Origin: an uncultured Methanosarcinales archaeon
GTDB taxonomy: Archaea; Nanobdellota; Nanobdellia; Woesearchaeales; GW2011-AR9
Assembly (NCBI GenBank): GCA_964604645.1
Contig: CAZRZP010000001.1
Coordinates: 9,394 to 73,393 of the forward strand
DNA: 64,000 bases
Reading direction: 5' to 3'
In this document: piece by piece, positions 1 through 64,000 of the stretch
Numbering within the stretch: the first letter of the stretch is position 1
Layout: every line of letters begins with the position of its first letter
Position numbers and translations under genes: made by a program
Notes under the pieces: model-generated
What the model was told of the DNA's origin: nothing
Seen by the model: the letters and a program-made list of their open reading frames with translations, nothing else
Databases searched by the model: none

Positions 1-23
1 GATTATGAAATGATGCTAATTTA

Positions 24-746
24 TTATGCTTTCTCCCAGATAAAATCAAAATAATCGTGTAGCGTTTTCCTTACTTGTTCATTTTCAATCAAGATTACCT
101 GAGGATTTTCTTCCCAAATGAAGATTGCTACTTTATCACCATAAATATTTATCGTTACGTTTGATTCAACATCACTGGGAACTTCTTTATATTCTGTATA
201 TTTGGTGTTAGATTTCGTCTTTCTTCCTTTACGTATCAAAACTTTGTTTTTTAATTTCTGACGTTTTTTCCTCTTGCTAAAAATTGGTGCATAATATGGC
301 ATCAACTTACCAAACATGCCTTCAGAACCAAGCATTTGGTAATCTTCTCCTGTATCTAAAATATCTTGGAAAATTGTTTTAAGTCCTTTGTATCCTTTAA
401 ATTTTTTAACAATCGTTGACTTTTTAGAGTAAGAAAATTGTTTTTGTAGGTTTGGTATAATCCTTTTAGCAACCTCTTCCTTTTCTTTATAATAATCAAT
501 TATTTTTTTTGGATCTTCAGGAACATAGATTGTTCTCTTATTTTCAAATATTGTAGAAACAACTCCTCTATCGATTAATGTACGCAAGGCATTATATGTG
601 CTACTTCTATCCAGCTGAGCTTCCTTTGCTATCTTACCTGCATAACTTTGTCCAATCTGCAAAAGGGTTAAATAAACTTTAGATTCATTTACTGTGAAGT
701 TTAACTTTTCAAGATCACGGAACGAGCTTTGTTTATAGATATCCAT
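24..746 (-). CDS. TrmB-family transcriptional regulator (N-terminal wHTH, C-terminal ligand-binding-like domain)
   Basis: N-terminal segment 'LTLLQIGQSYAGKIAKEAQLDRSSTYNALRTLIDRGVV' matches the TrmB-type HTH. A second TrmB-like gene is at 34228. Confidence 0.55.
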   Translation of the reverse strand: MDIYKQSSFRDLEKLNFTVNESKVYLTLLQIGQSYAGKIAKEAQLDRSSTYNALRTLIDRGVVSTIFENKRTIYVPEDPKKIIDYYKEKEEVAKRIIPNLQKQFSYSKKSTIVKKFKGYKGLKTIFQDILDTGEDYQMLGSEGMFGKLMPYYAPIFSKRKKRQKLKNKVLIRKGRKTKSNTKYTEYKEVPSDVESNVTINIYGDKVAIFIWEENPQVILIENEQVRKTLHDYFDFIWEKA

Positions 747-791
747 TTTTTATTCTTCTTATTTTCATTTTTAGATTATCTCTATTGCACA

Positions 792-1358
792 TTACAACTT
801 TTGATCTCTAAATCTGCCTTTGTATACTGCTTCTCCTTTACACTCTTCAAGTATTAGTTGGCAAATCTTCACTCCTGCTTTCAATATTATTTCGTGATTA
901 GAAGCATTGTATATCTCCAACACTTGATGATTGTTAACACCAACGGTAATAAATGGAGCAGTTATGTGGCTCATCAATCCAATTCTTGCGAATCTGCTTC
1001 TTGACTGCAACCATCCGCAAACATTTGAAGGCATCATCACTTTTTCTTTAGTAATTCCAAGAACTAATTGTCCTGGTTTTAGAACAAAGCCTTTATTGAT
1101 GTTTACAACTGTTGTATATTTTGAATAATCTAACTTCTTAGAGATGTCAATTGCTGGAATATTGTCTTTAAACACCCTTATTTTATTTGCTAACGTCAGG
1201 TCAACTGAAGATGGTCCTACAGATTTCTTATCAAATGGAGTAAATTTAAGCTTCTTCTGTCTAATCAGTTTTTGTATTTCATTTTTTGTTAATATCATGG
1301 TAGGTAGTATTAATGCAGTTCTATTTAAGTATTTCTGTTGTAGATAATTCTTCAACAA
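792..1358 (-). CDS. dcd: dCTP deaminase / dUTPase-fold protein
   Basis: Motifs 'GPSSVDLTL', 'VLKPGQLVLGIT' and 'RSRFARIGL...APFI..G' are typical of the Dcd/dUTPase beta-barrel family. Confidence 0.7.
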   Translation of the reverse strand: MLKNYLQQKYLNRTALILPTMILTKNEIQKLIRQKKLKFTPFDKKSVGPSSVDLTLANKIRVFKDNIPAIDISKKLDYSKYTTVVNINKGFVLKPGQLVLGITKEKVMMPSNVCGWLQSRSRFARIGLMSHITAPFITVGVNNHQVLEIYNASNHEIILKAGVKICQLILEECKGEAVYKGRFRDQKL

Positions 1359-1443
1359 ACATTTATATTAATTTTCATTAAATAGTAGTTAAAGCACCTA
1401 AAAAGAAGGTGATAGGTGGAAAAAACTACGGAGGAAAACGAAA

Positions 1444-1908
1444 ATGGAAAAACCAATAACATATGTAGCCACCTATCGTGGCGTGAGTGGATTTAGGAAA
1501 GGACTGCATGAGGGTCTTGAAAGAGACGTTCTGATTGCAGGAGCAGAAATACCGGGCGGCAATAGTTTCGGCGGATACAGCTTTGTACCAGCAGGACTAG
1601 CAGCAGAAGCATACTTGGAAGCAGACAAGGCTTTGGAAGAAGTTCTTGGAAGAGTTGACCAAGTATTTGTGTACCTTGGAGCACAAGGAGCAGGACCTGG
1701 CTTTGCTTACCTACAGGGTCTGGCTGAAACAAACGGCAGCAAAGACATCTCAATTGTAGCTTGCGACTGCAACTACGATATGAAGCAGAGTTTTGCTGGG
1801 ATGTACCAAATGTCTATTGTTTGGGCTGAGTGCGGCGGTATGGACACCTTAGGAAGAATTGTTGACGGAATCCTAAGGGAACAGACACAAGTTGCTGCAA
1901 CTGTGTAA
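1444..1908 (+). CDS. hypothetical protein with atypically high GC (about 47% vs about 32% background)
   Basis: Clean 154-aa ORF with a 'ggagg' SD about 8 nt upstream of the ATG. Gly/Ala-rich sequence ('IAGAEIPGGNSFGGYSF', 'ACDCNYD', 'WAECGG') that I cannot assign to a family. Followed by two hairpins at 1972-2030. Confidence 0.5.
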   Translation: MEKPITYVATYRGVSGFRKGLHEGLERDVLIAGAEIPGGNSFGGYSFVPAGLAAEAYLEADKALEEVLGRVDQVFVYLGAQGAGPGFAYLQGLAETNGSKDISIVACDCNYDMKQSFAGMYQMSIVWAECGGMDTLGRIVDGILREQTQVAATV

Positions 1909-1971
1909 AGCAAGTGAAAAAGAAAATGGGAAAGGTTAGAGGCAAAACAGTTTAGGAAAAAGCTATAAGAG

Positions 1972-2030
1972 GCCATGCAGAGCTAGGCATGGCTCTTTTT
2001 AATTCGGGATTATAGATTGATTAATCCCAA
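1972..2030 (+). terminator. tandem stem-loops with a T-tract downstream of the GC-rich ORF
   Basis: First hairpin is 'gccatgc-agagctag-gcatggc' followed by 'tcttttt'. Second hairpin is 'gggatta-tagattgat-taatccc'. Confidence 0.4.
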
Positions 2031-2103
2031 AATTTATGAGAAATAATTCAATTTAACTGTAATTATTACAAAAACTTAAAAGTGACGGTTATTGTGAAAA
2101 TAT

Positions 2104-2916
2104 ATGCTAAAAGAAATTTATACTTTTAAGGGAAAAGAACCCGGACCTAAAGTTGTTATATTGGGCGGTGTACATGGTAATGAAGTTTGTGGAGTTAATG
2201 CAATCAGAAAATTAAAAGATTCGTTAAAGATTGATGCAGGTGAATTACGATTAATTATTGCAAACCCCAAAGCTGTTGAGAATAATGTAAGATATACTGA
2301 AGAAAATCTTAATCGTTGTTTTTTGGACAAACAGAAAGGCACTGGTAGTTATGAAGAAAAGTTGGCTGCAAAAATAATGGAACATTTACGTTGGGCTGAT
2401 TTCTGTTTGGATTTACATGCAAGTAATTCTAAAGATTCAAAACCCTTTGTAATTGTTGCAAAGAAAAACTTAAGTTATGGATCAGTTTTACCGATTGGCA
2501 TTGTAGTTACTGGTTTTGAGAAATTCTACAAAGGCGGTTCTGGTGAGTATGTAGACTCTTTAGGAAAAATAGGGGTAGGAGTTGAGTGTGGATATTTGCA
2601 GGATGAAAAATCTACTGGAATTGCTGAACAATGTATTTTCTCTGTTTTACAAACTACTGGCTTAGTTAATTCGACTGATAATATTAATGCTGGTAATAAA
2701 GAAATCTTGGATTTAGTTTTTCAATATCATAATAAAGATGAATTTGTACCTGTTAAAGAATTTTCTGACTTTGAACCTGTTAAGGAAGGCCAGTTAATAG
2801 GTCATGATGGTAAGAATGAAGTTAAAGCAGACAGGGATGGATTTATTATTTTTTGTCGGAAAAGGAAAGCAGGTTATGGTGAATCTTTTGTGTTAGCTGT
2901 AGATGCATCAGATTGA
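2104..2916 (+). CDS. succinylglutamate desuccinylase/aspartoacylase (AstE/AspA, M14-like) family protein
   Basis: 'VVILGGVHGNEVCG' is the Zn-binding HxxE signature of the AstE_AspA family. Length is about 270 aa. Confidence 0.6.
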   Translation: MLKEIYTFKGKEPGPKVVILGGVHGNEVCGVNAIRKLKDSLKIDAGELRLIIANPKAVENNVRYTEENLNRCFLDKQKGTGSYEEKLAAKIMEHLRWADFCLDLHASNSKDSKPFVIVAKKNLSYGSVLPIGIVVTGFEKFYKGGSGEYVDSLGKIGVGVECGYLQDEKSTGIAEQCIFSVLQTTGLVNSTDNINAGNKEILDLVFQYHNKDEFVPVKEFSDFEPVKEGQLIGHDGKNEVKADRDGFIIFCRKRKAGYGESFVLAVDASD

Positions 2917-2958
2917 TATGTTCATTGGGTTGATATATTCATTGGAAAACCTTATTAA

Positions 2959-5900
2959 TTGTTAACATTTACTTTAATTGTGTCAGTAAAAAGAGATGAA
3001 AAGGAACTTAAAAAATTAGAAAAACATCTAGTTCTTGCTATTGATTGGACTGCTGCTGAATTTAAATATCTGGAAGAATTTAAAGAAGAGATTGAGAAGT
3101 TAAAGAAAGATGATAAACCTCGTAAACGAATGCGTAAAGCAGCCCATTTCTTAAGATATATTGGAAGATCAGAAAGAAGAGCATTCCATTTTCAAAATTT
3201 TGTTGGTAAAGAATTACATGAAATTTATGATGAATTAGTTGCAAGTAAAGCTGGTTTTAGCTCAAAAATAAAAGCAGTAATTGAATCAGTTCGTATCGTT
3301 GCTAAAGAGTTAGATGTCGAAATGTACTATTTAGCAAAAAACGCTTCAGAACATATAGGTCGTCTAGAAAGAGACTTAGATGGTGCCTATAGGCACATGG
3401 GCAAGGAACAAAAAAATTATCTTCAGTTAGTTAAACAAACTGAACAAAATATTGGCGATTTAGAAACTTGGATTGGTGGAATTGAAGTTAGTTTAAAGAA
3501 AGCTCAAGAATTATTACCTGAGCTAAATCAAGCTATTATTACTCGTGAAGGGTTGAATTTACTTAAAATGAAAAGCTGGCCGTTACCAAACGATCATCCA
3601 GCTACACAATTTCTAGCACAGCGTCCTGCGGATTTGTTACACATAATATCTGTTACTAGAGATTATGCTGCTAATTTGTTTATTGATCTGGAAAAAGCTG
3701 CTAATGTTATTGTTGAAAAACCATGGACTTGGCCAGGAATGGTAAAAATGATTGAATACAATCGTCAGAATGCATATCAGTTATTTCGCACAGGTTTCGA
3801 ACATATAGAAGATATAATTACTCCAGAAACTTGGCCTGGTTTAATTAAGTTAGTGAAAATTTCTCAACAGCATTCTGGTTATATGTTTGCTGTAGGTATA
3901 CCTTATGTTAAAAAGTTCATTACAAAACGTAATTGGCCTTTGATAGTTGATGGTTTTATCAAAATGTCTCGTGGTGATGATTCACAGCTTTGGCAGCACC
4001 ATTATAGTAAATCTCTCTCTGTTGTAGAACACATTATTACTGTAAAAAATTGGCCAAAGATAGCTTCTAATCTTGTTAGGTTGCCCTATACAGCAATTGA
4101 TTCCATATTTCCATCAATGAAAGAATTAATTACGATAGAATCTCTACCGATAATTGTTGATGGATTAGTAGAATTTGATAAAGCATTCGATAAATATAAA
4201 CAAGGAAGTAGTTCACGGCATTTTATTAATTATCGTAATGGGGGTTATGCTGCCCTTTCTAAAGTGGGTGGTACATATACGATTGAGTCATGGCCTACTG
4301 TTGTTAAAATATTTATTGAATTCGTAGAGAAAGAGGTTCATTCTATGGATAAATTTGCTAAAACTTTTCAAATCTTGCATGATTATTTATCTCCAGAACT
4401 ATGGGGCGTAATTGAAAAAGTTCCAAAAAATGAGAGGGATCGCTTTATTCTATATTCTCTTGTTCCAATGAAAGAAATGCTTACGCCACAATATTTTCCT
4501 GGATTAACAAAAATAATTCAGAATTTAGATTCTACTGTGGTTTATAATTTATTTAAATACGGTATTCCTGCGGTAAAAGATTTAATCACGCCAAAAACCT
4601 GGCCCATAATTGTAGAAGAATTTATTGAAATTAGCAAAATGGGGAACATTGAAGCGAAATATTTCTTTGAACATATCCTTGTTCAGATGCCTCACTTAAT
4701 TCATAAAAAAAATTGGCTACCTTATTTGGATGGAATTATAAAAATAAATGAAGCAGAAGGAAAAGAAAAATTCATACTTCAATATGCGTTAAAAGGTGTA
4801 AAAACATTAATCACTCCTAAAACTTGGCCAGAATTAGTTAATAACTTAATCAAACTGGCTAAAATGTCTGATGCTTTTAAAGGCAGAGAAAGCGAGGTTT
4901 ACCATTCTCTAGATTATTTAACACCTCTTTTTATAAAGTTTGAAAATCAACTTTTTGATTTGTTAATCTTTCCAACTATCAAACGTCAACAAATGTCTTC
5001 TTCTAAAATTTTTAATAGTTTCTTAAGGCTTGATGAAATGTTTAAAAGAGAGGAGGATTTTACTTTACTTATTTCTATCATGAACAAACGGAAATTGAAA
5101 ACTAATGATTTCATAAAAGAGATATTAATCATTGGTAGAAAACGACTCTTTATATACGCGCCTTTATCACATCAAAAAGAAAACCTTCTATCTTTTGTTG
5201 ATAATTGTAGTGTTGACTTTATTGAAGTTTATCAGGAATATATTTCACTTCTTCATTCTGATCATCCTGAAAAGGCAAAGCATATGGAAATGTTTGTTAA
5301 AAAATACAAACAAATCAAACAAGACATTTTTTCGGGGGTATTATCACAAGATTTTGATGAAAAAATTCTTGTTGGTATTATTTACTCCGTTTTTGCTCCA
5401 GAAATTAGCATAGATAGAAGTACATATTATCGCACGTATTCTTCCCGTACTGACAGGCAAGCTGATATTCCAAATAAACTTTGGCATGGACTTACAAAAA
5501 TTTCTCCGTATGAAGTTAAAATTAGTAAAGGTGGAGTTGCTCTTAAAGCCGGAGAGGAATTAAGAGACGAAGCGTGGCATAATTTAGTGGAAGCGGTGGC
5601 AGAAATAAATACAAAACCGGTAACGGTTATTCCTCAACAACTTGGATTGGATTTACTTAAAGCATTCGTCACAAAATCTTTGAAAGATGAAAAGAAAAAA
5701 TATGTTAAATTACTTTATGCTTTCTCCGTACAATTAGGGGAAGCCCTTCCTGAATTCAACACTTCCCATATTACTTTAATGAAATATAAAGAATTCGTTG
5801 GAGATAGGTTAAGGAATGATTTAATTTTAAAAGTAGTTTCTGAAGCTCATGAAAAAGAACCAGGAGAATTTACAAAAATAATTCAATTAATTGGAAAGCC

Positions 5901-6666
5901 AAAGAAATTTGACGGTTTAGCAAAACAACTTCATAAAATGTGGACTTCTGCTATGCCTGATAAAATAACGCGCATCAAAGCTGTTTTAGAAAGAAATAGG
6001 ATTCATGTAGATAATCTTAATTGGACAATAACTAACTGGCAGGACATTAGGGGTTGGTTACACGCTCAATCTGCAAACACATTAAGTAAGAAAGTTATCA
6101 ACGATATTTTTGCCATGTTAACAGGAGAAAATTATAATCAAATGATTCATGAAATGGATAAGTTTGAACATTCTCATAAAGCTACTGGAAAAGGTGGGGA
6201 GAAATATCTGTTTATGCTATCAAAACGAAAACTACATTCTGTAGCTATGTATAATATGGGAGTTTGTGTTGCATCAGATGATCGGATGTGGAACATGCCT
6301 GATTTCTGGCCGATGATTATTTGGGATAAAAATTTCCATGCACACGGTGGTGTGATGTTTAGAACAATTGAAGAAGCAGGAAAAAAGTATCTAGTTCTTT
6401 CCATCAACCCTTCGTCTTCAATCCTTAACCAAGTTTCTCCTGTTCATCTGTATGATCAGATAATTGCTTATGCTGAAAAAATCAGAAAAAAGTTACATTA
6501 TGATCAGATATTGATTCCTACTAATGGCGCAATTCATTCTAATCGTGGAAGTATTCAAGCTGCAATTACAGAAAGATCTTACCCCAAGAAAACTCTTTCT
6601 AGTAAACATGTTTTTTCTTATTCGCCACACGCTTATACTTATCAGGAATTCTTTATTGTTGGTTGA
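2959..6666 (+). CDS. large cytoplasmic tandem-repeat protein (at least 10 copies of a 35-40 aa 'I/L-T-P-x-T-W-P-x-hydrophobic' repeat)
   Basis: Repeats recur every 35-40 aa between about nt 3820 and 4870, for example 'ITPETWPGLIKLVKIS', 'ITKRNWPLIVDGFIKMS', 'ITPKTWPIIVEEFIEIS' and 'ITPKTWPELVNNLIKLA'. No signal peptide. The true start may be downstream of the first listed codon. Confidence 0.55.
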   Translation: MLTFTLIVSVKRDEKELKKLEKHLVLAIDWTAAEFKYLEEFKEEIEKLKKDDKPRKRMRKAAHFLRYIGRSERRAFHFQNFVGKELHEIYDELVASKAGFSSKIKAVIESVRIVAKELDVEMYYLAKNASEHIGRLERDLDGAYRHMGKEQKNYLQLVKQTEQNIGDLETWIGGIEVSLKKAQELLPELNQAIITREGLNLLKMKSWPLPNDHPATQFLAQRPADLLHIISVTRDYAANLFIDLEKAANVIVEKPWTWPGMVKMIEYNRQNAYQLFRTGFEHIEDIITPETWPGLIKLVKISQQHSGYMFAVGIPYVKKFITKRNWPLIVDGFIKMSRGDDSQLWQHHYSKSLSVVEHIITVKNWPKIASNLVRLPYTAIDSIFPSMKELITIESLPIIVDGLVEFDKAFDKYKQGSSSRHFINYRNGGYAALSKVGGTYTIESWPTVVKIFIEFVEKEVHSMDKFAKTFQILHDYLSPELWGVIEKVPKNERDRFILYSLVPMKEMLTPQYFPGLTKIIQNLDSTVVYNLFKYGIPAVKDLITPKTWPIIVEEFIEISKMGNIEAKYFFEHILVQMPHLIHKKNWLPYLDGIIKINEAEGKEKFILQYALKGVKTLITPKTWPELVNNLIKLAKMSDAFKGRESEVYHSLDYLTPLFIKFENQLFDLLIFPTIKRQQMSSSKIFNSFLRLDEMFKREEDFTLLISIMNKRKLKTNDFIKEILIIGRKRLFIYAPLSHQKENLLSFVDNCSVDFIEVYQEYISLLHSDHPEKAKHMEMFVKKYKQIKQDIFSGVLSQDFDEKILVGIIYSVFAPEISIDRSTYYRTYSSRTDRQADIPNKLWHGLTKISPYEVKISKGGVALKAGEELRDEAWHNLVEAVAEINTKPVTVIPQQLGLDLLKAFVTKSLKDEKKKYVKLLYAFSVQLGEALPEFNTSHITLMKYKEFVGDRLRNDLILKVVSEAHEKEPGEFTKIIQLIGKPKKFDGLAKQLHKMWTSAMPDKITRIKAVLERNRIHVDNLNWTITNWQDIRGWLHAQSANTLSKKVINDIFAMLTGENYNQMIHEMDKFEHSHKATGKGGEKYLFMLSKRKLHSVAMYNMGVCVASDDRMWNMPDFWPMIIWDKNFHAHGGVMFRTIEEAGKKYLVLSINPSSSILNQVSPVHLYDQIIAYAEKIRKKLHYDQILIPTNGAIHSNRGSIQAAITERSYPKKTLSSKHVFSYSPHAYTYQEFFIVG

Positions 6667-6687
6667 TAGAGGAGCATAAAAGAAAAA

Positions 6688-8058
6688 CTATTGAACTCTC
6701 AAAGCAGCTCTTTGCACAACTTCATTCAAAGCAGGATGGACATGCACTGTTTCCTGAATGATCTTTAAAGCGTTCTTACGACTCGCTTTCATTGCGATTA
6801 AAACTTGATGTAATAATACAGAAGCATTTGGTCCCATCGCGTGAAATCCAAGAATTTCATTTCCTTTAACTAAAAACTTTGCAAAACCATTTTTTTCATC
6901 TAAAGCAGCACCCATTCCTGTATTTTTGTAATATGCTTTACCAACTTGATACTTAACCCCAGCAGATTCTAATTCTTGTTCAGTTTTTCCAACACCGGCA
7001 ATCTGTGGATGAGTAAATACTGCATGTGGCATTGGATAATAATTAACGGCCAACTTATTTTTATGGGTTACATTATGGGCTACATGATCTGCTTCTAAAT
7101 TAGCTGAATGTCTGAACATATATACTCCTGATAAATCTCCTAATGCCCAAATGTTTTTTACATTCGTCTCCATAAATTTATTTACCGAAACAAATCCTCT
7201 TTTATTTACTTTAACGCCTGCCTTTTCAACTTCAAGTAAATCAGAATTAGGTTTTACTCCAGTTGCTACAAGCAATTTATCTGCAGTATACTTTTTTGTT
7301 TTATTTCCAACTTTTGCTGATACAATTACTCTGTTGCCTTTCTTTACTACTTTAGTTGCTGATGCGTTAACTACCACATTAAACTTCTTCTCCCAAATTT
7401 TAGTAAATGTTTCTGCAACTTCTTTATCTTCTCTTGATAAAAGTAATGGTCCTCTTTGTAAAATAGTTATTTTACATCCTAAACTGCCATAAAAGTTTCC
7501 TAACTCACAGCCAATGTAACCTCCACCAATAATAATCATAGATTTAGGAAGTTTCTTCTGACGCAGGGCTTCCGTTGAAGTCATAAATGGAACCTTATCT
7601 AATCCTTCAAGTGGCGGAATGAATGGACGTGCACCAGCAGCTAATAAAATCTTTTTCCCTTTAAACCGCTTTTTCCCTTTACTTGTTTTAACTTCAATTT
7701 CATATTTACCAACAAACTTTGCAGTACCTTTAACTAGTAACGGTTTCTTATTTTTCTTTAAAGCATTTTCAATATTTCTAGCATCGCCATCAACCATCAA
7801 ATTTGCTCTGTCAGTAACTTTCTTGAAGTTTATTTTTTGAATGCTAGATTTAATTCCAAATACTTCTGAATTATTAATCGTCTCAGCAACTTCTGCAGAA
7901 TGAATAACTATTTTACTTGGAATACAACCGCGATTTAAACATGTTCCACCTAATGGTCCTTTTTCTATAATTAAAGTTTTAAGACCATTTGCAGCAGCAG
8001 ATGAAGCTACATTTAATCCAGCTCCAGAACCAATAACAATTAAATCAAAGACATCCAT
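6688..8058 (-). CDS. class I pyridine nucleotide-disulfide oxidoreductase (dihydrolipoamide dehydrogenase-like)
   Basis: N-terminal FAD fold 'DLIVIGSGAGL' and redox-active disulfide motif 'GGTCLNRGCIPSK'. Second dinucleotide fold 'IIIGGGYIGCE'. Confidence 0.7.
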   Translation of the reverse strand: MDVFDLIVIGSGAGLNVASSAAANGLKTLIIEKGPLGGTCLNRGCIPSKIVIHSAEVAETINNSEVFGIKSSIQKINFKKVTDRANLMVDGDARNIENALKKNKKPLLVKGTAKFVGKYEIEVKTSKGKKRFKGKKILLAAGARPFIPPLEGLDKVPFMTSTEALRQKKLPKSMIIIGGGYIGCELGNFYGSLGCKITILQRGPLLLSREDKEVAETFTKIWEKKFNVVVNASATKVVKKGNRVIVSAKVGNKTKKYTADKLLVATGVKPNSDLLEVEKAGVKVNKRGFVSVNKFMETNVKNIWALGDLSGVYMFRHSANLEADHVAHNVTHKNKLAVNYYPMPHAVFTHPQIAGVGKTEQELESAGVKYQVGKAYYKNTGMGAALDEKNGFAKFLVKGNEILGFHAMGPNASVLLHQVLIAMKASRKNALKIIQETVHVHPALNEVVQRAALRVQ

Positions 8059-8130
8059 CAGTATTAAGAATATTTAATGATTAATAAAACTTGCTTTAAA
8101 GATTATAAATAAACTAAAACAGCTACTAAC

Positions 8131-8826
8131 TTAACAATTACTTAGTGCTTCATTTAACCTATATTTACCCTTAACTCCTCCTTCAAATAAGTAGGCTTGT
8201 TGATTCTTACACACTAGAATTAAAGGGTTTTGGGCGTATTTTATTGCTCTATTTCCAAATTGTTTAACTATGCTATCTTTCAATTGGTTAGATGCTAAAA
8301 CAAAAGACCAATCGTAACCATATAAATCCATCTGTTTAATAGTTTGATCTTTTTCAGCATTCAAATCCACATTTACTGATATGTAAGTATATGATTCATT
8401 ATTTTCTGAAATAAATTCACTTAATTTTAATTTTTGTTCACTACAAGTTCCACAATTAACTGAGTAAGGTTCAACGAATATTGTTTCCCCTTTCAAACTA
8501 TCAATGGTGAATATTTCATCTGTTTTAACGTTCTGCATGTCGATTCTCATCCATCTTGTATCGTTATAAAACTGAGTTTCTACTGGTTTTTCTTCTATAT
8601 TTTTTTCTGGTTCTATTTGTTCTTTTGGTTGCTCAACTTCTTTAACTACTGGTTGCTTTGATTTTTGGGATTCTTCAATTTTAGGAATAGGTTGCTCTTT
8701 AGGAGCTTCTTTCGAAATAATTACATTATCTGGTTCTAAATCAGCGCTGTTATCTATTCTTTCCTTAATTTCTGGTGTACAACTAACGACTAGCAATAGG
8801 AAAACCAGTATTATTATTTTTTTCAT
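8131..8826 (-). CDS. secreted lipoprotein-like protein with a Pro/Glu/Lys-rich linker and a C-terminal CxxC (thioredoxin-like?) domain
   Basis: Signal peptide 'MKKIIILVFLLLVVSC' with a lipobox-like Cys. Low-complexity 'PKEQPIPKIEESQKSKQP' linker. 'NCGTCSEQ' motif. Confidence 0.4.
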   Translation of the reverse strand: MKKIIILVFLLLVVSCTPEIKERIDNSADLEPDNVIISKEAPKEQPIPKIEESQKSKQPVVKEVEQPKEQIEPEKNIEEKPVETQFYNDTRWMRIDMQNVKTDEIFTIDSLKGETIFVEPYSVNCGTCSEQKLKLSEFISENNESYTYISVNVDLNAEKDQTIKQMDLYGYDWSFVLASNQLKDSIVKQFGNRAIKYAQNPLILVCKNQQAYLFEGGVKGKYRLNEALSNC

Positions 8827-8924
8827 GAATCTTTAATCACACGTTGGTTATATAAAATTTCCTATTGCTGTTGTAGTTTCATATCTATAGAAACATATAA
8901 ATACCTCTAAAAAATCATTCTACC

Positions 8925-9896
8925 ATGAAAGTATTTGTTACAAGAAAAATTCCAGGGGATGCAATTAAACGTTTAAAGAAACATTTTACAGTTCGCGTTT
9001 ATCCAAAAGATGAAAAAATTCCTAGAAAAGAACTTTTGAAAGGAGTTAAATGGTGTGATGCTTTACTTTGTTTGTTAACCGAGAAAATTGACAAACAAGT
9101 TATTGATGCAAATCCTAATTTGAAAGTAATTTCTAATTATGCTGTTGGATATAACAATGTTGATGTTAAATATGCTACGGAAAAAGGGATTCCAGTTTGT
9201 AATACTCCCTCACAACAAGTAGTTGATGCTGTAGCAGAACATGCGTTTACCTTAATGCTATCTGTTGCAAAACGAATTCATGAAGATGAAATTTATGTAA
9301 GAAAACATAAATGGAAGGCTTGGGCTCCAGAATTATTGTTAGGAAAGCAGATTAAAGGTAAAACCCTTGGTATCATTGGTTTAGGAAGAATCGGTAAAGG
9401 TGTAGCTGAAAGAGCTTCACATGGAATGGGAATGAATGTATTATATCACGATTTAAGAAAAGATGCAAAATTCGAAAAGAAATATGGTGCAAAGAAAGTT
9501 CCACTTAATACCTTATTAAAAAAATCTGACTTCATTACATTACATGTTGCTTTAAACAAAAAAACGCACCATTTGATTAGCACTAAAGAATTAAAGTTAA
9601 TGAAGAAAACTGCTTATTTGATTAACACCTCTAGGGGTCCAGTAATTGATGAGAAAGCTCTTACAAAAGCATTACAGAAAAAACAGATTGCTGGTGCAGG
9701 GTTAGATGTGCACGAAACTGAACCTAGTAAAAATCACCCTTTGCATAAGATGAATAATTGTATCTTAACTCCGCATACTGCATCTGCTACAGTTGAGGTT
9801 CGATTACAGATGGGAACTGATGCTGCAAACAACATTTTTGCAATTTTGAAGAGAAAAGGCAAACCAAAGATTGTTAATCCAGAAGTTTTGAAATAA
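8925..9896 (+). CDS. D-isomer-specific 2-hydroxyacid dehydrogenase (glyoxylate/hydroxypyruvate reductase-like)
   Basis: NAD-binding 'GKTLGIIGLGRIGKGVAERA'. The overall pattern fits the 2-Hacid_dh family. Confidence 0.75.
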   Translation: MKVFVTRKIPGDAIKRLKKHFTVRVYPKDEKIPRKELLKGVKWCDALLCLLTEKIDKQVIDANPNLKVISNYAVGYNNVDVKYATEKGIPVCNTPSQQVVDAVAEHAFTLMLSVAKRIHEDEIYVRKHKWKAWAPELLLGKQIKGKTLGIIGLGRIGKGVAERASHGMGMNVLYHDLRKDAKFEKKYGAKKVPLNTLLKKSDFITLHVALNKKTHHLISTKELKLMKKTAYLINTSRGPVIDEKALTKALQKKQIAGAGLDVHETEPSKNHPLHKMNNCILTPHTASATVEVRLQMGTDAANNIFAILKRKGKPKIVNPEVLK

Positions 9897-9911
9897 ATTT
9901 ATTATTATTGT

Positions 9912-10127
9912 TTAGTTCTTACTTTTCTTTCTAAAATCATAAATAGCTACAATTGTAAACACCGATTGTAAAACAATAAAAATCACATCTCTTAATGAAA
10001 TACTATATATCAACAAAAACAAACCTCCAAAAATGTAGAATATATCTTGTTTCTTCCTTCTTCTTGTAACAACTCCCAATATAATAAAAATAAGTCCAAC
10101 AATTCCAAATATTTTTGCTAATATCAT
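9912..10127 (-). CDS. small two-TM membrane protein
   Basis: 71 aa with two hydrophobic helices separated by 'RRRKKQD'. Confidence 0.3.
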   Translation of the reverse strand: MILAKIFGIVGLIFIILGVVTRRRKKQDIFYIFGGLFLLIYSISLRDVIFIVLQSVFTIVAIYDFRKKSKN

Positions 10128-10146
10128 TATCTACTACGCTATCCAT

Positions 10147-10794
10147 TCATTTTTTCAAAGTACACAAACTGCTAAATACAAAATCTGCAGATAAGTCTTC
10201 TTTCAATTTATGGAATGTGTGTTTCTTACCTAGTAACACAACTTTTATTTTTTTTTTCTTACTTGCAACAACATCTGAATGAGCATCGCCAATATATATT
10301 ACTTCCGATGGCTTTAATTTATGTTTACGTAAAACATGGTTGAAATTATTAATCTTACTTGTAGGTCCTCCCAATATTTCATCAAAATATTTGGCAACTC
10401 CACAATGCCCAGCTATTTTTTTAACTTCTTTTATATTTTCAAGAGATAAAAGAAACATAAAATCTACTTGCCGGCGCAATTCTTTAATGATATTAGAACA
10501 TTGAAATAATGGACAAAACCTCATATTCTTCACATAATGTTCACCAAAATGATCAGCCACCATTTTTTTTTCTTTTTTAGTTGTTTTTCTATCTAAAAAA
10601 TATTCAAATAATTTCTCAACTTTATCGTCCCTGCTATATCCTTTTCCAATTAATTTCTCATATTCTTTCCTTACTCCACGCTTAAGACCAAATTTTTCTC
10701 TAAAAACAGACGCCATTGCTGGCCCTTTCTTATCTTCTGACATAATAAGCGTCCCATCAAAATCAAAACCGACGGCTCTAATCATATAAACCAA
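10147..10794 (-). CDS. HAD-superfamily hydrolase
   Basis: Motif I 'FDFDGTL' and motif IV 'GDAHSDV'. The real start is probably 'MIRAVGFDFDGTL'. Confidence 0.65.
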   Translation of the reverse strand: MVYMIRAVGFDFDGTLIMSEDKKGPAMASVFREKFGLKRGVRKEYEKLIGKGYSRDDKVEKLFEYFLDRKTTKKEKKMVADHFGEHYVKNMRFCPLFQCSNIIKELRRQVDFMFLLSLENIKEVKKIAGHCGVAKYFDEILGGPTSKINNFNHVLRKHKLKPSEVIYIGDAHSDVVASKKKKIKVVLLGKKHTFHKLKEDLSADFVFSSLCTLKK

Positions 10795-11468
10795 CTCATA
10801 ATAATAAGAGCTGAGTAGAGAATAAAGGCAATAGTAAAATAACCAATCTTACCCTTTCTACCAAAAGGTATGTGGTGCCTAGTAACTGTGAATAATAAAA
10901 CTCCGGTTGCTAATCCTATTAAAGTAAATTCAAACCATTCTGGCATAAATGGGTTGGCAAATATTCCTATTAAAACTCCTAATAATGTGCTTGATGACAG
11001 AAATAAAGCCTTTTGTTTGCTAGTGTGTGGATGCGAAGGTAAATTACTTACAATTGTAAAAGATATCATCGTAAAGAACAACAATAATCCTCGAACGATA
11101 CTGAATTGTGTAAATGCCACTAATACTATGCCCAGAATTACATGATATGCGTAGTAGAATGAATGTTCCTCTAAAGTTAACATCTTAACTAAATCGTGTT
11201 TAGTGTTATGTTGATAGATCTGTTTTTCTATTAGATGATGGCCAATAAAACCAAGCAATACTGAAATAAATAAAAGCCTGCTATGCCTAAAGGCTCCTTC
11301 TGTAAACATAGGAAATAGTTCCAGAAGTAAATATGTTATCGAAACTCCTGCAGAAAAAGAAAGAAGTTTAGATGTGTGACTCTTTCCACGTACGTTAAAC
11401 CTCTTTGCATTGTATTCGGTTAAACCAACACACATAGCCAATAAAATTGGAATAAAAACGTTTACCAT
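10782..11468 (-). CDS. polytopic membrane protein, possibly a ZIP-like metal transporter
   Basis: About 6-8 predicted TM helices. His-containing segments 'HHLIEKQIYQHNTKHD' and 'FTEGAF' loosely resemble ZIP motifs. The assignment is tentative. Confidence 0.3.
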   Translation of the reverse strand: MVNVFIPILLAMCVGLTEYNAKRFNVRGKSHTSKLLSFSAGVSITYLLLELFPMFTEGAFRHSRLLFISVLLGFIGHHLIEKQIYQHNTKHDLVKMLTLEEHSFYYAYHVILGIVLVAFTQFSIVRGLLLFFTMISFTIVSNLPSHPHTSKQKALFLSSSTLLGVLIGIFANPFMPEWFEFTLIGLATGVLLFTVTRHHIPFGRKGKIGYFTIAFILYSALIIMSWFI

Positions 11469-11500
11469 AAAAGAAGAAAAAAAAAGAAATTAATAAAACT

Positions 11501-11659
11501 TTACTTTTTGCCCATGATTCTAAACATGGTTGTGCTACAAGTTGGGCAGGTCCCTTTCATTGCTCTTCTTTCGGTTCCACCTTTGCCTTTCATAGTAACT
11601 TCTTTAGCTTCAGACATCTCTCTTTTTGCTTTACACTTAACACAATATCCTTCTGTCAT
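11501..11659 (-). CDS. small zinc-ribbon protein (CxxC...CxxC)
   Basis: Internal ATG preceded by 'gaggtgg'. Product is 'MTEGYCVKCKAKREMSEAKEVTMKGKGGTERRAMKGTCPTCSTTMFRIMGKK'. The listed 87-aa ORF probably over-extends at the 5' end. Confidence 0.4.
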   Translation of the reverse strand: MTEGYCVKCKAKREMSEAKEVTMKGKGGTERRAMKGTCPTCSTTMFRIMGKK

Positions 11660-11777
11660 AATGATCCACCTCGAATCTGTTTTTTGCAAATTATACACTT
11701 GCCTAAGCCTATTTAGGCTGCTACTCTTAAAAACCTTTCGGAAAAATAAGCATAAAATTAGCACAAATGGTATTTTC

Positions 11778-12158
11778 TTAAAGCAAACTGAATGTATTTA
11801 ATTTAGGAATATCTTCACTGCAATAAGGACAATTTCTTGGTCTTTTTCTAAATGGATCGTACTTAAATGAATATTTACAAGCCGAACAAGTACATTGAAT
11901 TTGATCAGTTCCAGGAATTTTTTTGAACTGAGCTTTAACTTGTTGCTGTTTTAGTTTAGCCGCTTTTTCTAAATATTCATCTTCTTGATCCCAGCCAGGT
12001 GGTTTAACATCAACTTTCTTTTCTTCTTTAGCTTTTAATTTCTCAGTTCTACCAGAATAACAATTTGGACAGACCATTAACCTATATTTATAATGTAATT
12101 TAAACGAATCCGCAGGTGCAGATTTCTCACAAACTTTACAGATAGCAGATATGTTCAT
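11778..12158 (-). CDS. zinc-ribbon protein (two CxxC pairs at each end)
   Basis: 'CKVCEK...CPNCYSG' and 'CTCSACK...CPYCSEDIP'. Lys-rich coiled middle. Confidence 0.4.
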   Translation of the reverse strand: MNISAICKVCEKSAPADSFKLHYKYRLMVCPNCYSGRTEKLKAKEEKKVDVKPPGWDQEDEYLEKAAKLKQQQVKAQFKKIPGTDQIQCTCSACKYSFKYDPFRKRPRNCPYCSEDIPKLNTFSLL

Positions 12159-12302
12159 ACTTGTTGAATAAACTCATCATTTTTATGTTTTACTTTAATG
12201 TAGAGTAGAGATTAAAGCAATTTGTTCCTGATTTGCTCAAAGTAATATTTAAATACCCAAACTCTTTCCTCTTCTAAAAGAGGCTGATAGAATGCATGAA
12301 TT

Positions 12303-12944
12303 TTGGTGGGCATATTTATAGTTGAATATACTATGCGAATGGTCGTTGCTAAGAAAAAAGTAAAACATTTTTTTAACATCTATAGCCTCATAGATTTAAT
12401 TGCTATTTTACCTGTGATGGTTCACTTTGTCAATCTATCCTTCTTTAGAATATTCAGGATTTTAAGGATGTTTAGAATGTTGCGGGTTTTACGTTTTCAA
12501 AGGATATTCAAACAGAAAAATACTATGTTTGGTAACCTTACTGACACACAACTTATTGTTATTAGAATCGTACTCACCGTATTTACAATTGTCTTTGTAT
12601 CTTCAGGAATGATTTGGGCTGTTGAAAGTAAAGTTAATCCTGATTATGGGACTATTTGGGATTCAATGTATTTTTCAATTGTAACTCTATCAACAGTAGG
12701 TTATGGTGATGTAACTCCACTATCTGTATGGGGGAAGATTGTTACCATTGTGATGATATTGTCGGGTATTGCTCTGATTCCATGGCAATTAGGAAAACTG
12801 GTTAAAGTTTTATTCATGTCTGCTGGCAAAGGGCAGAATAAATGTAAGAAATGCGGTTTAGCAGATCATGATTTAGATGCACAACATTGCAAGAATTGTG
12901 GCAGAAAACTTAACAAAAAACCTAAAACAGAAAAACCTTCTTAA
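12303..12944 (+). CDS. minimal K+ channel: S3-S4 voltage-sensor paddle, pore domain (TVGYGD) and a C-terminal zinc ribbon
   Basis: Selectivity filter 'TLSTVGYGDVTP'. S4 with Arg every third residue: 'FRIFRILRMFRMLRVLRFQRIF'. C-terminal 'CKKCG...CKNCG'. An in-frame stop lies immediately upstream, so there is no S1-S2. An ATG at 12333 is an alternative start. Confidence 0.7.
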   Translation: MVGIFIVEYTMRMVVAKKKVKHFFNIYSLIDLIAILPVMVHFVNLSFFRIFRILRMFRMLRVLRFQRIFKQKNTMFGNLTDTQLIVIRIVLTVFTIVFVSSGMIWAVESKVNPDYGTIWDSMYFSIVTLSTVGYGDVTPLSVWGKIVTIVMILSGIALIPWQLGKLVKVLFMSAGKGQNKCKKCGLADHDLDAQHCKNCGRKLNKKPKTEKPS

Positions 12945-14139
12945 TTTTTTTAACTTTTTCTTTAAAGTATTTTTCTTTAACTAAAAACTTGACATATTCT
13001 TCTGCTTCAGTATGTTTGACTTTAACTTTACCCCAAACATGTCCATTTTTTATATAATTATTTTTATGAAATTTCTTAAACCTCTTAACATGTTCCTTCA
13101 TAGGAAGAGGGGGACCTTTACGTTCTTCAACTGCTGCAATCTTTTTCTTTTTCAAAAAGAAATAATAAGTTACTTCTTTTTTCCAATCCCAACCAAATTT
13201 CTTTACTTCGAATGGTTCTAACTTATTAAGCAAAAAATCTCTACCCTTCACCAATTTCATTCCAACAACATCTGTTTTCCCGCTTAATGGTACCAAGTTT
13301 ATCACAAGCAATGCTTTCTTCTTTCTTTTAGCTTCTTTTCCTAATAATTCTATATTAAATTCTTTCTCTAAAAAGAAATCTTCTTTTGGTTTTTTTAAGA
13401 ATCTCTTTGCTAATTTTTGAAATAATTTATACTTTTCCACTGACACAGCCGCTGCGGCATTTCTTGTTTTATCAACTGGATCCACAATAATCAGTGGACA
13501 TTGAGTTTTTGATGTGTTTAAATTAAACAAAACATCATTTTTTGGATAATATTTAGAAATGTCTATTACTTCCTGGTTTTTCCATTTTATTACAGATTTC
13601 AACACTTTCTCAAATGAACTGTAATGTGCAACTAATATTTCAATGATATATCCACTAAAACCAGCAATATGTGATTCAGCCCCGTATAAACCTTGCGCTC
13701 TACAAAACTGTTTTAACAATAGTATTTCATCTTTCTTTCCTTTTGTATGTTTATTTACCCATTTACTATGTAATGGAGAAATGTCAGTAATGTTTAATGC
13801 CTGTTCGGCTTTAGATATTTCTACAATTGGCACTAGTTCAAATAGAATTCCCTTATATTTAACTTGAAAATAATCTCTACTTCCATGTAATCTATCAACT
13901 TTTTTGAAAGATTTCTTAAGTTCAACTTCCAATTTGTCTGAAATATCGTTAACATTTTTTGGAAAGATCACAAAGATATCAATATCATGACTATTTGCTA
14001 ACCATGTTTCTTTTGCACCACTCCCTCCCAGTATTGTTTTGTATTTAATCTTCTTCAGAAATTCTTTGATTATAGACTTTAATTTCGCTTTTTCTTGAGG
14101 TCCTGGCCGAATTCTTTGCAAGATGGTTGAATAATCCAT
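12922..14139 (-). CDS. cca: archaeal class I CCA-adding tRNA nucleotidyltransferase
   Basis: 'GGSGAKETWLANSHDIDIFVIFP' matches the archaeal CCA enzyme catalytic motif (GS...DIDIF). The listed ORF extends to 14193. I prefer the start at 'MDYSTILQRI'. Confidence 0.75.
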   Translation of the reverse strand: MDYSTILQRIRPGPQEKAKLKSIIKEFLKKIKYKTILGGSGAKETWLANSHDIDIFVIFPKNVNDISDKLEVELKKSFKKVDRLHGSRDYFQVKYKGILFELVPIVEISKAEQALNITDISPLHSKWVNKHTKGKKDEILLLKQFCRAQGLYGAESHIAGFSGYIIEILVAHYSSFEKVLKSVIKWKNQEVIDISKYYPKNDVLFNLNTSKTQCPLIIVDPVDKTRNAAAAVSVEKYKLFQKLAKRFLKKPKEDFFLEKEFNIELLGKEAKRKKKALLVINLVPLSGKTDVVGMKLVKGRDFLLNKLEPFEVKKFGWDWKKEVTYYFFLKKKKIAAVEERKGPPLPMKEHVKRFKKFHKNNYIKNGHVWGKVKVKHTEAEEYVKFLVKEKYFKEKVKKIKKVFLF

Positions 14140-14227
14140 GTCTAGACTAAAATCGTAGATTATATAAATTTTATTTAGTATTAATGGTAACAAGCTTTTT
14201 TAAATTGATAGTGTTCTGAAGTTTAAG

Positions 14228-14509
14228 ATGGCTACCTTGCGCTTAACTGCAGACTGTTTTCGTTGTGGAAAGAACTTTGAACAGAAGGAGATGCGAAAAG
14301 TTCCTTCTTTAACTGATAATAAGCGTTTTGAATGTTTCAGCTGTTTCCGTAATTATAAGTACGCAGTAAAGATGTCAAGGGCAAGAAAATTAACTTTATA
14401 CTGTGAGAGATGTAAATTTAAATTTTCTTCAAGGGGCAGAACTTGTCTTTATTGTAACAAGTCAGACAGTGTAGTTAGAGGAAATATTACCGCAAGTGAT
14501 TTATTGTAG
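14228..14509 (+). CDS. small Cys-rich zinc-finger protein
   Basis: Four CxxC pairs: 'CFRCGK', 'CFSC', 'CERCK' and 'CLYCNK'. Confidence 0.35.
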   Translation: MATLRLTADCFRCGKNFEQKEMRKVPSLTDNKRFECFSCFRNYKYAVKMSRARKLTLYCERCKFKFSSRGRTCLYCNKSDSVVRGNITASDLL

Positions 14510-14527
14510 TACTGTTTTTCTTTACTT

Positions 14528-14878
14528 ATGAAATTTCATGGAAGATTTTATGCAGGTATTGCGTTAATAGTATTAAGCTTAGTCTTAGGGAAATTAACTA
14601 CCTTTACTTTTTTCTACTTTTTTTCTGATAAATATTGGCAGGTTGCTTCAGTCATAATTTATATTCTTTCCTGGATACCTCTTTTTTGGGGTATTTGGTG
14701 GGTTGGAGCTGAATATGCTGATTCAATACAAAGATATTTTTCTTATAAATTTTATCATCACTCTGTTAAGAAAAAAACTAAAGTTGCCATTAACCGCGGA
14801 AAAAATATCCATCAAAAAGTAAAAAGAAAAATAATAAAAAAGAAGTTAGATAAAAAGAAAATCAAGCCACAGCAATAA
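14528..14878 (+). CDS. small membrane protein with a Lys-rich tail
   Basis: Three hydrophobic helices, then 'KKKTKVAINRGKNIHQKVKRKIIKKKLDKKKIK'. Confidence 0.35.
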   Translation: MKFHGRFYAGIALIVLSLVLGKLTTFTFFYFFSDKYWQVASVIIYILSWIPLFWGIWWVGAEYADSIQRYFSYKFYHHSVKKKTKVAINRGKNIHQKVKRKIIKKKLDKKKIKPQQ

Positions 14879-14890
14879 TAATAATAATAA
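14874..14890. repeat. (AAT)n microsatellite
   Basis: 'aataataataataataa' sits immediately after the stop of the preceding ORF. Confidence 0.4.
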
Positions 14891-14943
14891 AAGTAGTAAA
14901 TAAAAAAGAAAAACATAAAAACAACAACTTCTTTCGTTGATGA

Positions 14944-15324
14944 ATGAATAGTGCATTAGCTTATGGAATTATTTTTGTTTTAGTTGGAATATATCTTAGT
15001 TTAGTTTTATTTGTATTAGATACAGGTAGTTTATTTGGTTTAATTCAAATTGCTGTCTTAACTGTAGTTATATTTGGATTAATCATTTCTATTGATAAAA
15101 AACGTGAGAAGGGTCCTGCTGATCCTTTAGCAGGTGAAGTTCAACAAGAAACAAATGTACAAGTTAACGTTCAAAATCAACAAACACAGCAGCCAGCTCA
15201 ACCTACAGCACAACCAGGGGATCAACAGCAACAACAGACTCAACAACCAGCAGCACAGCAAGAACAAGTTCCTGCACAACAACAAGATCCTACACAAGAA
15301 CAGCAAGTACCTATCTTAAAATAA
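14944..15324 (+). CDS. membrane protein with a Gln/Pro-rich low-complexity C-terminus
   Basis: Two TM helices, then 'QNQQTQQPAQPTAQPGDQQQQQTQQPAAQQEQVPAQQQDPTQEQQ'. CAA/CAG-rich DNA. Confidence 0.4.
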   Translation: MNSALAYGIIFVLVGIYLSLVLFVLDTGSLFGLIQIAVLTVVIFGLIISIDKKREKGPADPLAGEVQQETNVQVNVQNQQTQQPAQPTAQPGDQQQQQTQQPAAQQEQVPAQQQDPTQEQQVPILK

Positions 15325-15975
15325 TCATGCTATGATTTTTTTAGCTTTCTTCTTGGCTATCTTTAATGCAATATGTAACGGTTCTGGAATCTTATGCGGC
15401 AACTGAATTGTTTTAGAGATAATATTTAGACATGCCCCCAATGAAACTAAGTGTCCTGGTGAAACATAAATTGGGTTACTATATTCTCTTGTAGTTACTT
15501 CAAATCCAACCATATTAGCGTTGATTAAAATCTTCCCTTCATTTACATTTCCAAACAATAATTTGTCCGTGACGCCAATTGTAGGCGTGTTTAGAACTAA
15601 ACCAGTGTGGGACGCTATCCCAAAATTTCTTGGATGAGCAATACCTGCACCTTTTACCAATAAGATATCTGGTTCTTGTTCCAACTGGTTATATGCTTCA
15701 ATAATTGCTGGCATTTCTCTATAAGCAGAGAAGCCCATTCTAAATGGTAAAGGATTAGGCAGAACATAAGATTTTTTCTCAATGACTTTAAGATCAGGCA
15801 GGGAACAAACCACAACTACAGCAATTAATTCATCTCCTCTTGCTGAACAGGCAGCTCCTCCTATCGTCTTTATGGAATCAAATCCATCTCTAACTTGAAC
15901 TCTTCTTGCTAACTTCTGTTGTTCTTGCTTTATTTCTAAAAGATCCATTAACAGCACCAGTTTTATAGTTTCCAA
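15325..15975 (-). CDS. nfi: endonuclease V
   Basis: 'YVLPNPLPFRMGFSAYREMPAI' and 'KGAGIAHPRNFGIASHTGLVLNTPTIGVTDK' match the EndoV core motifs (Y.PG.LAFRE.P and DG.GIAHPRR.GLA.H.G....P.IGVAK). Confidence 0.75.
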   Translation of the reverse strand: METIKLVLLMDLLEIKQEQQKLARRVQVRDGFDSIKTIGGAACSARGDELIAVVVVCSLPDLKVIEKKSYVLPNPLPFRMGFSAYREMPAIIEAYNQLEQEPDILLVKGAGIAHPRNFGIASHTGLVLNTPTIGVTDKLLFGNVNEGKILINANMVGFEVTTREYSNPIYVSPGHLVSLGACLNIISKTIQLPHKIPEPLHIALKIAKKKAKKIIA

Positions 15976-16085
15976 AATAGATGTTAGTTTAAATATGTTT
16001 TGGTTGTTGTTACTTTACAAGAGCAAAAGCCTGGTGTTGACATTTAATACAAAAATTAATAAACTTCTTTCTCATTCTTACAAAA

Positions 16086-16547
16086 ATGTTCAATAAAAGA
16101 GGTATTGCACCATTAGTAGCTACTCTTCTCCTCATTTCCTTCGCCACAAGTTTAGGTGTTGTTATCATGAATTTTGGACGTGCTCAAGTTGAACTACAAG
16201 CAGAGTGTGCTATTGATATTAATCTAAAATTGGCTGAAATTGGTGGTAAACCGGATGTATGTTTAGATGCTACAAGTAACAATTTGCGTTTTACTGCAGA
16301 AAATGGAGTTAACATTAATGTTGAAGGATTAATTGTAAATATTATTGGAACGCAAAAAGCAGAGACTAATGATTTACCAGATGGAAAAATACCTAAAGCT
16401 GGGACTTATATTGGTAATGTTCCTTGGAACAAAGCAGAAGGTGGAGACATCCGTCAAGTAAAGATAACTCCAAAAGTAATTCTTTTTGAGGAAGAGGAAA
16501 TCTGTACTGAAAAAGCATTGATTTTTGAAACTGTAAATCCTTGTTAG
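16086..16547 (+). CDS. archaeal type IV pilin-like protein (class III signal peptide, DUF361-type N-terminus)
   Basis: N-terminus 'MFNKRGIAPLVATLLLISFA' fits the KRG|I.P..AT.LLI archaeal prepilin consensus. Confidence 0.55.
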   Translation: MFNKRGIAPLVATLLLISFATSLGVVIMNFGRAQVELQAECAIDINLKLAEIGGKPDVCLDATSNNLRFTAENGVNINVEGLIVNIIGTQKAETNDLPDGKIPKAGTYIGNVPWNKAEGGDIRQVKITPKVILFEEEEICTEKALIFETVNPC

Positions 16548-16549
16548 AT

Positions 16550-16822
16550 CTACATGATGCTAAAATCTTTAAATTCTCCTTTATGTTTTTCCCAGAGAAG
16601 TTTAACTTTCTGAACTCTTGCTCCCTGCGGTCCTTTACGACAGTATTCAGCAACTTTCAGAATATTTTTTTCTTCCCCTTCTAGGAGACCTTCTAAAATT
16701 CGCTCTTCAACATTTTTAACCCAACCGGTTAATTTTAGAGGTACTGCTTTTTCTTTTATGCTTTTCCGAAAGAATACACCCTGTACTCTTCCTTCAACTC
16801 TCAATTTAGCTCGTTTTTTCAT
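16550..16822 (-). CDS. acyP: acylphosphatase
   Basis: 'VQGVFFR' and 'GWVKN...EGLLEGEE' are acylphosphatase signatures. 90 aa. Confidence 0.75.
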   Translation of the reverse strand: MKKRAKLRVEGRVQGVFFRKSIKEKAVPLKLTGWVKNVEERILEGLLEGEEKNILKVAEYCRKGPQGARVQKVKLLWEKHKGEFKDFSIM

Positions 16823-16876
16823 TTTATACCTATTTTCGAAGCATACTTTTATATTTTATTCTATTTTATAGGATAT

Positions 16877-17668
16877 ATGGAGATTGAATTTGATTTGAAG
16901 AAAGGCGTAGATGAGAACGCTGGCCACTATTTTGACTTAGCAAAGAAGGCTAAAAAGAAGTTAGAGGGAGCAAAAGATGCTTTACAAAAAAGTGCGAAAG
17001 ACCTAGAAAAGCTCAGAAAGGATGAAAAAAAATTCTTAGTGGAAGAGGAAAAAAAGCAAATAAGGAAACAAAGAAAAAAAGAATGGTATGAAAAATTTCA
17101 TTGGTTTATCTCTTCAGAAGGTTATCTTTGTATTGGTGGAAAAGATGCAACTTCAAATGAAGTCATTATTAAGAAACATGCTGAAAAAGGAGATATAGTT
17201 TTACACACAGATATGGCTGGTTCTCCATTCTTTGTAGTTAAGAATGGTGAAGAAGCTACGGAAAAGACAATTGAAGAGGCAGCAGAAGTGGTAGCTGCTT
17301 ATTCCAGAGCTTGGAAATTAGGTCATTCAACGGCTGACGTTTTCCATGTAAGGCCAGAACAGGTTACAAAAGAAGCAAAGTCAGGAGAAAGTTTACAGAA
17401 AGGCAGTTTTATGATTTATGGAAAAACTGAGTATCATCATCCCCGTTTGCAGTTTGCAATTGGTTTAGTTAAAGATGAAAAAGGTGAAGAAGTGATTGGT
17501 GGTCCTATTTCAGCTGTAAAAGCCAAAACATCAAATTTCATAAAAGTTATTCCAGGAAGAGAGAAAAAATCTGCATTGGCTAAAAAGATAAAGTCTAAAT
17601 TGAAAGGCGGCCATTTGGATGATATAATTAAATTCTTACCTGCTGGTGGCGGGCAACTTAAGAAATAA
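16877..17668 (+). CDS. NFACT-R (DUF814) domain protein with an N-terminal coiled coil (ribosome quality-control-related family)
   Basis: 'WFISSEGYLCIGGKDATSNEVIIKKHAEKGDIVLHTDMAGSPFFVVK...EAAEVVAAYSRAWK...ADVFHVRPEQVTK' matches the DUF814 consensus. Confidence 0.6.
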   Translation: MEIEFDLKKGVDENAGHYFDLAKKAKKKLEGAKDALQKSAKDLEKLRKDEKKFLVEEEKKQIRKQRKKEWYEKFHWFISSEGYLCIGGKDATSNEVIIKKHAEKGDIVLHTDMAGSPFFVVKNGEEATEKTIEEAAEVVAAYSRAWKLGHSTADVFHVRPEQVTKEAKSGESLQKGSFMIYGKTEYHHPRLQFAIGLVKDEKGEEVIGGPISAVKAKTSNFIKVIPGREKKSALAKKIKSKLKGGHLDDIIKFLPAGGGQLKK

Positions 17669-17709
17669 CTAATAAATCTTTTAAAGTAGCTATTTTCTGT
17701 ATAAAATAT

Positions 17710-17831
17710 GCCCCGGTAGTATAATGGATACTATTGCCATAAAGTACGCAAGGTTGCGGATTATTAAGTAAACACCTTGAGATCGGAGTTCAATTTGCGG
17801 CCTAAACCGTTTGAAAATCTTCGCCGGGGCA
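17710..17831 (+). tRNA. intron-containing tRNA gene with about three introns (D-arm region, canonical 37/38 and T-loop); anticodon probably GCG (Arg); no encoded CCA
   Basis: 7-bp GC acceptor stem 'gccccgg'/'ccggggc' with discriminator 'a'. T8 is present. D-loop has 'GG'. Anticodon stem 'caagg'/'ccttg' with loop 'tt-gcg-g' interrupted by a 14-nt insert before A38. Variable loop 'agat'. T-stem 'cggag'/'cttcg' with T-loop 'ttcaa|at' split by a 23-nt insert. The minus-strand reading fails on T8 and GG. Confidence 0.6.
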
Positions 17832-17879
17832 CTTTTTAACAAAAATAATATAAAGAAATAAATTTTTCATCAACTGTCC

Positions 17880-17985
17880 AACTGGATATAGCTCAGGTCT
17901 TCGGACCACTAATGCCTCTCACTCTTACGGAGAAGAGAGAAACACATTAACTAATGCGACTCCTGTTGGACATTTCTCCATATAA
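17880..17985 (+). other. candidate structured ncRNA region (strand uncertain)
   Basis: Sits in a 340-nt non-coding gap between the tRNA and valS. Long-range pairing 'gtccaac'...'gttggac' about 90 nt apart. It encloses a 'ggtc-UUCG-gacc' tetraloop hairpin and a 'ctctt-acggag-aagag' hairpin. Local GC is elevated. Confidence 0.25.
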
Positions 17986-18175
17986 TTCAGGAAGTTCTAA
18001 CTTCTGCCAAACAGAATCTTGCTTTTGGTTGTGAAAATTTGGTCTTACTATTCCTACTAATCTTCCTCTTCTAAACAATTTTACTTTCATATTATCACCT
18101 CAATTTTTGTAATAACTTTCAAGAATAGGTGGTTTAAATAGTCTACTCGTGGTTGTCTTGTGGGTTGTGGTATAT

Positions 18176-20635
18176 TTACTTCTCAATACCAACCTTAACC
18201 TTAAAATTTTCAGTTTCTAATTCAGTTGTTCCAGAAAAAGTAACCTCTTTCAATCTTAGCACAGCTTTCAAATCACTTGAAATACTTTCAATCCTTTCTT
18301 TAAAACTATCTTCATCACTTACTAAAATAAGCTTACTAATTTCTTCTTTCATAGACATTTGATTGTCAGATTTATATTTTCGAACTAAATTAATAACATC
18401 AATTCCTATGTCTCCAGTTAATTCAGCTTCTTTATCCACAGAATAATTATTGTAATCCGGCCATTGAGAAATATGAATGCTTTTTTTCCTTTCACATTGA
18501 GCAAAATATAATTGATAAACTTCTTCAGTTATATGTGGTATAAATGGAGACATTATTTTCAAAACTGCCAGTAAACTGTGGTATATCCCTTGTTGAGCAC
18601 TTCTTCTTTCATCTGCTCCTCTTTGTTCAGGGTTATATAACCTATCTTTTACAATTTCTAGATAGTCGCTACAAAATGCATGCCAGAAGAATTTTTCTGT
18701 CTCAGCTTTAGGGTGGAAAAAACGGTATTCGTCAAACGTTTCTGTAGATTTTTTAACTACTTGATGTAACTTAGATAAAATCCATTTATCAAAAATTTCT
18801 GTTGCTTGTACTTGTTCATAATCCTCTAAATGCATAATGCCAAATTTACCTGCGTTCCATAATTTGTTTACGAATTTTTTCCCAGCTACTAATTCTTTTT
18901 CTTGAAAAGGTAAATCTTCTCCTAATGTACAACTAGCTGCCATAAACCTTAATGAATCTGAGGAATATTTTTCAATCATTTTTTGAGGTTCAATGATGTT
19001 TCCTTTTGATTTAGACATTTTCTTACCTTTAGGATCTAGCATCCATCCGTTGACGAAACAATCGTTCCAAGGTAACATATCATAATGTAAATGTGATTTA
19101 ACAACTGTGTTGAATAGCCAGAAAGAAATGATGTCATGCCCTTGAGGGCGAAGATTCATTGGATTATTTTGTAGGAATTCATAAGTTCTTTTACCTTTAA
19201 ACAATTCTTTAACAATAGTGGGTGTTAATGAAGAAGTTGCCCAAGTGTTTATGATGTCATCTTCTCCAATAAACTTAGTGGATTGACATTTCTCACATTT
19301 TTCAGTAGGTGGTTGATCTTCCGTTGGATCAACCGGTAAATCTTCTTCTCTGGCAAAAGTAGGTTCCTCACATTTTATACAATACCAAACTGGGAATGGA
19401 ACTCCAAAAAATATTTGTCTGCTGATGTTCCAATCCCATTTCAAACCTTTCGCCCAATTATCATAGCGGTTCTTCATATGCTCTGGATGCCAATTTAGTT
19501 TTTCTCCCAACTCTAACCATTTTTCTTTTAAATCCATAACTTTGATTGACCATTGATTCATTGCTACAAACTCAATTGGGGTGCCACATCTTTCATGGGC
19601 ATTAACATTTTGTAGTATTGGTTCTTCTTTTGTTATTACGTTCAAAGCACGCCAATCTTCCACAACTGCTTCCCTAGCTTTGTGTGAGTTCATTCCAGCA
19701 TATTTACCTGCTTGTTCGTTTAACCTTCCGTCTGGATTCATAATATGTTTAACTTTTAATTCTGGATGGGCTGCAACAAATTCAATATCTTTTGCATCTC
19801 CATATGGGCACCAATATACAACTCCTGAACCAAAATCTATCTTAGCACTTTCATCAGCTAATATTGGCACTTTAACATTACTTCCTGGAATTATTGCTCT
19901 TTTTCCAACAAAATGTTTATACCTATCATCTTCAGGATGAACACTAATTGCAATACAAGCCATCATTAATTCTGGTCTAGTTGTAGCAAATGTTATATCT
20001 TCAAACTTATCTGGATCAACTTCAACTTTTGCTGTTACATAATATAACGTTGATTCTCTTTGCAAATCTTCTAATTCTACTTGGGCAATTGATGTTTTAC
20101 ACTTTGGACAAATCATTGCAGGAGCATAGTGGCGGTAAGCTCTTTCTTTCTTAACTAAATCTAGAAAACTCCTTTGCGAAATTCTTTGACAATGTTCATT
20201 TATTGTTGTGTAAAAAACTGAAAAATCACAGCTAATTCCTAATTTTTTCCAATCGTTTGTATATTGTGGTCTTAATTCTTGTTCCAAAGTGTCTAAACAA
20301 AGTTTAACAAATTCTTTTCTTGGCATATCTCTTGCTCTTACTTTTTTTAATTTTTCAATAAGTAGCTGAGTTGGCAAACCATTATCGTCGGTTCCGAAAG
20401 GTTGTAAAACATTAAATCCTTTCATTCGTTTATATCTTGCAATGAAATCTTGTTGAGAATTTCCAAAAGCATGCCCCATATGCATCTTTCCAGATACAGT
20501 GGGAGGAGGAGTATCTATAGAAAAAATATCTCTTTGAGTATCGTCTTGACTAAATCTATAAATTTGATTTTCTTCCCAATATTTCTGCCACTTCGGTTCA
20601 GCTTCATGCGGATCATATCTTTGAGGTAATTCCAT
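18176..20635 (-). CDS. valS: valyl-tRNA synthetase
   Basis: 'TPPPTVSGKMHMGHAF' (PPP.V.G.LHMGHA, HIGH motif) and 'KMSKSKGN'. 819 aa class I enzyme. Confidence 0.8.
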   Translation of the reverse strand: MELPQRYDPHEAEPKWQKYWEENQIYRFSQDDTQRDIFSIDTPPPTVSGKMHMGHAFGNSQQDFIARYKRMKGFNVLQPFGTDDNGLPTQLLIEKLKKVRARDMPRKEFVKLCLDTLEQELRPQYTNDWKKLGISCDFSVFYTTINEHCQRISQRSFLDLVKKERAYRHYAPAMICPKCKTSIAQVELEDLQRESTLYYVTAKVEVDPDKFEDITFATTRPELMMACIAISVHPEDDRYKHFVGKRAIIPGSNVKVPILADESAKIDFGSGVVYWCPYGDAKDIEFVAAHPELKVKHIMNPDGRLNEQAGKYAGMNSHKAREAVVEDWRALNVITKEEPILQNVNAHERCGTPIEFVAMNQWSIKVMDLKEKWLELGEKLNWHPEHMKNRYDNWAKGLKWDWNISRQIFFGVPFPVWYCIKCEEPTFAREEDLPVDPTEDQPPTEKCEKCQSTKFIGEDDIINTWATSSLTPTIVKELFKGKRTYEFLQNNPMNLRPQGHDIISFWLFNTVVKSHLHYDMLPWNDCFVNGWMLDPKGKKMSKSKGNIIEPQKMIEKYSSDSLRFMAASCTLGEDLPFQEKELVAGKKFVNKLWNAGKFGIMHLEDYEQVQATEIFDKWILSKLHQVVKKSTETFDEYRFFHPKAETEKFFWHAFCSDYLEIVKDRLYNPEQRGADERRSAQQGIYHSLLAVLKIMSPFIPHITEEVYQLYFAQCERKKSIHISQWPDYNNYSVDKEAELTGDIGIDVINLVRKYKSDNQMSMKEEISKLILVSDEDSFKERIESISSDLKAVLRLKEVTFSGTTELETENFKVKVGIEK

Positions 20636-20699
20636 CAGTACATGAATTAACTGCTATTTTAAAAAAGTTGGGGTGATGTGTGGTTAAAGTAATACTAAA

Positions 20700-20996
20700 T
20701 TAATTATTAACTTTACAATAAAATACATACCTTGCGTCTTTGGCTTTATCACTTACTTTAATCTCAGAATCATTTAGTTCTAAAAATCCATAATTAATTA
20801 ATTTTTCAATGTTATTGTCTGAAGGCTTTCCACAAAGGAATGCACTTTTTAGATAACTATTGTTCTTTAAACCTGCTAGAAATAAAACGTAGGGGATATC
20901 TATGTCATGGCTGCTTCCATTCAATTCAAATTTACATCTTGACCTGTAACTAAGTTCATTAATGTTCTTGAAGACTTCTTTTAGTGTATATCCCAT
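20700..20996 (-). CDS. hypothetical protein
   Basis: 98-aa ORF with a diverse composition. No recognisable motif. Confidence 0.3.
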   Translation of the reverse strand: MGYTLKEVFKNINELSYRSRCKFELNGSSHDIDIPYVLFLAGLKNNSYLKSAFLCGKPSDNNIEKLINYGFLELNDSEIKVSDKAKDARYVFYCKVNN

Positions 20997-21039
20997 TCAT
21001 TCTCACTTTTCTAATTCTTTTAAAAATCTATCTTAGAAA

Positions 21040-22458
21040 TCATTCACTCAACTTCTCTCCTCTTGATTTACTTTCTGCCCATCCTGCTGCAGTAATTTTA
21101 ACAAATTCACCGTTTTGTTGCATTTCTGGGATATTTCTAGCACCACAATAACTGATGCCACTCTTTAATCCTTTCACTAATCCTTTAATCACATCTTCTA
21201 CTGGTCCTTTGTAATTAACCAAAGTAGAAACCCCCTCTACAAAAATATCCAATCTTTCCTTTACTCTTTTCTTTTGTTCTTTCTCTTTCCTTTCATGTCC
21301 TGAATCATAAGATGCTGAACCCATGTATCGCTTGTAACGTTTACCGTCTTTCATGATGATCATTCCCGGTGCTTCATCAGTTCCTGAAAAAAAGTTACCA
21401 GAATAGATTGTGGAAGCTCCTGCAGCGATTGCTTTCGCGACATCTCCAGGAAATCTCATCCCTCCGTCTGCAGTTACTGGAATACCTCTTTGCTTTGCCA
21501 ATGAAACTACATCCATAATAGCAGTAACCTGAGGAACTCCAGATCCGGAGATGATTCTAGTAGTACAGACTGGAGAAGGGCCAATTCCTACTTTCAATCC
21601 GTCTGCTCCCGCTTCAATTAAATCTCTGGCAGCCTGAAAAGTAGCTAAATTTCCTACAACTACATCAATTTGAAAGTTAGATTTAATCTCTCTTAATTTA
21701 CTAATTACATAATCAGAATGTGCATGAGCTACGTCTAAAATTAAAACGTCAACATTTGCTTTAATTAATTCTCTTGCTCTTTCTAAGCTATCTTTCACAC
21801 CAATAGCAGCACCAACTCGTAACCTACCCTTTTCATCTCTTGTTGAATTTGGCCAATGTTCAAGTTTTCTAATATCTTTTGTTGTTATCAGTCCTCTTAT
21901 TTCTCCATTCTCCACTATTGGCAATTTTTCAATTCTATTATTATGCAAAATATTTTTTGCTTCATTTGGCTGAATTCCAGGATGGGAGGTTATTAATCTT
22001 GAAAGCGGAGTCATCACTTCAGATATTAACCTGTTTCTATTTTCTTCAAATAAATAATCTCTTCTTGTGAAAATTCCTTTTAATTGATTATTATCTGCAA
22101 CTAATAAACTAGTAACACCAGTTTCTTCCATTGTATCTATTGCTTTCTGAACGGTAATGTGCGGTGGAACTGTTAGAGGTTCCTCAATTACATAACTAGT
22201 ACTTCGCTTAACTTTCCTAACTTCTTTAGCTTGCTCCTCGATGGTGTTAAACTGATGTATAACTCCCAATCCTCCCTCTCTGGCCATAGCTATAGCCATT
22301 TTATGTTCAGTAACACATGCCATATTTGAAGAAACTAACGGGATGTTAAGCTTGATATTTTTTGAAAAGTATGTAGAAACATCAGCTTCACTTCTGCTTG
22401 ATAATGGCGTTCTTTTAGGAACTAATAAGACATCTGAGAAAGTTAATCCCTCTTTCAT
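21040..22458 (-). CDS. guaB: IMP dehydrogenase with CBS pair
   Basis: 'GLTFSDVLLVPK', 'GGLGVIHQF' and the catalytic loop 'GIGPSPVCTTR'. 472 aa. Confidence 0.85.
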   Translation of the reverse strand: MKEGLTFSDVLLVPKRTPLSSRSEADVSTYFSKNIKLNIPLVSSNMACVTEHKMAIAMAREGGLGVIHQFNTIEEQAKEVRKVKRSTSYVIEEPLTVPPHITVQKAIDTMEETGVTSLLVADNNQLKGIFTRRDYLFEENRNRLISEVMTPLSRLITSHPGIQPNEAKNILHNNRIEKLPIVENGEIRGLITTKDIRKLEHWPNSTRDEKGRLRVGAAIGVKDSLERARELIKANVDVLILDVAHAHSDYVISKLREIKSNFQIDVVVGNLATFQAARDLIEAGADGLKVGIGPSPVCTTRIISGSGVPQVTAIMDVVSLAKQRGIPVTADGGMRFPGDVAKAIAAGASTIYSGNFFSGTDEAPGMIIMKDGKRYKRYMGSASYDSGHERKEKEQKKRVKERLDIFVEGVSTLVNYKGPVEDVIKGLVKGLKSGISYCGARNIPEMQQNGEFVKITAAGWAESKSRGEKLSE

Positions 22459-22509
22459 GAAATATTGAGAGAATGCTTTGTTTATATTTATTATTGTTGT
22501 TTCGTGGTA

Positions 22510-23295
22510 TTAATTAATTTTAAATCTTAAAACCCGATTTCCTTCAAAGAATTCATATTCTGTAGACTCTTTATTTATAAGTTTAGGTAATCCTGGAAAA
22601 ATAAGAATTTCTTTTATATTTGATAAATCATCAACATTAAAAAAAAGCGACCCAGTATGAGATTGTCTTGCTTTGTAATAGCCTCCTATTCCTTCAACTC
22701 TTCCAAAATGTTCAATTAATACTTCATCAAAAATTGATTGACTAATACTTCTTTTATTATCTTTAGTTAATAATAATGCATATGTCCTAAAACGATTCAT
22801 TGTTTTTCTATTATTTGTAAGTTCTACTTCTAATCGAATATATTTTTTTTTACTTGTGGAATAAGAAAATTCTTTTAGCTCAACAACGCCGATTCTTTTC
22901 AATGTTATCTCTAAGTCGGACGTTTTTATTGTTTTTCCTATTTCTTTAGCAGAAAGTCTATAATTTTCATCAACAAATTTTTGTTTTTCTTCAATCTTTA
23001 ATTGTTTAACATCATCTAATGCACTCGTTATTACCATAGTCAACCAAATAATAAACGCAATTATCACAAATAATTTGATTAAAGTATTATTTCTGGTATC
23101 TTTTGAACGAAGTTTGTTCATATTTTGCCATATAAAAAAAAAGACAAGAATAAAACTCCACAATAAAACTCTCACTTGAATAGCTTCTTCCTTGCTTGAT
23201 GGAATATATCCAGAAACAAGAATTAGAATTGACAAAAAGATACCAATACTTATTGATATTACAAATTTGTGGATATTGCCTAACTTATTTTTCAT
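22510..23295 (-). CDS. membrane-anchored hypothetical protein
   Basis: Three N-terminal TM helices followed by a soluble beta-rich domain. Confidence 0.35.
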   Translation of the reverse strand: MKNKLGNIHKFVISISIGIFLSILILVSGYIPSSKEEAIQVRVLLWSFILVFFFIWQNMNKLRSKDTRNNTLIKLFVIIAFIIWLTMVITSALDDVKQLKIEEKQKFVDENYRLSAKEIGKTIKTSDLEITLKRIGVVELKEFSYSTSKKKYIRLEVELTNNRKTMNRFRTYALLLTKDNKRSISQSIFDEVLIEHFGRVEGIGGYYKARQSHTGSLFFNVDDLSNIKEILIFPGLPKLINKESTEYEFFEGNRVLRFKIN

Positions 23296-23424
23296 AATAT
23301 GATTTTTCTAACTCTTGTTTATAAATTTTTTGTCTCTTTCTAGTGGATACACAATAAGTCGTGTTTTAAATGGCTCTCTATCAAACCAAAACTATTTTAA
23401 ACCCTTCCTACCCAAAATATCTAC

Positions 23425-24603
23425 ATGTTAACCATAAAATATTTCCCTCAAAATGGTTCACAAATATTTGGACAAGATGAACCTGTAGCTGAACTTAAAG
23501 ATTACATCGTTAACTACAAATCTCAAAAAAAAAAGGCAGCACTTGTGTGGGGTCCAATCGGTAACGGTAAAACTTCTTCCATCTATGCATTAGCAAACGA
23601 ACTAAATTATGACGTCTTTGAAATTAATTCTTCAGATTTAAGAAAAGCTGATAACATAACTAAATTTTTAGATGCATCTTTAGGACAACAAACTTTGTTT
23701 TTTAAACCAAAAATTATCTTAATAGATGAGATTGATAATATTTCCGGCATGAAAGATAGGGGATGTATTCAAGCTATCACTAAATGCATCACAAATTCAT
23801 CCTTTCCAGTTATCATTACAGCCAATGATCCGTTTGATAAAAAGTTTAAGCTTTTACAAAAAGTATCTAAGATGATTGAATATTCTAAATTAGATTACAA
23901 AATAATTTCACACGCAATTCAATGGGTATGTGAGAAAGAAAAAATTCCTTGCGAACCAAAAGCAGCAAATACTCTTGCAAGGCAAGTTGATGGAGATTTA
24001 AGAGGAGCCCTAATTGATATAGAAATCTGTGCTAACGGATTGACGATGGACAATATAAATCAACTTTCAGATCGTAAACGAACGCATTCTATCCTTAAAG
24101 CGTTGCAACTAATTTTTAAATCGTCTTCAATTGACAATGCAAGACCTGCTTTATTTGATGTTGACATTGACATGGATCAAGTATTTCTTTGGATTGATTA
24201 CAATTTACCCAGAGAGTATTTATCTGCTAAATCTTTAGCAAAGGCGTATGAATCTTTGTCTAGGGCTGATGTCTTCCGTGGGAGAATTAGAAGACAGCAG
24301 CATTGGCGTTTTTTAGCTTACATTAACGATTTATTGACTGCTGGAATCTCTTCAGCTAAAGACGAAAAGAATCCTGCTTTTGTTCAATATAAACAGACAT
24401 CCCGTTTACTAAGAATTTGGCAAGCTAATATGAAGCACGCAAAAAAGAAAGAAATTGCTAAGAAGTTGGCAGCAGTCACCCATACTTCTAAAAAAGTAGC
24501 ATTGCAAGAAGTTATGTTTTTGAAACATATTGCGAAACAGAATCCTCAAATTGCAGAAGAGTTAGAGTTAACTGATGATGAAGTTAATTGGTTGAAAGCT
24601 TAG
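23425..24603 (+). CDS. rfcL: replication factor C large subunit (AAA+ clamp loader)
   Basis: Walker A 'GPIGNGKTSS', 'EINSSDLRK' (NASD.R box) and 'IILIDEIDNI'. Confidence 0.65.
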   Translation: MLTIKYFPQNGSQIFGQDEPVAELKDYIVNYKSQKKKAALVWGPIGNGKTSSIYALANELNYDVFEINSSDLRKADNITKFLDASLGQQTLFFKPKIILIDEIDNISGMKDRGCIQAITKCITNSSFPVIITANDPFDKKFKLLQKVSKMIEYSKLDYKIISHAIQWVCEKEKIPCEPKAANTLARQVDGDLRGALIDIEICANGLTMDNINQLSDRKRTHSILKALQLIFKSSSIDNARPALFDVDIDMDQVFLWIDYNLPREYLSAKSLAKAYESLSRADVFRGRIRRQQHWRFLAYINDLLTAGISSAKDEKNPAFVQYKQTSRLLRIWQANMKHAKKKEIAKKLAAVTHTSKKVALQEVMFLKHIAKQNPQIAEELELTDDEVNWLKA

Positions 24604-24646
24604 ATTCTACAAAAAACTTAATAAACATCCGTTCAATCCAGATAAC

Positions 24647-26119
24647 ATGCACACTTCCCAAGAATTAGCAACGTTCTGTAAGAAAAAAGGTTTCATCTAT
24701 CCAAGCAGTGAGATATATGGCGGTCTTGCAGGATTTTATGATTATGGACATCTTGGAACGTTATTAAAATTAAATTTTGAAAAGGCCTGGAGGAAATTCT
24801 TCCTAGGACTACATCCAAACTTTTTTGAAATATCTGCTTCACAAGTAATGCATGAAAATGTTTTCAAGGCATCTGGACATTTAGATAATTTTATTGATCC
24901 ATTGGTTACTTGCAGTAAATGCGATTTCTCTGATAGAGCAGATCACTTTTTAGAATCTAGTATGGAAGAAAGGTGTGAAGATTTATCGCCTGAAGAATTA
25001 ACTGTTTGCATTGAAAAAAATAATCTTACTTGTCCAAAATGTAAAGCTCCACTAAATCCTGTTTCTGTTCTAAATATGATGTTTCCGGTAACTTTAGGAA
25101 ATTCACAGAAAGCTTACTTAAGACCAGAAACAGCGCAAAGTCCTTATGTGAATTTTAAAGCACAATACGAATTACAACGTAAAAAGTTACCGATGGGATT
25201 AGCGTTAATTGGTAAAGCTTTCAGAAACGAAATATCTCCCAGAAATATGACTCTACGTTTGAGGGAATTTACGCAAGCAGAATTACAGATTTTTTTCAAC
25301 CCACAAAAATTAATGGAACATCCAGATTTCTCTTCAGTTAAAGATGTTCCACTTAGAACCATGTTAGTGCAGGATCGTTCTCAAAAAATGGTGGTAGAAA
25401 GAACTGCTAAATCCTTAGTTGAAGAAGAAGGGTTACCTGAATTTTATGTTTATTATATGGTTCAGATTCAGAAGTTCTATTTAGAAGTTCTAAAAATTCC
25501 AAAAGAAAAATTACGTTTCTATCAATTGAATGATAAAGAGAAAGCATTCTATAACAAAAATCATTTTGATATTGAAGTAGAGTTAGCTGATCATGGATTT
25601 ACTGAATTAGGTGGTTTACATTACAGAACTGATTATGATCTATCTGGTCATCAAAAAGTTTCTGGAGTTAAGATGGAAGTACTTGAAGAATCTACAGGAA
25701 ACAAATTTATCCCTCATGTACTAGAATTAAGCTTTGGTGTTGATAGGCACATATATTCATTATTAGACTTAGCTTATAATAATGATAAAGAGAGGGGTAA
25801 TGTTAATTTACGTTTATCTGCAAATACCTCTCCATTTTATTGCTCTGTCTTCCCTTTAGTAAAAAATAAAGAAGCAATAGTAAATAAAGCTTCAGAAGTA
25901 TTTGCTTTAGTAAAAGATAATTTCTCTTCATTCTATGATGAGGCTTCTTCTGTTGGTCGAAGATATGCAAGAGCAGATGAAATTGGTGTTAAATATTGTA
26001 TTACTATTGACTTTGATAGTTTAGATGATAATAATGTTACCGTTAGGGATAGGGAAACAACTAAACAAGAAAGAATTCCTATTGAAGAAGTAGTTGAGTA
26101 TCTTAATTCTAAATTATAA
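24647..26119 (+). CDS. glyS: glycyl-tRNA synthetase (archaeal/eukaryotic alpha2 type)
   Basis: 'FIYPSSEIYGGLAGFYDYGHLG' and class II motifs 'FRNEISPRN' and 'LREFTQAELQIF'. Confidence 0.85.
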   Translation: MHTSQELATFCKKKGFIYPSSEIYGGLAGFYDYGHLGTLLKLNFEKAWRKFFLGLHPNFFEISASQVMHENVFKASGHLDNFIDPLVTCSKCDFSDRADHFLESSMEERCEDLSPEELTVCIEKNNLTCPKCKAPLNPVSVLNMMFPVTLGNSQKAYLRPETAQSPYVNFKAQYELQRKKLPMGLALIGKAFRNEISPRNMTLRLREFTQAELQIFFNPQKLMEHPDFSSVKDVPLRTMLVQDRSQKMVVERTAKSLVEEEGLPEFYVYYMVQIQKFYLEVLKIPKEKLRFYQLNDKEKAFYNKNHFDIEVELADHGFTELGGLHYRTDYDLSGHQKVSGVKMEVLEESTGNKFIPHVLELSFGVDRHIYSLLDLAYNNDKERGNVNLRLSANTSPFYCSVFPLVKNKEAIVNKASEVFALVKDNFSSFYDEASSVGRRYARADEIGVKYCITIDFDSLDDNNVTVRDRETTKQERIPIEEVVEYLNSKL

Positions 26120-26184
26120 TTTTAAGCGCATCACCCACACTTTTCTCAGTAATATTTATATATCTCGTTTATCTCTTTAGAAGC

Positions 26185-26742
26185 ATGAAAAGGTGGGCGA
26201 CGTATTTATGGCTTCTTTTAGTTGTTGCAATTGAAAGTATTCTTTGGTATCTCTATTCCGGCATGGAAGATGGAACTACTAAAATCATCTCTCTAGTTAT
26301 TATGGTCGTAGTTCTCTTGGTAGGAATTGCTTTTTCCTTCTATGAATTCGCACATTCTACGCGAAAAATGCGTAAATCTTTGGAAGATCTCGATCGATTA
26401 ATTGTAACTGGTTCATTTGAAGAATTGAAGAAAGAATACATTTCCGCTTATGAATTATATATGAAACTTAATGAAAAAGGTAAAGCAAACTTTTTTGCTA
26501 GAATTTCTAAATTTAGAGAAAAAATTGAAGAGCAGATGAGAGATGAAAAGAAAGTTGAAATTTATCTTCAGGAAATGAATGAAGCAACAATGGAAGAAAA
26601 GAAGGAAGTTCTAGCAAAGTTAAAAGAAGTATTCAACAATTTACCTGAGGGAGCTAGACAGAAGCATTTTGCTAGAGTCAATCAAGCGAAGCAAATGCTT
26701 GAAAGTGGTGTTTCAACCAATATGCCTATGCTTAGATCTTAG
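26185..26742 (+). CDS. membrane protein with a coiled-coil C-terminal region
   Basis: Two N-terminal TM helices. Glu/Lys-rich heptad-like C-terminus. Confidence 0.35.
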   Translation: MKRWATYLWLLLVVAIESILWYLYSGMEDGTTKIISLVIMVVVLLVGIAFSFYEFAHSTRKMRKSLEDLDRLIVTGSFEELKKEYISAYELYMKLNEKGKANFFARISKFREKIEEQMRDEKKVEIYLQEMNEATMEEKKEVLAKLKEVFNNLPEGARQKHFARVNQAKQMLESGVSTNMPMLRS

Positions 26743-26790
26743 TTTTTCAATACCAAAATCTATTTAAAACAGTTTGTTTTTTCGCTTAAT

Positions 26791-27222
26791 ATGGAAGTCA
26801 AAGATGTTCAAGCAAATCAAGGGAACTTAGATTTAGTTTTTACAGTTGTTGAGAAGGAAGAACCTCGTACTTTTGAAAAATTCGGCAAGCAGGGGCAAGT
26901 TTGTAATGCCAAAGTTAAAGATGAAACTGGTGAGATTAAACTTACTTTGTGGAACGAAGATGTAGAGAAGATTAATGTCGGTGATAAGGTTCATTTAGAA
27001 AATGGCTGGTGTTCAGAATTTAGGGGAGAACGACAACTTTCTACTGGTAAGTTTGGGAAGATTGAAGTTGTTGAGTCAGCTCCACCTCAAGAAGTATTTA
27101 CCAACGATCCTGGAATGTTAGGTAGCCAAGCTGAGTTAGCTATGGGTGAAGGAGACGTTGGAGAAGAAACCAGTGAAGAAACTGGTGAAGAACTTATTTC
27201 TGAAGAAGAATTTGTTGATTAA
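26791..27222 (+). CDS. OB-fold ssDNA-binding protein (SSB/RPA-like) with an acidic C-terminal tail
   Basis: OB-fold core 'CNAKVKDETGEIKLTLWNE...GDKVHLENGW' followed by 'EETSEETGEELISEEEFVD'. Confidence 0.5.
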   Translation: MEVKDVQANQGNLDLVFTVVEKEEPRTFEKFGKQGQVCNAKVKDETGEIKLTLWNEDVEKINVGDKVHLENGWCSEFRGERQLSTGKFGKIEVVESAPPQEVFTNDPGMLGSQAELAMGEGDVGEETSEETGEELISEEEFVD

Positions 27223-27223
27223 T

Positions 27224-28324
27224 TTATTTGCAGGATTTTGAGTTATTATAAACTGTATCTATTACTACGTATTGCTGTTTTGAGTGAAGTTGACTCACTG
27301 AGAATCCACGTTTTAAATGAAATAAATTCGTTAAAACTGCATCAACAAAACCAAGCTTTTCTTTGTTAAACAACCCGCATTTTTGTTTATTAATTTGTTC
27401 ACCCAAATATATTAACTGTTCTTCTGATGGACGATATTGGTCTCCTTCAAACTTTTCCATAAATTCAACAGCTATTTGTAATTCAGGGGGAATATTTCCT
27501 AAAACTTCTAATACACTTTTAGGGTCGTATTGAATTGCTGACCGGCACATGTCGAATAATGCATCATTATCTTGACATGCATTATGTCTTGAAGTTGTAT
27601 ATGTGGAACTATCTCCAAAACAAGTTAAAGAAAAGACATATTCTTTTCCTCTACAATATTCTGCAATACTTGCTTTCCTTTTATCTTCATCCTTTTCCCT
27701 AAGAAGGTCTTTTAGTAAATCTCTACCAAGATCTCTTGACAACATAAGGTCATTTAGATTTCTCGGGTTTAATAGACTGAATAGTTGTTTACCCGCTTCA
27801 ATTCTCGTTGATTTTTTTAGTGAAGAATAAATTCCTGAAATTACTTTTGAACTTTTGTAATTGTCACAATTTCTAAGAGCACGGTGAAATTCTATAAATG
27901 CTCTTGTTGCTTTTTCTGGACCATACTTTTTTTCTATATCTTGGAACCTAGCTTGTATATCATAAGATAACCAGTCTGTTACAGAATCTTTCAAACAATC
28001 TCCCTTTCTAAATTCTTCAAATACTTTCTGTCCTAATCCAATGTTGTTATCTATTTCTAATTTTGGTAAACCAGTTGGTATGATTAGTTTCGTTGGTGTA
28101 GCTGACTTTGGTTTTTCTACAATTATTGGTTCTTTAACAATTCTTTCAGATACTTTCGTTTCTAATACTTCCTCTTCTTCTACATTTCTTACGTCTTCAA
28201 TTGTATCTTCTTTTGGTTGGTAAGAAAGAACATCATAAGTACACCAACCTGTTATCCCTAACGCAAGTGCTGCTAATCCAGTTGCTACTCTGTTTCTGGT
28301 TGTCATTTGTCTAAATCTGCGCAA
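27224..28324 (-). CDS. membrane-anchored Cys-containing hypothetical protein (tandem paralog 1)
   Basis: Shares the N-terminus 'TTRN..TGLAALAL.ITGWCTYD.LS....EDTIEDVRNVE..EVLETKV' with the adjacent gene. Confidence 0.4.
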   Translation of the reverse strand: MRRFRQMTTRNRVATGLAALALGITGWCTYDVLSYQPKEDTIEDVRNVEEEEVLETKVSERIVKEPIIVEKPKSATPTKLIIPTGLPKLEIDNNIGLGQKVFEEFRKGDCLKDSVTDWLSYDIQARFQDIEKKYGPEKATRAFIEFHRALRNCDNYKSSKVISGIYSSLKKSTRIEAGKQLFSLLNPRNLNDLMLSRDLGRDLLKDLLREKDEDKRKASIAEYCRGKEYVFSLTCFGDSSTYTTSRHNACQDNDALFDMCRSAIQYDPKSVLEVLGNIPPELQIAVEFMEKFEGDQYRPSEEQLIYLGEQINKQKCGLFNKEKLGFVDAVLTNLFHLKRGFSVSQLHSKQQYVVIDTVYNNSKSCK

Positions 28325-29328
28325 ATATTTGGGTCACTTAATGCTTCAAAGATTTCTCTTTCTAAGTATCTTGCAGTCTTTCCAACAATTAATTCATAGT
28401 TATCTATTGTTGCAATAACGGCCCGATCACTTTTTCCATTCTTACAGGATAACTTCATGATGGCAGTTCTCATTTCATCATAACTTAATTTTTTATTTTT
28501 ATATTCTAAAGGGATAGAAAATTCGGGAGGTATTTCTCCCAATTCATCTTTTGCTAATTTACTTGTTATTTCTGAAAAATATGCTGGTAAAAGTCTGCAT
28601 ACATTTCCATTTTTTGAATCTTCAAGTTGATATCGGCACTTTAAACCACTATAATGTTCTTTGCTTGAATCTAAACAAGGCTCTTTAAGTGATGCATACT
28701 CTCCCGAACATAATTGGTCTATTTGATCTTTTTTTTCAAGTTCAGAAAGTTTTTGTTTTTTTAATAACTCCAAAAATTCAATCCCATAAGAAATTCTTTT
28801 TCTACTTTCCACTACATCTATTAGTCCCCGATAGAAATCTAATTTTGCAGAAGCATTTAACCCCTTGGATATTTTTCCGATAGCCCATCCAGTGTTACAA
28901 TTTGGATCTGCAAAATAATTCCTAGCAAAATCAATAGCAACTTTAACTGTTTCTTCTAAGCCGTATTTAGCTTGAATTTCTGCAAACCTTGGCGCAAGAA
29001 TATTATCCCACGGCATAGGAAGGCAAGGATCTCTATCTATTGTATCCTTTTGTATCTCTTTAAGATAATCCTCAAATACTTGTTTTCCTAATCCTTCTGG
29101 AGCTCTTTCTAAATCTAATGATGGCAATGTTGCTGGAACTGCTAATGGTGTTGCTTCTGGAGCTTCAACCTTCGTTTCTAAAACTTCGTCATCTTCTACA
29201 TTTCTTACATCTTCAATTGTATCTTCGTCTTGATTAGTATCTGTAGAAAGAATATCATAAGTGCACCAGCCTGTGATACTTAATGCTAATGCTGCTAATC
29301 CGGTTAATATTTTGTTTCTGGTTGTCAT
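28303..29328 (-). CDS. membrane-anchored Cys-containing hypothetical protein (tandem paralog 2)
   Basis: Paralog of 27224-28324 with a conserved N-terminal signal-anchor and acidic stalk. Confidence 0.4.
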   Translation of the reverse strand: MTTRNKILTGLAALALSITGWCTYDILSTDTNQDEDTIEDVRNVEDDEVLETKVEAPEATPLAVPATLPSLDLERAPEGLGKQVFEDYLKEIQKDTIDRDPCLPMPWDNILAPRFAEIQAKYGLEETVKVAIDFARNYFADPNCNTGWAIGKISKGLNASAKLDFYRGLIDVVESRKRISYGIEFLELLKKQKLSELEKKDQIDQLCSGEYASLKEPCLDSSKEHYSGLKCRYQLEDSKNGNVCRLLPAYFSEITSKLAKDELGEIPPEFSIPLEYKNKKLSYDEMRTAIMKLSCKNGKSDRAVIATIDNYELIVGKTARYLEREIFEALSDPNICADLDK

Positions 29329-29424
29329 TAGGTCTCTTTTTGGCTTAAAACAGCCTGTTTTTATAAATATTTCGCTTTATTTGTTACTAGCTAGTGGCGA
29401 CATCAACTAACCGCAAATCCATCC

Positions 29425-29445
29425 AAACATATTTATACTTAATCT
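29425..29445 (+). promoter_or_regulatory. putative archaeal TATA box for the pop5-psmA-exosome operon
   Basis: 'atttatact' about 22-26 nt upstream of the pop5 ATG at 29459. Confidence 0.3.
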
Positions 29446-29458
29446 GATTCAATTAAAC

Positions 29459-29773
29459 ATGAAACCACTTGCTTCATTAAAGCAAAAGAAACGCTATATC
29501 GTATTTCAAACTGAACCAAAGCAGTCAAAAGAAGACTTACAGAAAGCTGTAAAAGAAGCTTTACGCGATTTCTTAGGTGTTTTAGGTGTGGCAAAAGCAG
29601 CTCCTTTATTCGCAAAGTATAAAAACGGCAAATTTATTCTAAAAATTAATCATAAATACGTAGATGAAGCTAAATCTGCAGTTATTTTAATCAAAACAAT
29701 TAAAAATAAACCAGTGTTAGTGCAATCAATTACTACGTCTGGAACGATTAAAAAAGCAAGTTCCTTTATGTGA
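29459..29773 (+). CDS. pop5: RNase P protein component Pop5 (Rpp14-like)
   Basis: 'KRYIVFQTEP' start and the C-terminal 'TSGTIKK' pattern of Pop5. Its position at the head of the psmA-exosome superoperon is conserved. Confidence 0.5.
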   Translation: MKPLASLKQKKRYIVFQTEPKQSKEDLQKAVKEALRDFLGVLGVAKAAPLFAKYKNGKFILKINHKYVDEAKSAVILIKTIKNKPVLVQSITTSGTIKKASSFM

Positions 29774-29782
29774 GGTGTGACA

Positions 29783-30508
29783 ATGAATCCTAGTAAACAA
29801 ATGGTAGATAAAATGGGCTATGATCGCTCAATTACAATGTTTTCCCCTGATGGAAGGCTATTACAGGTAGAATATGCAAAAAAGACAGTAAGACAAGGTT
29901 CAACAGCATTAGGTTTTACTTGCAAAGATGGTATAGTTTTAGTTGCTGATAAAAGAATTAATTCTAAATTAGTTGTTGCTGAAGCAATTGAAAAAACATT
30001 TAAGATTGATGACCATATAGCTGCAACTGCTTCAGGTCTTATTGCTGACGCTCGAGTCTTAGTAGACAGAACCCAATTAAGAGCTCAACAACATTCTGTA
30101 ACTTATGATTCCAAAATTGATGTCATTTCAATTGTAAAAGACATCTGTGATTTGAAGCAAATATGTACTCAATCTGCTGGTTTAAGGCCGTTTGGTGTCT
30201 CCATGTTAGTTGCTGGTATTGAAGATGATGGGACAATTAAATTATTTGTTACTGAACCATACGGTTTATATTTTCAAATGAATGCAGCTGTTATTGGAGA
30301 AGGTGAAGCTGATATTGATGGTCTTTTACAAAAAAAATACAAATCTTCTATGACGACCAAAGAGTGTATTAAATTAGGATTGGGCTTACTAAAAGATTAT
30401 CTGGGTGCAGAATTTAATTTTGACAGAGTTGATGCGGTTGTAGTTCATGAATCTGATAAGAGATTCAATAAATTGTCTGATGATGAGTTACGTCTAGCTA
30501 TGAAATAA
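29783..30508 (+). CDS. psmA: proteasome alpha subunit
   Basis: 'YDRSITMFSPDGRLLQVEYAKK' signature. The ATG at 29783 follows the 'gaggtg' SD. The listed ORF starts at an upstream GTG. Confidence 0.9.
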   Translation: MNPSKQMVDKMGYDRSITMFSPDGRLLQVEYAKKTVRQGSTALGFTCKDGIVLVADKRINSKLVVAEAIEKTFKIDDHIAATASGLIADARVLVDRTQLRAQQHSVTYDSKIDVISIVKDICDLKQICTQSAGLRPFGVSMLVAGIEDDGTIKLFVTEPYGLYFQMNAAVIGEGEADIDGLLQKKYKSSMTTKECIKLGLGLLKDYLGAEFNFDRVDAVVVHESDKRFNKLSDDELRLAMK

Positions 30509-30521
30509 TCTCTAAGATACA

Positions 30522-31205
30522 ATGTCTGAGAAACTAACTTTAGCAAGGATAAAGCGGTTTGGTCAAACCTTTGAATTGAGTGTTGATCCAGATAAAGCTC
30601 AACAATATCGTAAAGGTGAGATAACTGATTTACGTGAAGTTCTATTGGTTGAAGATATATATACAGATGCCAGAAAAGGTTTAAGAGCTACCGATGAAAC
30701 TTTAGCTAAAGCTTTTCAAACGACTGAATTTTCTAAAATTGCAGACGCTATTCTGAGAAAGGGTGAATTACAGTTATCTTCAGATCAAAGAGCTGAGGAG
30801 AGGGAGAGAAGAAGGAAACAATTGGTTAATATGATTCATGTTCAAGCAGTTGATTCAACCAATAATTTACCGCATCCTGCTGCAAGGATAGAAGCTGCTT
30901 TGGTGGAAGCTAACATTCGTTTGGAAGATCATAAAACTGTTGAAGAACAATTTGATGGTATTATATCTAAGCTTCGTCCAATAATTCCTCTAAAGATTGA
31001 ACAGAAAGAAGTTACAATTACAATTCCTGCTGAATATACTGGAAAGAGTTATCAAACTGTTAAATCCAATTCTAAAATTTTGAAAGAAGATTGGTTATCT
31101 AATGGAAATTGGCAAGTACGTGTTGCTGTTCCTGCTGGTTTGTATCCTGATTTGATTGAAAAAATTAATTCTGTAACTCGTGGAGAAGCAAGAATTGAAG
31201 GGTAG
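30522..31205 (+). CDS. sdo1: SBDS/Sdo1 family ribosome maturation protein
   Basis: 'IARIKRFGQTFELSVDPDKAQQYRKGE' matches the FYSH domain. Its position in the superoperon is conserved. Confidence 0.8.
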   Translation: MSEKLTLARIKRFGQTFELSVDPDKAQQYRKGEITDLREVLLVEDIYTDARKGLRATDETLAKAFQTTEFSKIADAILRKGELQLSSDQRAEERERRRKQLVNMIHVQAVDSTNNLPHPAARIEAALVEANIRLEDHKTVEEQFDGIISKLRPIIPLKIEQKEVTITIPAEYTGKSYQTVKSNSKILKEDWLSNGNWQVRVAVPAGLYPDLIEKINSVTRGEARIEG

Positions 31206-31299
31206 TTTTGTTGGATTTTTCTAATTTATAGGATTCAACCAAAAACCTTATAAATAAATCATTGATTCAGCAACTTACGAGAGAAAAAAACGAAATAAT

Positions 31300-32106
31300 A
31301 TGGGTTTATTAACTGAAGAAAGGAGTATTGTTGTGCCGGGAGAGGCACTTGCCGAGGGTATGGATTTTCTGCCTGGAGATAGCACATATAGAGAAGCGGA
31401 TAAAATTTATTCTAAAGTATTAGGTTTAGTCATGGTTTCAGGTAGAGTTATTAGAATTACTCCACTTGCTGGTCCTTACGTACCTAAAATTGGAGACAAA
31501 ATAATCGGTACGGTAAAAGATATTGCTTTTTCAGGATGGAGAGTTGATACTGGAACTGCTTATTTAGCAATGCTTAATGTTAGAGATGCAACTTCTCGTT
31601 TTATTAGAAAAGAAGAAGATTTGAGTAAAATCCTTGGAATTGGTGACACTATTGTAGTTAAAATAACTAATGTTACTTCACAGAATTTAATTGATTTAAC
31701 CATGAAAGATCCTGGATTAAGAAGATTGCAAGGTGGAAGAATAATTAAAATTAATAGTCTAAAAGTTCCTCGTGTTATAGGAAAAAAAGGGAGTATGATT
31801 TCTCTAATTAAAGAACGCACCGGAACTGAAATTACAATCGGCCAAAATGGTTTCGTTTGGTTGCATGGTGGGGATGAATATAAAGCTGAGCAGGCAATCA
31901 AACTCATTGAACAGAAAGCTCACGAAGGTGGCTTAACAAATAAAATTGAAGAGTTCTTAGGTCCAGCAAAAAAGTTTCAGGCAAAACCAAGTTCTGAACC
32001 AGCTGAAAAACCAAGTTCAGGATTCAAACCTGCTAAACCAGCAGAACAAACTAACGCGGAACCAACATCAGAATCGACATCAGAACCTACTAATACAGAG
32101 GAATAA
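31300..32106 (+). CDS. rrp4: exosome RNA-binding subunit Rrp4 (S1 plus KH) with a low-complexity tail
   Basis: 'VVPGEALAEG...GDKIIGTVKDIAFSGWRVD' (S1 domain) and the KH 'VIGKKGSMISLI'. Tail 'KPSSEPAEKPSSGFKPAKPAEQ'. Confidence 0.85.
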   Translation: MGLLTEERSIVVPGEALAEGMDFLPGDSTYREADKIYSKVLGLVMVSGRVIRITPLAGPYVPKIGDKIIGTVKDIAFSGWRVDTGTAYLAMLNVRDATSRFIRKEEDLSKILGIGDTIVVKITNVTSQNLIDLTMKDPGLRRLQGGRIIKINSLKVPRVIGKKGSMISLIKERTGTEITIGQNGFVWLHGGDEYKAEQAIKLIEQKAHEGGLTNKIEEFLGPAKKFQAKPSSEPAEKPSSGFKPAKPAEQTNAEPTSESTSEPTNTEE

Positions 32107-32112
32107 TATTCA

Positions 32113-32811
32113 ATGGCATATACAAAAAGAATGGACGGCAGGGCAGTAGACGAGCTGCGTCCGATGGAAGCTAAGGCAGGAGTTATAAAGAACGCTGCAG
32201 GTTCAGCTTCATTTAAGATTGGTAAAACTTGGGCTATTGCCGCAGTATATGGACCTAGAGAGATTTATCCAAAATTTTTAGCAAATCCAACTAAAGGAAT
32301 TTTAAGATGTTTCTATAGCATGATGCCTTTTTCCGGTTCTGGAGAAAGAATCAGGCCTGGAAGAAGTAGGAGAGCTCAGGAAATATCTTTAGTTATGAAA
32401 AATGCATTAGAACCAGTTGTAGATTTATCTGCTTTTCCAAATGCAGTAGTTGACATTTTTATTGAACTTCCTCAAACTGATGCAGGAACAAGATGTGCAG
32501 CAATTTCAGCTGCTTGTATTGCTTTAGCAGACGCAGGAATTCCAATGACCGATATGGTTTCTTCAGTTGCTGTAGGTCAAGTACAAGAGATGGTGTGTGC
32601 TGATTTAACTTATAATGAAGAAGCTTACGAAGCTCCCGTATCAGACATTCCTATTGCTATGCTTAACCGAACTAAAGAAATAACTCTGTTACAAATGGAT
32701 GGAGAAATATCTAAAGAGGATTTGATTAAAGCTCTTGAAATTGGTAAGAAAGCTACAGGGCAAGTTTATGAATTACAAGTAAAAGCGTTAAAGGAGAAAT
32801 TCAATGAGTAA
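32113..32811 (+). CDS. rrp41: exosome catalytic subunit Rrp41 (RNase PH-like)
   Basis: 'RMDGRAVDELRP', 'GSASFKIGKT' and 'DAGTRCAAISAACIALADAGIPM'. Confidence 0.85.
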   Translation: MAYTKRMDGRAVDELRPMEAKAGVIKNAAGSASFKIGKTWAIAAVYGPREIYPKFLANPTKGILRCFYSMMPFSGSGERIRPGRSRRAQEISLVMKNALEPVVDLSAFPNAVVDIFIELPQTDAGTRCAAISAACIALADAGIPMTDMVSSVAVGQVQEMVCADLTYNEEAYEAPVSDIPIAMLNRTKEITLLQMDGEISKEDLIKALEIGKKATGQVYELQVKALKEKFNE

Positions 32812-33595
32812 TTTAGAAGCTATAAAAAGGCTAGCCGCCGCAGGTAAGAGATTGGAAGAGCGAGGGCTTACTGAGTTCCGTCAACCAATTTCAATTCAAA
32901 CTGGAATTAGTTGGACCGCTGAAGGTTCTGCTAAAGTTCAAATTGGCGAAACTGTTGTTATGGCTGGTGTAAAACTTTCAATTGAAAAACCATACAATGA
33001 CACTCCAAATGAAGGCGGAATTATGATTAATGCTGAATTAACTCCGATGTCTAATCCAGATTATGAACCTGGTCCTCCAGGTATTAAAGCTATTGAATTA
33101 GCTCGTGTTACTGATCGTGGAATTAGGGAAGCAAAAGCTATTGATATGAAAAAGTTATGTATTGAACCAGGTGAAAAAGCATGGTTTGTTATTGTGGACA
33201 TTATTACAATTAATGATGCAGGTAATTTATTTGACGTAGCTGGTCTGGCTGTAATGACGGCTCTTAAAGCAGCAAGATTTCCTGAATTTGATGAAACAAC
33301 TGGTGTAATCGATTATAAGAAAAAAACTGATAAACCTCTTCCCCTGAATAAAGAACCTCTCCCTATTACAATTTACAAAATTAACGGAAAATTATTTGTT
33401 GATCCAACATATGAAGAAGAGAAAGCACATGAGGCTCGTTTAACTGTAGCTTCAGATAGTAATGGTATTATCTCAGCTATGCAGAAGGGTGGTTCAAACC
33501 CTCTTTCAATTGGAGAAATTAGTGAGATGGTTGAACTTTCCTTAGAAAAATCAAACTTTTTAAGGGATATATTGCACAAATCTTTAGAAAAATGA
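32804..33595 (+). CDS. rrp42: exosome subunit Rrp42 (RNase PH-like, non-catalytic)
   Basis: RNase PH fold. Overlaps rrp41 by 8 nt. 'GLTEFRQPISIQTG...GSAKVQIGET'. Confidence 0.8.
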   Translation: MSNLEAIKRLAAAGKRLEERGLTEFRQPISIQTGISWTAEGSAKVQIGETVVMAGVKLSIEKPYNDTPNEGGIMINAELTPMSNPDYEPGPPGIKAIELARVTDRGIREAKAIDMKKLCIEPGEKAWFVIVDIITINDAGNLFDVAGLAVMTALKAARFPEFDETTGVIDYKKKTDKPLPLNKEPLPITIYKINGKLFVDPTYEEEKAHEARLTVASDSNGIISAMQKGGSNPLSIGEISEMVELSLEKSNFLRDILHKSLEK

Positions 33596-33792
33596 CAGAA
33601 ATAAAATTTTCAAAATATGAAAAAGCACGAATGATTGGTTCACGTTCTTTACAGCTTTCAATGGGAGCTCCATTTCTGCTAAAACTTTCAGAACAGGATC
33701 TTGAGAAGATGAATTATAACGTAATTGAAATAGCTGTGCAGGAATTCAATGAGGGAATTTTACCAATAACCGTTAAGCGGCCAGTTGCATGA
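33592..33792 (+). CDS. rpoK: DNA-directed RNA polymerase subunit K (Rpb6 homolog)
   Basis: 'KYEKARMIGSRSLQLSMGAP' and 'EFNEGILPITVKR' match the RpoK core. ATGA overlap with rrp42. Confidence 0.75.
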   Translation: MTEIKFSKYEKARMIGSRSLQLSMGAPFLLKLSEQDLEKMNYNVIEIAVQEFNEGILPITVKRPVA

Positions 33793-34079
33793 AAAACGCC
33801 ATCTCATCTGAAAAATTAGAATCATACTTCTCAATAACTGGAAAAGCTTTACAACTTGCGCAAAATGCATTTGATCATTCAAGAGAAGTTGAAGCTGCTG
33901 ATTTCTGGGACATGGCAAGTAGATACTTTAATGATGCGTTCTATTTTCTTAATAACAAAGAAGATGCTACTTTAGCATTTGCCGCTTTAAATTACGCTCA
34001 TGGTTGGCTGGATGCTGGTGCAAGAATTGGTCTTTTTCGGGTTACAGATTCTACATTATTTACTGTTGATGGCGTATAA
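33789..34079 (+). CDS. small conserved hypothetical protein (DUF357-like), co-transcribed with rpoK
   Basis: ATGA overlap with the rpoK stop. 96-aa helical protein. Confidence 0.4.
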   Translation: MKNAISSEKLESYFSITGKALQLAQNAFDHSREVEAADFWDMASRYFNDAFYFLNNKEDATLAFAALNYAHGWLDAGARIGLFRVTDSTLFTVDGV

Positions 34080-34227
34080 TTTTTTTCAATTATCTACTTT
34101 TTTTTACCATATTAACTTAAATTCTTGGCTTAATTATAACTACTAATTAGTACTAAAACACGAAACATTTATAAAAGGCTGCTAATTATATCATTTAAAT
34201 CAAGTTTATGGTGAGCAGGGGTTCTGG

Positions 34228-35037
34228 GTGTGGAGGTATAATACAATGATTGTTCAAAAGGAATTCCTAAACAAACTCAAAGACTTCGGTCTTAACTCGT
34301 ATGAGAGTAAACTATGGATTGCGCTATTAAGTAGGGGCGTTTCTACCGCAGGAGAATTATCTGACATCTCAAATGTACCGAGAAGCAGAGCTTATGATGT
34401 ATTAGAATCTTTAGAGAAAAAAGGATTTATTATAGTAAAAGTTGGTAAACCAATTAAATATCTGGCTGTTCCACCAGCAGAAGTTGTTGAAAGAGTCAAA
34501 AAGAAAATAGCTGAAGATGCGGCTCAAAAAAGTGAAATTTTATCTAAATTAAAACAAAGTGAAATTCTAAGCGAATTAAATACATTGCATACGGAAGGAG
34601 TTAAACTTGTTGACCCAACTGATAAATCAGGAGCTTTTAGAGGAAGAGAGAGAGTACATGATCATTTGGTTTCTATGGTTAAGAGAGCTAAAAATAGTGT
34701 TGTTCTGATGACCTCAAAAAATGGCACTGAACGTAAATTTGATCTGTTATCAAGTCACTTTAAGAAAGCAGCTAAAAATGGAGTAGAAGTGAGAATTGCT
34801 GTTCCGGTTACTGCAGGAAAAGATCATGTAGAAAATCTTTCTAAAGTTGGTAAAGTTCGTAGTTTCAAAGGTCAATCAGCTAGATTCTGTATTGTTGATA
34901 ACAAAGAAGTTTTACTTTTCTTAACAAATGATAAAGAAGTTCATAAAAGTTATGACTGTGCAGTTTGGTTAGATGCACCTTATTTTGTTGAATATTTCTC
35001 AAGTTTGTTTGAGAGAGAATGGAAAGCAGTTAAGTAA
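34228..35037 (+). CDS. TrmB-family transcriptional regulator
   Basis: 'SYESKLWIALLSRGVSTAGELSDISNVPRSRAYDVLESLEKKGFI' is a TrmB HTH. Confidence 0.65.
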   Translation: MWRYNTMIVQKEFLNKLKDFGLNSYESKLWIALLSRGVSTAGELSDISNVPRSRAYDVLESLEKKGFIIVKVGKPIKYLAVPPAEVVERVKKKIAEDAAQKSEILSKLKQSEILSELNTLHTEGVKLVDPTDKSGAFRGRERVHDHLVSMVKRAKNSVVLMTSKNGTERKFDLLSSHFKKAAKNGVEVRIAVPVTAGKDHVENLSKVGKVRSFKGQSARFCIVDNKEVLLFLTNDKEVHKSYDCAVWLDAPYFVEYFSSLFEREWKAVK

Positions 35038-35205
35038 GCTTTTAACATTTAATTTTTAATTTTAATCTTTTTGTGTTTATTATAATTCTTATTTGATTAC
35101 AATAATTCTTATAGTACCTTAAAAGTTAGTATTGTCAAAACCACAATTGACAATTGTCTGGATTGATGAATACATTTTTATATCATTATTTTCTTTCTTA
35201 ATCTC

Positions 35206-35550
35206 ATGACACTAAAACAAGTTATCTTAGTTAGGCAGGATTTGAAACTTCCAAAAGGGAAATTAGCTGCACAAGCTGCTCATGCGTCGGTGGAAGCTGT
35301 TTTGAAATCTGATACTTCTTTAGTAAAATCATGGAGAAAAACAGGTATGGCTAAAATTGTTCTTAAAGTTAAGGATGAGAAAGAGTTAATTAAATTCTTT
35401 CAGCTAGCTAAAGATGAAAATATTACTGCTTCTTTAATTACTGATGCTGGTAGGACAGTAATAGCTCCAGGAACTAAGACTTGTGTTGGCATTGGTCCAG
35501 CTGAGGAAGATGAGATCGACTCTTTGACGAAAGATTTGAAATTATTGTGA
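35206..35550 (+). CDS. pth2: peptidyl-tRNA hydrolase, archaeal type
   Basis: 'KQVILVRQDLKLPKGKLAAQAAHAS' and the C-terminal '...GIGP...LKLL'. Confidence 0.85.
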   Translation: MTLKQVILVRQDLKLPKGKLAAQAAHASVEAVLKSDTSLVKSWRKTGMAKIVLKVKDEKELIKFFQLAKDENITASLITDAGRTVIAPGTKTCVGIGPAEEDEIDSLTKDLKLL

Positions 35551-35757
35551 TTTCTTGTCTAAATAGAATAAGTGCAAAATTTGTCCATCTGGGTTTTTTT
35601 GAGGAACATATCTGCAATTATATTTCTTCCTTTGACAATAAACTTCAATTATGCTTAAATCATGTTCATCGCATTCTTTTAATTGAAAAGTTCCGTTTGA
35701 ATCTTCAACCAATCGCTCCAAATCAAACTTCTTCCATAATGCATCATAGATTATCAT
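35542..35757 (-). CDS. small hypothetical protein (may be spurious)
   Basis: 71-aa ORF of non-repetitive composition that overlaps the pth2 3' end by 9 nt. No motif. Confidence 0.25.
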   Translation of the reverse strand: MIIYDALWKKFDLERLVEDSNGTFQLKECDEHDLSIIEVYCQRKKYNCRYVPQKNPDGQILHLFYLDKKSQ

Positions 35758-35764
35758 TTCTAAT

Positions 35765-35955
35765 CAAGAAAAGTATGCCTACCTCCTCCTAAGAGAAAGT
35801 AGGCACCTTCCTTGGCGGAAGCATTATATAACAAAAGACATTTGTTTTCGTACAAATGACTTTTGGAATACCGGAGGAAGCGAGGCTTCCGCGGCGCCAA
35901 AAGCTATGCTTTTGAGCGTACTGAAAGTCACAAATTTTTGTACGAACGTTTGTGT
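35765..35955 (-). other. GC-rich, highly structured intergenic segment (candidate ncRNA or multi-hairpin terminator)
   Basis: Hairpins 'tgcctac...gtaggca', 'cttcc-ttggc-ggaag', 'ggaagc-gag-gcttcc' and 'caaaagc-tat-gcttttg'. Flanked by inverted copies of 'ttcgtacaaa..tgac' about 80 nt apart. Confidence 0.25.
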
Positions 35956-35961
35956 CTTTCA

Positions 35962-36981
35962 TTATAGGTAAAAACTCATGCCTTGTTGAGATAAGTCTAC
36001 CTGAACTGGTTTGACTCGTTGCAATGTGTCGGCTTGTCTTTCAGCTTCTTGTCTAGCTCTTATTTCTAAACCGTCGTGGTAGTTGTCATTCAATTTAGGT
36101 TCATGGTGGCCAAGTAAAATATGTTTAACTTCAGCTTCAGTTGCCATGATTAAATCGCTTTTATAATCGCTGTGTCCCCATGTTGGCATGAATCTATTCA
36201 ATCTAGCATATTTTTCTTCAGCATCTCTAGGTTCATACTGTGCATCTAGGTAGGCAAAGTCTGCACCTGCTAAAAAAGCTACCAGATTATCATCGTAACC
36301 ATTCTCGTCCGGTTCAAAATCCGTGCCATTTACAAAGATTCTTTTTGAACCATCAGGTTTGGTTTCAGTTAACCTATAAGATATACATCCCCCTGGATGG
36401 TTAACCCCTAAAGTATCAACTTGGAAAGTATCTGTCTTATAAACAGTCGCACCGGGCATGAAGTCATAGAATCCTTCAATGCCTTTCATTACATCCAAAG
36501 GTGCAGGAAAATTTCTAAAAGCCATCTGGTCTTGCAATACTTCTTTAATCCCCTTTCCGTTAACACTGAATACTCCACTTACAAAAGCAGCTTGATCAGA
36601 ATGTTGTAAAATTGCACTTTCTAAATCTGATTTAACTGCTAAATTTCCTCCTAAGTTTGCGACCTTTGCTTCACCAAAGACAGCGATTTTATTCCCTGGG
36701 ATGTATGCAGGTGTGAAAAAAGGTAGGCCTTGGATATGATCCCAATGTGTATGTGTGATGTAAAGGTTAGCCTCTAAGCTTTTCCCAGTTGTTAAGTAAT
36801 GGTTTCCTAATTCTCTGATACCTGAACCTGCATCTAAGATGTGTTTGCTTCCATCATCTGCAATAACTTCAATACATGTTGTATCTCCGCCGTACTTGTG
36901 AGTTATTCTTTCTTTGCCTTCAGGAGTTTTTCCTGATGGTGAGGGAATTGACCCTCGGTTTCCCCATATGTTTATTTTCAT
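35962..36981 (-). CDS. metallo-beta-lactamase-fold hydrolase
   Basis: 'LYITHTHWDHIQGLP' (HxHxDH) and downstream His/Asp ligands. Confidence 0.7.
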   Translation of the reverse strand: MKINIWGNRGSIPSPSGKTPEGKERITHKYGGDTTCIEVIADDGSKHILDAGSGIRELGNHYLTTGKSLEANLYITHTHWDHIQGLPFFTPAYIPGNKIAVFGEAKVANLGGNLAVKSDLESAILQHSDQAAFVSGVFSVNGKGIKEVLQDQMAFRNFPAPLDVMKGIEGFYDFMPGATVYKTDTFQVDTLGVNHPGGCISYRLTETKPDGSKRIFVNGTDFEPDENGYDDNLVAFLAGADFAYLDAQYEPRDAEEKYARLNRFMPTWGHSDYKSDLIMATEAEVKHILLGHHEPKLNDNYHDGLEIRARQEAERQADTLQRVKPVQVDLSQQGMSFYL

Positions 36982-37130
36982 TTTTTTGTCTCCCTTCCGC
37001 CATTACGAAGGATCCTAGATTTTTCTTTTCTCATACCTTATATGTAGCCAACAAGATATTTAAAACAACAAGGCTAATTTTTAGTAAAAAAGCGAAAGAT
37101 TTATCATTAAACTCGTCTTTTTTTTGAGAC

Positions 37131-38156
37131 ATGCGTGTATTAACTCATAAAAGTCCGGAATTATCTCTAGATAAGAAAGATTGGAGAATTGTTCAAGAAA
37201 TTGCTAATAACATTAGACAACCTATTTCTCTGATAGCTAAAAAATGTTTACTCTCCAGACAATCGGTTGAATATCGGTTAAAACAATTAAATAAAAATAA
37301 TTTAATTATAGGATCAAGGACAGTTATTAATAATTACAAGCTTGGTTACAAATCATATCATATTTTTCTAGAAGTTCACACGCCAAATGAAGAGAAAAAG
37401 ATTTTAAAGAGAGCACAGGCAGCGAAATTTGTTAATGCAATAATAGTTTATAGTGGGAAATATAATTTAGAAATATCCATCATGGCTAGAGACGAAGCAG
37501 AATTTCTTAATTATTATCAACAATTAATATCGGATGTTAGAATTAGAAATGATGTAGTTCTTGTATTGTTAAAAGGCTTAAAATCTGAAGTCTTACCTAA
37601 AAAATGTTTTCCAGAATTAAAAGAATTGGCAGTTGAAAAATTTGAAAAGTCTGAAAAATCTGTAAAAAAACAAAAAAAGAAAGATTTTAGCGTGGACAAA
37701 AATGATTTAATTATTTTATATCAACTTTCTCAAAATTCTCAAATAAGCAATTTAGATTTAGCAAAAAAATTAAAATTGTCTAAAGATACAATTAAATACA
37801 GGATCAATAAATTAGAAAGTGAAAAATTAATTTTACAATATCGTCCTGTAATTAATTATTCTGTTCTTGGATTTTCTATAAACTCAGTGTTGATTAAAAC
37901 TAACCATAATCCACAAGACATTGAGAAGTTTGAAAATAACGTTAAGAATCACAATTCTATTTTATGGGCAACTAAGACTTTTGGCTATTATAATTATATT
38001 GTGTATGTAATCACTAAAGATCTGGAAGAATTCCACGAAGTAATTAATGATATGAAAGAAAATTTTGGTAATGTAATGAAAACTTATGAGATTCTATTTG
38101 CATTTAAAGAATTAAAGTATAATTTTATGGCAGAGAGTATTGTTGAGAACTATTGA
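37131..38156 (+). CDS. tandem-duplicated Lrp/AsnC-family regulator (two HTH plus RAM units in one polypeptide)
   Basis: Unit 1 is 'DKKDWRIVQEIANNIRQPISLIAKKCLLSRQSVEYRLKQLNKNNLI'. Unit 2 is 'DKNDLIILYQLSQNSQISNLDLAKKLKLSKDTIKYRINKLESEKLI'. Each is followed by a RAM-like domain. Confidence 0.6.
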   Translation: MRVLTHKSPELSLDKKDWRIVQEIANNIRQPISLIAKKCLLSRQSVEYRLKQLNKNNLIIGSRTVINNYKLGYKSYHIFLEVHTPNEEKKILKRAQAAKFVNAIIVYSGKYNLEISIMARDEAEFLNYYQQLISDVRIRNDVVLVLLKGLKSEVLPKKCFPELKELAVEKFEKSEKSVKKQKKKDFSVDKNDLIILYQLSQNSQISNLDLAKKLKLSKDTIKYRINKLESEKLILQYRPVINYSVLGFSINSVLIKTNHNPQDIEKFENNVKNHNSILWATKTFGYYNYIVYVITKDLEEFHEVINDMKENFGNVMKTYEILFAFKELKYNFMAESIVENY

Positions 38157-38248
38157 AAACCGTTTAAAATATTAAAACGCCAGCCAGTTTGTTCTTCAAC
38201 AGTAATAACAAACGAAAGAAATATAAACTGGGCTGATTTATTCAATGA

Positions 38249-39064
38249 ATGGTAACTTATTTTAAAGATTTTGAAGAAGGATTGCTTGATAATGAACAAA
38301 CATTACATGATAAACCTCGTGATATTAACTCAAATCAAGTTGCTGATGCTTTAGAAGAATTTGTTAACAACTACTATTGGTCTAAAGACTTAACTGGCCA
38401 TGAATCTTTACAAAAAATTGAAAACGCGGTTGTTGAATTAGCAGTTCAAGGTCAACATTCTTCAAACGGAGTTTTAATGACTGATAGTGGATATTTCCTT
38501 ACTGCAAGTCATTGTGTTGATATGGGTAGAGATAGAGAATTATTTTCTGCAAACAAAGAAACTGGATATTCTTCACGCTCCCCATTTAGAATTCATCTTA
38601 ATGACGGAAGTAGTTATGCTGTCGAACATCTCTGTTGGGCCGATCCTAGTGAAGACGTAGCCATTGTTAAAGCTAACATGCCTGGTTCAGGAAATCCTTT
38701 CCGTTATAGTTTCATAAACCCAGGAGATTTAGATCTATTGAAAGATGCTCCAGCTTCTCATTTATCAAGATGGGATGGGAAACTTCATACACGTCGGGCT
38801 AGAATCAATAATAATCAAGAGTATCGTATAACTATGGTACGAAATGATGGTTCTACTTTTCAAATTAAAAACTATTTTACTTTAGATCATGTGAAAGGAT
38901 GCCCTGGTGATTCTGGAGGGTTAATTGTATCTCCTCATGGAAGATTAATGGGTTTATTATCTGGTGGAAGTTTAGAGGGGTCTGGCTTAATGTTGGGTGT
39001 AAAAGTAGAATGGGCTTTAGGTTTAGTAAGAAAATATGCTCAACACTTAAGGAGTAATGCCTAA
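38249..39064 (+). CDS. trypsin-like (S1 family) serine protease without a signal peptide
   Basis: His motif 'LTASHCV' and Ser motif 'GDSGGLIV'. No N-terminal hydrophobic segment. Confidence 0.65.
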   Translation: MVTYFKDFEEGLLDNEQTLHDKPRDINSNQVADALEEFVNNYYWSKDLTGHESLQKIENAVVELAVQGQHSSNGVLMTDSGYFLTASHCVDMGRDRELFSANKETGYSSRSPFRIHLNDGSSYAVEHLCWADPSEDVAIVKANMPGSGNPFRYSFINPGDLDLLKDAPASHLSRWDGKLHTRRARINNNQEYRITMVRNDGSTFQIKNYFTLDHVKGCPGDSGGLIVSPHGRLMGLLSGGSLEGSGLMLGVKVEWALGLVRKYAQHLRSNA

Positions 39065-39169
39065 TTATACTATTTACGGCTTAATCCTGCCAAATCTTGC
39101 CAAAAGATTTTTAAACCACTTACTTTCTAATGCTAAAATAACGGTATTAATGGAAATACTGCTAAAATA

Positions 39170-39478
39170 ATGAAAATTCCAAAATCAATAAAGCGATTAT
39201 GTGTGAAGTGTAAGAACCATACCGATCACAAAGTTGCTCAAAATAAGAAAAGGACACCAAGCGCTCTAAGTAAAGGTTCTAAATATCGTGCTCGTCTACG
39301 TGGTTTAGCGCGTGGATTAGGTGGCAGAGGCCGCTATTCCAAGCCAGCTGTAACTAAATGGAAAAGAACTGGAGCTAAAAGTACTAAAAAAACAGATTTA
39401 AGGTATACTTGTTCTAAATGTAAAAAAGCAAGTTGTCAGAAATCAGGCATTAGAGCAAAGAAAGTGGAGTTCATATAA
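39170..39478 (+). CDS. rpl44e: 50S ribosomal protein L44e
   Basis: 'CVKCKNHTDH...KKTDLRYTCSKCKKA' is the L44e zinc ribbon. The archaeal rpl44e-rps27e pair is conserved. Confidence 0.85.
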   Translation: MKIPKSIKRLCVKCKNHTDHKVAQNKKRTPSALSKGSKYRARLRGLARGLGGRGRYSKPAVTKWKRTGAKSTKKTDLRYTCSKCKKASCQKSGIRAKKVEFI

Positions 39479-39479
39479 A

Positions 39480-39647
39480 ATGGCAAATAAATATCTCAAA
39501 GTAAGATGTGCAAAGTGTAAAAACGAACAAATTATTTTTAGTAAAGTTAGCTCAAAAGTTGAATGCCTTGTTTGTAGCAAAGAAATGGCAACTCCAACTG
39601 GTGGCAAGTCTAAGATTTCCGCTCGTCTTTTGGAAATTCTCGAATAA
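39480..39647 (+). CDS. rps27e: 30S ribosomal protein S27e (55 aa, absent from the ORF track)
   Basis: Translation 'MANKYLKVRCAKCKNEQIIFSKVSSKVECLVCSKEMATPTGGKSKISARLLEILE' shows the C4 zinc finger and 'PTGGK' motif of S27e. It starts 2 nt after the rpl44e stop. Confidence 0.8.
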   Translation: MANKYLKVRCAKCKNEQIIFSKVSSKVECLVCSKEMATPTGGKSKISARLLEILE

Positions 39648-41532
39648 TTTTATATTTTTCAACTCCTTTATGGTAGAGTTGACAAGGTTCTGAACAGAAC
39701 CATAATTTTCCTTCTTCAATTCCTTCTCCAATCTCTTCTTTTTTACCACAATGTGGATCTTTTCTAGAACCGTAATTTTTCTTTACGGTTACCTCTTTTT
39801 TCCCACTTCTTATTTTTCTCTCTTTTCCTCTTCCTTTAATTATAAAAATAATTATTACAGTTGAAGCAATTACTGCCAACAATATCCAGATAATTATATT
39901 GTCTCCAACAACATCAGCTTTATCAAAAATTGCTTTTCCTGAAATTGCTCCTGATACTAGTTGCTCACAGCTTCTTTCTGTTTCTAATTCTCTTTCAATT
40001 TCACATTTATTCAACTCAACGCAGGTTCTTTTCTGAACACCACTTACGCAAGTTCTCGGGTACCATAGAGTACATTCCCAATCGGGCTGACATAAACAGA
40101 TTTGTGTATCTATATATTCAACAGCACTACAATCTAAACTTGTATTGATGCATGCCCTTTGCTGGTAACCATTTTCTCCACATTCTTCTGGGAACCAATC
40201 CACACAACTTGTCTTCTCTTGACAACCTCCTGTTTTCTTTACCGCAATAACAAAGAAACTAAATCCTTCGGAATAAGATTTGAAATAAGCAAAAGTTCCG
40301 TCTTCTCCAGTTTTTGTGGTGCCTAACTCTTCCCATTTATTGTTCTTAAAACGGTAAAGACTTACTGCTTCATGTTCAAATCCTTTATTGTTTAGCCAAG
40401 ATAATTCTACTCTAAAATCAAAATTTGAAGCTCTTGGAGATGTATCGTCAGACAGTTTCAGTTCATAATAATTAAGTACAATTGCTGGTGGAGAAATTGA
40501 AATCCCTAAAGGTTTTCGATCAAATTTTTTGATACTAAACACACTCTCAGCTGGCTTATCCATTAATGTTGTTACTGTAAAGATGTCTATGCCTTCTTCT
40601 TTTATGTTGATTTCATTTTCTCCTTGTTTAAAGATTGTTGATTGTTCGGATTGTGCTATTACTTTTTCAGGAACGATTAAAGAGGCCGCCGCTGTACCTG
40701 CAGCTGCAGCACCGCCGCCTCCACCGCCTCCGCCGCCACCACCACCAATGACGACGGTTGTAGTTGTATCTGGACACGTTCCACAATCAGCTGTACAGGA
40801 AGAACAACTTTCTCCAGCATTACAAGTTGCATCTCCACAAAAATTAGCTACTTCTGTGATGTTTAGGGTCACATTATTTGAATCTACAGTTAATGAAGAA
40901 TCGTTTGCTGTAAATATTGCCCAACTATTGCCAAAGAAATCTGTGTCTGGTTTGAATGAAACTTCATTTAATCCATTAATGGTTACATTAACATTATCTC
41001 CGAACCTAACTGTAAACTTAAGATAATCTCCTTCTGGATCAGAGAAATAATCATCCAAGTCAAGCCCGGTTAAGGTAACGTCTTCTTCCCAACTCTGGTT
41101 TGGAATTATTGTATCTAAAGTTGGGGCAGTATTGCTGAAGTTAATGAAGAATGAAGTTGATGCGTTCCTTGGACATCCTGACACGTTATCATGTACAGTT
41201 ACTTCAACACTTAAATTACCTGTCTGTGTGTGATTTGATGTGAAATTTATCACTCCATTGCTTGAATTTACATCCAAGAATGAATAATTGGCAAAATATT
41301 GAAGAGAATTATTATCTGAATCATTTCCTCTTGCTGTGAATGTTACAGTCGTATTTGCTCCAGCCACTTGATTGGTAATTGAATTGATTGTTGGAGGGGT
41401 ATTGATACATATATTGGATTCACCAGTTGATGTTGTATAACCTGTAATGTTAACCATAGCAAAAAAATTAACTATGTTTAATACAGTCAAAACTAATGCC
41501 AAAGCTATAACTATCCTCTTTTTCAAGTACAT
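39610..41532 (-). CDS. cell-surface protein: signal peptide, Ig-like 'PPTINSI' module, poly-Gly/Ala linker, Cys-rich domain, C-terminal TM plus short cytoplasmic tail
   Basis: N-terminal 'MYLKKRIVIALALVLTVLNIV'. 'NTPPTINSITNQ' is shared with the 44148 giant protein. 'GGGGGGGGGGGGAAAAGTAAA'. TM 'IIIWILLAVIASTVIIIFII'. Many N-x-S/T sequons. Confidence 0.5.
   Translation of the reverse strand: MYLKKRIVIALALVLTVLNIVNFFAMVNITGYTTSTGESNICINTPPTINSITNQVAGANTTVTFTARGNDSDNNSLQYFANYSFLDVNSSNGVINFTSNHTQTGNLSVEVTVHDNVSGCPRNASTSFFINFSNTAPTLDTIIPNQSWEEDVTLTGLDLDDYFSDPEGDYLKFTVRFGDNVNVTINGLNEVSFKPDTDFFGNSWAIFTANDSSLTVDSNNVTLNITEVANFCGDATCNAGESCSSCTADCGTCPDTTTTVVIGGGGGGGGGGGGAAAAGTAAASLIVPEKVIAQSEQSTIFKQGENEINIKEEGIDIFTVTTLMDKPAESVFSIKKFDRKPLGISISPPAIVLNYYELKLSDDTSPRASNFDFRVELSWLNNKGFEHEAVSLYRFKNNKWEELGTTKTGEDGTFAYFKSYSEGFSFFVIAVKKTGGCQEKTSCVDWFPEECGENGYQQRACINTSLDCSAVEYIDTQICLCQPDWECTLWYPRTCVSGVQKRTCVELNKCEIERELETERSCEQLVSGAISGKAIFDKADVVGDNIIIWILLAVIASTVIIIFIIKGRGKERKIRSGKKEVTVKKNYGSRKDPHCGKKEEIGEGIEEGKLWFCSEPCQLYHKGVEKYKIIREFPKDERKS
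40683..40750. repeat. GGN/GCN simple-sequence repeat encoding the poly-Gly/Ala linker
   Basis: 'gccgccgctgtacctgcagctgcagcaccgccgcctccaccgcctccgccgccaccaccacc' on the plus strand. Confidence 0.5.
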
Positions 41533-41647
41533 TCTTTCCTAACTAAAGAATTGTTGTATAAATAATTATCTTTTTTTTGCTTCTTTAAGAAGGAAATTAT
41601 TTGTGCCACTGAGAACATTTATAAATCAGCTAAATTCTTATTAGAAA

Positions 41648-42421
41648 ATGCTCTATAAACGTAAAGGAATGCCAGAAGAAGGTGAAATAGTCTTATGCAA
41701 AGTAACTAAAATATACCCTAATTCGGTATTTGTAGATCTTTTAGAGTTTAATGATTCGGGGATGATTCATATCTCAGAAGTATCTCCTGGAAGAATTCGA
41801 AATTTACGTGAATTTGTTTCAGTTGGCAGACAAATTGTTTGTAAAGTTCTTAGAATTCACCTTGATAGGGGACATATTGACTTATCATTACGAAGAGTAA
41901 ATTCTAGTCAAAGGAGAGAAAAATTAGATGAAATTAAGCAAGAATTAAAATCAGAGCAACTTGTCCTAAATTTAGCGAAAAAATTGAATAAAGATGGCAG
42001 AACATTGTATAAAGAGATTAGTGCTAAAGTATTTAGTGACTATTCGCATCTTTACCTTTGCTTTCGTGATGTGGTGGAGGATTCAGCTGATTTAAAGAAA
42101 ATTGGTATCCCTGCCGAAATTGCAAAAGAACTAAAAGACGCAATTCTGGATAAATTTAAACCAAGTAGCATTTTCATAAAAGGGGAAATTAAAATAATGA
42201 CTTATGATTCAAATGGATTAAAAAAGATAAAAACATTCTTAAAAGAAATCGAAGATGTTTCCTCAACAATTTCTTTACAATATCTCGGTGCTGGTCGTTA
42301 TAAATTCGTCATTGAAGATTTGGATTATAAGCCTGCTGAAGAGAATTTAACTAAAATTAATTCAATCATCGAGTCCTTTACTGATAAAGTTTCTTCTGCT
42401 ACTTTAGAAAGAGAAAAGTAA
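41648..42421 (+). CDS. eif2a: translation initiation factor 2 alpha subunit
   Basis: S1 domain 'GEIVLCKVTKIYPNSVFVDLLEFNDSGMIHISEVS..RIRNLREFV'. Followed by nop10 as in most archaea. Confidence 0.85.
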   Translation: MLYKRKGMPEEGEIVLCKVTKIYPNSVFVDLLEFNDSGMIHISEVSPGRIRNLREFVSVGRQIVCKVLRIHLDRGHIDLSLRRVNSSQRREKLDEIKQELKSEQLVLNLAKKLNKDGRTLYKEISAKVFSDYSHLYLCFRDVVEDSADLKKIGIPAEIAKELKDAILDKFKPSSIFIKGEIKIMTYDSNGLKKIKTFLKEIEDVSSTISLQYLGAGRYKFVIEDLDYKPAEENLTKINSIIESFTDKVSSATLEREK

Positions 42422-42422
42422 A

Positions 42423-42596
42423 ATGTCTCTTCATAAATGTGGTGCCTGTAATAAGTACACTTTAAAATTAAAATGTCCTGTTTGCTCTGAGCCTACTTTT
42501 GTTCCTCGTCCACCTAAATTTTCTCCAGATGACAGGCTTGCTGTTTATCGCAGAGATGCTAAAAGAAAAGATTACCAAGAAAGAAAGTTAATTTAG
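42423..42596 (+). CDS. nop10: H/ACA ribonucleoprotein subunit Nop10 (57 aa, absent from the ORF track)
   Basis: Translation 'MSLHKCGACNKYTLKLKCPVCSEPTFVPRPPKFSPDDRLAVYRRDAKRKDYQERKLI' shows the zinc ribbon plus 'P.RFSPDD' motif of Nop10. It starts 2 nt after the eif2a stop. Confidence 0.8.
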   Translation: MSLHKCGACNKYTLKLKCPVCSEPTFVPRPPKFSPDDRLAVYRRDAKRKDYQERKLI

Positions 42597-42623
42597 TTGC
42601 TCTGTATTGTTAGAAAAACTATT

Positions 42624-43379
42624 CTAACCCAAATTTAGATTAAGTGATTCTCCACTCACTCCAAGCCCAGCTGCTTCTCCTTCTAAATTTAGTGTGGATT
42701 GTGTGGAATTATCTCTTTTATTCACAACAAATTTTCCAGTATAGGAATCAATGAAAATTTCTTCGTTTTGCAATTGATATTCTAGCTTGTTGTCAACGTT
42801 CAACTTTCCACTTCCACTATCTAATGAAAGAGTTGTTAATTCAATTGAATCCATTGCTATAAAATAATAATTCAAATTTTCAAAAGCTATGCTGATATCT
42901 TTTGGTGAAGAAAGAGCCACTTCGTTTATTTCTATTCTCTTTGCTTTCCCATTTAACGATAATCCAACTCCAGAAAAATCAAATTCTCCTACGAAACCTT
43001 CAATGTTAAGTGATACGTCTCCTAAATTATTCATCTCTAATTTATCATCATTTACTGTTATTGTTTTTGAAAGGTCATCAAAACGCAATTCCATGTTGCT
43101 AACTTTTGCAGTTTGTTTAAAGCCGGGAACTTTGTCAAAATTTAATGCTAAATCTATTATGTTACTATTCTTATTAACATTTTTCACCGCTTCCTTATTG
43201 GAATTTACAACTTTATCTGCTTCCGGACTTTTGTTAGTAAGAATTCCTATTGCTGCTGTTGTTAAGTCAATGGATCCTTCATCGTTATTTGAAAGTAGGA
43301 GTATAAAAATTCCTCCAATGACTAGAGTAATAAGGATTATGTAAAATCTGGTGTGATGTCTTCCTGCATGGGCAACCAT
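42624..43379 (-). CDS. N-terminally anchored or secreted hypothetical protein
   Basis: TM 'FYIILITLVIGGIFILLLS' followed by a beta-rich Asn/Ser/Leu-rich domain. Confidence 0.35.
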   Translation of the reverse strand: MVAHAGRHHTRFYIILITLVIGGIFILLLSNNDEGSIDLTTAAIGILTNKSPEADKVVNSNKEAVKNVNKNSNIIDLALNFDKVPGFKQTAKVSNMELRFDDLSKTITVNDDKLEMNNLGDVSLNIEGFVGEFDFSGVGLSLNGKAKRIEINEVALSSPKDISIAFENLNYYFIAMDSIELTTLSLDSGSGKLNVDNKLEYQLQNEEIFIDSYTGKFVVNKRDNSTQSTLNLEGEAAGLGVSGESLNLNLG

Positions 43380-43639
43380 ATGTCTTCCCTCGTTTTTGCA
43401 ATTAGAAGTAGATTATCTTTAATAAGCTTTTTGGTGATGCGGCCAAGTTCGGAAATTTAATTGTTGTTTGTTTTGGGTAAGATTTATTTTTAAATTCATT
43501 ATTTTTTCACTTTATATTTTTACTACATGCTGGCTTTTTTATTTTTTATTTTATTAACCATAAATCTCTGTTAATTGTTCATCTTTAATATTTTAAATTA
43601 GGAATTAATTACTACATAGCCTTATTATTTTTCTATTTT

Positions 43640-43662
43640 ATGGAAACTTATATAAATGTTAA
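43640..43662 (+). promoter_or_regulatory. putative BRE/TATA promoter for the surface-module operon
   Basis: 'ggaaacttatataaatg' is centred about 26 nt upstream of the GTG start at 43678. It is preceded by about 300 nt of AT-rich intergenic DNA. Confidence 0.4.
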
Positions 43663-43677
43663 AAAATTCCTCTACTT

Positions 43678-44151
43678 GTGTATTCAAAGCATAGAATAGA
43701 TCTAGTACAAGCAGTTTCCCAATTAGTAGGCTCTCTTTCTTTTGCTGAGAAGAGACACCTTTTTACTCAAATTTTATCAGAATCTAAACAAGTTGTTCCT
43801 CTAAGTATTTTTTCTGGTAAATTAGCAGGATTAGAAGCATTAGTTGTTTTCCTTAAAGATGAGCAAAAAAGATCAATTGCTGAAATTTCCAAATTGCTTG
43901 GCAGGAATAAGAGTACTTTATATTCAACCTATCATCAGGCAAAAAAGAAACTTATTGGAAAGCTGCCAAAACATGATTATACCATCTCTATTCCAATTGA
44001 CACTTTCTCTAATCGAAAATATTCAATTTTAGAATCATTGGTTGTTTTTCTGAAAGAACATTATCATCTTTCAATAAAAGAGATAGCAGAAAAAACTGGA
44101 AAGAAATACACTACAATTCATACGACATATTCAAGGTATAAAAAGAAATGA
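43678..44151 (+). CDS. small regulator with two tandem sigma-70 region-4/LuxR-like HTH units
   Basis: Repeat 1 is 'LEALVVFLKDEQKRSIAEISKLLGRNKSTLYSTYHQAKKKL'. Repeat 2 is 'LESLVVFLKEHYHLSIKEIAEKTGKKYTTIHTTYSRYKKK'. Its stop overlaps the ATG of the giant gene (ATGA). Confidence 0.5.
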   Translation: MYSKHRIDLVQAVSQLVGSLSFAEKRHLFTQILSESKQVVPLSIFSGKLAGLEALVVFLKDEQKRSIAEISKLLGRNKSTLYSTYHQAKKKLIGKLPKHDYTISIPIDTFSNRKYSILESLVVFLKEHYHLSIKEIAEKTGKKYTTIHTTYSRYKKK

Positions 44152-47100
44152 GCAAACAAAAAGTAAGTGAAAGTACAAAGAGAAAAAGAAGCGTTACTAG
44201 AAGAAAGACTTCAACAAATTGGACTTCAAGGAAGAAAGAAGTTGATAGTAGATTAAAGCTTCTAAGTAATCCAAAAGTTCCAACTTGTCCAACTGAGAAA
44301 TCTATAATCCCGCATGAAAAAATAAAGTCAGAGGGAAATATTTGGTTATTGTCTTCAATTGTAATAATTGTTATTCTTGCTGGTTTTACCTTTTTACTTT
44401 TTGATCCAAGTATTACTGGAGCTTTTAGCACTGCTGGTTTTGGGATTCTATTAACTGATGAAACAGATGATTTAGTTACTTTTTATGATGAGTTTTTAGA
44501 TGGTTTAACTAACAAAACAAGATGGTATAACTCAACTAGTTTAACATCAATGCATTTTATTGAAGATCAAATTATTATTAACACTTCATTAGCTAATAAC
44601 GCAGGAGATGGTTCCATAATAACTACTCAAAATTTGACAATGCATTCGTTTAATATCACTGCTAATGTTAGTTTACAAAATACTTCTTCCACTTTTAGTG
44701 TTGATTCATATACTCGTATCACAGTAGCCACATTTGACCAAATAACTCTTTTTCCAGAGACAACGTGTTCTTTGTTTTTAGAGGAGGCTTCCTCTGGAGC
44801 TTACGCATTATATTTTGGTAATTCAACTACTAGTAATCCTCCTCCTACAATTATTTCCAGTACATTAAGCGATTTTGGCAATAATCTTTCTGGTTTATTG
44901 AATATGGAATTTAAGAATGAAACTAACATGGTTAATTGTACTTTTACTGCTGGTGATAATTCAGTTACGATTGGAGGAGTAAGCAACGATCTTGGGCATG
45001 GTTATGGAGTTGGAATATTTGCAGAGTTAGGATTTCAAGGTGAAGGAGACCCTTCAGGAGATTTAAATGCAACTGTTTATGATTTTAATTATAGTTTAGC
45101 TCCTGCGGAAGTGGTTAATACTCCTCCTACAATCAATTCAATTATTTTAAACACTACTGATGTAAATTTAAATGATACTGAACAGAATGTAACTCTCTAT
45201 ATTGACGGGATTGATTCGGACGGAGATACTTTAAGAAATTTTACCACATGGATATTAAATAATTCTCCTTTAATGGAGTTTTATGTTCCATTTGAACCTT
45301 CAGGGGAATTAAATGCTACAGATTATGCTGATTTTGATAGTAATGGTTCTGCTGTCGGCGGAAGTCCATTTTGGAATTCAACCGGTGGTCATGACGGGGG
45401 CGGTGCTTGGCGATTTCCAGGAGGTTCAGATACAATTCTCCTTGCAGATGGAAATTTTCCTGACATCGGTGCAGGTAATTATACTTTGGATGTCTGGATT
45501 AGATTGAATACAACGGCAAATTATAAGACTATTTTTTCCCATAATAATTTTGATCCAGGTTTTTATGTTCATCAGGGATCCCTTATTGTCTACGATGGTG
45601 GAGATATAACTGGTGATACTGGTCTTGGTTTTACTGATGATTTGTGGCATCACGCAGCATTTGTCCGAAATTCGACAGGTACTAATGGTCTGAATTTTTA
45701 TCTTGATGGAGAGCCAGCTGGAGTTGCAACGCATTCAGCTTCTTTTCCTGCAATGACTGACTTGCGAGTTGGTTGGAGTTCAGCTGGTAATGAAAATTTT
45801 GATGGCCATATTGATGAACTAAAATGGTGGAATATACCCTTAACTTTGCAACAAATTCAAGCAATTTATCGTAATGGAACTAATATTATTGTTTCTTCAG
45901 AAACAACTGCTGGTCAGAACTGGACAGCTGATGTAACTCTTAACGATGGAACAGGGGATAGTGCAACAGCTAGAAGTAATCAATTGATAATTACTGACGG
46001 TGGTGGTGCTCCAGCCGGCAGTGGAACTCTCTCAATTAACAGAACTTTCCCTTACCTCAACTCAACCAGCCGAAAACAAAATGAAACGTTCAACATGACT
46101 TACAACCTTTCATGTGCTGATGATGATTGTTCAGATATTTCTGTTTCATTGGAATTCAACCCTCTAAATAATTCTAATTTTGAATATGGTATTAATGGTT
46201 GGGAAACTGGCGGAGACGGTGAATGGTTTGCTACTGAAACTTTCCCTCAAGACAGTGCAGCAAGTACACAGTCGGGAGCCATTTCAGATAATGAAATCAC
46301 TTGGATAAACCAAAGTGTTTATGTAAATCAAAGTGCTCAATTAGTATTCTATTGGAATGTAAGTTCAGAAAATACTTTTGATTACTTGTTATGGTGTCCT
46401 GACGCTCCAAGTTGTACAAGAACTGCTGGCTATGAATCTAGAATCTCTGGATCAACCGCAATGGCCAAAGTTACTTACGACCTAACTGCAGGAGCACATC
46501 AACTTATTTGGAAGTATGCTAAAGATTCTAGCAATCCGGTTGGAGCGGACGCAGGATGGGTTGATAACATCACTGTTTTTTCTAGAGTACCTAATGGTAC
46601 AAATGCATCACCTTTCAAAACTATGGTTACTAATATTCAGAATAAAACATATTCAAGTTGTTTAGGCTCTTTGTCTGTAGATGGTAGTTGTACTTTTGCT
46701 TTTATCATTAATTCTACTGGTCAAATAAATGAGTCACACGACTTACGTGTTTCAGTAACATCAAGTGATTCTGGTGTTGATGCTATTAATACAACTATTT
46801 TGAATGTTACAATTAACAATTCCGCTCCAGCATCTCCAGATACCACTCCACCTCTTCTTTATGTAGATTTTCCAGAGAATAATACTAAGTATGGTAGAGA
46901 ACGAGTTTGGTTAAATTTTACTGTGTCTGATGAAACTGAATTAGATCAATGTTGGTTCACTATTTTTAATGGTTCTAATTCCACCTTAGGTGGGTGCTCT
47001 AATATCTCATTTACACCAGGTAGAGGACCATTTAATTTAACAATTTACGCTAATGATAGTTCTAACAATCTTAATATTACTGGTCCTATTAATTTTAGCA

Positions 47101-50100
47101 TTAACTCTTTACCTTCAGTAAGTAATTTAGTTCTTAATACGACAGAAGTAACCACTAATGACACCAATCAAAATATAACCCCTTATTGGACAACAAGTGA
47201 TACTGACGGAACTGATACTGTACGTAACATTACTAACTGGTTATTGAATGGAACTTCAATTACTGTTCTTCATTTACCTTTTGAAGGAAATGTAAACTCA
47301 TCTACTTTAGCTGTAGACTATTCAGGATATGGTAATAATGGGTCTGTTCGTGGACCAGTTTACAACTCAACCGGATTCATCAATGCCACTCCAGGTTTTG
47401 GTTCTTTTGTTGCTACTGGTGCTTTAGAGTTTGATGGAATTGATGATTGGGTTAATGTATCTCATGATAATAGCCTTAGTGTTACAGATGAATTTACATT
47501 GATGATGTGGGTTAGAGATCCAGTAACAGGTTACGGTGCAACTAATTACACCACTCGCTGGGTTACCAGTCAATATAATTCAAGTGACTGTCCTTGGACT
47601 GTAACTACGGGTGCAGATGATGCTATGCGCACAGCTACTTTAGGTTTTGAATTTCCTTTCTTTGGTCAGAACATAAGTGGCTCAGCTACAGTTTATATGG
47701 ATACAAATGGTCGATTAAGTTTTGATGACTCTACCTCTGATTTCAATCCAACTACTGGAGAGATGGATGCGGAGAAGAATATTGCAGCAATCTGGCAAGA
47801 TTATGGTGGAGCTGCTCAAAACCATGAACATATTTGCACTAACCAGGGAGATGCTCCTGAAAAGTGGGCAGCTTTTCTATGGAACAGCACTTTTTATAAT
47901 AATGACGGAACCGTGGAAACCGAATTAGTTCTCTTTCAGAATGGCAGCATCTTATCTCGTTCTGGAACAATTGCTGCACACACTGACGATTGGATAAGGG
48001 GTTTAAGTAACGGATCTGATTATCATTATGAATTTAAAAGTGCAATTTTAGCTAATGAGTCTCAAAATGCATTTTTCTGGGATTTAATTTATCCTGTGGA
48101 AGTAGCAGCAGCAGATGAACCGTTACCGGAACGTTCATTAATCAACAAAAATTACAGCTATACTTTGCAAATGCGGAACATGACTGTATGGGGTTTCATA
48201 AATGGCAGTACATTAACAAATGTTTCAGTGGAAATTACTAAAAACTGGACGCATTTAGCCATGACTTTTAATTCAACCGATCTTACTCTTTTTAAAGATG
48301 GCAAATGGAATGATAGCATAAGTATAACTGCTAAAGTAAAACCTAATACTACTGATGTAGTTATCGGCGAATTAATTAATGGTTCGATTGGTGAAGTATT
48401 TATTTTCAATCGTAGTTTATCAGCACAACAGATAAATGCCTATTACAAAAACAAAACAATTATCCATTCAGAAGAAACTACAACTGGTCAGAACTGGACA
48501 GTTGATGTTACACCAAATGATGGTTATGAAGATGGAACCACTGTTAGATCGGATCAATTAATTACTTTAGGTGCTGCTGCCGCAGGAAATACTGTTCCAA
48601 CAATAGATTCGATTGGAATTAATTCAACCGATGTTCTTAGGAATGATACTTCTCAAAATGTTACTGCTAACGTAAGTTCAAGTGATGATGACGACGATGA
48701 TATAAAATTAGTTTACAACTGGCTTCATAATAATTCTCCTTACGCTGTTCTCAACATGCCTTTTGAAAGAGTTAACGGAACGTCAACAGATAATGGTTGG
48801 GATTATTCCGGTAATGCAAATAATGGTTCAGTAACTGGAGCTACTTGGAATTCTTCGGGTGGTTATGATGGTTCAGATAGTTATGTTTTTGATGGAATTA
48901 ATGACCGAATTGTAATTCCAGATAATGTAACCTTACGTCCAGGAACAACAGAATGGACGGTTGCTGCTTGGATTAAACCACCTAACTTGGATCAAAATGG
49001 TCCTTTCATTGCAAAAAGGTTGGCTAGCGGAACGTTTAACCAGATGCAACTTCTTGTTGGCACCATAGGTGGGGGTGGTTCTGTAACTGCGAGTAAAAGA
49101 GTATCTGTAATACTTAGAGAAGGAGCTTCAGGAAATTGGTGGTTTTATACTTCAAGTGATGTAGCAGATGGAGAGTGGCATCATGTTGCTTTTGTAAGAG
49201 AAACGGATGAAAGTGATAACGCTTTGTATATAGATGGTACTGCAGCTTCTTTAACTCAAGCAAAAAACGATGGAGGTACAATTCAAGATATTGACAACAC
49301 TCAACCATGGACAATTGGAAATGATAATGCTGCTGTCTATTACAACGGTTCAATTGATGAAATCTTGATATTTAATCGGTCTTTGTCGGCTCAACAAATA
49401 GCGGCAATTTATAGAAATGAAACTGACATCATTGTTTCACAAGAAACTACTCCTGGAGATAATTGGACTGTTGAAGTAACGCCTAATGATGGTACTGAAG
49501 ACGGTTCTTTCTCTAGATCAAATCAAATAATAATTAACAGACCTCCCACAATTGACACGATTGGTTTGAACTCTACAAATTTAGCAATTAATGGAACAGA
49601 TCAAAATCTTACTGTTAATGTTAGTTATACTGATATAGATGGGGACAAAGTTAAATTAATTTACAATTGGCTTGTCAATGGTTCTCCACAACACTTATTC
49701 AACATGCCATTTGAGAGAGTTAATAGTACTTTAACAAACAACGCTTATGATTATTCTACGTATGCTAATACTGGGACAGTTTCCGGTGCAATTTGGAACA
49801 GCAGCGGAGGTTTTGATGGCAATGGTTCCTATGATTTTGGAAAAGGTGGAGTTGCAATGGTGGATATCACCTTGGGAACTCACTTATATCTCAATAATAG
49901 TTATGATGAATTTACAACCATGGCCTGGGTCAAAACTGATGATAACTCAAAAACATATCAGTGGATTTTTACTCAGCATTCGGGGAATACATTTGGTGAA
50001 AAAAGAGTGGGTCATGGTTTGATGTTTTGGAATAACGATCTTCTTTTTGTAATCTCAAATGATACTGCTAATGTAAATAGTGATACAGCTAGAGTAAATA

Positions 50101-51203
50101 ATGTAATTACTGAAAATAACACTTGGTACCATGTGGCTGGTAGAGTAAACACAACTAATGTTTCAGTTTTCCTTAACGGTGAATTGCAGGCAGTTGTACC
50201 ACGAGCCAGAAGCCCACATAAATCTGGAGATTTAAATATTGGCGGAGGCGGGGTGGCTTCTTCTCAATTTAATGGATCTGTCGATGAAGTCTTACTTTTT
50301 AACAGAAGTCTTTCCCTAGAACAGATTCAGGCAATTTTCAAAAATCAATCCACTGTAATTGTCTCTCAAGAAACAAGAGCTCATGAAAACTGGACTGTTG
50401 AAGTAATTCCCAATGATCGAATAGCTGACGGAGAATCTGCAATCTCAAATCAATTAGTCATAATAAACAGCCCTCCGACAACTCCTCATCTTAACCTTAC
50501 TCCTGTTAATGGAACTTCTATTACCAACAGGACACCAACAATGAGCTGGTCAAATTCAACAGATGATGATGGAAACCAAATAACTTATCATATACAAATT
50601 GACGACAATTCAGCTTTTAATAACCCGGAGGTGAATGTTTCATCAATCTCAACTGATCCTGGAAAACCAAATGTAACTTATTACGTCGATACGGAATTAG
50701 ATGTTGATGTAGTCTATTATTGGAGAGTAAGGGCAGAAGACAATACTGAATTTGGGGAGTTTACCGGAGAAAATAATTTCACGGTTGATTCATTAATCTC
50801 ATTTTCCTTGCCAACCAGCACCATAGAATGGGGTTCTCAAGCTCCAAATCAGGAAATAACCACTGCTGACGGAACTCCAGCGCCAATGAGGGGAGAAAAT
50901 ACTGGAAACATCCTTTTGAACGTTTCAATAAACGCTACACAATTATTCAACGGGACTGCTCTAAATAATAGTGCATATCAATTCATGATTCGTGAAAATT
51001 TAACTAGTTCCTATAATTTAACTCTATCAGCTGGTAATTGGACGAATATGTCTAAAAGATTACACAGCGTCGTACATGTAGTTAGATTAAATTGGCAGAA
51101 TGTAAACGACGATTTCCTGTTCGACTTAAATTTAACCATTCCGTCAGATGAGAGGGCAGGAACAAAAACATCAATAATAGATTTTACGGTGGAACAAGGA
51201 TGA
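44148..51203 (+). CDS. giant (2351 aa) type-II-anchored surface glycoprotein with repeated Ig-like plus LamG_3 (concanavalin-A-like lectin) modules and a C-terminal FN3-like domain
   Basis: Basic cytoplasmic N-terminus, then a single TM 'LLSSIVIIVILAGFTFLLF'. At least four LamG_3 units, each with the lead-in 'L.MPFE...DYSG.GNNGSV.G' and the ending 'FNGSIDE(V/I)LIFNRSLS..QI.AIY+N.T'. Interspersed 'PPTI(N/D)SIG.NSTD' Ig-like segments. FN3-like 'TPTMSWSNSTDDDGNQITYHIQ...YYWRVRAEDN'. Very many N-x-S/T sequons. Confidence 0.75.
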   Translation: MSKQKVSESTKRKRSVTRRKTSTNWTSRKKEVDSRLKLLSNPKVPTCPTEKSIIPHEKIKSEGNIWLLSSIVIIVILAGFTFLLFDPSITGAFSTAGFGILLTDETDDLVTFYDEFLDGLTNKTRWYNSTSLTSMHFIEDQIIINTSLANNAGDGSIITTQNLTMHSFNITANVSLQNTSSTFSVDSYTRITVATFDQITLFPETTCSLFLEEASSGAYALYFGNSTTSNPPPTIISSTLSDFGNNLSGLLNMEFKNETNMVNCTFTAGDNSVTIGGVSNDLGHGYGVGIFAELGFQGEGDPSGDLNATVYDFNYSLAPAEVVNTPPTINSIILNTTDVNLNDTEQNVTLYIDGIDSDGDTLRNFTTWILNNSPLMEFYVPFEPSGELNATDYADFDSNGSAVGGSPFWNSTGGHDGGGAWRFPGGSDTILLADGNFPDIGAGNYTLDVWIRLNTTANYKTIFSHNNFDPGFYVHQGSLIVYDGGDITGDTGLGFTDDLWHHAAFVRNSTGTNGLNFYLDGEPAGVATHSASFPAMTDLRVGWSSAGNENFDGHIDELKWWNIPLTLQQIQAIYRNGTNIIVSSETTAGQNWTADVTLNDGTGDSATARSNQLIITDGGGAPAGSGTLSINRTFPYLNSTSRKQNETFNMTYNLSCADDDCSDISVSLEFNPLNNSNFEYGINGWETGGDGEWFATETFPQDSAASTQSGAISDNEITWINQSVYVNQSAQLVFYWNVSSENTFDYLLWCPDAPSCTRTAGYESRISGSTAMAKVTYDLTAGAHQLIWKYAKDSSNPVGADAGWVDNITVFSRVPNGTNASPFKTMVTNIQNKTYSSCLGSLSVDGSCTFAFIINSTGQINESHDLRVSVTSSDSGVDAINTTILNVTINNSAPASPDTTPPLLYVDFPENNTKYGRERVWLNFTVSDETELDQCWFTIFNGSNSTLGGCSNISFTPGRGPFNLTIYANDSSNNLNITGPINFSINSLPSVSNLVLNTTEVTTNDTNQNITPYWTTSDTDGTDTVRNITNWLLNGTSITVLHLPFEGNVNSSTLAVDYSGYGNNGSVRGPVYNSTGFINATPGFGSFVATGALEFDGIDDWVNVSHDNSLSVTDEFTLMMWVRDPVTGYGATNYTTRWVTSQYNSSDCPWTVTTGADDAMRTATLGFEFPFFGQNISGSATVYMDTNGRLSFDDSTSDFNPTTGEMDAEKNIAAIWQDYGGAAQNHEHICTNQGDAPEKWAAFLWNSTFYNNDGTVETELVLFQNGSILSRSGTIAAHTDDWIRGLSNGSDYHYEFKSAILANESQNAFFWDLIYPVEVAAADEPLPERSLINKNYSYTLQMRNMTVWGFINGSTLTNVSVEITKNWTHLAMTFNSTDLTLFKDGKWNDSISITAKVKPNTTDVVIGELINGSIGEVFIFNRSLSAQQINAYYKNKTIIHSEETTTGQNWTVDVTPNDGYEDGTTVRSDQLITLGAAAAGNTVPTIDSIGINSTDVLRNDTSQNVTANVSSSDDDDDDIKLVYNWLHNNSPYAVLNMPFERVNGTSTDNGWDYSGNANNGSVTGATWNSSGGYDGSDSYVFDGINDRIVIPDNVTLRPGTTEWTVAAWIKPPNLDQNGPFIAKRLASGTFNQMQLLVGTIGGGGSVTASKRVSVILREGASGNWWFYTSSDVADGEWHHVAFVRETDESDNALYIDGTAASLTQAKNDGGTIQDIDNTQPWTIGNDNAAVYYNGSIDEILIFNRSLSAQQIAAIYRNETDIIVSQETTPGDNWTVEVTPNDGTEDGSFSRSNQIIINRPPTIDTIGLNSTNLAINGTDQNLTVNVSYTDIDGDKVKLIYNWLVNGSPQHLFNMPFERVNSTLTNNAYDYSTYANTGTVSGAIWNSSGGFDGNGSYDFGKGGVAMVDITLGTHLYLNNSYDEFTTMAWVKTDDNSKTYQWIFTQHSGNTFGEKRVGHGLMFWNNDLLFVISNDTANVNSDTARVNNVITENNTWYHVAGRVNTTNVSVFLNGELQAVVPRARSPHKSGDLNIGGGGVASSQFNGSVDEVLLFNRSLSLEQIQAIFKNQSTVIVSQETRAHENWTVEVIPNDRIADGESAISNQLVIINSPPTTPHLNLTPVNGTSITNRTPTMSWSNSTDDDGNQITYHIQIDDNSAFNNPEVNVSSISTDPGKPNVTYYVDTELDVDVVYYWRVRAEDNTEFGEFTGENNFTVDSLISFSLPTSTIEWGSQAPNQEITTADGTPAPMRGENTGNILLNVSINATQLFNGTALNNSAYQFMIRENLTSSYNLTLSAGNWTNMSKRLHSVVHVVRLNWQNVNDDFLFDLNLTIPSDERAGTKTSIIDFTVEQG

Positions 51204-52414
51204 AACGAAAAATAATATTTATTTGTATTTTATTAATACTAATAAGTTCAGTTTACGCAACTGGAATTAGGCCTGCTAAAACTGAATTAGCGTTTGATGA
51301 AACTAAATATATAAACAAAACAATTTGGGCTATTAATAATGACTATAATGGTTTGGATCTGAGTATATCTGTACAAGGAGAAATTGCTGAATATGTAAAC
51401 CTACATACTACCAAGCTTACAATCCGTGATGATGAAGATGCTAAACCAATTAACTTTGAAATTAGTTTACCTCCTTCCATACCGCCTGGGATTTCAACTG
51501 CTTATATTGTTGTTGAAGAAAAATCAATTCATGGTGAAGGGAGTAGCGTGTCAAGTAGAATTTTATTGAAACATAAAATTATTGTTGAAGGCCCTTATCC
51601 TGAGAAATATGTGAAAGCGAAAGTTAATTTTCGGGATACTGGAGATACTATTATGTTTGTGTCTGAAGTTGAGAATTTCGGAACTAAAGATTTGGAGAAC
51701 GTTTACACCAACTTTTATGTAAACGATAAATTATCAAAACAACAGAAACCTTCAACTGAAGGTACATCATTGAAAACTAATGAAAATAAACTTTTAACTA
51801 CTTCCCTTCCCAAGACTTTATTTGATTTGGGTGAATATGAAGTTTCTGCAGTAACTCATTTTGATGGCCAGCAAGTTGAATTACTTAAGAAATTAAGAGT
51901 TGGAAAACCAGATGTTGACGTAACATATTTTGACAAATACTTTCAAGCTTATGAGTTAAACCGGTATGCTATGGATCTATTAAATAAATGGAATCGGGAA
52001 ATAAAAAATGTGTTTGTTGATGTTGAAGTTCAAAAAGACGAGAAAAAAGTTGATTCATTCCGAACTAAATCTGTTGATCTTCCAGCTGAAGTGTTAAAGA
52101 GGATTGAAGATTATTTAGATGGCAGAGAAAAATCTCCTGGAGTTTATACATTCAAATTAATTGTAAACTTTTGGAACGATATTAGGATGGAACAGAAAGA
52201 ATTCTTATTTGATTCTGAATTTCTTGAACCGGGCATTGAACTTCCAGAAAGAAACGCCCTTTCTGGAGCAGCTACACAAACAGAATTAAATGGAACATCA
52301 TTTTCATGGCTTCCATGGATAATCATTACTCTTTTATTACTTTTAATTACTTCGTATGTTGTCTACAGGTACATTAATCGAGAAGAATATGAAAGAGGGG
52401 GCGACGTTTTTTAA
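51200..52414 (+). CDS. secreted beta-rich protein with signal peptide and C-terminal TM anchor (paralog of 54673-55809)
   Basis: 'MKRKIIFICILLILISSVYA' signal. C-terminal 'WLPWIIITLLLLLITSYVVYRY' plus a short tail. ATGA overlap with the giant gene stop. Confidence 0.5.
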   Translation: MKRKIIFICILLILISSVYATGIRPAKTELAFDETKYINKTIWAINNDYNGLDLSISVQGEIAEYVNLHTTKLTIRDDEDAKPINFEISLPPSIPPGISTAYIVVEEKSIHGEGSSVSSRILLKHKIIVEGPYPEKYVKAKVNFRDTGDTIMFVSEVENFGTKDLENVYTNFYVNDKLSKQQKPSTEGTSLKTNENKLLTTSLPKTLFDLGEYEVSAVTHFDGQQVELLKKLRVGKPDVDVTYFDKYFQAYELNRYAMDLLNKWNREIKNVFVDVEVQKDEKKVDSFRTKSVDLPAEVLKRIEDYLDGREKSPGVYTFKLIVNFWNDIRMEQKEFLFDSEFLEPGIELPERNALSGAATQTELNGTSFSWLPWIIITLLLLLITSYVVYRYINREEYERGGDVF

Positions 52415-52481
52415 GGTTTGTTACTTTGCAGTTAACACGAGCTTTTATAAACTTTTTTCAATCTTTTAATTGGGATAGACA

Positions 52482-52763
52482 GTGGCAAGGAAAAAGAAGG
52501 TGAAGAAAGTGGTTTCCGTTGTGGATAAGAGTTCTAACACTGTTGTTGCCGTCTTATTAATTTTGGTTATTTTAGCTAGTTTAGTTAGCCTGTTATTAAT
52601 TCCACAAGCTGCAAATAGTGCTACTCCAAAAAAAGTAAACGATATCTCAACTAGTAAGGGTGAAGTTAGTATTGAAATTCTAAGTCCCGGTCAAAATCCA
52701 ACAGGGGATTTTCCTTCATCAACAGGTGAAGTTTCAATTCAAATAAATAAAAAGGGCGAGTAA
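52482..52763 (+). CDS. small N-terminally anchored or pilin-like protein
   Basis: 'KKKVKKVVSVVDKSSNTVVAVLLILVILASLVSLLL'. It shares the 'S-N-x-(I/V)-V-x-x-L-L-(I/V)-(V/L)' N-terminal motif with the next two genes. Confidence 0.35.
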   Translation: MARKKKVKKVVSVVDKSSNTVVAVLLILVILASLVSLLLIPQAANSATPKKVNDISTSKGEVSIEILSPGQNPTGDFPSSTGEVSIQINKKGE

Positions 52764-52765
52764 AT

Positions 52766-53644
52766 ATGGCAGACGTTTCCAATAATATTGTTGTTGGGCT
52801 ACTTGTTGTGGCTCTTGTTTTAACTATCACTAGTACTGTAGTTAGCTTACAGAAATTAAGTGTACTTGAAGGTAGTTTTAGTCTTCTCACTGGTGCTGCA
52901 ACTACTACTGCTTCAGGAGATTCTAATATAACAATTACTTCGGTAACTTCTATTAAAAATCATAATGCCTCTTTAGGTTTCGGTTCTGGTAATATCAATG
53001 CTACTTGTGATTATTGTCAAATAATTATGGAAGGGTCGGTAATTGATGCATTTTCAAATGGTACGAATGTTGCTAAAATGAATACCCAAGCCAATATTAA
53101 CTGTTGCGTTGGTTTTACAATACCAGGAAACGGATTTATTATAGAAAATATTGGTAACACTAACCTTTCTGTTGGATATACTTGTTCCGAATTGGATGGG
53201 GAGACTAACGCCGCTGGGAATTGCACTTTTAATCATTTTATCGGTGGAACAATTCCAAGTAGCCAAGGGGGTATAAGCTTTAGAATTGAAGCTGAAAGTG
53301 ATAGCTCATTATCTGCTGATGTTGGTACTGATAGTGCAACTGATACAGAATCTTCTTGTGCTGGTGGAGGGAATTATCCTGGCGTTGAAATGTGGAATGC
53401 CACTAATGATAGTGCTTATGGCAATGTTCCTTCAGCCGCAGCTTTTGAAGGTCTTGGAGGAACTGTATTTCACCCTCTTCAACTTTATCATTGGATATGT
53501 GGTAACGCAACGCAGTATCCTTTAGACTCTGGCGCAGATCGTGATGCTGGAGTTATGACTTTTAACGTTACTATTCCGTCTAGTGCCCCATCTGGCCTAG
53601 GTATCAGAGCATTTTTATTAAATTTTAATGGAACTTCTAGTTAA
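52766..53644 (+). CDS. secreted or anchored Cys-containing glycoprotein, tandem paralog A
   Basis: About 60% identity to 53764-54639. N-terminal 'SNNIVVGLLVVALVLTITSTVVSLQKLS'. Conserved C-terminus 'PSSAPSGLGIRAFLLNFNGTSS'. Many sequons. Confidence 0.5.
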   Translation: MADVSNNIVVGLLVVALVLTITSTVVSLQKLSVLEGSFSLLTGAATTTASGDSNITITSVTSIKNHNASLGFGSGNINATCDYCQIIMEGSVIDAFSNGTNVAKMNTQANINCCVGFTIPGNGFIIENIGNTNLSVGYTCSELDGETNAAGNCTFNHFIGGTIPSSQGGISFRIEAESDSSLSADVGTDSATDTESSCAGGGNYPGVEMWNATNDSAYGNVPSAAAFEGLGGTVFHPLQLYHWICGNATQYPLDSGADRDAGVMTFNVTIPSSAPSGLGIRAFLLNFNGTSS

Positions 53645-53763
53645 TTATTATTATTATTCCACTTTTTCTTTTGTTCATATCTTGTCGCTACTCTCAAGTT
53701 TAGATGAACATTTATATTCTCTATCTCTCTTATTACAACAAATACTACTGATTTAAATCAAAT

Positions 53764-54639
53764 ATGGCGGAGTTTTCAAATAATATCATTGTGGGATTGC
53801 TAGTGGTGGCTCTTGTTTTAACGGTTACCAGTACAGTCGTGAGTTTACAGAAATTGAGTATACTTGAGGGGGGGTTTGAATCTCTAACTTCTGCTGCAAC
53901 CACAACTGCAAGTGGAGATTCAAATATTACTATTAATTCAGTTACCTCTATAAAGAACCATAATTCATCTTTAGGGTTCGGATCCGGTAATGTTAACGCA
54001 ACATGTGATTTCTGCCAATTAACAATGAATGCTACTACAATTGATGGGTTTTCAAATGGTACAACTGTCGCAAGATCTACAACAATAGACGATAGTCTTT
54101 GTTGTGCTGGTTTTACATCTATAGGTTATGGCTTTGTTATTGAAAACATTGGGAATACTAATTTATCGGTTGGTTATACTTGTTCCGAGTTGGATGGCGA
54201 GACTAACGCTGCAGGTAACTGTACTTATGCTCATTTTATTGGAGGTACTATACCAGCAGGCCATGGAGGTATAGGGATTAGAGTAGATGGCGAATTTAAC
54301 CTTGGTGCAGATATAGGTACTGACTCTGCACTTGATACTGTTGAATCTTGTGCTGGTGGAAGTACTAGTTATGTTGGTGTAACTGGTTGGAATATAACTA
54401 ATGCTAGCGCTTACGGAAGTGCTCCAGCAGGAGCCCAGTTTGAAGGTTTAGGAGAAGGCTTATATGCTCAGCTTGGTCTTTACCATTGGTTGTGTGGTAA
54501 TGTAACACATTTTCCTTTAGACTCAGCTGGTGATAGAGACGCTGGGATAGTAAGGTTAAATGTTACAATTCCAAGTAGTGCCCCATCTGGTCTAGGTATT
54601 CGGGCATTTCTATTAAATTTTAACGGAACTTCATCGTAA
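53764..54639 (+). CDS. secreted or anchored Cys-containing glycoprotein, tandem paralog B
   Basis: Paralog of 52766-53644 with the same termini and Cys spacing ('NATCDFCQL', 'LCCAGFT', 'YTCSELDGETNAAGNCT'). Confidence 0.5.
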   Translation: MAEFSNNIIVGLLVVALVLTVTSTVVSLQKLSILEGGFESLTSAATTTASGDSNITINSVTSIKNHNSSLGFGSGNVNATCDFCQLTMNATTIDGFSNGTTVARSTTIDDSLCCAGFTSIGYGFVIENIGNTNLSVGYTCSELDGETNAAGNCTYAHFIGGTIPAGHGGIGIRVDGEFNLGADIGTDSALDTVESCAGGSTSYVGVTGWNITNASAYGSAPAGAQFEGLGEGLYAQLGLYHWLCGNVTHFPLDSAGDRDAGIVRLNVTIPSSAPSGLGIRAFLLNFNGTSS

Positions 54640-54672
54640 GGTTTATATTGTTCTTTTTTTTCCTTATTTTTA

Positions 54673-55809
54673 ATGAAACGGGTTATTTTTGTTGTTGTAC
54701 TGTTCTTACTAAGCTTCCAAGTTTTTTCAATAGGCTTGGCAACTTCTAAAATAGAAATTCTTAATTACGTTCCTGGAACTTCTCAAACAATGGGTTTTCA
54801 AGTGATGGGAACAAGCTCTGATGTTGATATTCAAGTGTCTCAAGGCCCTCTTAATAATGTTGAAGTGACTGAATTAAATGAACAAAATAAATTTCATGTA
54901 ACTTTCAATTTTGATGAAACTTTTATTGAACCTGGCGATTACATCCTCGCAGTTACTGTTAAAGAGAAACCAAATCTTCTTTCTGGTGGAGGAATGAAAG
55001 CCCTTACCTCAGTTTCAAAGAGAATTAAGATGCGAGTACATAGTTATGAAAAAGATGTACAGATTAGTTTATCAACCCCTAAAATAAACAAAGGTTTTCC
55101 TTTACCGGCTACTTTAAACGTGCAAAGTGTAGGTTATCCAGATATCGATTCTGTTGGGGGAACTATTTCTATTTTTGACAAAGAGGGAAATCTATTGGAA
55201 TCAATCACCACTGAAAAGAAGCCTTTGCCTAGCTTATCTAGTGTTTCTTTTTCCCACACATTTCAAACTCAAAACCTTCAAAAGGGCACATACTTTGCAA
55301 CTGCTGAAGTAACATATGATGGGAAAAAAGAAAATACAACCTCAAATTTCTTAATTGGAGATTTAGATCTTTCGTTAGTTAAATATTCAAACAAACTAAA
55401 TAGAGGTTATAATAATTTTAATGCTACTGTGGAAAACAATTGGGGTAATCCTGTTGGAAATATTTATGCTAAATTATTTTTTAGTGAAAAAGAGGTGCTA
55501 CATACACCCACAATATCTCTTCCAGCCTGGGAGCAGGGAATTCTAAGAGGAATAATCAATATTGATTTAGAACCTGGGAAACACTCAGCAATTTTACGTC
55601 TTTTCTTTGAAGGTAATCAAAAAGATGAGAATATTACTCTTGAAATATTGGAACAAACTGCCACGCAGGTATCTTTGCCAAAACTAAACAAACCAAGCAC
55701 TTTATATTTTCCTTACCTTGCGGTTTTAGGTGCGATAGTTATGATATTAATTCTTTTTTTTATTTGGAAGGGAGGAATGTTTAACAATGATAACAAAAAG
55801 GAAATTTAA
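54673..55809 (+). CDS. secreted beta-rich protein with signal peptide and C-terminal TM anchor (paralog of 51200-52414)
   Basis: 'MKRVIFVVVLFLLSFQVFS' signal. C-terminal 'LYFPYLAVLGAIVMILILFFIWKGG'. Shared 'Y..A.VT.DG' motif. Confidence 0.5.
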   Translation: MKRVIFVVVLFLLSFQVFSIGLATSKIEILNYVPGTSQTMGFQVMGTSSDVDIQVSQGPLNNVEVTELNEQNKFHVTFNFDETFIEPGDYILAVTVKEKPNLLSGGGMKALTSVSKRIKMRVHSYEKDVQISLSTPKINKGFPLPATLNVQSVGYPDIDSVGGTISIFDKEGNLLESITTEKKPLPSLSSVSFSHTFQTQNLQKGTYFATAEVTYDGKKENTTSNFLIGDLDLSLVKYSNKLNRGYNNFNATVENNWGNPVGNIYAKLFFSEKEVLHTPTISLPAWEQGILRGIINIDLEPGKHSAILRLFFEGNQKDENITLEILEQTATQVSLPKLNKPSTLYFPYLAVLGAIVMILILFFIWKGGMFNNDNKKEI

Positions 55810-56227
55810 TTCAAGTAATTATCTACTCTATGGGCTTATTCTGGTAATCCTACTAACTTCGGCTGTAACTTATCTAAATTGGCCTGAATGCACTTCAATT
55901 CAGGAGATGAGTACAATGGTCAAAGTTAAAGAAGCTGTTAATGGAAACGCTTGGATTGGTTTGACTGGGGATACAGATAAACTTGATTTTGGTGGGGTTT
56001 CACCTGGTTCAATATCTTCTCGTAAAATAAAAATAAAGAGAATTGTTGATGCTGACGTCTCTGTTTCTTATACTAATGAGATTGGCAAGTGGATGAGCGT
56101 CAAACCTAGCCCTATGTTTTCGATTAAGTCTGGTGAGGAAAAAGAAATTACTGTGGAGATTAATGTTCCTCAAGAAGTTCAAAACGGAAAGTATGAAGGT
56201 ACAGTAAAGTTTTGCTTTAAAGAATAG
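55787..56227 (+). CDS. N-terminally anchored small protein, last gene of the surface-module operon
   Basis: TM 'LLYGLILVILLTSAVTYL' followed by a beta-rich domain. Overlaps the previous gene by 23 nt. Confidence 0.4.
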   Translation: MITKRKFNSSNYLLYGLILVILLTSAVTYLNWPECTSIQEMSTMVKVKEAVNGNAWIGLTGDTDKLDFGGVSPGSISSRKIKIKRIVDADVSVSYTNEIGKWMSVKPSPMFSIKSGEEKEITVEINVPQEVQNGKYEGTVKFCFKE

Positions 56228-56326
56228 TTTTATAATTTGGTGTGAACTTTTTTTCATCTCAGCTTATTCTTTTAATCTTATTTTATACCAAACCTTTTTA
56301 AAAAATCAAGTAATTTTATGCTTAAA

Positions 56327-56375
56327 GGCAGATCGGTTACGGCTTATCTGCACTGGAGATACTAATTCTCCGAGG
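56327..56375 (+). promoter_or_regulatory. two hairpins in the rps15 5' leader, the second abutting the SD
   Basis: 'gcagat-cggttacggctt-atctgc' and 'ggag-atactaatt-ctcc' immediately before 'gaggt' and the ATG at 56384. Confidence 0.3.
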
Positions 56376-56383
56376 TAAATTAA

Positions 56384-56836
56384 ATGGCAAGAATGCATAG
56401 TAGAAAGAAAGGTAAAAGTAAAAGCGTTAAACCTATAGCTGGAGTTCCATCTTGGGCACCCTATAAAGGCAAAGAAGTTGAGAAATTAGTAATCAAATAT
56501 GCCAAAAAAGAAAAAACATCCAGTGAAATTGGTATAATTTTAAGAGATAGTTATGGGATTGGCAGTGTGAAAGCATCAACTGGAAAGACTGTGGTAAACA
56601 TCTTAAAAGAAAATAAACTTCAGAAAGATTTACCTGAAGATTTATTGAATGTAATCCGAAAATTGGTTGCAATTAATCAACATCTTGAAAAAAATAGGCA
56701 AGATAAGACTGCAGGCAGGGGATTACTTCTGACGACTTCTAAAATAAGACGTTTGACTAAATACTATAAAAAAATAAACCGGATACCTGCTGATTGGAAT
56801 TTAGATATAAAGCGTTCAAAGATGTATTTAGAATAA
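56384..56836 (+). CDS. rps15: 30S ribosomal protein S15 (S13e family)
   Basis: 'MARMHSRKKGKSKS...PSWAP' N-terminus and 'IGIILRDSYGI' are typical of archaeal S15P. Confidence 0.85.
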   Translation: MARMHSRKKGKSKSVKPIAGVPSWAPYKGKEVEKLVIKYAKKEKTSSEIGIILRDSYGIGSVKASTGKTVVNILKENKLQKDLPEDLLNVIRKLVAINQHLEKNRQDKTAGRGLLLTTSKIRRLTKYYKKINRIPADWNLDIKRSKMYLE

Positions 56837-57003
56837 TTTATTGTTTTTTTATTTTATTTCTTATATTTTTTTATAATTAATTTTGTTGTATTATATGTTT
56901 CTCTTTTAACTTGTTTAAATAAAGAATATACATAATAATCAAAAAGAAAAAGTAGAAAAAGAAAAAACTAAAGCATGGTTCTTATGCGTTCTGAAAGAAT
57001 GTC

Positions 57004-57024
57004 CAGAACTATAACATAGTTCTG
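57004..57024 (-). terminator. hairpin at the 3' end of the wHTH gene
   Basis: 'cagaactat-aac-atagttctg', a 9-bp stem overlapping the stop codon region. Confidence 0.25.
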
Positions 57025-57326
57025 ATACTTTCAATGTTTCCTGCGATTTCTTGGCCTTTTTTTGTTAACTCTAACAACTTAAGACGACCTTCTTTCTTAA
57101 AATTAATTAGCTCTGCTTTCTGCATCTCTTGTAAAATCTTTACAACATGCGAATAAGTGCAGTCTATTTGCTTCGCCAAAACTGAAGCATAGATGTTACT
57201 ATTGGCATTCTTTAACTCTACCAACATCATGGCTGGTTTTTCTCTAAAAAACACGTCAAATATCGATTTATTTCTATTCAAGTTGGACACCCCCAAACTC
57301 ATCCCCACCTCAAAGTTAGGGTACAA
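57009..57326 (-). CDS. winged-helix DNA-binding protein (MarR/TrmB-like fold)
   Basis: 'NIYASVLAKQIDCTYSHVVKILQEMQKAELINFKKEGRLKLLELTKKG' is an HTH plus wing pattern. Confidence 0.4.
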   Translation of the reverse strand: MYPNFEVGMSLGVSNLNRNKSIFDVFFREKPAMMLVELKNANSNIYASVLAKQIDCTYSHVVKILQEMQKAELINFKKEGRLKLLELTKKGQEIAGNIESIRTML

Positions 57327-57493
57327 TAGTTGTATTTAAACATTTATTTACTCTAATACACCTAATGCAACCTAGAGGTTATAAAAATCTTTTGTATCTG
57401 TTTTCACGAACAAATTTGTTTTTTTTTTGGAAAATAATTTGTTCTCATGAATAAAAAGCTTACTGCATTACACGAAAGCTTTTAAGCAATTCA

Positions 57494-59395
57494 TTGTTCA
57501 TCTTGCTAATGAGTTATAATAAATTCTTTCCGCATGAAGTTGTTCGAGAAGGACAAAAGCAATTATTAGAAGATATAAATTCCGTATTTTCTAATCAAAA
57601 AATATTATTAGCTCATGCTCCTACTGGGCTAGGTAAGACGGCAGCTACCTTAACTGTTGCTGCGCATCATGCATTACAGCACGACAAAACTATTTTCTTC
57701 CTAACAAATCGTCATACTCAACATCGCATTGCATTAGATACATTAAAACAAATTCAAAAAAAAGCAGATGTAAAACTTGGTTGTGTTGATTTAATTGGCA
57801 AGAAGTGGATGTGTCTTCAAGAAATTGCTAACCTTTATTCTGCTGACTTTAATGAGTTCTGTAAACATTTGGTAGAGAAAGGAGAGTGTGATTATTATTC
57901 CAGAATAAAAGGAAAAAAAGGACTTACTGTTGAAGGTACACAGGCAGTTTCAAACTTAATGAAATTGCCTCCTTTGCATAATCATGAATTAATTAATGAG
58001 GCTAGAAATCATAATATGTGTGCTTATGAGTTAGCATTAGAAGCAGCAAAAAAAGCCAACGTTATTATTTGTGATTATTATTATATTTTTAATCCTTTCA
58101 TTCAGCAAAATCTTTTCAATAAGTTAGGCTTAGAGATGGAAGACGTTATATTAATTGTAGATGAGGGCCATAATTTACCAAATCGCGTTCAGGATATGTT
58201 AAGTTCAACCCTATCAAGTAATATGTTGCATAATGCAATTAGTGAATCCAAGAAATTTCGTTTTTCTGGTTTAGTTGGTTGGCTGACTGGGCTACAAGAT
58301 ATTTTGAAAGAATTAAATGAAGAATTAATTGGTTCGGAAGGAATTGTTGAGGAAAGAGATTTAACTTTACCACTTAAGAAAGTTGTAGAATATGATGCTT
58401 TTTTAGATGAATTAAATGATGCAGCTAATGAAGTTCGTAAAAAGCAAAGACGAAGTTATTTGGGAGGAGTTGCTGCTTTCTTAGATACTTGGAGGGGTGA
58501 TGATGATGGGTATGTGAGAATTATTACAAGAATACCTGGTTCCCCTTCTGTTATTCGTTTAGATTATTCTTGTTTAGATCCAAGTGTTGTAACTGGTAAA
58601 ATTTTCAAAGATTGTTGGAGTGGTGTTGTGATGAGTGGAACTCTCTCACCATTGTCTATGTATAAAGATTTATTGGGAATAGCTGAATCTGAACAGAAAA
58701 CTTATGCTAGTCCTTTTCCACCTGAGAATAAATGTTCTTTAATCATTCCACAAACAACAACTAAGTTTACTATGCGTAGTAAAACAATGTTTCAAGAAAT
58801 CAGTTCAAAGTGTTCTGAAATTTCTTCTTTAGTTCCTGGTAATGTTGCTTTTTTTTTCCCTTCTTATTCATTAAGAGATCAAGTGGCTACTTTTTTGAAC
58901 GATGAATCAGGAAATGGGTTGAGTGCAGGCGAAGCAAACGGCAAGAAATTATTTTGGGAAAAAAGACATATGAGCAAAGAAGAAAAAGAAACCATGTTAA
59001 AAGAATTCATTGAAGCAAAGGGGAATGGTGGTGGAATACTTTTGGCAGTGACTGGAGCTAATTTTGCAGAAGGTGTAGATTTTCCTGGTGATGCTTTACA
59101 GGGAGTAGTTGTGGTTGGCTTGCCATTAGCAAAACCAGATCTTAAAACAAAGGCTAAAATTCAATATTATGAACAGAAATTTAATGCAGGATGGGATTAC
59201 GGTTATGTATTTCCTGCAATGAATAAATGTTTACAATCGGCAGGAAGATGTATTCGCAGTGGTAAAGATCGTGGTGCAATAATATATCTTGACGAAAGGT
59301 TTGCTTGGCAGCAATATTATCGTTGTTTTGACTCAGAAGGTCTTATTGTAAGTAAAGACTATGGCTCTTTATTAAATAAATTTTTCAACAAATGA
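57494..59395 (+). CDS. xpd: XPD/Rad3-family 5'-3' DNA helicase with 4Fe-4S cluster domain
   Basis: Walker A 'APTGLGKTAA', four Cys 'C..C..C..C' between the motifs, DEAH box 'VDEGHNLPN', and the C-terminal 'GVVVVGLPLA', 'QSAGRCIRS' helicase motifs. Confidence 0.8.
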   Translation: MFILLMSYNKFFPHEVVREGQKQLLEDINSVFSNQKILLAHAPTGLGKTAATLTVAAHHALQHDKTIFFLTNRHTQHRIALDTLKQIQKKADVKLGCVDLIGKKWMCLQEIANLYSADFNEFCKHLVEKGECDYYSRIKGKKGLTVEGTQAVSNLMKLPPLHNHELINEARNHNMCAYELALEAAKKANVIICDYYYIFNPFIQQNLFNKLGLEMEDVILIVDEGHNLPNRVQDMLSSTLSSNMLHNAISESKKFRFSGLVGWLTGLQDILKELNEELIGSEGIVEERDLTLPLKKVVEYDAFLDELNDAANEVRKKQRRSYLGGVAAFLDTWRGDDDGYVRIITRIPGSPSVIRLDYSCLDPSVVTGKIFKDCWSGVVMSGTLSPLSMYKDLLGIAESEQKTYASPFPPENKCSLIIPQTTTKFTMRSKTMFQEISSKCSEISSLVPGNVAFFFPSYSLRDQVATFLNDESGNGLSAGEANGKKLFWEKRHMSKEEKETMLKEFIEAKGNGGGILLAVTGANFAEGVDFPGDALQGVVVVGLPLAKPDLKTKAKIQYYEQKFNAGWDYGYVFPAMNKCLQSAGRCIRSGKDRGAIIYLDERFAWQQYYRCFDSEGLIVSKDYGSLLNKFFNK

Positions 59396-59729
59396 TTGTC
59401 AACCCCTTAACTATTTCCCTAGTTTAGTGTCTTTTTAAGCCAACCAGTATACTAAATAGTAACATTTATATACTTGTTACACTTTCAGGACAATTGAGAA
59501 AGAAATTATTGGGGTTCCTAAAATTCTACCACCCTCACCCCCTCTTAGGAGCCTCATTCTTTCATTTTTTGTTATTCGTTTTTGGTACTATCTTTTCATT
59601 GCACTTTTATCCTTGTTTCGCCTATATCATTATCATCTATTTTTCAAAAAACACATATTCAAAAAGCATATACATTATATGAAGCATCTGTGAAAAATAT
59701 ATATAGTTTTACCTTTACCTTTAGCGACG

Positions 59730-60044
59730 ATGAGCAGAGTTCCATTCGAGGCTTGTATAGATTGTCAGGAGGCAATCACAAATCCAGTTTGTCCTAACTG
59801 TTTAGCTGAACAAATGAAAGTTTTTGTTGGAGAAACTAATGATGGATTAGCTTCCTACATCTATGGAGCAAATATTGAAGGAAGCACCCAATGCATCTCC
59901 TGTCAGCAGGGAATGGGGCTTTGCGCCCATTGTTTTTCAAGAGACATATATTGTTTCATCTTAGAGAATGATATGCTTCTTGCTAAAGAATTCAAAGCTA
60001 GATTCGATTTTGATTTGAGAAGAAAGCTGGCTGATTTTAATTAG
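59730..60044 (+). CDS. Cys-rich small hypothetical protein (locally elevated GC)
   Basis: 'CIDCQEA...CPNC' and 'CISCQQGMGLCAHCF'. 104 aa. Confidence 0.35.
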   Translation: MSRVPFEACIDCQEAITNPVCPNCLAEQMKVFVGETNDGLASYIYGANIEGSTQCISCQQGMGLCAHCFSRDIYCFILENDMLLAKEFKARFDFDLRRKLADFN

Positions 60045-60073
60045 TCTATATGTATTTTAATTATATTTTTCAA

Positions 60074-61885
60074 TTAAAAACAGAACTCTTTTACTTTATT
60101 TGCAGTTAAAGTAAATCCACCTAACTTTTTGTTAACTCCCTCATTCGGATGCGTAATTATTTTACTTGTTTCTCCTACACCAATCGTAATGATTTCCCTT
60201 TCAACAACTTTATTACCAACTGATGCAACAACATCTTTTTTACATACCCCTTTACTTTCAGCACATATACAACTTACTCCGTAAGTCGTTTTACACTCTG
60301 CACAATCTGCATCACTTTTACATGCCAAATCAACTTCTTGATCACAAGAAATTGCCGTGCCTAAACTATCATAGCAAAATACATCTGTCTTAATAATTTC
60401 AATTGGTATCTTTACTGAGTCTCCTTGGCAGAAATTAGGTAGTGGTCGAACCGTCCATCTTAAAGCTCCTGCAGCCGCATAACTGCCTTCTTTTCCATGA
60501 AGAAGGTAAGTTTCTCCGTCACTTGTAACAATTTCAATATTATTAATATTACAACTCTTTGATTGACAAGTTTTCTGTGTGTAAAGATCTTTCTCATCAT
60601 ATGCTTGACATTTACCATTGACACAGAACTGACCAATAGTACATTCCTGATGGTCAGAACAGCTTTCTTTGCTCACATCAACTCTTTCAGCATCGTATGC
60701 TTCTTCGACATCACATTTTGTATTATTATTTTCATCTAAACAACAACCTCCTTCCGTTACAATGTGAGGTGGAGTACATTCAAATGGTGCATCATTTGCG
60801 AAACTGTCTTGAATATGAATAGCTTTTCCAGCAGTTTGGGAAAGGAAGAAGAAACCAAGTATAACTAAACCAAGCGTCAATCCTCCAATAACCACCATTC
60901 TTTTTTTATCGCCATGTAATGGAATATTTCCAGTTGGTTCAGGCTCAGAACTTACAGACCTACTTGCGGATCTTTTTGGAGCTGTTTTTTGTGAAGTTGT
61001 TGAAGTACTTGCTTGAGCTCCTTTATATGAATGATAATTTCTTTGAACAGTTGCATGATATGCTCGATTTATATCATCTGCATTCCAGCCAGCTTTCATT
61101 AAATTTTCTTTAATGTGGAAAAAGTTTTTTCCTTGCTTAATATGTTTGGTAATATAATCCATTACTGGGTGATTGGAAGAACTTACGTTCTGACTTCTTC
61201 CCATTGAACTTCTTCTTACTTGTTGATTATTATTACTATAAGTATTATTTTTTGTTTTATTTTTTTTCATATACCAAATTCCACCAATTAATCCTGCAAT
61301 TATTAGTATCCCTATAATCCAAAAACCTGAGCCACCTTCTTTAAATTCATTAATTTGCTGCTGCAAGGCTGAAACATTTGTTCTAGTTTCTTTGATATCT
61401 TCCTGGATTGCTGCTAGCCCTGTTGAAACTGAAGAAATCTGTTTACCAAGTGAATCTTCAGTTTGTCCTTGCTTTTGAACTAATTGTCGCAAATTATCGT
61501 TAATACTTTGAATTTGTTTTTGCAAATCTGTGTTAGCTGTGCTATCAACTGCAACCTTTTGTTCTAAGATAGCTAATTTTGCTTCTACATTAGAGACTTT
61601 TGAATTAAGTACAACATCTGTATCTTTGGAGGGCGTTGTTTGAGAATTTCCGGTTGTTGAAGTATTAGTTTTGTTTGTTTTTTGATCTCCAGCAACGGCT
61701 GTTTTCATCATACAAGTTTTTGTAAACCCGCTGCAATAACAACTTTGTTTAGCTGGACATGCTTTTACACAATCAGCTGTTTGAACACATTTTATTCCTA
61801 GATTCTTGTCAGCTAATGCAGAAAAAGAAAGTATTGCAACTATAAATAACACCAAGACTACCGCTATCTTCACTTTTTTCATCAA
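60074..61885 (-). CDS. two-TM membrane protein with N- and C-terminal extracellular Cys-rich domains, a coiled-coil stalk and a Ser/Asn-rich cytoplasmic loop
   Basis: Signal 'MMKKVKIAVVLVLFIVAILSFSALA'. 'CVQTADCVKACPAKQSCYCSG'. Heptad-rich 'LEQKVAVDSTANTDLQKQIQSINDNLRQLVQKQ'. TMs 'FWIIGILIIAGLIGGIWY' and 'MVVIGGLTLGLVILGFFFL'. About 30 Cys in the C-terminal domain. Confidence 0.45.
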   Translation of the reverse strand: MMKKVKIAVVLVLFIVAILSFSALADKNLGIKCVQTADCVKACPAKQSCYCSGFTKTCMMKTAVAGDQKTNKTNTSTTGNSQTTPSKDTDVVLNSKVSNVEAKLAILEQKVAVDSTANTDLQKQIQSINDNLRQLVQKQGQTEDSLGKQISSVSTGLAAIQEDIKETRTNVSALQQQINEFKEGGSGFWIIGILIIAGLIGGIWYMKKNKTKNNTYSNNNQQVRRSSMGRSQNVSSSNHPVMDYITKHIKQGKNFFHIKENLMKAGWNADDINRAYHATVQRNYHSYKGAQASTSTTSQKTAPKRSASRSVSSEPEPTGNIPLHGDKKRMVVIGGLTLGLVILGFFFLSQTAGKAIHIQDSFANDAPFECTPPHIVTEGGCCLDENNNTKCDVEEAYDAERVDVSKESCSDHQECTIGQFCVNGKCQAYDEKDLYTQKTCQSKSCNINNIEIVTSDGETYLLHGKEGSYAAAGALRWTVRPLPNFCQGDSVKIPIEIIKTDVFCYDSLGTAISCDQEVDLACKSDADCAECKTTYGVSCICAESKGVCKKDVVASVGNKVVEREIITIGVGETSKIITHPNEGVNKKLGGFTLTANKVKEFCF

Positions 61886-62027
61886 TAATCCTCTTTTTCC
61901 TACGTTAGAAGTGATATTGAGGTTTATATATCTTTTTGTTACTTAAAGCAGGAAAAAGTATTTGACTATTATCTTTAATAAAAGTGGAGGGGTAATCTTT
62001 AAATATCTCTACTTTAACCTTTCTTTG

Positions 62028-63299
62028 ATGTTAGATATAAACTTGGTGCGTGAGAAACCGGATTTAGTTAAGAAAAATCAAGAAAAAAGAGGTTTAGATT
62101 CTAAATTAGTTGTCTCTGTTTTGAAATTCGATGAGAAATGGCGCAATGAATTGAAAAAACTTGAAAAACTTAAACATACCCGTAACGTGGTTTCTCAAGA
62201 AATTAATGCTGCAAAAAAGAAAAAAGATGAAAAAACAGCTAAGCAGAAAATTAAGGAAATGCAATCTGTCGTTGCCGATATTAAGAAAGGTGAACAGAAA
62301 GTAGATCAGTTATTATCGGAAAGAGATGAAGTTCTCGGTGATTTAGGAAATATCATGCATTCTAAAGTTCCAAAAGGTAAAGATGATTCAGAAAATGTTG
62401 AAATAAGAAAAGAAGGAAAGATAAATAATTTTGATTTCGAAATTAAAAATCATGTGGAATTATGTGAGGAATTAGGTTTAGCAGATTTTTCTGCTTCAGG
62501 CGAAACAAGTGGTAACGGTTTTTATTTTTTGAAAGGGCAGCTAGGTTTACTAAATCAGGCATTGATTAGGTTTGCTTTAGATATTATGCAAAAGAACGGT
62601 TATGAATATATTGAACCACCTTTAATGCTGAGAAAAAACATTTTAGACGCAGCAATTGATACAGGTGAATGGGAACAAACAATCTATTCTATTGATGGAG
62701 AAGATTTAGCGCTAATAGGCACGAGTGAACATGCTTTACTTGGATTACATTCAGGAGAAACGTTTTCTGAAAAAAGTTTACCCAAAAAATATTTTGCTTA
62801 CTCTATGTGTTTTCGTAAAGAAGTTGGGGCTCACGGTATTAATGAGCGTGGGTTGTGGAGAACACACCAATTTAATAAAGTTGAACAATTCATTTTTTGC
62901 AATCCTGAACAGAGTGAAAAGTTTTTTGGTGAGTTATTAAAAAATTCAGAAGAGATATTAAAGAAATTAAAATTACCTTATCGAATTATTGAAATCTGTT
63001 CAGGAGATTTGAGCCTATGGAAGCAGCGGAGTTATGATGTAGAAGTTTGGAGACCAACAACTAAAGAGTATGGAGAAATAATGTCATTAAGCAACTGCAC
63101 AGATTTTCAAGCTCGTAAGTTAGGTATAAAAGTTGAAAAAGATGGTAAAAGGGAAGTAGTCCATACATTAAACAACACAGCTTTAGCAACTTCTCGTATA
63201 ATGGTAGGTATTTTAGAAAATAATCAAACTAAAAAAGGAACTGTAAAGATTCCTAAGGTGCTTCAACCATTTATGGGTGGAGTTAAGGAGTTGAAATGA
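62028..63299 (+). CDS. serS: seryl-tRNA synthetase
   Basis: 'MLDINLVREKPDLVKKN' start and class II motif 2 'FRKEVGAHGINERGLWRTHQFNKVEQF'. The listed ORF extends 22 codons upstream to 61962. Confidence 0.85.
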   Translation: MLDINLVREKPDLVKKNQEKRGLDSKLVVSVLKFDEKWRNELKKLEKLKHTRNVVSQEINAAKKKKDEKTAKQKIKEMQSVVADIKKGEQKVDQLLSERDEVLGDLGNIMHSKVPKGKDDSENVEIRKEGKINNFDFEIKNHVELCEELGLADFSASGETSGNGFYFLKGQLGLLNQALIRFALDIMQKNGYEYIEPPLMLRKNILDAAIDTGEWEQTIYSIDGEDLALIGTSEHALLGLHSGETFSEKSLPKKYFAYSMCFRKEVGAHGINERGLWRTHQFNKVEQFIFCNPEQSEKFFGELLKNSEEILKKLKLPYRIIEICSGDLSLWKQRSYDVEVWRPTTKEYGEIMSLSNCTDFQARKLGIKVEKDGKREVVHTLNNTALATSRIMVGILENNQTKKGTVKIPKVLQPFMGGVKELK

Positions 63300-63563
63300 T
63301 TTGTTCTTATATTTTATTATTTGATTAGTGTTCCCATTACATCTTGAAAGAAAACTTCCTTCCCTTCATGAGTTATTGTTTCTTTTCCAATAAAATACTC
63401 GTAATTTCCTTTCATAATAAATTTGTAAGTAAAATCGTTTTGTTGAAATAGTTGTACTTGGTGACAGGTATGAAGATGGTGAATTGGCCATTAATTTGAA
63501 GGCTGTTTTTATAGATGTAAATAAGAAGAGTTATGAGGAATTGGTTAAAGAATTTTGAATTAA

Positions 63564-63806
63564 TTATTGATTTGATTTATTTTTAGATTGATATTGGTTT
63601 TTACAAATCATGGCTAATGGATATATTATAGCAAGTGCTAAAGTTGAATACAAAGTAGTTTCACTTACACCATGCCCAGAAAAACTTTGCCAGTATGAAT
63701 CACTAACTGGATTAAATAAAGTTTGAATTCCTGTATTAACTCCATAAGCAATCCCTGTTGTTATGATTGTATCTTTACAGATGCTAACTATTGATTTTTT
63801 ATCCAT
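63564..63806 (-). CDS. small membrane protein
   Basis: 80 aa with two hydrophobic helices. Confidence 0.25.
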   Translation of the reverse strand: MDKKSIVSICKDTIITTGIAYGVNTGIQTLFNPVSDSYWQSFSGHGVSETTLYSTLALAIIYPLAMICKNQYQSKNKSNQ

Positions 63807-64000
63807 AATAAATAAAATAAATTGTTCACTTATAATTTTTTTGCTATTTTTAAGTGGTATCTGTGGTTTGTGAAGAATTAATTAAAGAATTTTGATTTAA
63901 CTACTTAATATTTTTTGTGAAAAACCAGCAATTATTGCTGGTGCTACAGTTCTATATTTTTTCTTAATTTCTGCTGGTGCAGCGTAAGTGTTCTTATGCG

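Follow-up and report, generated by a model that had tools for sequence, protein, structure and literature searches.

The window, that is the whole stretch of 64 kb of archaeal DNA analysed here, carries on its plus strand an ORF of 213 codons that begins with TTG (12303-12944, from the ORF list and its translation). It is the longest ORF of what is described below as a truncated channel gene. Upstream, a divergent gene on the minus strand (11778-12158) encodes a 126-aa protein with a double CxxC motif which belongs to no Pfam or NCBIfam family. Downstream and convergent lies the gene for an archaeal CCA-adding enzyme (12922-14139, minus strand; Pfam tRNA_NucTransf2 and NTP_transf_2), the 3' end of which overlaps the channel ORF by 23 nt. 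Between the start of the divergent gene at 12158 and the TTG, a gap of 144 nt (12159-12302) contains stop codons in all three plus-strand frames and, as noted in the original prediction, offers no room for S1-S2. The in-frame stop reported directly upstream was also found, a TGA at 12297-12299 that closes the channel frame and is separated from TTG 12303 by a single codon (ATT). Further candidates for in-frame starts are GTG 12306, ATG 12333 and ATG 12339. The calls of different gene finders vary, resulting in products of 203, 201, 155 or 92 aa, and on several contigs the exact protein is annotated with 201 aa starting from M13. The 213 remaining codons are free of stops and frameshifts.

The product was matched by the Pfam profiles Ion_trans (PF00520; E 5.6e-17, 62.2 bits at a cut-off of 25, the gathering threshold being passed) and Ion_trans_2 (E 3.3e-18, 65.8 bits at a cut-off of 22.5), and by the structures of Kv4.2, Kv1.2, Shaker and KvAP with E values from 1e-11 to 1e-16. 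On the strength of these matches, the features of the ORF are judged to be homologous to those of Kv channels and not chance resemblances. The Ion_trans profile is covered from position 43 to 221 of 241, the match starting inside S2, and a complete S1-S4 voltage-sensor domain in front of the pore is missing.

The first recognisable channel element on the plus strand is the inner, C-terminal half of S2, ILVGIFIVEYTMRMVVA (12300-12350, 17 aa), defined by homology to orthologs. Residues 1-16 of the ORF (VGIFIVEYTMRMVVA) belong to this half helix and not to a linker; orthologs read ...LVSIFIVEYAARMWVA at this place. The original prediction of a single helix ahead of S4 was right in that S3 is the only full helix there, but it overlooked this remnant. 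The family-invariant F, E, Y, and R of S2 are retained in it, and it also contains the only deviation from a conserved column, a change from W to V. S3 follows at residues 26-41 with the invariant D31 (12378-12425; AF2, invariant columns, and alignment to Kv4.2), and S4 at residues 48-70 (12444-12512; translation, Kv4.2 alignment, conserved columns, and AF2). In S4, basic residues occupy every third position (R49, R52, R55, R58, R61, R64, R67, and K70), which confirms the ladder described before, although the count of seven was, if anything, too low, since Lys70 adds to seven arginines. R49 to R61 are invariant among 59 aligned homologs. The pore module consists of S5 (residues 81-111, 12543-12635; AF2 with pLDDT 87-91 and structure alignment), a pore helix (residues 118-131) with the expected selectivity filter TVGYGD (residues 131-136, bases 12693-12710), together spanning 12654-12710 (Pfam, alignment, and AF2), and the inner helix S6 with the conserved IPWQLGKL motif (residues 142-174, 12726-12824; conserved columns and AF2). 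S5, pore helix, a filter of the TxGYGD type, and S6 are thus all present, with T, V, G, G, and D of the filter being invariant in the 59 homologs. The ORF ends with the zinc ribbon announced as CKKCG...CKNCG, CKKCGLADHDLDAQHCKNCG (12843-12902; 59-homolog alignment), in which C181-x2-C184 and C196-x2-C199 form the two cysteine pairs and H189 lies between them. Pfam zinc-ribbon models matched this part below threshold only (E 0.03-0.2). Across the 59 homologs, F/E/Y/R of S2, the Asp of S3, the arginines of S4, the filter, and the four cysteines are invariant or nearly so.

Among solved structures, Kv4.2 gave the best sequence match (E 7e-16), which runs from inner S2 to S6 (residues 2-163). Alignments to Kv4.2, Kv1.2-2.1, Shaker, BK, and KvAP begin between residues 2 and 23 and end at about residue 165. 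KvAP of Aeropyrum pernix (PDB 1ORQ, 2A0L, 6UWM), a prokaryotic six-helix Kv channel to which an alignment had been proposed as a check, aligned over residues 23-167 with an E value of 3e-11. MVP, the hyperpolarisation-activated Kv channel of Methanocaldococcus (NCBIfam NF040645), matched with E 1e-25. An assignment to the MVP equivalog was rejected, the ORF reaching 90.6 bits and the full-length relative P0006 only 97.7 bits at a cut-off of 300. KvAP and MVP have a complete S1-S4, the window copy does not. In Foldseek searches, chains of Kv1, Kv4, and Shaker were found at E values of about 1e-5, while the best TM-scores (0.50-0.52) were obtained for the non-domain-swapped Slo channels (Slo1/Slo2.2). 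Compared to the eukaryotic channels Kv4.2, Kv1.2-2.1 paddle chimera, Shaker, and Slo1/Slo2.2, the ORF is devoid of T1, RCK, S1, and outer S2, and a zinc ribbon stands where a cytoplasmic C-terminal domain would be. The chain of KvAP, like other solved chains, has no counterpart to ribbon residues 181-199; no chain in the PDB search aligned past query residue ~172, and none of the solved structures covers the ribbon. A natural sensorless channel with two transmembrane helices (KcsA/Kcv/MthK type) was also considered and dismissed, S3 and S4 being present and the close relatives all having six helices. The protein would be expected to work, or ancestrally to have worked, like a channel of the Kv/KvAP type.

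Protein searches covering 5.8 billion proteins yielded 1547 matches. After the exact protein, the next ~90 matches were 51-79% identical and nearly all between 277 and 358 aa in length, and the named sources of close matches were Woesearchaeota or Nanoarchaeota MAGs. An ortholog closer than 79% identity was not detected in the databases searched, and the 90% cluster of the window protein comprises only alternative start calls of the identical sequence. All 85 full-length orthologs (≥270 aa) carry S1-S2; about 85 orthologs at 55-79% identity measure 290-340 aa. They begin with a Lys-rich N-terminal tail, which leads into S1 (...HGRRIEGTLFFLNFLAIVLFIIDTY...) and, after a loop, into a complete S2 (...ILVSIFIVEYAARMWVAEKK...); from there on the window ORF, its ribbon included, runs collinear with them. 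P0006 (310 aa, annotated as 'ion transporter' or 'voltage-gated potassium channel') is an example of these Woesearchaeota/Nanoarchaeota-type Kv channels with C-terminal zinc ribbon. From inner S2 to the C-terminus, the archaeal full-length channels are 55-79% identical to the window ORF and share with it the S4 arginine ladder, TVGYGD, IPWQLGKL in S6, and a CxxC-N11-CxxC ribbon. In contrast to them, nothing in the window copy corresponds to the first 95-125 residues of the orthologs, which comprise the Lys-rich tail, S1, the S1-S2 loop, and outer S2, and the copy has no in-frame start codon bearing start signals. More distant relatives of 256 aa were found in cyanobacteria, e.g. P0118 of Chamaesiphon minutus; these are about 50% identical and also possess the ribbon.

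For an overview of the family, one genome per GTDB species was scanned and the best 80 homologs were taken. Ribbon-bearing homologs span Cyanobacteria, Bacteroidota, Gammaproteobacteria, Verrucomicrobiota, Halobellus, and Woesearchaeota. A CxxC...CxxC arrangement follows the pore in 79 of these 80, and in 79 of the 80 at least 190 residues precede the filter versus 130 in the window copy, the sole exception in pre-filter length being a broken copy; the range given for homologs is 184-215 residues. Because 79 of 80 carry it, the ribbon, originally regarded as appended to this particular protein, is a trait of the whole family, and it is the absence of S1-S2 that is peculiar to the window copy. 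Neither the literature on zinc-ribbon Kv channels nor that on DPANN potassium channels, as far as searched, contained anything relevant.

The architecture as such was correctly read from the window, i.e. neither S1 nor a complete S2, then S3-S4, pore, and ribbon. A natural class of paddle-only channels, however, did not emerge. Orthologs of the same truncated architecture, which had been suggested to be searched for, amounted to none out of 85 close ones, and other members with S3-S6 architecture were found neither among these nor among the best 80 genome homologs. Six short members (P0071, P0080, P0081, P0085, P0087, and P0094) were rejected as recurrences of this architecture because they are contig-end fragments or genes split by frameshifts or stops, with N-terminal coding sequence kept upstream. 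The original prediction had itself named orthologs with a full S1-S4 as an observation that would speak for a 5'-truncated pseudogene, and this part of its reservation clearly applies, the 85 orthologs and the syntenic copy described next all being full-length. The window ORF is most likely a defective member of a Kv-type zinc-ribbon family and not a new channel architecture.

The syntenic arrangement was detected at L007-L009, in which a zinc-ribbon gene in leftward orientation, a rightward gene for a full-length channel of 310 aa, and a leftward CCA-adding enzyme gene follow each other, with an upstream spacer of 171 nt. At L007, the 129-aa double-CxxC gene is 60% and the CCA-adding enzyme 51% identical to the respective window neighbour. 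Homology of the window copy to the orthologs opens abruptly at base 12300, in the middle of S2, as seen by tblastn and DNA alignment, and DNA as well as protein similarity to the L007 locus opens at the same base. This places the deletion junction at or just upstream of 12300, next to the closing TGA. DNA similarity between the region upstream of 12300 and the L007 intergenic region was not detectable, as expected at such divergence. Judged by sequence comparison, the copy is truncated relative to all of its orthologs including the syntenic one.

The missing N-terminal part was sought in the entire window. With 14 ortholog N-termini as queries, tblastn returned only the 17-aa S2 remnant (12300-12350) in the 64 kb, and when the 845 six-frame ORFs of the window were all searched with an HMM built on the N-terminal block, the remnant at 12300 was again the sole match. 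Two small ORFs coding for two transmembrane helices each (14528-14878 and 14944-15324), superficially resembling S1/S2 by eye, obtained no score with the N-block and were rejected. These searches bear on the idea of a split gene, in which S1-S2 would be encoded outside the window and complement the S3-S6 product in trans. The search covered 64 kb of a contig of 248 kb, itself part of a larger genome, and the two small ORFs are close by, which leaves some space for this idea. On the other hand, nothing else in the window matched N-block profile or tblastn queries, the two ORFs remained without score, both flanks are syntenic with the full-length locus, fitting a local deletion rather than a rearrangement, and the break is located within helix S2 and not at a domain boundary. 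A split gene is considered very improbable.

Next to the breakpoint, start signals were identified on the plus strand. Most long ORFs in the window possess a TTTAWATA-like box about 25-45 nt upstream of ATG, and SD-like 4-mers precede 12 of 45 long ORFs compared to a background of 9%. Scans for sigma-70 promoters and terminators were uninformative for an archaeon. Upstream of the channel remnant, an archaeal TATA-like box, TTTAAATA (12248-12255), recognised by the composite pattern and the window-wide survey of boxes and presumed to be the channel promoter, is followed after 24 nt by a Shine-Dalgarno-like GAGG (12280-12283; composite pattern) and 8 nt later by ATG 12292, the complete arrangement spanning 12248-12294. 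Such a composite of TATA, SD, and ATG occurs twice in the 64-kb window on both strands taken together, 0.05 occurrences being expected. The second match (57300-57340, minus strand) is located inside ORF 57009-57326, 24 nt downstream of the first TTG of this ORF, and is likely the true start of its gene. ATG 12292 is not in frame with the channel. It opens a reading frame of only nine codons, MHEFWWAYL (12292-12321 including the stop; +1 frame relative to the remnant, from frame translation). ATG 12292 is probably the ancestral start codon of the channel gene, now out of frame. At the in-frame candidates TTG 12303, GTG 12306, ATG 12333, and ATG 12339, neither a suitably positioned SD nor a TATA box was found; in-frame start codons exist, but the one ATG served by TATA and SD is in the wrong frame.

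A product could in principle be restored by recoding, with a start at the SD-served ATG 12292 and a -1 shift around 12300-12303 resulting in MHEF-(L)VGIFIVEY.... This ATG has the best start signals, and a run of T residues (ATTTTG) is found just past the TGA. A canonical slippery heptamer of the X XXY YYZ type and an evident stimulatory structure downstream are both lacking, however, and the shift would have to take place within only ~3 nt, after TGA 12297-12299 and before the remainder of the gene. Recoding, a purely inferred mechanism, is given a very slim chance.

The truncation might also reflect an assembly or sequencing artefact, the underlying gene being full-length but misrepresented through a chimeric join or an indel error. 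Nothing specific points in this direction apart from the fact that other short family members are frameshift or stop splits, which are possibly errors. Against it, 2.9 kb around the gene are 100% identical at the DNA level in four separately assembled contigs (three from JGI, one from Logan), and the identical protein sequence is present on further assemblies in ENA and NCBI. Moreover, about 300 nt of coding sequence are physically gone, which exceeds a frame error. Four independent assemblies at the least, and probably eight or more, from several samples contain the identical allele, which is therefore stably carried. An artefact can practically be dismissed; the gene is truncated relative to its orthologs with a breakpoint at ~12300, and this allele exists in several assemblies.

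The remnant itself is well preserved. When 72 positions conserved to at least 90% across the 85 orthologs were inspected, the window protein deviated at one, the W to V change in the S2 remnant; the median ortholog deviates just as often. In an NJ tree, the root-to-tip distance of the protein falls at the 19th percentile, so that the branch is not accelerated, and secondary decay in the form of stops, frameshifts, or loss of conserved residues was not observed. Because of the single deviation in 72 columns, the unremarkable root-to-tip distance, and the absence of internal stops, the sequence is concluded to have evolved under purifying selection through nearly all of its history. The undegraded state would be explained by a deletion that happened very recently or by selection still acting on a short product.

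The latter possibility would imply a functional truncated channel of 201-203 aa, consisting of the S2-S3 linker, S3-S6, and the zinc ribbon, and translated from ATG 12333 or ATG 12339, for example by reinitiation. Such a protein would tetramerise via its pore module and be selective for potassium; its voltage dependence would be weak or altered, and its S3-S4 hairpin would be left as an orphan facing the lipid. The intact ORF, the conserved positions, among which the sole violation affects the now useless S2 remnant, the lack of rate acceleration, the retained promoter-like signals, and the stability of the allele across assemblies are all in accordance with this view. The two ATG codons are within reach of reinitiation, 12-18 nt past the nine-codon ORF, and the product would keep the native in-out topology with a Lys-rich N-terminus (KKKVKH) inside. 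There is also a precedent by analogy: the engineered sensorless pore module KvLm-PM tetramerises and conducts potassium selectively with only rudimentary voltage dependence (Santos, Grigoriev and Montal 2008, PMC2585861). Like KvLm-PM, the window ORF is a Kv protein without a complete voltage sensor, but the engineered module was cut at a clean domain boundary and begins with the S4-S5 linker, whereas the cut in the window ORF falls inside the sensor domain and leaves S3, S4 with its high charge, and possibly half of S2.

The structural consequences of this cut are less favourable. The charge-transfer centre F/E/D of voltage sensors spans S2 and S3. Seven S4 arginines would have to be accommodated without S1 and without the acidic partner in outer S2, and with a start at ATG 12333 or ATG 12339 the invariant F5 and E8 of S2 would be missing as well, which makes stable insertion doubtful. 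In AF2 models of the remnant, the pore is predicted confidently (pLDDT 87-94), consistent with a working pore, and the ribbon reaches about 81-85, but S3-S4 are poorly defined (52-64). For a full-length ortholog the corresponding values are 87-94 for S1-S2, 85-89 for S3, and 66-77 for S4. The low confidence for S3-S4 would fit, if only weakly, a sensor deprived of its packing partners. In addition, none of the 85 close orthologs shares the architecture, every one of the 79 intact genome homologs is full-length, and the in-frame starts have neither SD nor TATA, the single ATG with good signals being out of frame. A functional truncated channel is the main rival of the pseudogene but is regarded as unlikely, and that the remnant is in fact expressed, e.g. 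from ATG 12333 or ATG 12339, as a working potassium channel of S3-S4, pore, and zinc ribbon appears slightly less likely still.

The fate of the channel gene in related genomes is of interest here. It is frameshifted or interrupted by stops in L013, L014, and L015. In 17 out of 32 related loci no channel gene is present at all; here 54-72 nt separate the CCA-adding enzyme gene from the 126-aa gene, which comes next downstream in the same orientation. In an NJ tree of the CCA-adding enzymes, which is without support values, window and L007 are not sisters but are interleaved with channel-less lineages. Either the channel gene occupied this site ancestrally and was cleanly lost on several occasions, or two insertions took place. 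When metagenomes were scanned with the 126-aa neighbour as query, nothing exceeded 72% identity, and no channel gene adjoined the matches. Since the gene is broken in relatives and missing between the same neighbours in related loci, it looks dispensable and often lost in these archaea, which fits its interpretation as a pseudogene.

From these analyses, the ORF is probably a recent 5'-deleted and effectively silent remnant of a six-helix Kv-type channel gene with a zinc ribbon. A pseudogene is the most likely explanation. None of the start codons available to the remnant bears recognisable signals, and the frame of the retained start signals relative to the remnant favours this reading. The ancestral gene would have encoded a normal S1-S6 Kv-type potassium channel of the large family ending in a zinc ribbon. 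A deletion of ~0.3 kb would then have taken away everything from the basic N-terminal tail through S1 and the S1-S2 loop to the outer half of S2, while the native promoter-like TATA box, GAGG, and ATG survived and became joined out of frame to the middle of S2. This event was presumably recent and specific to the lineage, and the remnant most likely yields little or no product now and is heading for loss. What is left is most likely an ordinary six-helix channel gene reduced to its 3' two-thirds by deletion of the first ~100 codons, and not a new minimal class.

As a minimal channel, the window copy is of little significance, being one lineage's broken version of an ordinary Kv-type gene. If the remnant were nevertheless expressed, it would be a natural 'half-sensor' channel, indicating that a Kv pore tolerates, and is perhaps modulated by, an S3-S4 paddle in the absence of S1-S2, and it would provide a ready-made natural construct for studying insertion and action of the paddle without S1-S2. 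As a pseudogene, it illustrates gene loss in a streamlined genome of the DPANN type, the same gene being frameshifted, stopped, or absent in relatives. The more interesting observation, although not specific to the window copy, is the ribbon of its parent family. This family of Kv-type channels is large and conserved, carries a four-cysteine zinc ribbon right after S6, and occurs in Cyanobacteria, Bacteroidota, Gammaproteobacteria, haloarchaea, and DPANN archaea. The ribbon may serve for metal binding or oligomerisation at the bundle crossing of a prokaryotic Kv channel and is worth structural and functional study, for which the full-length ortholog P0006, rather than the window copy, is the suitable protein.

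The C-terminal zinc ribbon of the window's channel (12843-12902) is shared by a large family of Kv-type 6TM channels (homologs P0002-P0120 from the protein search and L048-L127 from one genome per GTDB species), whose hosts are Cyanobacteria, Bacteroidota, Gammaproteobacteria, Verrucomicrobiota, haloarchaea, and DPANN archaea. Among the best 80 homologs from species representatives (L048-L127), 79 carry a CxxC-N11-CxxC ribbon directly after S6, and the ribbon cysteines and one histidine are invariant or near-invariant across the aligned homologs. In the AF2 model of the full-length ortholog, pLDDT values of 85-88 were obtained for the ribbon. No description of the ribbon in this family was found in the literature searched, and it lies outside the coverage of every solved structure.

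The genes flanking the channel were compared between the window (11778-14139, minus-strand genes) and loci L016-L040. The gene for the CCA-adding enzyme and, after it on the same strand, that for the 126-aa double-CxxC protein form a conserved tandem with a spacer of 54-72 nt, present in 17 of the 32 related loci from archaea. A channel gene wedged between the two on the opposite strand was detected only in the window and in L007-L009, the syntenic loci with a full-length channel. On an unsupported NJ tree of the CCA-adding enzyme, the window and L007 lineages are not sisters, and this placement suggests that the channel was either lost repeatedly from the site or inserted there twice. The channel ORF (12303-12944, +) and the convergent CCA-enzyme gene (12922-14139, -) overlap by 23 nt at their 3' ends (12922-12944), while in L007 these ends abut with zero overlap. 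The 126-aa protein matched no family in either Pfam or NCBIfam. Around the channel and CCA genes of the window lies a cluster of genes for three small, zinc-ribbon-like proteins with Cys pairs, encoded at 11501-11764 (-), 11778-12158 (-, the 126-aa protein), and 14228-14509 (+); one is a DUF5679 protein and the other two are without a family.

Across the window (GC content 33.5%), most of 45 long ORFs are preceded by a TTTAWATA-like box, 25-45 nt before the ATG, which is a leaderless or short-leader archaeal layout. An SD-like motif is present at only about 27% of them.

In many orthologous loci (L005, L010, L014, L015), a Carb_kinase gene (PF01256) is located directly upstream of the channel on the same strand, a context different from, and apparently commoner than, that in the window. 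Interrupted channel genes were found with frameshifts in L013 (525-1399) and L014 (2570-3444) and with an in-frame stop in L015 (2079-3011), and L122, from a bacterial MAG, holds a broken copy. Either pseudogenization or sequencing errors at low coverage may account for these interruptions.

The predicted channel subunit (AF2 models m8cc6acb0479a and m65d72ddd3198) superimposed more closely on the non-domain-swapped Slo1 and Slo2.2 (TM 0.50-0.52, rmsd 6-7 A) than on the domain-swapped Kv1 and Kv4 (TM 0.34-0.41, rmsd about 12 A), and its predicted S4-S5 connection is short. KvAP is reportedly non-domain-swapped, and the zinc-ribbon Kv family may share this arrangement.

Follow-up and report, generated by a model that had tools for sequence, protein, structure and literature searches.

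Does a 122-nt interval that is closed by a perfect 7-bp stem, and that standard tRNA detectors leave blank, encode a working tRNA, and which nucleotides would have to be removed from it? We addressed this question in a window of 64 kb (the whole stretch of DNA analyzed, 64,000 nucleotides), for which a preliminary description had proposed a tRNA gene interrupted by three introns. Our analysis leads us to regard the locus (17710-17831, + strand) with high confidence as a functional tRNA-Arg(GCG) gene with three bulge-helix-bulge (BHB) introns, in an archaeon assigned on its sequence to the Woesearchaeota (DPANN).

The sequence of the locus is as first described: GCCCCGG (17710-17716) pairs perfectly with CCGGGGC (17824-17830), enclosing 107 nt, and no CCA is encoded, the discriminator A73 (17831) being followed by CTTTTT. 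For the G+C content, first given as 32%, we obtained 33.5% in the window. No other G+C-rich 7-bp stem with a span of 70-260 nt occurs in the window. Since at least one comparable stem arose in 47% of the windows obtained by block shuffling, the stem alone is not beyond chance; it is the combined features of the locus, and not the acceptor stem by itself, that are. Among 152 loose acceptor-plus-T-arm candidates collected on both strands, this locus was the only one with a G+C-rich acceptor (7/7 G+C, against at most 5 for the others). Three independent metagenome contigs or assemblies carry the 122-nt gene with 100% identity, and two more carry part of it; identical copies on independent contigs indicate that it is not an assembly artefact.

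Standard tools did not report the gene. ARAGORN found no tRNA in the whole 64-kb window, with or without the -i option, and nothing sensible at lowered thresholds; its intron search on the unspliced locus, which had been put forward as a check, likewise found no tRNA. Rfam gave no match for the whole window, either at the gathering threshold or at E<=1, and a local search at E<=10 returned no tRNA. The unspliced locus gave no RF00005 match even at E<=10, as expected with three insertions. No RNA gene of any Rfam family was detected in the 64-kb window by ARAGORN or Rfam, and with both tools blank, standard annotation would leave the region, including the Arg-GCG isoacceptor, without an RNA gene. 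Besides this locus, no other hidden tRNA was found, either by the acceptor-plus-T-arm scan or by removal of single BHB introns followed by ARAGORN -i in all 33 intergenic regions. The strongest G+C island of the window (40643-40806), which peaks at 74% G+C over 70 nt, was considered as an RNA and rejected, since it is a stretch of glycine codons belonging to an ORF of 640 aa (39610-41532, - strand).

When the three segments listed as introns in Table 1 were removed in silico, the resulting 72-nt sequence (GCCCCGGUAGUAUAAUGGAUAGUACGCAAGGUUGCGGACCUUGAGAUCGGAGUUCAAUUCUUCGCCGGGGCA) was called tRNA-Arg(GCG) by ARAGORN. After removal of the D-loop and T-loop introns only, ARAGORN -i called tRNA-Arg(GCG) with a 14-nt canonical intron, i(39,14). 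By contrast with these results, removing one intron, or the anticodon intron together with one other, gave no Arg call. The identity and the number of introns first proposed are thus borne out by the ARAGORN call after splicing, and also by the ortholog series described below. The spliced sequence holds U8, A14, G18 G19, A21, U33, U54 U55 C56 and A58, and its 7-nt anticodon loop is UUGCGGA, with U33 and G34 C35 G36. In studied systems, A20 in the D-loop is an Arg identity element; the A that follows G18 G19 was invariant in an alignment of 33 spliced sequences. By these features, the predicted product is an Arg isoacceptor with anticodon GCG. The codons CGU and CGC account for 144 of the 19,192 codons in the ORFs of the window, approximately 20% of the Arg codons; these codons being in use, a tRNA-Arg(GCG) is needed.

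Table 1. Positions of the predicted parts of the tRNA-Arg(GCG) gene and of neighboring features in the window.
Feature	Position	Strand	Basis or remark
TATA-box-like promoter element, TTTTAAA	17679..17685	+	-31 to -25, counted from tRNA position 1
Exon 1: acceptor 5' strand GCCCCGG, U8 A9, D-stem 5' strand GUAU	17710..17729	+	
Exon 1, 3' part: D-loop A14 to U20a (AAUGGAU)	within 17710..17729	+	
Intron 1, 13 nt, ACTATTGCCATAA, D-loop between U20a and A21	17730..17742	+	BHB register, MFE fold, orthologs
Exon 2: A21, D-stem 3' strand GUAC, G26, anticodon-stem 5' strand CAAGG	17743..17759	+	
Exon 2, loop: U32 U33 G34 C35 G36 G37, the anticodon GCG being at the positions given	17756-17758	+	
Intron 2, 14 nt, ATTATTAAGTAAAC, canonical 37/38	17760..17773	+	BHB, ARAGORN -i, orthologs
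Exon 3: A38, anticodon-stem 3' strand CCUUG, variable loop AGAU	17774..17794	+	
Exon 3, 3' part: T-stem 5' strand CGGAG, T-loop U54 to U59 (UUCAAU)	within 17774..17794	+	
Intron 3, 23 nt, TTGCGGCCTAAACCGTTTGAAAA, T-loop 59/60	17795..17817	+	BHB, MFE fold, orthologs
Exon 4: U60, T-stem 3' strand CUUCG, acceptor 3' strand CCGGGGC, discriminator A73	17818..17831	+	
C and five T, terminator-like oligo-T tract directly after the gene	17832..17837	+	putative function
Archaeal class I CCA-adding enzyme	12922..14193	-	Pfam PF09249 (1.8e-38), PF01909, PF21133
NFACT-R (DUF814) protein gene, conserved upstream neighbor, synteny anchor	16877..17668	+	

To place the junctions, we applied the BHB geometry of a 4-bp helix (H) and two 3-nt bulges on opposite strands, with the cut after the second base of each bulge. 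Motifs could be drawn at all three introns, that of intron 1 being relaxed. Intron 2, for which the preliminary description had given 14 nt between positions 37 and 38, agrees with it in ARAGORN -i and has a strict hBHBh' motif, in which h is the 5-bp anticodon stem, H consists of 4 bp between UUGC (17754-17757) and GUAA (17768-17771) with bulges GGA and ACA, and h' is 2 bp. The motif of intron 3 is near-strict: h is the 5-bp T stem, H joins UUCA (17789-17792; U54 U55 C56 A57) to UGAA (17812-17815) with bulges AUU and AAU, and an inner helix GCGG/CCGU follows a U-U mismatch. For intron 1, H is formed by AUGG (17724-17727; A15 U16 G18 G19) and CCAU (17737-17740) with bulges AUA and AAA, and sliding both junctions by 1 nt leaves the product unchanged. 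This motif is bulge-helix-loop-like, with A14 unpaired between the D stem and H, h' of at most one C-G pair and the 5' cut site in a 9-nt loop closed by at most one C-G pair. The BHB search in the D region was constrained to a D-loop consistent with the orthologs; the unconstrained pick (H = UAGU/ACUA) was rejected because it deletes G18 G19. The unconstrained minimum free energy (MFE) fold of the 122 nt (-37.5 kcal/mol, z = -2.55) reproduced all three H helices and, of the cloverleaf, the acceptor, D and anticodon stems together with 4 of the 5 T-stem pairs; the central helix in the T-loop is 5 bp in this fold and not 4, with A58 paired too. A tRNA intron of group I or group II is hundreds of nt long and has a catalytic core (P3-P9, or domains I-VI). 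Self-splicing introns of both groups were rejected here, the introns being 13, 14 and 23 nt long and without Rfam intron matches.

A different set of junctions for introns 1 and 3 had first been proposed within the same three-intron tRNA-Arg, namely a T-loop joined as TTCAA + AT to give TTCAAAT and a D-region intron of 16 nt taken out between position 26 and the anticodon stem, which leaves a D arm of GUAU-AAUGG-AUAC. ARAGORN accepts both of these variants as tRNA-Arg(GCG), and TTCAAAT is the commonest T-loop among the more distant orthologs. We nevertheless consider these junctions very unlikely, since the nearest orthologs without the respective intron read TTCAATT in the T-loop (L023) and AATGGATA-GTAT in the D arm (L074, which has no D intron). 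In addition, the BHB register (UUCA/UGAA) puts the cut at 59/60 in 23 of 23 T-loop introns, and the 16-nt D variant has a 5-nt D-loop without A21 and no 4-bp helix in register. What remains of the first proposal is therefore a 23-nt T-loop intron, whose splicing at 59/60 gives TTCAATT, and a D-region intron of exactly 13 nt, instead of 13-16 nt, lying in the D-loop after U20a and before A21 rather than in the 'D-arm/26 region'. With the junctions of Table 1, and because close relatives lack the respective introns, the mature T-loop reads UUCAAUU and the D-loop AAUGGAUA.

We collected the orthologs from 80 loci of GTDB species representatives, fetched with NFACT-R as a synteny anchor. The ortholog finder tolerated one insertion at each of three places, namely the D region, the site following position 37 and the T-loop, and required perfect acceptor, anticodon and T stems. 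Under the strict parse, an orthologous tRNA-Arg(GCG) was found on the same strand downstream of NFACT-R in 46 of the 80 loci; a relaxed parse added at least 8 loci, most of them with T-loop introns of 84-153 nt, for a total of at least 54. Together with the window gene, the 46 species loci make up 47 parsed genes. BHB-guided splicing brought all of them to 72-74 nt, and ARAGORN then called tRNA-Arg(GCG) for 47/47, whereas it made this call for none of the 13 three-intron genes left unspliced. All eight combinations of the D-loop (D), anticodon (A) and T-loop (T) introns occur among the 47 genes (DAT 13, DA- 10, -A- 9, -AT 6, D-- 3, D-T 2, --T 2 and none 2). Three-intron alleles are thus present in the window and in 12 species loci, with 5 more under the relaxed parse. 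On Rfam RF00005, which has a gathering score of 29, the two orthologs without introns, L071 and L019, reach 62.5 and 59.2 bits, and even single-intron orthologs stay below the gathering threshold.

The nearest relatives of the window gene, L074 (--T), L023 (DA-), L051 (D--) and L067 (D-T), differ from it only by intron blocks and have in common with it the unusual D-loop AAUGGAUA and the T-loop UUCRAUU. For each of the three introns of the window gene, there is at least one close relative from which it is missing as a clean block: intron 1 in L074, L060, L071 and L019, intron 2 in L074, L051 and L067, and intron 3 in L023 and L051. Block indels are flush with all three predicted junctions in this series (L074, L023, L051, L067, L060, L071 and L019).

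The introns of the relatives have features of their own. We observed two sites for the D-loop intron, G19/A20 in 20 genes (H = GCCU/AGGC) and U20a/A21 in 8, the window gene included (H = NUGG/CCAN); these two sites suggest independent insertion or intron sliding. Long T-loop introns at 59/60 measure 49-153 nt in the orthologs, and seven of them contain a hairpin whose loop, A(A)CUNGGGA, is conserved and whose stem covaries (UUUCC/GGAAA, CGCC/GGCG, UCGC/GCGA), in the loci L020:3324-3609, L047:4466-4641, L070:2814-3014, L053:3320-3529, L050:4150-4369, L043:1364-1499 and L069:2037-2219. Rfam gave no match on the long T-loop introns of the relatives. At L034 and L036, a second copy of the 3' acceptor strand GCGGGGGCG follows the tRNA-Arg gene at a distance of 3 nt (CGGGGGCG-TTG-CGGCGGGGGCGA), and a short direct repeat of this kind can mark integration at a tRNA 3' end.

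To evaluate the structure of the spliced product, we aligned 33 distinct spliced sequences with MAFFT. Cloverleaf pairs were formed in 99.6% of the cells, compared with 87.8% in shuffles and 34-54% in slid registers. The near-complete pairing is partly by construction, because the finder required perfect acceptor, anticodon and T stems; the changes on both sides, seen in 14 of 21 cloverleaf pairs, and the D stem are independent of this requirement. In the splice motifs, helix H reached 4 bp in 24/28 D-loop introns, 25/38 anticodon introns and 21/23 T-loop introns, with a minimum of 3 bp throughout, and shifting the 3' register by 1-4 nt reduced its mean to 0.5-2.4 bp. For the anticodon intron this test has no free parameter, since the tRNA fixes both junctions. 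Covariation extends into the motifs themselves: H of the D-loop intron varies as AUGG/CCAU, GUGG/CCAU, UUGG/CCAG and CUGG/CCAG in one class and as GCCU/AGGC, GCUU/AAGU and GCAU/AUGC in the second. All 23 parsed T-loop introns have the 59/60 site in common, and their H covaries as UUCA/UGAA versus UUCG/CGAA, with the exon change A57G accompanied by U-to-C in the intron (L045, L060, L067).

These data bear on whether the locus could be a decaying tRNA pseudogene, with accumulated insertions and a transcript that is not made or not spliced, while another gene supplies tRNA-Arg(GCG). Its rejection by standard detectors speaks for such a relic, but we consider this explanation very unlikely. Across at least 47 species, the exons show conservation and covariation, in contrast to inserted blocks of freely varying length and sequence; every inserted block has a BHB helix in exact register, and the promoter box is conserved. 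Random insertions would neither share three sites nor preserve the splice geometry, and the three-intron form recurs in 13/47 parsed genes and in 5 further genes of the relaxed parse. Finally, that the locus is no Arg tRNA at all, but some other RNA, a tRNA of another identity with one or no intron, or a chance G+C-rich hairpin, has a negligible probability: although a G+C-rich 7-bp stem arises by chance in about half of the shuffled windows, and ARAGORN at lowered thresholds or with the T-loop block alone removed offers 'tRNA-?(aaag)' or 'tRNA-Leu(caa)' with a 4-nt intron, these calls have 4-nt anticodons or 'introns' and mismatched stems and use as anticodon arm the D-loop intron, a segment absent in L074, L060, L071 and L019, and Rfam recognizes the orthologs without introns as genuine tRNAs, with anticodon GCG. 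Together with these two calls, a relaxed tRNA-Ala(tgc) call was rejected on the same grounds of 4-nt anticodons or introns and a segment that orthologs lack.

The reading of the locus as a working three-intron tRNA-Arg(GCG) gene is also consistent with signals for expression. In 43/47 orthologous genes there is a TTTTTAAAG/T box at approximately -32 to -24, and its position and consensus point to an archaeal box A/TATA element. A T4 run occurs within 10 nt downstream in 26/47 genes, and CCA is encoded in 0/47. Since CCA is not encoded, a CCA-adding enzyme is needed, and its gene is located 3.5 kb from the tRNA-Arg gene. The presence of this enzyme in the window had been noted previously and was supported by all three of its Pfam domains; its end was corrected from 14139 to 14193, with a different start codon. 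Between the tRNA gene and ValRS, we also observed a structured intergenic element (17875-17972, + strand), whose closing stem has 8 bp (GUCCAACU/UGUUGGAC) and which contains two hairpins, one of them a GGUC-UUCG-GACC tetraloop hairpin (MFE -30.8 kcal/mol; z = -3.9 on the + strand and -3.0 on the - strand). It had no Rfam match and no conservation by blastn in the loci of other species, and it was rejected as a second disrupted tRNA, single-intron removal having revealed none.

The neighboring genes are archaeal, with the CCA-adding enzyme, ValRS, an RFC-like AAA+ protein, endonuclease V, proteasome alpha, SBDS, exosome Rrp4/41/42 and aIF2-alpha. The closest named relatives of NFACT-R are from Woesearchaeota and Nanoarchaeota MAGs, and the exact protein occurs on five contigs, one of them a 248-kb ENA metagenome scaffold. 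No Pfam match was obtained at E<=0.01 for the ORFs 27224-28324 (-), 28303-29328 (-), 52766-53644 (+), 53764-54639 (+), 42624-43379 (-) and 10782-11468 (-), nor at E<=0.001 for the ORF 22510-23295 (-); these seven ORFs encode 228-366 aa, and two adjacent pairs are among them. A Pfam search covering 40 window ORFs found no EndA (PF01974/PF02778) or RtcB domain, and a blastp/phmmer search with an M. jannaschii EndA query of unverified sequence gave no match in the window. The splicing endonuclease is presumably encoded elsewhere in the genome, outside the window.

We propose that the gene would be transcribed from its own TATA-like promoter into a precursor of about 122 nt with three protein-spliced BHB introns. 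In each, four 3'-proximal nt of the intron would pair with four exon nt located two positions upstream of the 5' splice site, so that both junctions fall in 3-nt bulges flanking a 4-bp helix. By analogy with established archaeal tRNA splicing, EndA would cleave both strands behind the second nucleotide of the bulge, the four exons would presumably be joined by an RtcB-type ligase, and the CCA-adding enzyme would complete the 3' end. As introns 1 and 3 interrupt both loops, the contact between the D-loop and the T-loop should form only after splicing. The mature tRNA would read CGU and CGC codons, and the gene is probably the working copy of the cell. A strict BHB should be cut by any archaeal EndA. 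Relaxed, bulge-helix-loop-like motifs have been reported to need broad-specificity enzymes (PMC4033280, PMC3239211). The earlier suggestion that splicing here requires such an endonuclease would thus apply to the relaxed D-loop motif, but not to the strict motif at 37/38 or to the near-strict one in the T-loop.

Multi-intron archaeal tRNAs are already known; what is added here is the specific three-intron gene and its ortholog series. Canonical archaeal tRNAs with a single intron, as reportedly described by Marck and Grosjean in 2003, have a strict hBHBh' at 37/38. Intron 2, with its 5-bp h, 4-bp H and two 3-nt bulges, is such a textbook intron, and the gene differs from the canonical ones by two further introns in the D- and T-loops. 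Among the Thermoproteales, multiple-intron tRNA genes have been described in Pyrobaculum, Thermofilum and Caldivirga (Sugahara et al., 2007/2008, reviewed in PMC4033280). The precedents initially invoked, Thermoproteales and some reduced archaea, hold for the former and, for the latter, for ARMAN. As in the Thermoproteales, up to three BHB introns per tRNA occupy 37/38 and D/T-region sites, introns are quickly gained and lost among relatives, and intron-aware finders such as SPLITS are needed (PMC4033280). In contrast to these hyperthermophilic crenarchaea, the host is represented by a low-G+C (33.5%) MAG assigned to the DPANN Woesearchaeota, and one orthologous gene takes eight occupancy states of three sites across species. 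Whereas the endonuclease of the Thermoproteales is an (alpha-beta)2 enzyme with a crenarchaeal loop, that of the host is expected to be of a different type.

Disrupted tRNAs are also listed for ARMAN-1/2, N. equitans, M. kandleri and Korarchaeum (PMC4033280), and ARMAN-1/2 have an epsilon2 EndA (PMC3239211). A 2018 survey predicted the tRNA sets of DPANN genomes, a Woesearchaeota MAG among them, and its incomplete sets imply unidentified disrupted tRNA genes (PMC5829648). The present locus, blank to ARAGORN and Rfam, is a gene of this kind. The present gene belongs to the same superphylum, in which non-canonical and multiple introns have already been reported (PMC5829648, PMC3239211). Unlike our locus-level ortholog series, that survey was per-genome and based on tRNAscan-SE 2.0 (PMC5829648). 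In the DPANN and ARMAN literature compared, we found no description of this specific gene, of its three sites or of the cross-species intron polymorphism. The red alga C. merolae has a three-intron tRNA-Ile with a D/anticodon/T layout. There too, each of three arms holds one intron and the endonuclease recognizes BHB motifs; this gene is, however, eukaryotic and nuclear, is served by a heterotetrameric Sen complex and is unrelated by descent, the resemblance being convergent.

One could further imagine that in Woesearchaeota the single syntenic tRNA-Arg(GCG) gene, with its three slots, is an ongoing hotspot of intron turnover in which introns are kept for a purpose, either as a module formed by the hairpin of the T-loop introns, present in at least seven species, or for protection against elements. 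We consider this idea rather unlikely. If the hairpin were a functional RNA or protein-binding module, or if the introns guarded the gene from integrating elements, the introns would be maintained and not neutral, and the 23-nt T-loop intron of the window would then be a minimized remnant.

Overall, the understanding of tRNA splicing is unchanged by this locus. The analysis recovers a gene for a tRNA reading CGU and CGC that was missed by ARAGORN and Rfam, and would thereby explain part of the 'missing tRNA' problem of the DPANN. With at least 54 orthologous loci that carry 0-3 introns in the same three regions, it provides a compact natural series in which the gain, loss and shift of BHB introns can be studied. 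It also bears on the substrate range of DPANN endonucleases, which would have to cover strict motifs at 37/38 and 59/60 as well as a relaxed motif in the D-loop.

Follow-up and report, generated by a model that had tools for sequence, protein, structure and literature searches.

A 157-aa protein with two sigma-70 region-4-like helix-turn-helix (HTH) units, encoded ahead of a giant surface-protein gene in the window (the whole 64,000-nt stretch of DNA analysed here), represents a large family that, as far as sequence and gene order tell, is reserved for operons encoding secreted or surface proteins in DPANN archaea. We consider it fairly likely that this protein acts as a cytoplasmic, sequence-specific DNA-binding autoregulator of its surface-protein operon. 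The two-unit architecture had been read from the letters alone in a first-pass annotation, and profile, fold and comparative evidence now bear it out. The coordinates of the features discussed below, together with the upstream repeats of related loci, are collected in Table 1.

Table 1. Features of the window (position 1 is its first nucleotide) and upstream repeats in loci of related genes.
Feature	Position	Strand	Description
AT-rich intergenic region	43380..43677	.	GC ~0.25-0.27; also the upstream region of a divergent 251-aa membrane-protein gene
Candidate binding site, distal, TTACTACATGCT	43520..43531	+	Contains TTACTACAT
Candidate binding site, proximal, TTACTACATAGC	43609..43620	+	Contains TTACTACAT
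TATA-like box TTATATAAA	43648..43656	+	Centre ~26 nt upstream of the GTG
Tandem-HTH gene, 157 aa	43678..44151	+	GTG start, TGA stop; kept in >2000 cluster representatives
N-terminal helical hairpin, residues 4-35	43687..43782	+	AlphaFold2 helices 4-18, 22-35
HTH unit 1, residues 38-92	43789..43953	+	PLSIF strand/turn and three helices
HTH unit 2, residues 103-157	43984..44148	+	IPIDTF strand/turn and three helices, RYKKK at the end
ATGA stop/start overlap of HTH gene and giant gene	44148..44151	+	TGA 44149-44151, ATG 44148-44150
2351-aa surface protein gene	44148..51203	+	Four Laminin_G_3 stretches
64-aa basic N-terminal tail of the giant	44148-44339	+	Precedes the anchor
Single membrane anchor of the giant, residues 65-85	44340-44402	+	Hydrophobic segment
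PSITGAF motif of the giant	44406-44426	+	
404-aa membrane protein gene	51200..52414	+	ATG overlaps the giant's stop (second ATGA)
L001 array (L009 too)			CATACAAATTAATA, 4 copies; 0/100 shuffles reach it
L005 array			CTTACAAATTAAGTA, 6 copies; beats all shuffles
L002 array			TTTACATAATAATAAA, 4 copies; beats all shuffles
AR20 (CP010426) free-standing gene, array			CTTACATATTAAGTA, x7-10
L043 repeat			GTCTACATAATARTAA, 2 copies; close relative of the window
L047 repeat			TTACATRATGGGA, 4 copies; close relative of the window
L004 repeats			GGTACATAAT and GCTACAAAATA; close relative of the window
L046 repeat			CACATAATAGTAA; close relative of the window

The GTG of the HTH gene is the earliest start codon past an in-frame stop at 43660-43662, and the aligned homologues of the protein have the same N-terminus (for example, MHKKRREKL or MESKREIE). 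The ORF is real and not a mis-called extension of the giant gene. Within the protein, the two HTH repeats are 43% identical (23/53 aa; pairwise BLASTP, E=5e-13). The Pfam model Sigma70_r4_2 (PF08281) matches in two stretches with 48.9 bits against a gathering cut-off of 25.7; when the units are scanned singly, unit 1 reaches 30.3 bits and unit 2 reaches 24.5 bits, slightly under that cut-off. HTH_23 also matches, with 33.6 bits for a cut-off of 24.6. The HTH profile check is therefore positive, and at the level of sequence profiles both units belong to the Sigma70_r4_2 domain family. The same scan reported no GerE/LuxR (PF00196) match: of the mixed r4/LuxR pattern proposed at first pass, the part that stands is the one described by Sigma70_r4_2 and HTH_23, and the LuxR part falls. 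Pfam found no match to the N-terminal 38 aa, Sigma70_r2 (region 2) is absent from its matches, and the NCBIfam sigma-factor models all score far under their cut-offs (the best, TIGR02937, 26.6 vs 42.9 bits). The protein has no hydrophobic segment, and a PDB sequence search with the single protein returned chance matches only.

The AlphaFold2 model, built with 16 homologues as input, is confident (mean pLDDT 89.6, pTM 0.74). It predicts a helical hairpin (residues 4-35) followed by two successive copies of a short strand, a short helix, and three helices. The DSSP elements are E39-41, H42-45, H51-62, H67-74, and H78-91 for unit 1 and E104-106, H107-110, H117-128, H133-140, and H144-156 for unit 2. 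In the alignment of homologues, the invariant residues are P41, F45, L52, L74, R76, and T80 in the first unit and L118, E119, L125, I136, and R153 in the second one. Both units show typical recognition-helix features, and the protein as a whole is very basic. The family profile spans the N-terminal hairpin in free-standing and fused relatives alike, so that the hairpin belongs to the conserved module.

The size of the family depends strongly on how it is searched for. A word-indexed homology search returned only 17 relatives, a gross underestimate; an exhaustive profile search started from the alignment of these 17 retrieved 2242 cluster representatives at E<=1e-3, including 1138 at E<=1e-30, and P0001, a near-identical copy of the window protein, was among the matches. 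In hmmsearch, the window protein itself scores 208 bits against the family profile A1, over profile positions 4-162. Many cluster representatives are 300-370 aa long and contain the whole module twice. Among the top 150 representatives, 18 are at least 650 aa long, and 17 of these carry the module at or near the C-terminus; the one left out, P0159 (1644 aa, 23 stretches), was rejected as a spurious low-complexity match. We also scanned one genome per GTDB species with alignment A2. The 31 genome loci belong to Woesearchaeota, Pacearchaeota, Nanoarchaeota, or unclassified archaeal MAGs, and include the complete genome AR20 (CP010426). The statement of the first-pass annotation that such a module is uncommon in archaea is, thus, wrong for the DPANN lineage, given the 2242 cluster representatives and genome matches that all come from DPANN archaea. 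HTH regulators of the bacterial type are in fact the norm in archaea (PMC2872624), and LuxR-type regulators are known from them too (PMC5413776).

The gene order around the free-standing HTH genes is very regular. In all the loci with downstream sequence (26/26), the next ORF after the HTH gene lies on the same strand and encodes a hydrophobic anchor within its first 151 residues, and the gap between the two genes lies between -22 and +1 nt in 25 of the 26, with -4, -8, -11, and -14 as the commonest values. The sole exception, a gap of -137 nt in L017, is an artefact, because the earliest start codon in the open frame was taken. Further loci beyond these 26 show the same order of HTH gene and anchored ORF. 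Upstream neighbours are not conserved. The partner proteins do not form one family: some have Laminin_G_3 or SO2946-like_C domains, others are unannotated, and their lengths go from 243 to >2000 aa. In many of them, the N-terminus is a conserved cytoplasmic domain (~95 aa) that contains EEWINYYD; those of L001, L004, L009, L012, L015, and L019 have only a short signal peptide, without a cytoplasmic domain. At the position consistent with the alignment, 15 of 21 free-standing HTH genes start with TTG or GTG, as one might expect if a weakly translated regulator preceded a structural gene that starts with ATG.

The window follows this order: the stop codon of the HTH gene overlaps the start of the 2351-aa surface-protein gene in an ATGA, as had been noted at first pass, and the partner has its anchor at residues 65-85. 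One has to add that regulators of low copy number do not usually overlap a structural gene so tightly, an observation that counts against the autoregulator reading. The N-terminal tail of the giant is of low complexity and is not conserved in other partner proteins. The gene that overlaps the end of the giant gene is probably the third of the operon; its 404-aa product carries a signal at the N-terminus, matches CARDB weakly, and has a hydrophobic segment at the C-terminus. Just upstream, the window encodes aIF2-alpha, whose closest named relatives are from Candidatus Woesearchaeota and Nanoarchaeota, and Nop10. The JGI contig Ga0104999_1000012 (247,934 bp) is identical to the window in the region of the HTH locus, and the loci L041 and L042 are collinear.

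Ten of the 31 genome loci encode a giant protein whose C-terminus is formed by the module. The frame of these fused loci is continuously open over 1380-2209 codons in the standard code. Their products begin with either a cytoplasmic coiled-coil of ~95 aa containing EEWINYYD or a signal peptide, followed by a membrane anchor; the long ectodomain that comes next abounds in N-x-S/T sequons, and after it stand the conserved motif ...GQEQLYFC...Q.YS....G.W.I.I, 8-17 hydrophobic residues, 4-7 clustered Lys/Arg (RRKKK), and finally the helical hairpin with its two HTH units. By the positive-inside rule, the fused module would lie in the cytoplasm, tethered to the membrane by a stretch that is, at 8-17 residues, short for this task. 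A BLASTP comparison of the C-terminal domain of the window giant with the pre-anchor domain of the fused relatives gave no significant match (E=0.014-0.085). AR20 and three metagenome loci have both forms in one operon, a free HTH gene and then a giant ending in a second module.

Most relatives carry, upstream of the operon, same-strand arrays of a 15-bp motif, aCTTACAWAWWAAGWA, a consensus drawn from 54 sites in arrays of 3-11 same-strand copies; the arrays of relatives are of the form CTTACAWAWWAAGWA. Besides the loci given in Table 1, arrays are found in L004, L010, L011, L016, L018, L019, L023, L025, L032, L034, and L036. Within the 300 nt upstream, CTTACAWA occurs 2.85 times per kb on the strand of the gene and 0.33 times per kb on the opposite strand, for 0.05 per kb per strand in the other 403 kb fetched, that is, an upstream enrichment of ~55-fold; moreover, of the 13 matches elsewhere in non-coding DNA, 10 belong to these very arrays and are simply more distal. 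From one start to the next, the commonest spacings are 21-22 bp (9 cases) and 40-46 bp (12 cases), or about two and four helical turns. The motif is bipartite, with CTTACA and AAG(T/A)A as conserved parts, and in several loci it forms an imperfect inverted repeat with halves about one helical turn apart. This is the case for GTTTAC-N6-GTAAAC in L002 and for CTTA-N5-TAAG in L005 and L023. Variants of the motif have CTTACA, CATACA, GTTACA, or CTACAT. The same motif class stands directly upstream of the giant gene in the fused loci L020, L028, L033, L027, and L031; since the motif sits ahead of the giant where the module is fused at the 3' end, it follows the module and not one particular gene order.

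The association was also approached from the DNA side, by scanning metagenomes for two motif copies 38-48 bp apart without any protein information. In this reverse test, the module was encoded 53-225 nt downstream on the same strand in 12-13 of the 22 loci with enough downstream sequence; the others were unrelated tandem repeats from other organisms, which account for 10 of the 27 motif-seeded loci. Both directions together provide strong evidence that motif and module form a cis-trans pair, in the sense of linkage and not of binding; the arrays could also be read by another factor than the module.

The upstream region of the window is less telling. It is presumed to be the promoter and operator region of the operon, and its sequence is identical in L041 and 1 nt different in L042. 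The distance of the TATA-like box from the GTG (~26 nt from its centre) suggests a leaderless or near-leaderless mRNA of the HTH gene. Exact TTACTACAT is present twice in the 64 kb, at 43520 and 43609, and nowhere else; this pair is not significant alone, because 22 of 100 shuffles reach at least 2 copies of a 9-mer. We built a PWM for the canonical motif from 52 non-redundant sites (training minimum 7.0 bits). It finds no canonical site in 43380-43700, where the top score (6.2 bits, at 43646) falls on the TATA-like ACTTATATAAATG, and the proximal candidate TTACTACATAGC scores 0.7 bits, far from canonical. The same-strand array of aCTTACAWAWWAAGWA is absent upstream of the window operon, which has only the two TTACTACAT copies, and neither the PWM nor pattern scans revealed regulon-like sites elsewhere in the 64 kb. 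Given this weak evidence in the window, that is, no canonical PWM site and a repeat that is not significant, we treat the TTACTACAT copies as candidate sites only. The proximal one has CTACATA in common with the motif repeated in L043, a close relative, and the window shares this core with its closest relatives, whose repeats are clearer.

In these relatives (L004, L043, L046, and L047), the proximal motif copy abuts the upstream side of a TATA-like box, which itself lies 26-32 nt upstream of the start codon; the proximal repeat of the window is 28 nt upstream of its box and does not adjoin it. In L001 and L009, the motif is found downstream of the box, between it and the start codon. As the position of the motif relative to the TATA-like box varies by clade, an activator cannot be told from a repressor on this basis. 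A structured RNA in the 298-nt intergenic region was also considered and dropped, Rfam having no match anywhere in the window; the window contains no CRISPR feature.

Our favoured reading of the window protein as an autoregulator would work as follows. The protein would bind to sites repeated within the promoter region of the operon to which it belongs, with the candidate copies described above as possible sites, and would thereby set the transcription of the HTH gene, of the gene for the 2351-aa LamG protein, and probably of the next membrane-protein gene, either by activation or by repression. The two HTH units of one chain may together read a bipartite site of ~15 bp, in the manner of a built-in dimer. 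The 4-nt ATGA overlap would couple the translation of the surface protein to that of its regulator, as the conserved overlaps in the family suggest. One has to keep in mind that the regulatory role of the window protein is something that we infer, and that the canonical motif array that argues for it is found in the relatives, not in the window.

Several other explanations were weighed against the autoregulator. The HTH protein might be retained or regulated at the membrane through the cytoplasmic part of the partner protein, as a non-covalent version of the fused relatives; surface events (host contact, successful export, anchoring) would then feed back on transcription, much as in ECF sigma/anti-sigma pairs, ToxR, CadC, or ArnR. 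This accords with the 10 of 31 genome loci where the module terminates the giant after a hydrophobic stretch and RRKKK, with the three motif-seeded loci where a free HTH gene precedes a giant with a fused module, with a gene overlap that recalls sigma/anti-sigma pairs, with the 64-aa cytoplasmic tail ahead of the anchor of the window giant, and with the ~95-aa cytoplasmic EEWINYYD domain conserved in many partners; transmembrane regulators are, besides, known from archaea (PMC10269533, PMC6396743). We nevertheless find such signalling rather unlikely for the window protein: many partners have just a signal peptide and lack any cytoplasmic domain, the low-complexity tail of the window giant is unconserved among partners, and the short hydrophobic stretch (8-17 aa) of the fused forms leaves their topology uncertain. 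An architectural role like that of Cbp1/Cbp2 strikes us as improbable. In that case, the protein would coat the direct-repeat array as a nucleoprotein structure instead of switching a promoter on or off, and would insulate or boost transcription where the gene is very long and the genome AT-rich and full of cryptic TATA-like sequences. The GC content (~30%), the arrays of 3-11 same-strand copies with regular spacing, and the chain of linked HTH units would all suit this role, and the best PDB match of the family profile is indeed Cbp2 (2lvs_A); however, this similarity is weak (E=0.018, 18 bits), the arrays stand upstream of the operon and not along it, and the window has no clear array.

The strand-specific, conserved motif arrays that track the module would be left unexplained if the latter were a non-DNA-binding adaptor or chaperone for the export or assembly of the partner surface protein, and the typical recognition-helix features of both units in a very basic protein also speak against this role, which we regard as quite improbable despite an invariant pairing and overlap with secreted-protein genes and the fusion of the module to the end of the partner in some relatives. 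Region 4 of sigma factors is also a protein-contact surface, which the adaptor reading would exploit. Finally, we give hardly any credence to the gene being what is left of a DNA-binding domain from a mobile element or virus, for example that of a transposase or the HTH pair of a terminase small subunit, with a part in rearranging the surface-protein locus. Weak to moderate matches to the HTH_23, HTH_38, IS630, and ISL3 HTH models, a Terminase_5 score of 20.8 vs 20.3 bits, and PHROG matches (to sigma factors and regulators) could point that way. Yet there is neither a catalytic domain nor inverted terminal repeats nearby, the neighbours aIF2-alpha and Nop10 are housekeeping genes, L041 and L042 are collinear, and the family is vertically distributed in DPANN genomes in a stable context. 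PADLOC, for its part, matches generic HTH only. A viral, defence, or mobile-element origin was accordingly rejected, the PHROG and PADLOC matches being to generic HTH only.

Returning to the autoregulator, its likeness to known systems is partial in each case. Each window unit has in common with region 4 of sigma-70/ECF factors (PF08281) the three-helix HTH fold and the profile match. These factors also have a region 2, whereas the window protein lacks it and has two region-4-like units in tandem; archaea use TBP/TFB instead of sigma factors. With no region 2 and an archaeal host, the window protein is not a sigma factor, and a place in a bacterial RNA polymerase holoenzyme is at odds with the aIF2-alpha and Nop10 encoded in the window. 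An ECF sigma gene typically overlaps its downstream neighbour, the gene of the anti-sigma factor, a single-pass membrane protein. The anti-sigma analogy was rejected as the main model, since the N-terminal tails of the partners are unconserved and many partners have only a signal peptide. Unlike LuxR/NarL/GerE regulators, the window protein has no GerE Pfam match and neither receiver nor ligand domain, and its HTH units come as a pair in one chain.

Cbp1 and Cbp2 bind regularly spaced CRISPR repeats and aid the transcription of long arrays (PMC3597662, PMC10883916). Like the window protein, they are small archaeal proteins with two or three linked HTH units (2LVS). They come from Crenarchaeota and not from DPANN archaea, their targets are CRISPR repeats whereas the relatives of the window protein have 15-bp promoter-proximal motifs with a spacing of 21-46 bp, and they show no link to surface-protein genes; in addition, the domains of Cbp2 do not interact, whereas the window protein is predicted to be compact (pTM 0.74). 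The window protein is probably at most a distant analogue of Cbp2. As for ToxR, CadC, and the archaeal ArnR/ArnR1, they combine a DNA-binding domain and one or more anchors in one chain, as do the fused relatives (PMC10269533, PMC6396743); their HTH is N-terminal with a small sensor, whereas that of the fused relatives is C-terminal behind an ectodomain of >1000 aa. The window protein itself has no membrane segment, and only its fused relatives have this single-chain feature.

An HTH regulator heading an operon is, in itself, an ordinary kind of element. A literature search found no paper on a tandem-HTH family of DPANN archaea, and four aspects seem not to have been described before: the tandem region-4 architecture of a family with >2000 cluster representatives, the exclusive attachment of this module to secreted/surface-protein genes in DPANN archaea, the fused, membrane-tethered module behind giant ectodomains, and the promoter-proximal array of a conserved motif in tandem-HTH operons.

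DPANN archaea have tiny genomes with few recognisable regulators, and giant surface proteins are needed for their attachment to the host. The tandem-HTH family probably controls how DPANN cells build their outer surface. The finding offers a numerous family of candidate regulators dedicated to secreted/surface-protein operons, a conserved candidate DNA target open to direct in vitro tests that need no culture of the organisms, and an annotation rule for thousands of metagenomic “hypothetical proteins”; the fused relatives, moreover, suggest that the cell surface might signal directly to DNA. On a more speculative note, and with a good deal of doubt on our side, the module might form the output, on the cytoplasmic side, of a DPANN-wide circuit that leads from the surface to the genome. 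In the fused forms, an adhesin-like giant ectodomain would be wired via a short anchor to the DNA-binding domain, which would read the iteron-like array at its own promoter, perhaps while still tethered to the membrane; alternatively, cleavage of the C-terminal anchor during surface display would free the HTH and report export or host contact. In the split forms, such as that of the window, the same logic would operate through a separate, translationally coupled protein. If this is true, one-component signalling would gain a new class, in which the giant surface proteins of episymbiotic archaea lead directly to gene control.

In part of the family, the tandem-HTH module (a helical hairpin followed by two HTH units) is fused to the C-terminus of giant surface proteins of 1380-2209 aa, namely the giant ORFs of loci L020, L021, L022, L023, L026, L027, L028, L031, L033, and L037, as well as the cluster representatives P0104 and P0148. 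The tails of these fused giants run as follows: the conserved GQEQLYFC...Q.YS...G.W.I.I motif comes first, followed by 8-17 hydrophobic residues, an RRKKK cluster, and finally one or two complete modules that close the protein. With its three parts, this tail looks like a C-terminal sorting signal running on into a DNA-binding domain. At seven loci (L022, L023, L027, L031, L033, L037, and L040), the fused modules are followed, 30-240 nt further downstream, by a gene for a secreted protein some 300 aa long; the N-terminal region of this protein looks alike between loci, with a signal peptide and then an Ig-like ...DGD.N... segment.

When the HTH gene is free-standing (among others, the window gene at 43678, L001, L002, L004, L009-L014, L016, and L018), its initiation codon is mostly not ATG: TTG or GTG stands in its place in 15 of 21 genes, at a start position consistent with the protein alignment, and in three further genes a canonical start before the module is missing.

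In the window, the giant protein itself lacks a C-terminal anchor. The start of the next gene overlaps the stop codon of the giant gene in a second ATGA; its product carries a signal at the N-terminus, matches CARDB weakly, and has a hydrophobic segment and a basic tail at the C-terminus. This product may serve the giant protein as a membrane anchor or partner. On the other side, a divergent gene shares with the HTH gene an AT-rich intergenic region of 298 nt; its product has no Pfam match, and the gene is kept only in L041 and L042 (same or sister genome as the window) and is not conserved at the other family loci.

Window features discussed in this part
Feature	Coordinates	Strand	Remark
Divergent gene	42624-43379	−	251-aa membrane-anchored protein
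PSITGAF (post-anchor motif)	44406-44426		Giant protein residues 87-93
Third gene	51200-52414	+	404-aa ORF

Three of the family-bearing MAGs (L012, L013, and L024) are labelled "uncultured Methanosarcinales archaeon"; because the AT-rich surroundings and the genes present there look similar to those of the Woesearchaeota loci, these labels may be wrong.

At the other end of the partner and giant proteins, a conserved cytoplasmic coiled-coil domain, roughly 95 aa long, precedes the first membrane anchor in L006, L017, L020, L023, L024, L028, L030, L031, and L033. The domain contains (E/Q)EWINYYD as a motif and matches nothing in Pfam; the window giant protein carries a basic low-complexity tail in its place. 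Most partner proteins display a short motif, x-[I/L/F]-T-G-[F/Y/A/M], directly C-terminal to their N-terminal hydrophobic anchor, with variants such as PSITGF, PTITGY, PEITGF, and SLITGF, and this ITG-type motif is also present in L005, L006, L010, L013, L014, L025, L032, L038, and others. The motif may be specific to the lineage and mark secreted proteins of DPANN archaea for signal-peptide processing or for sorting.
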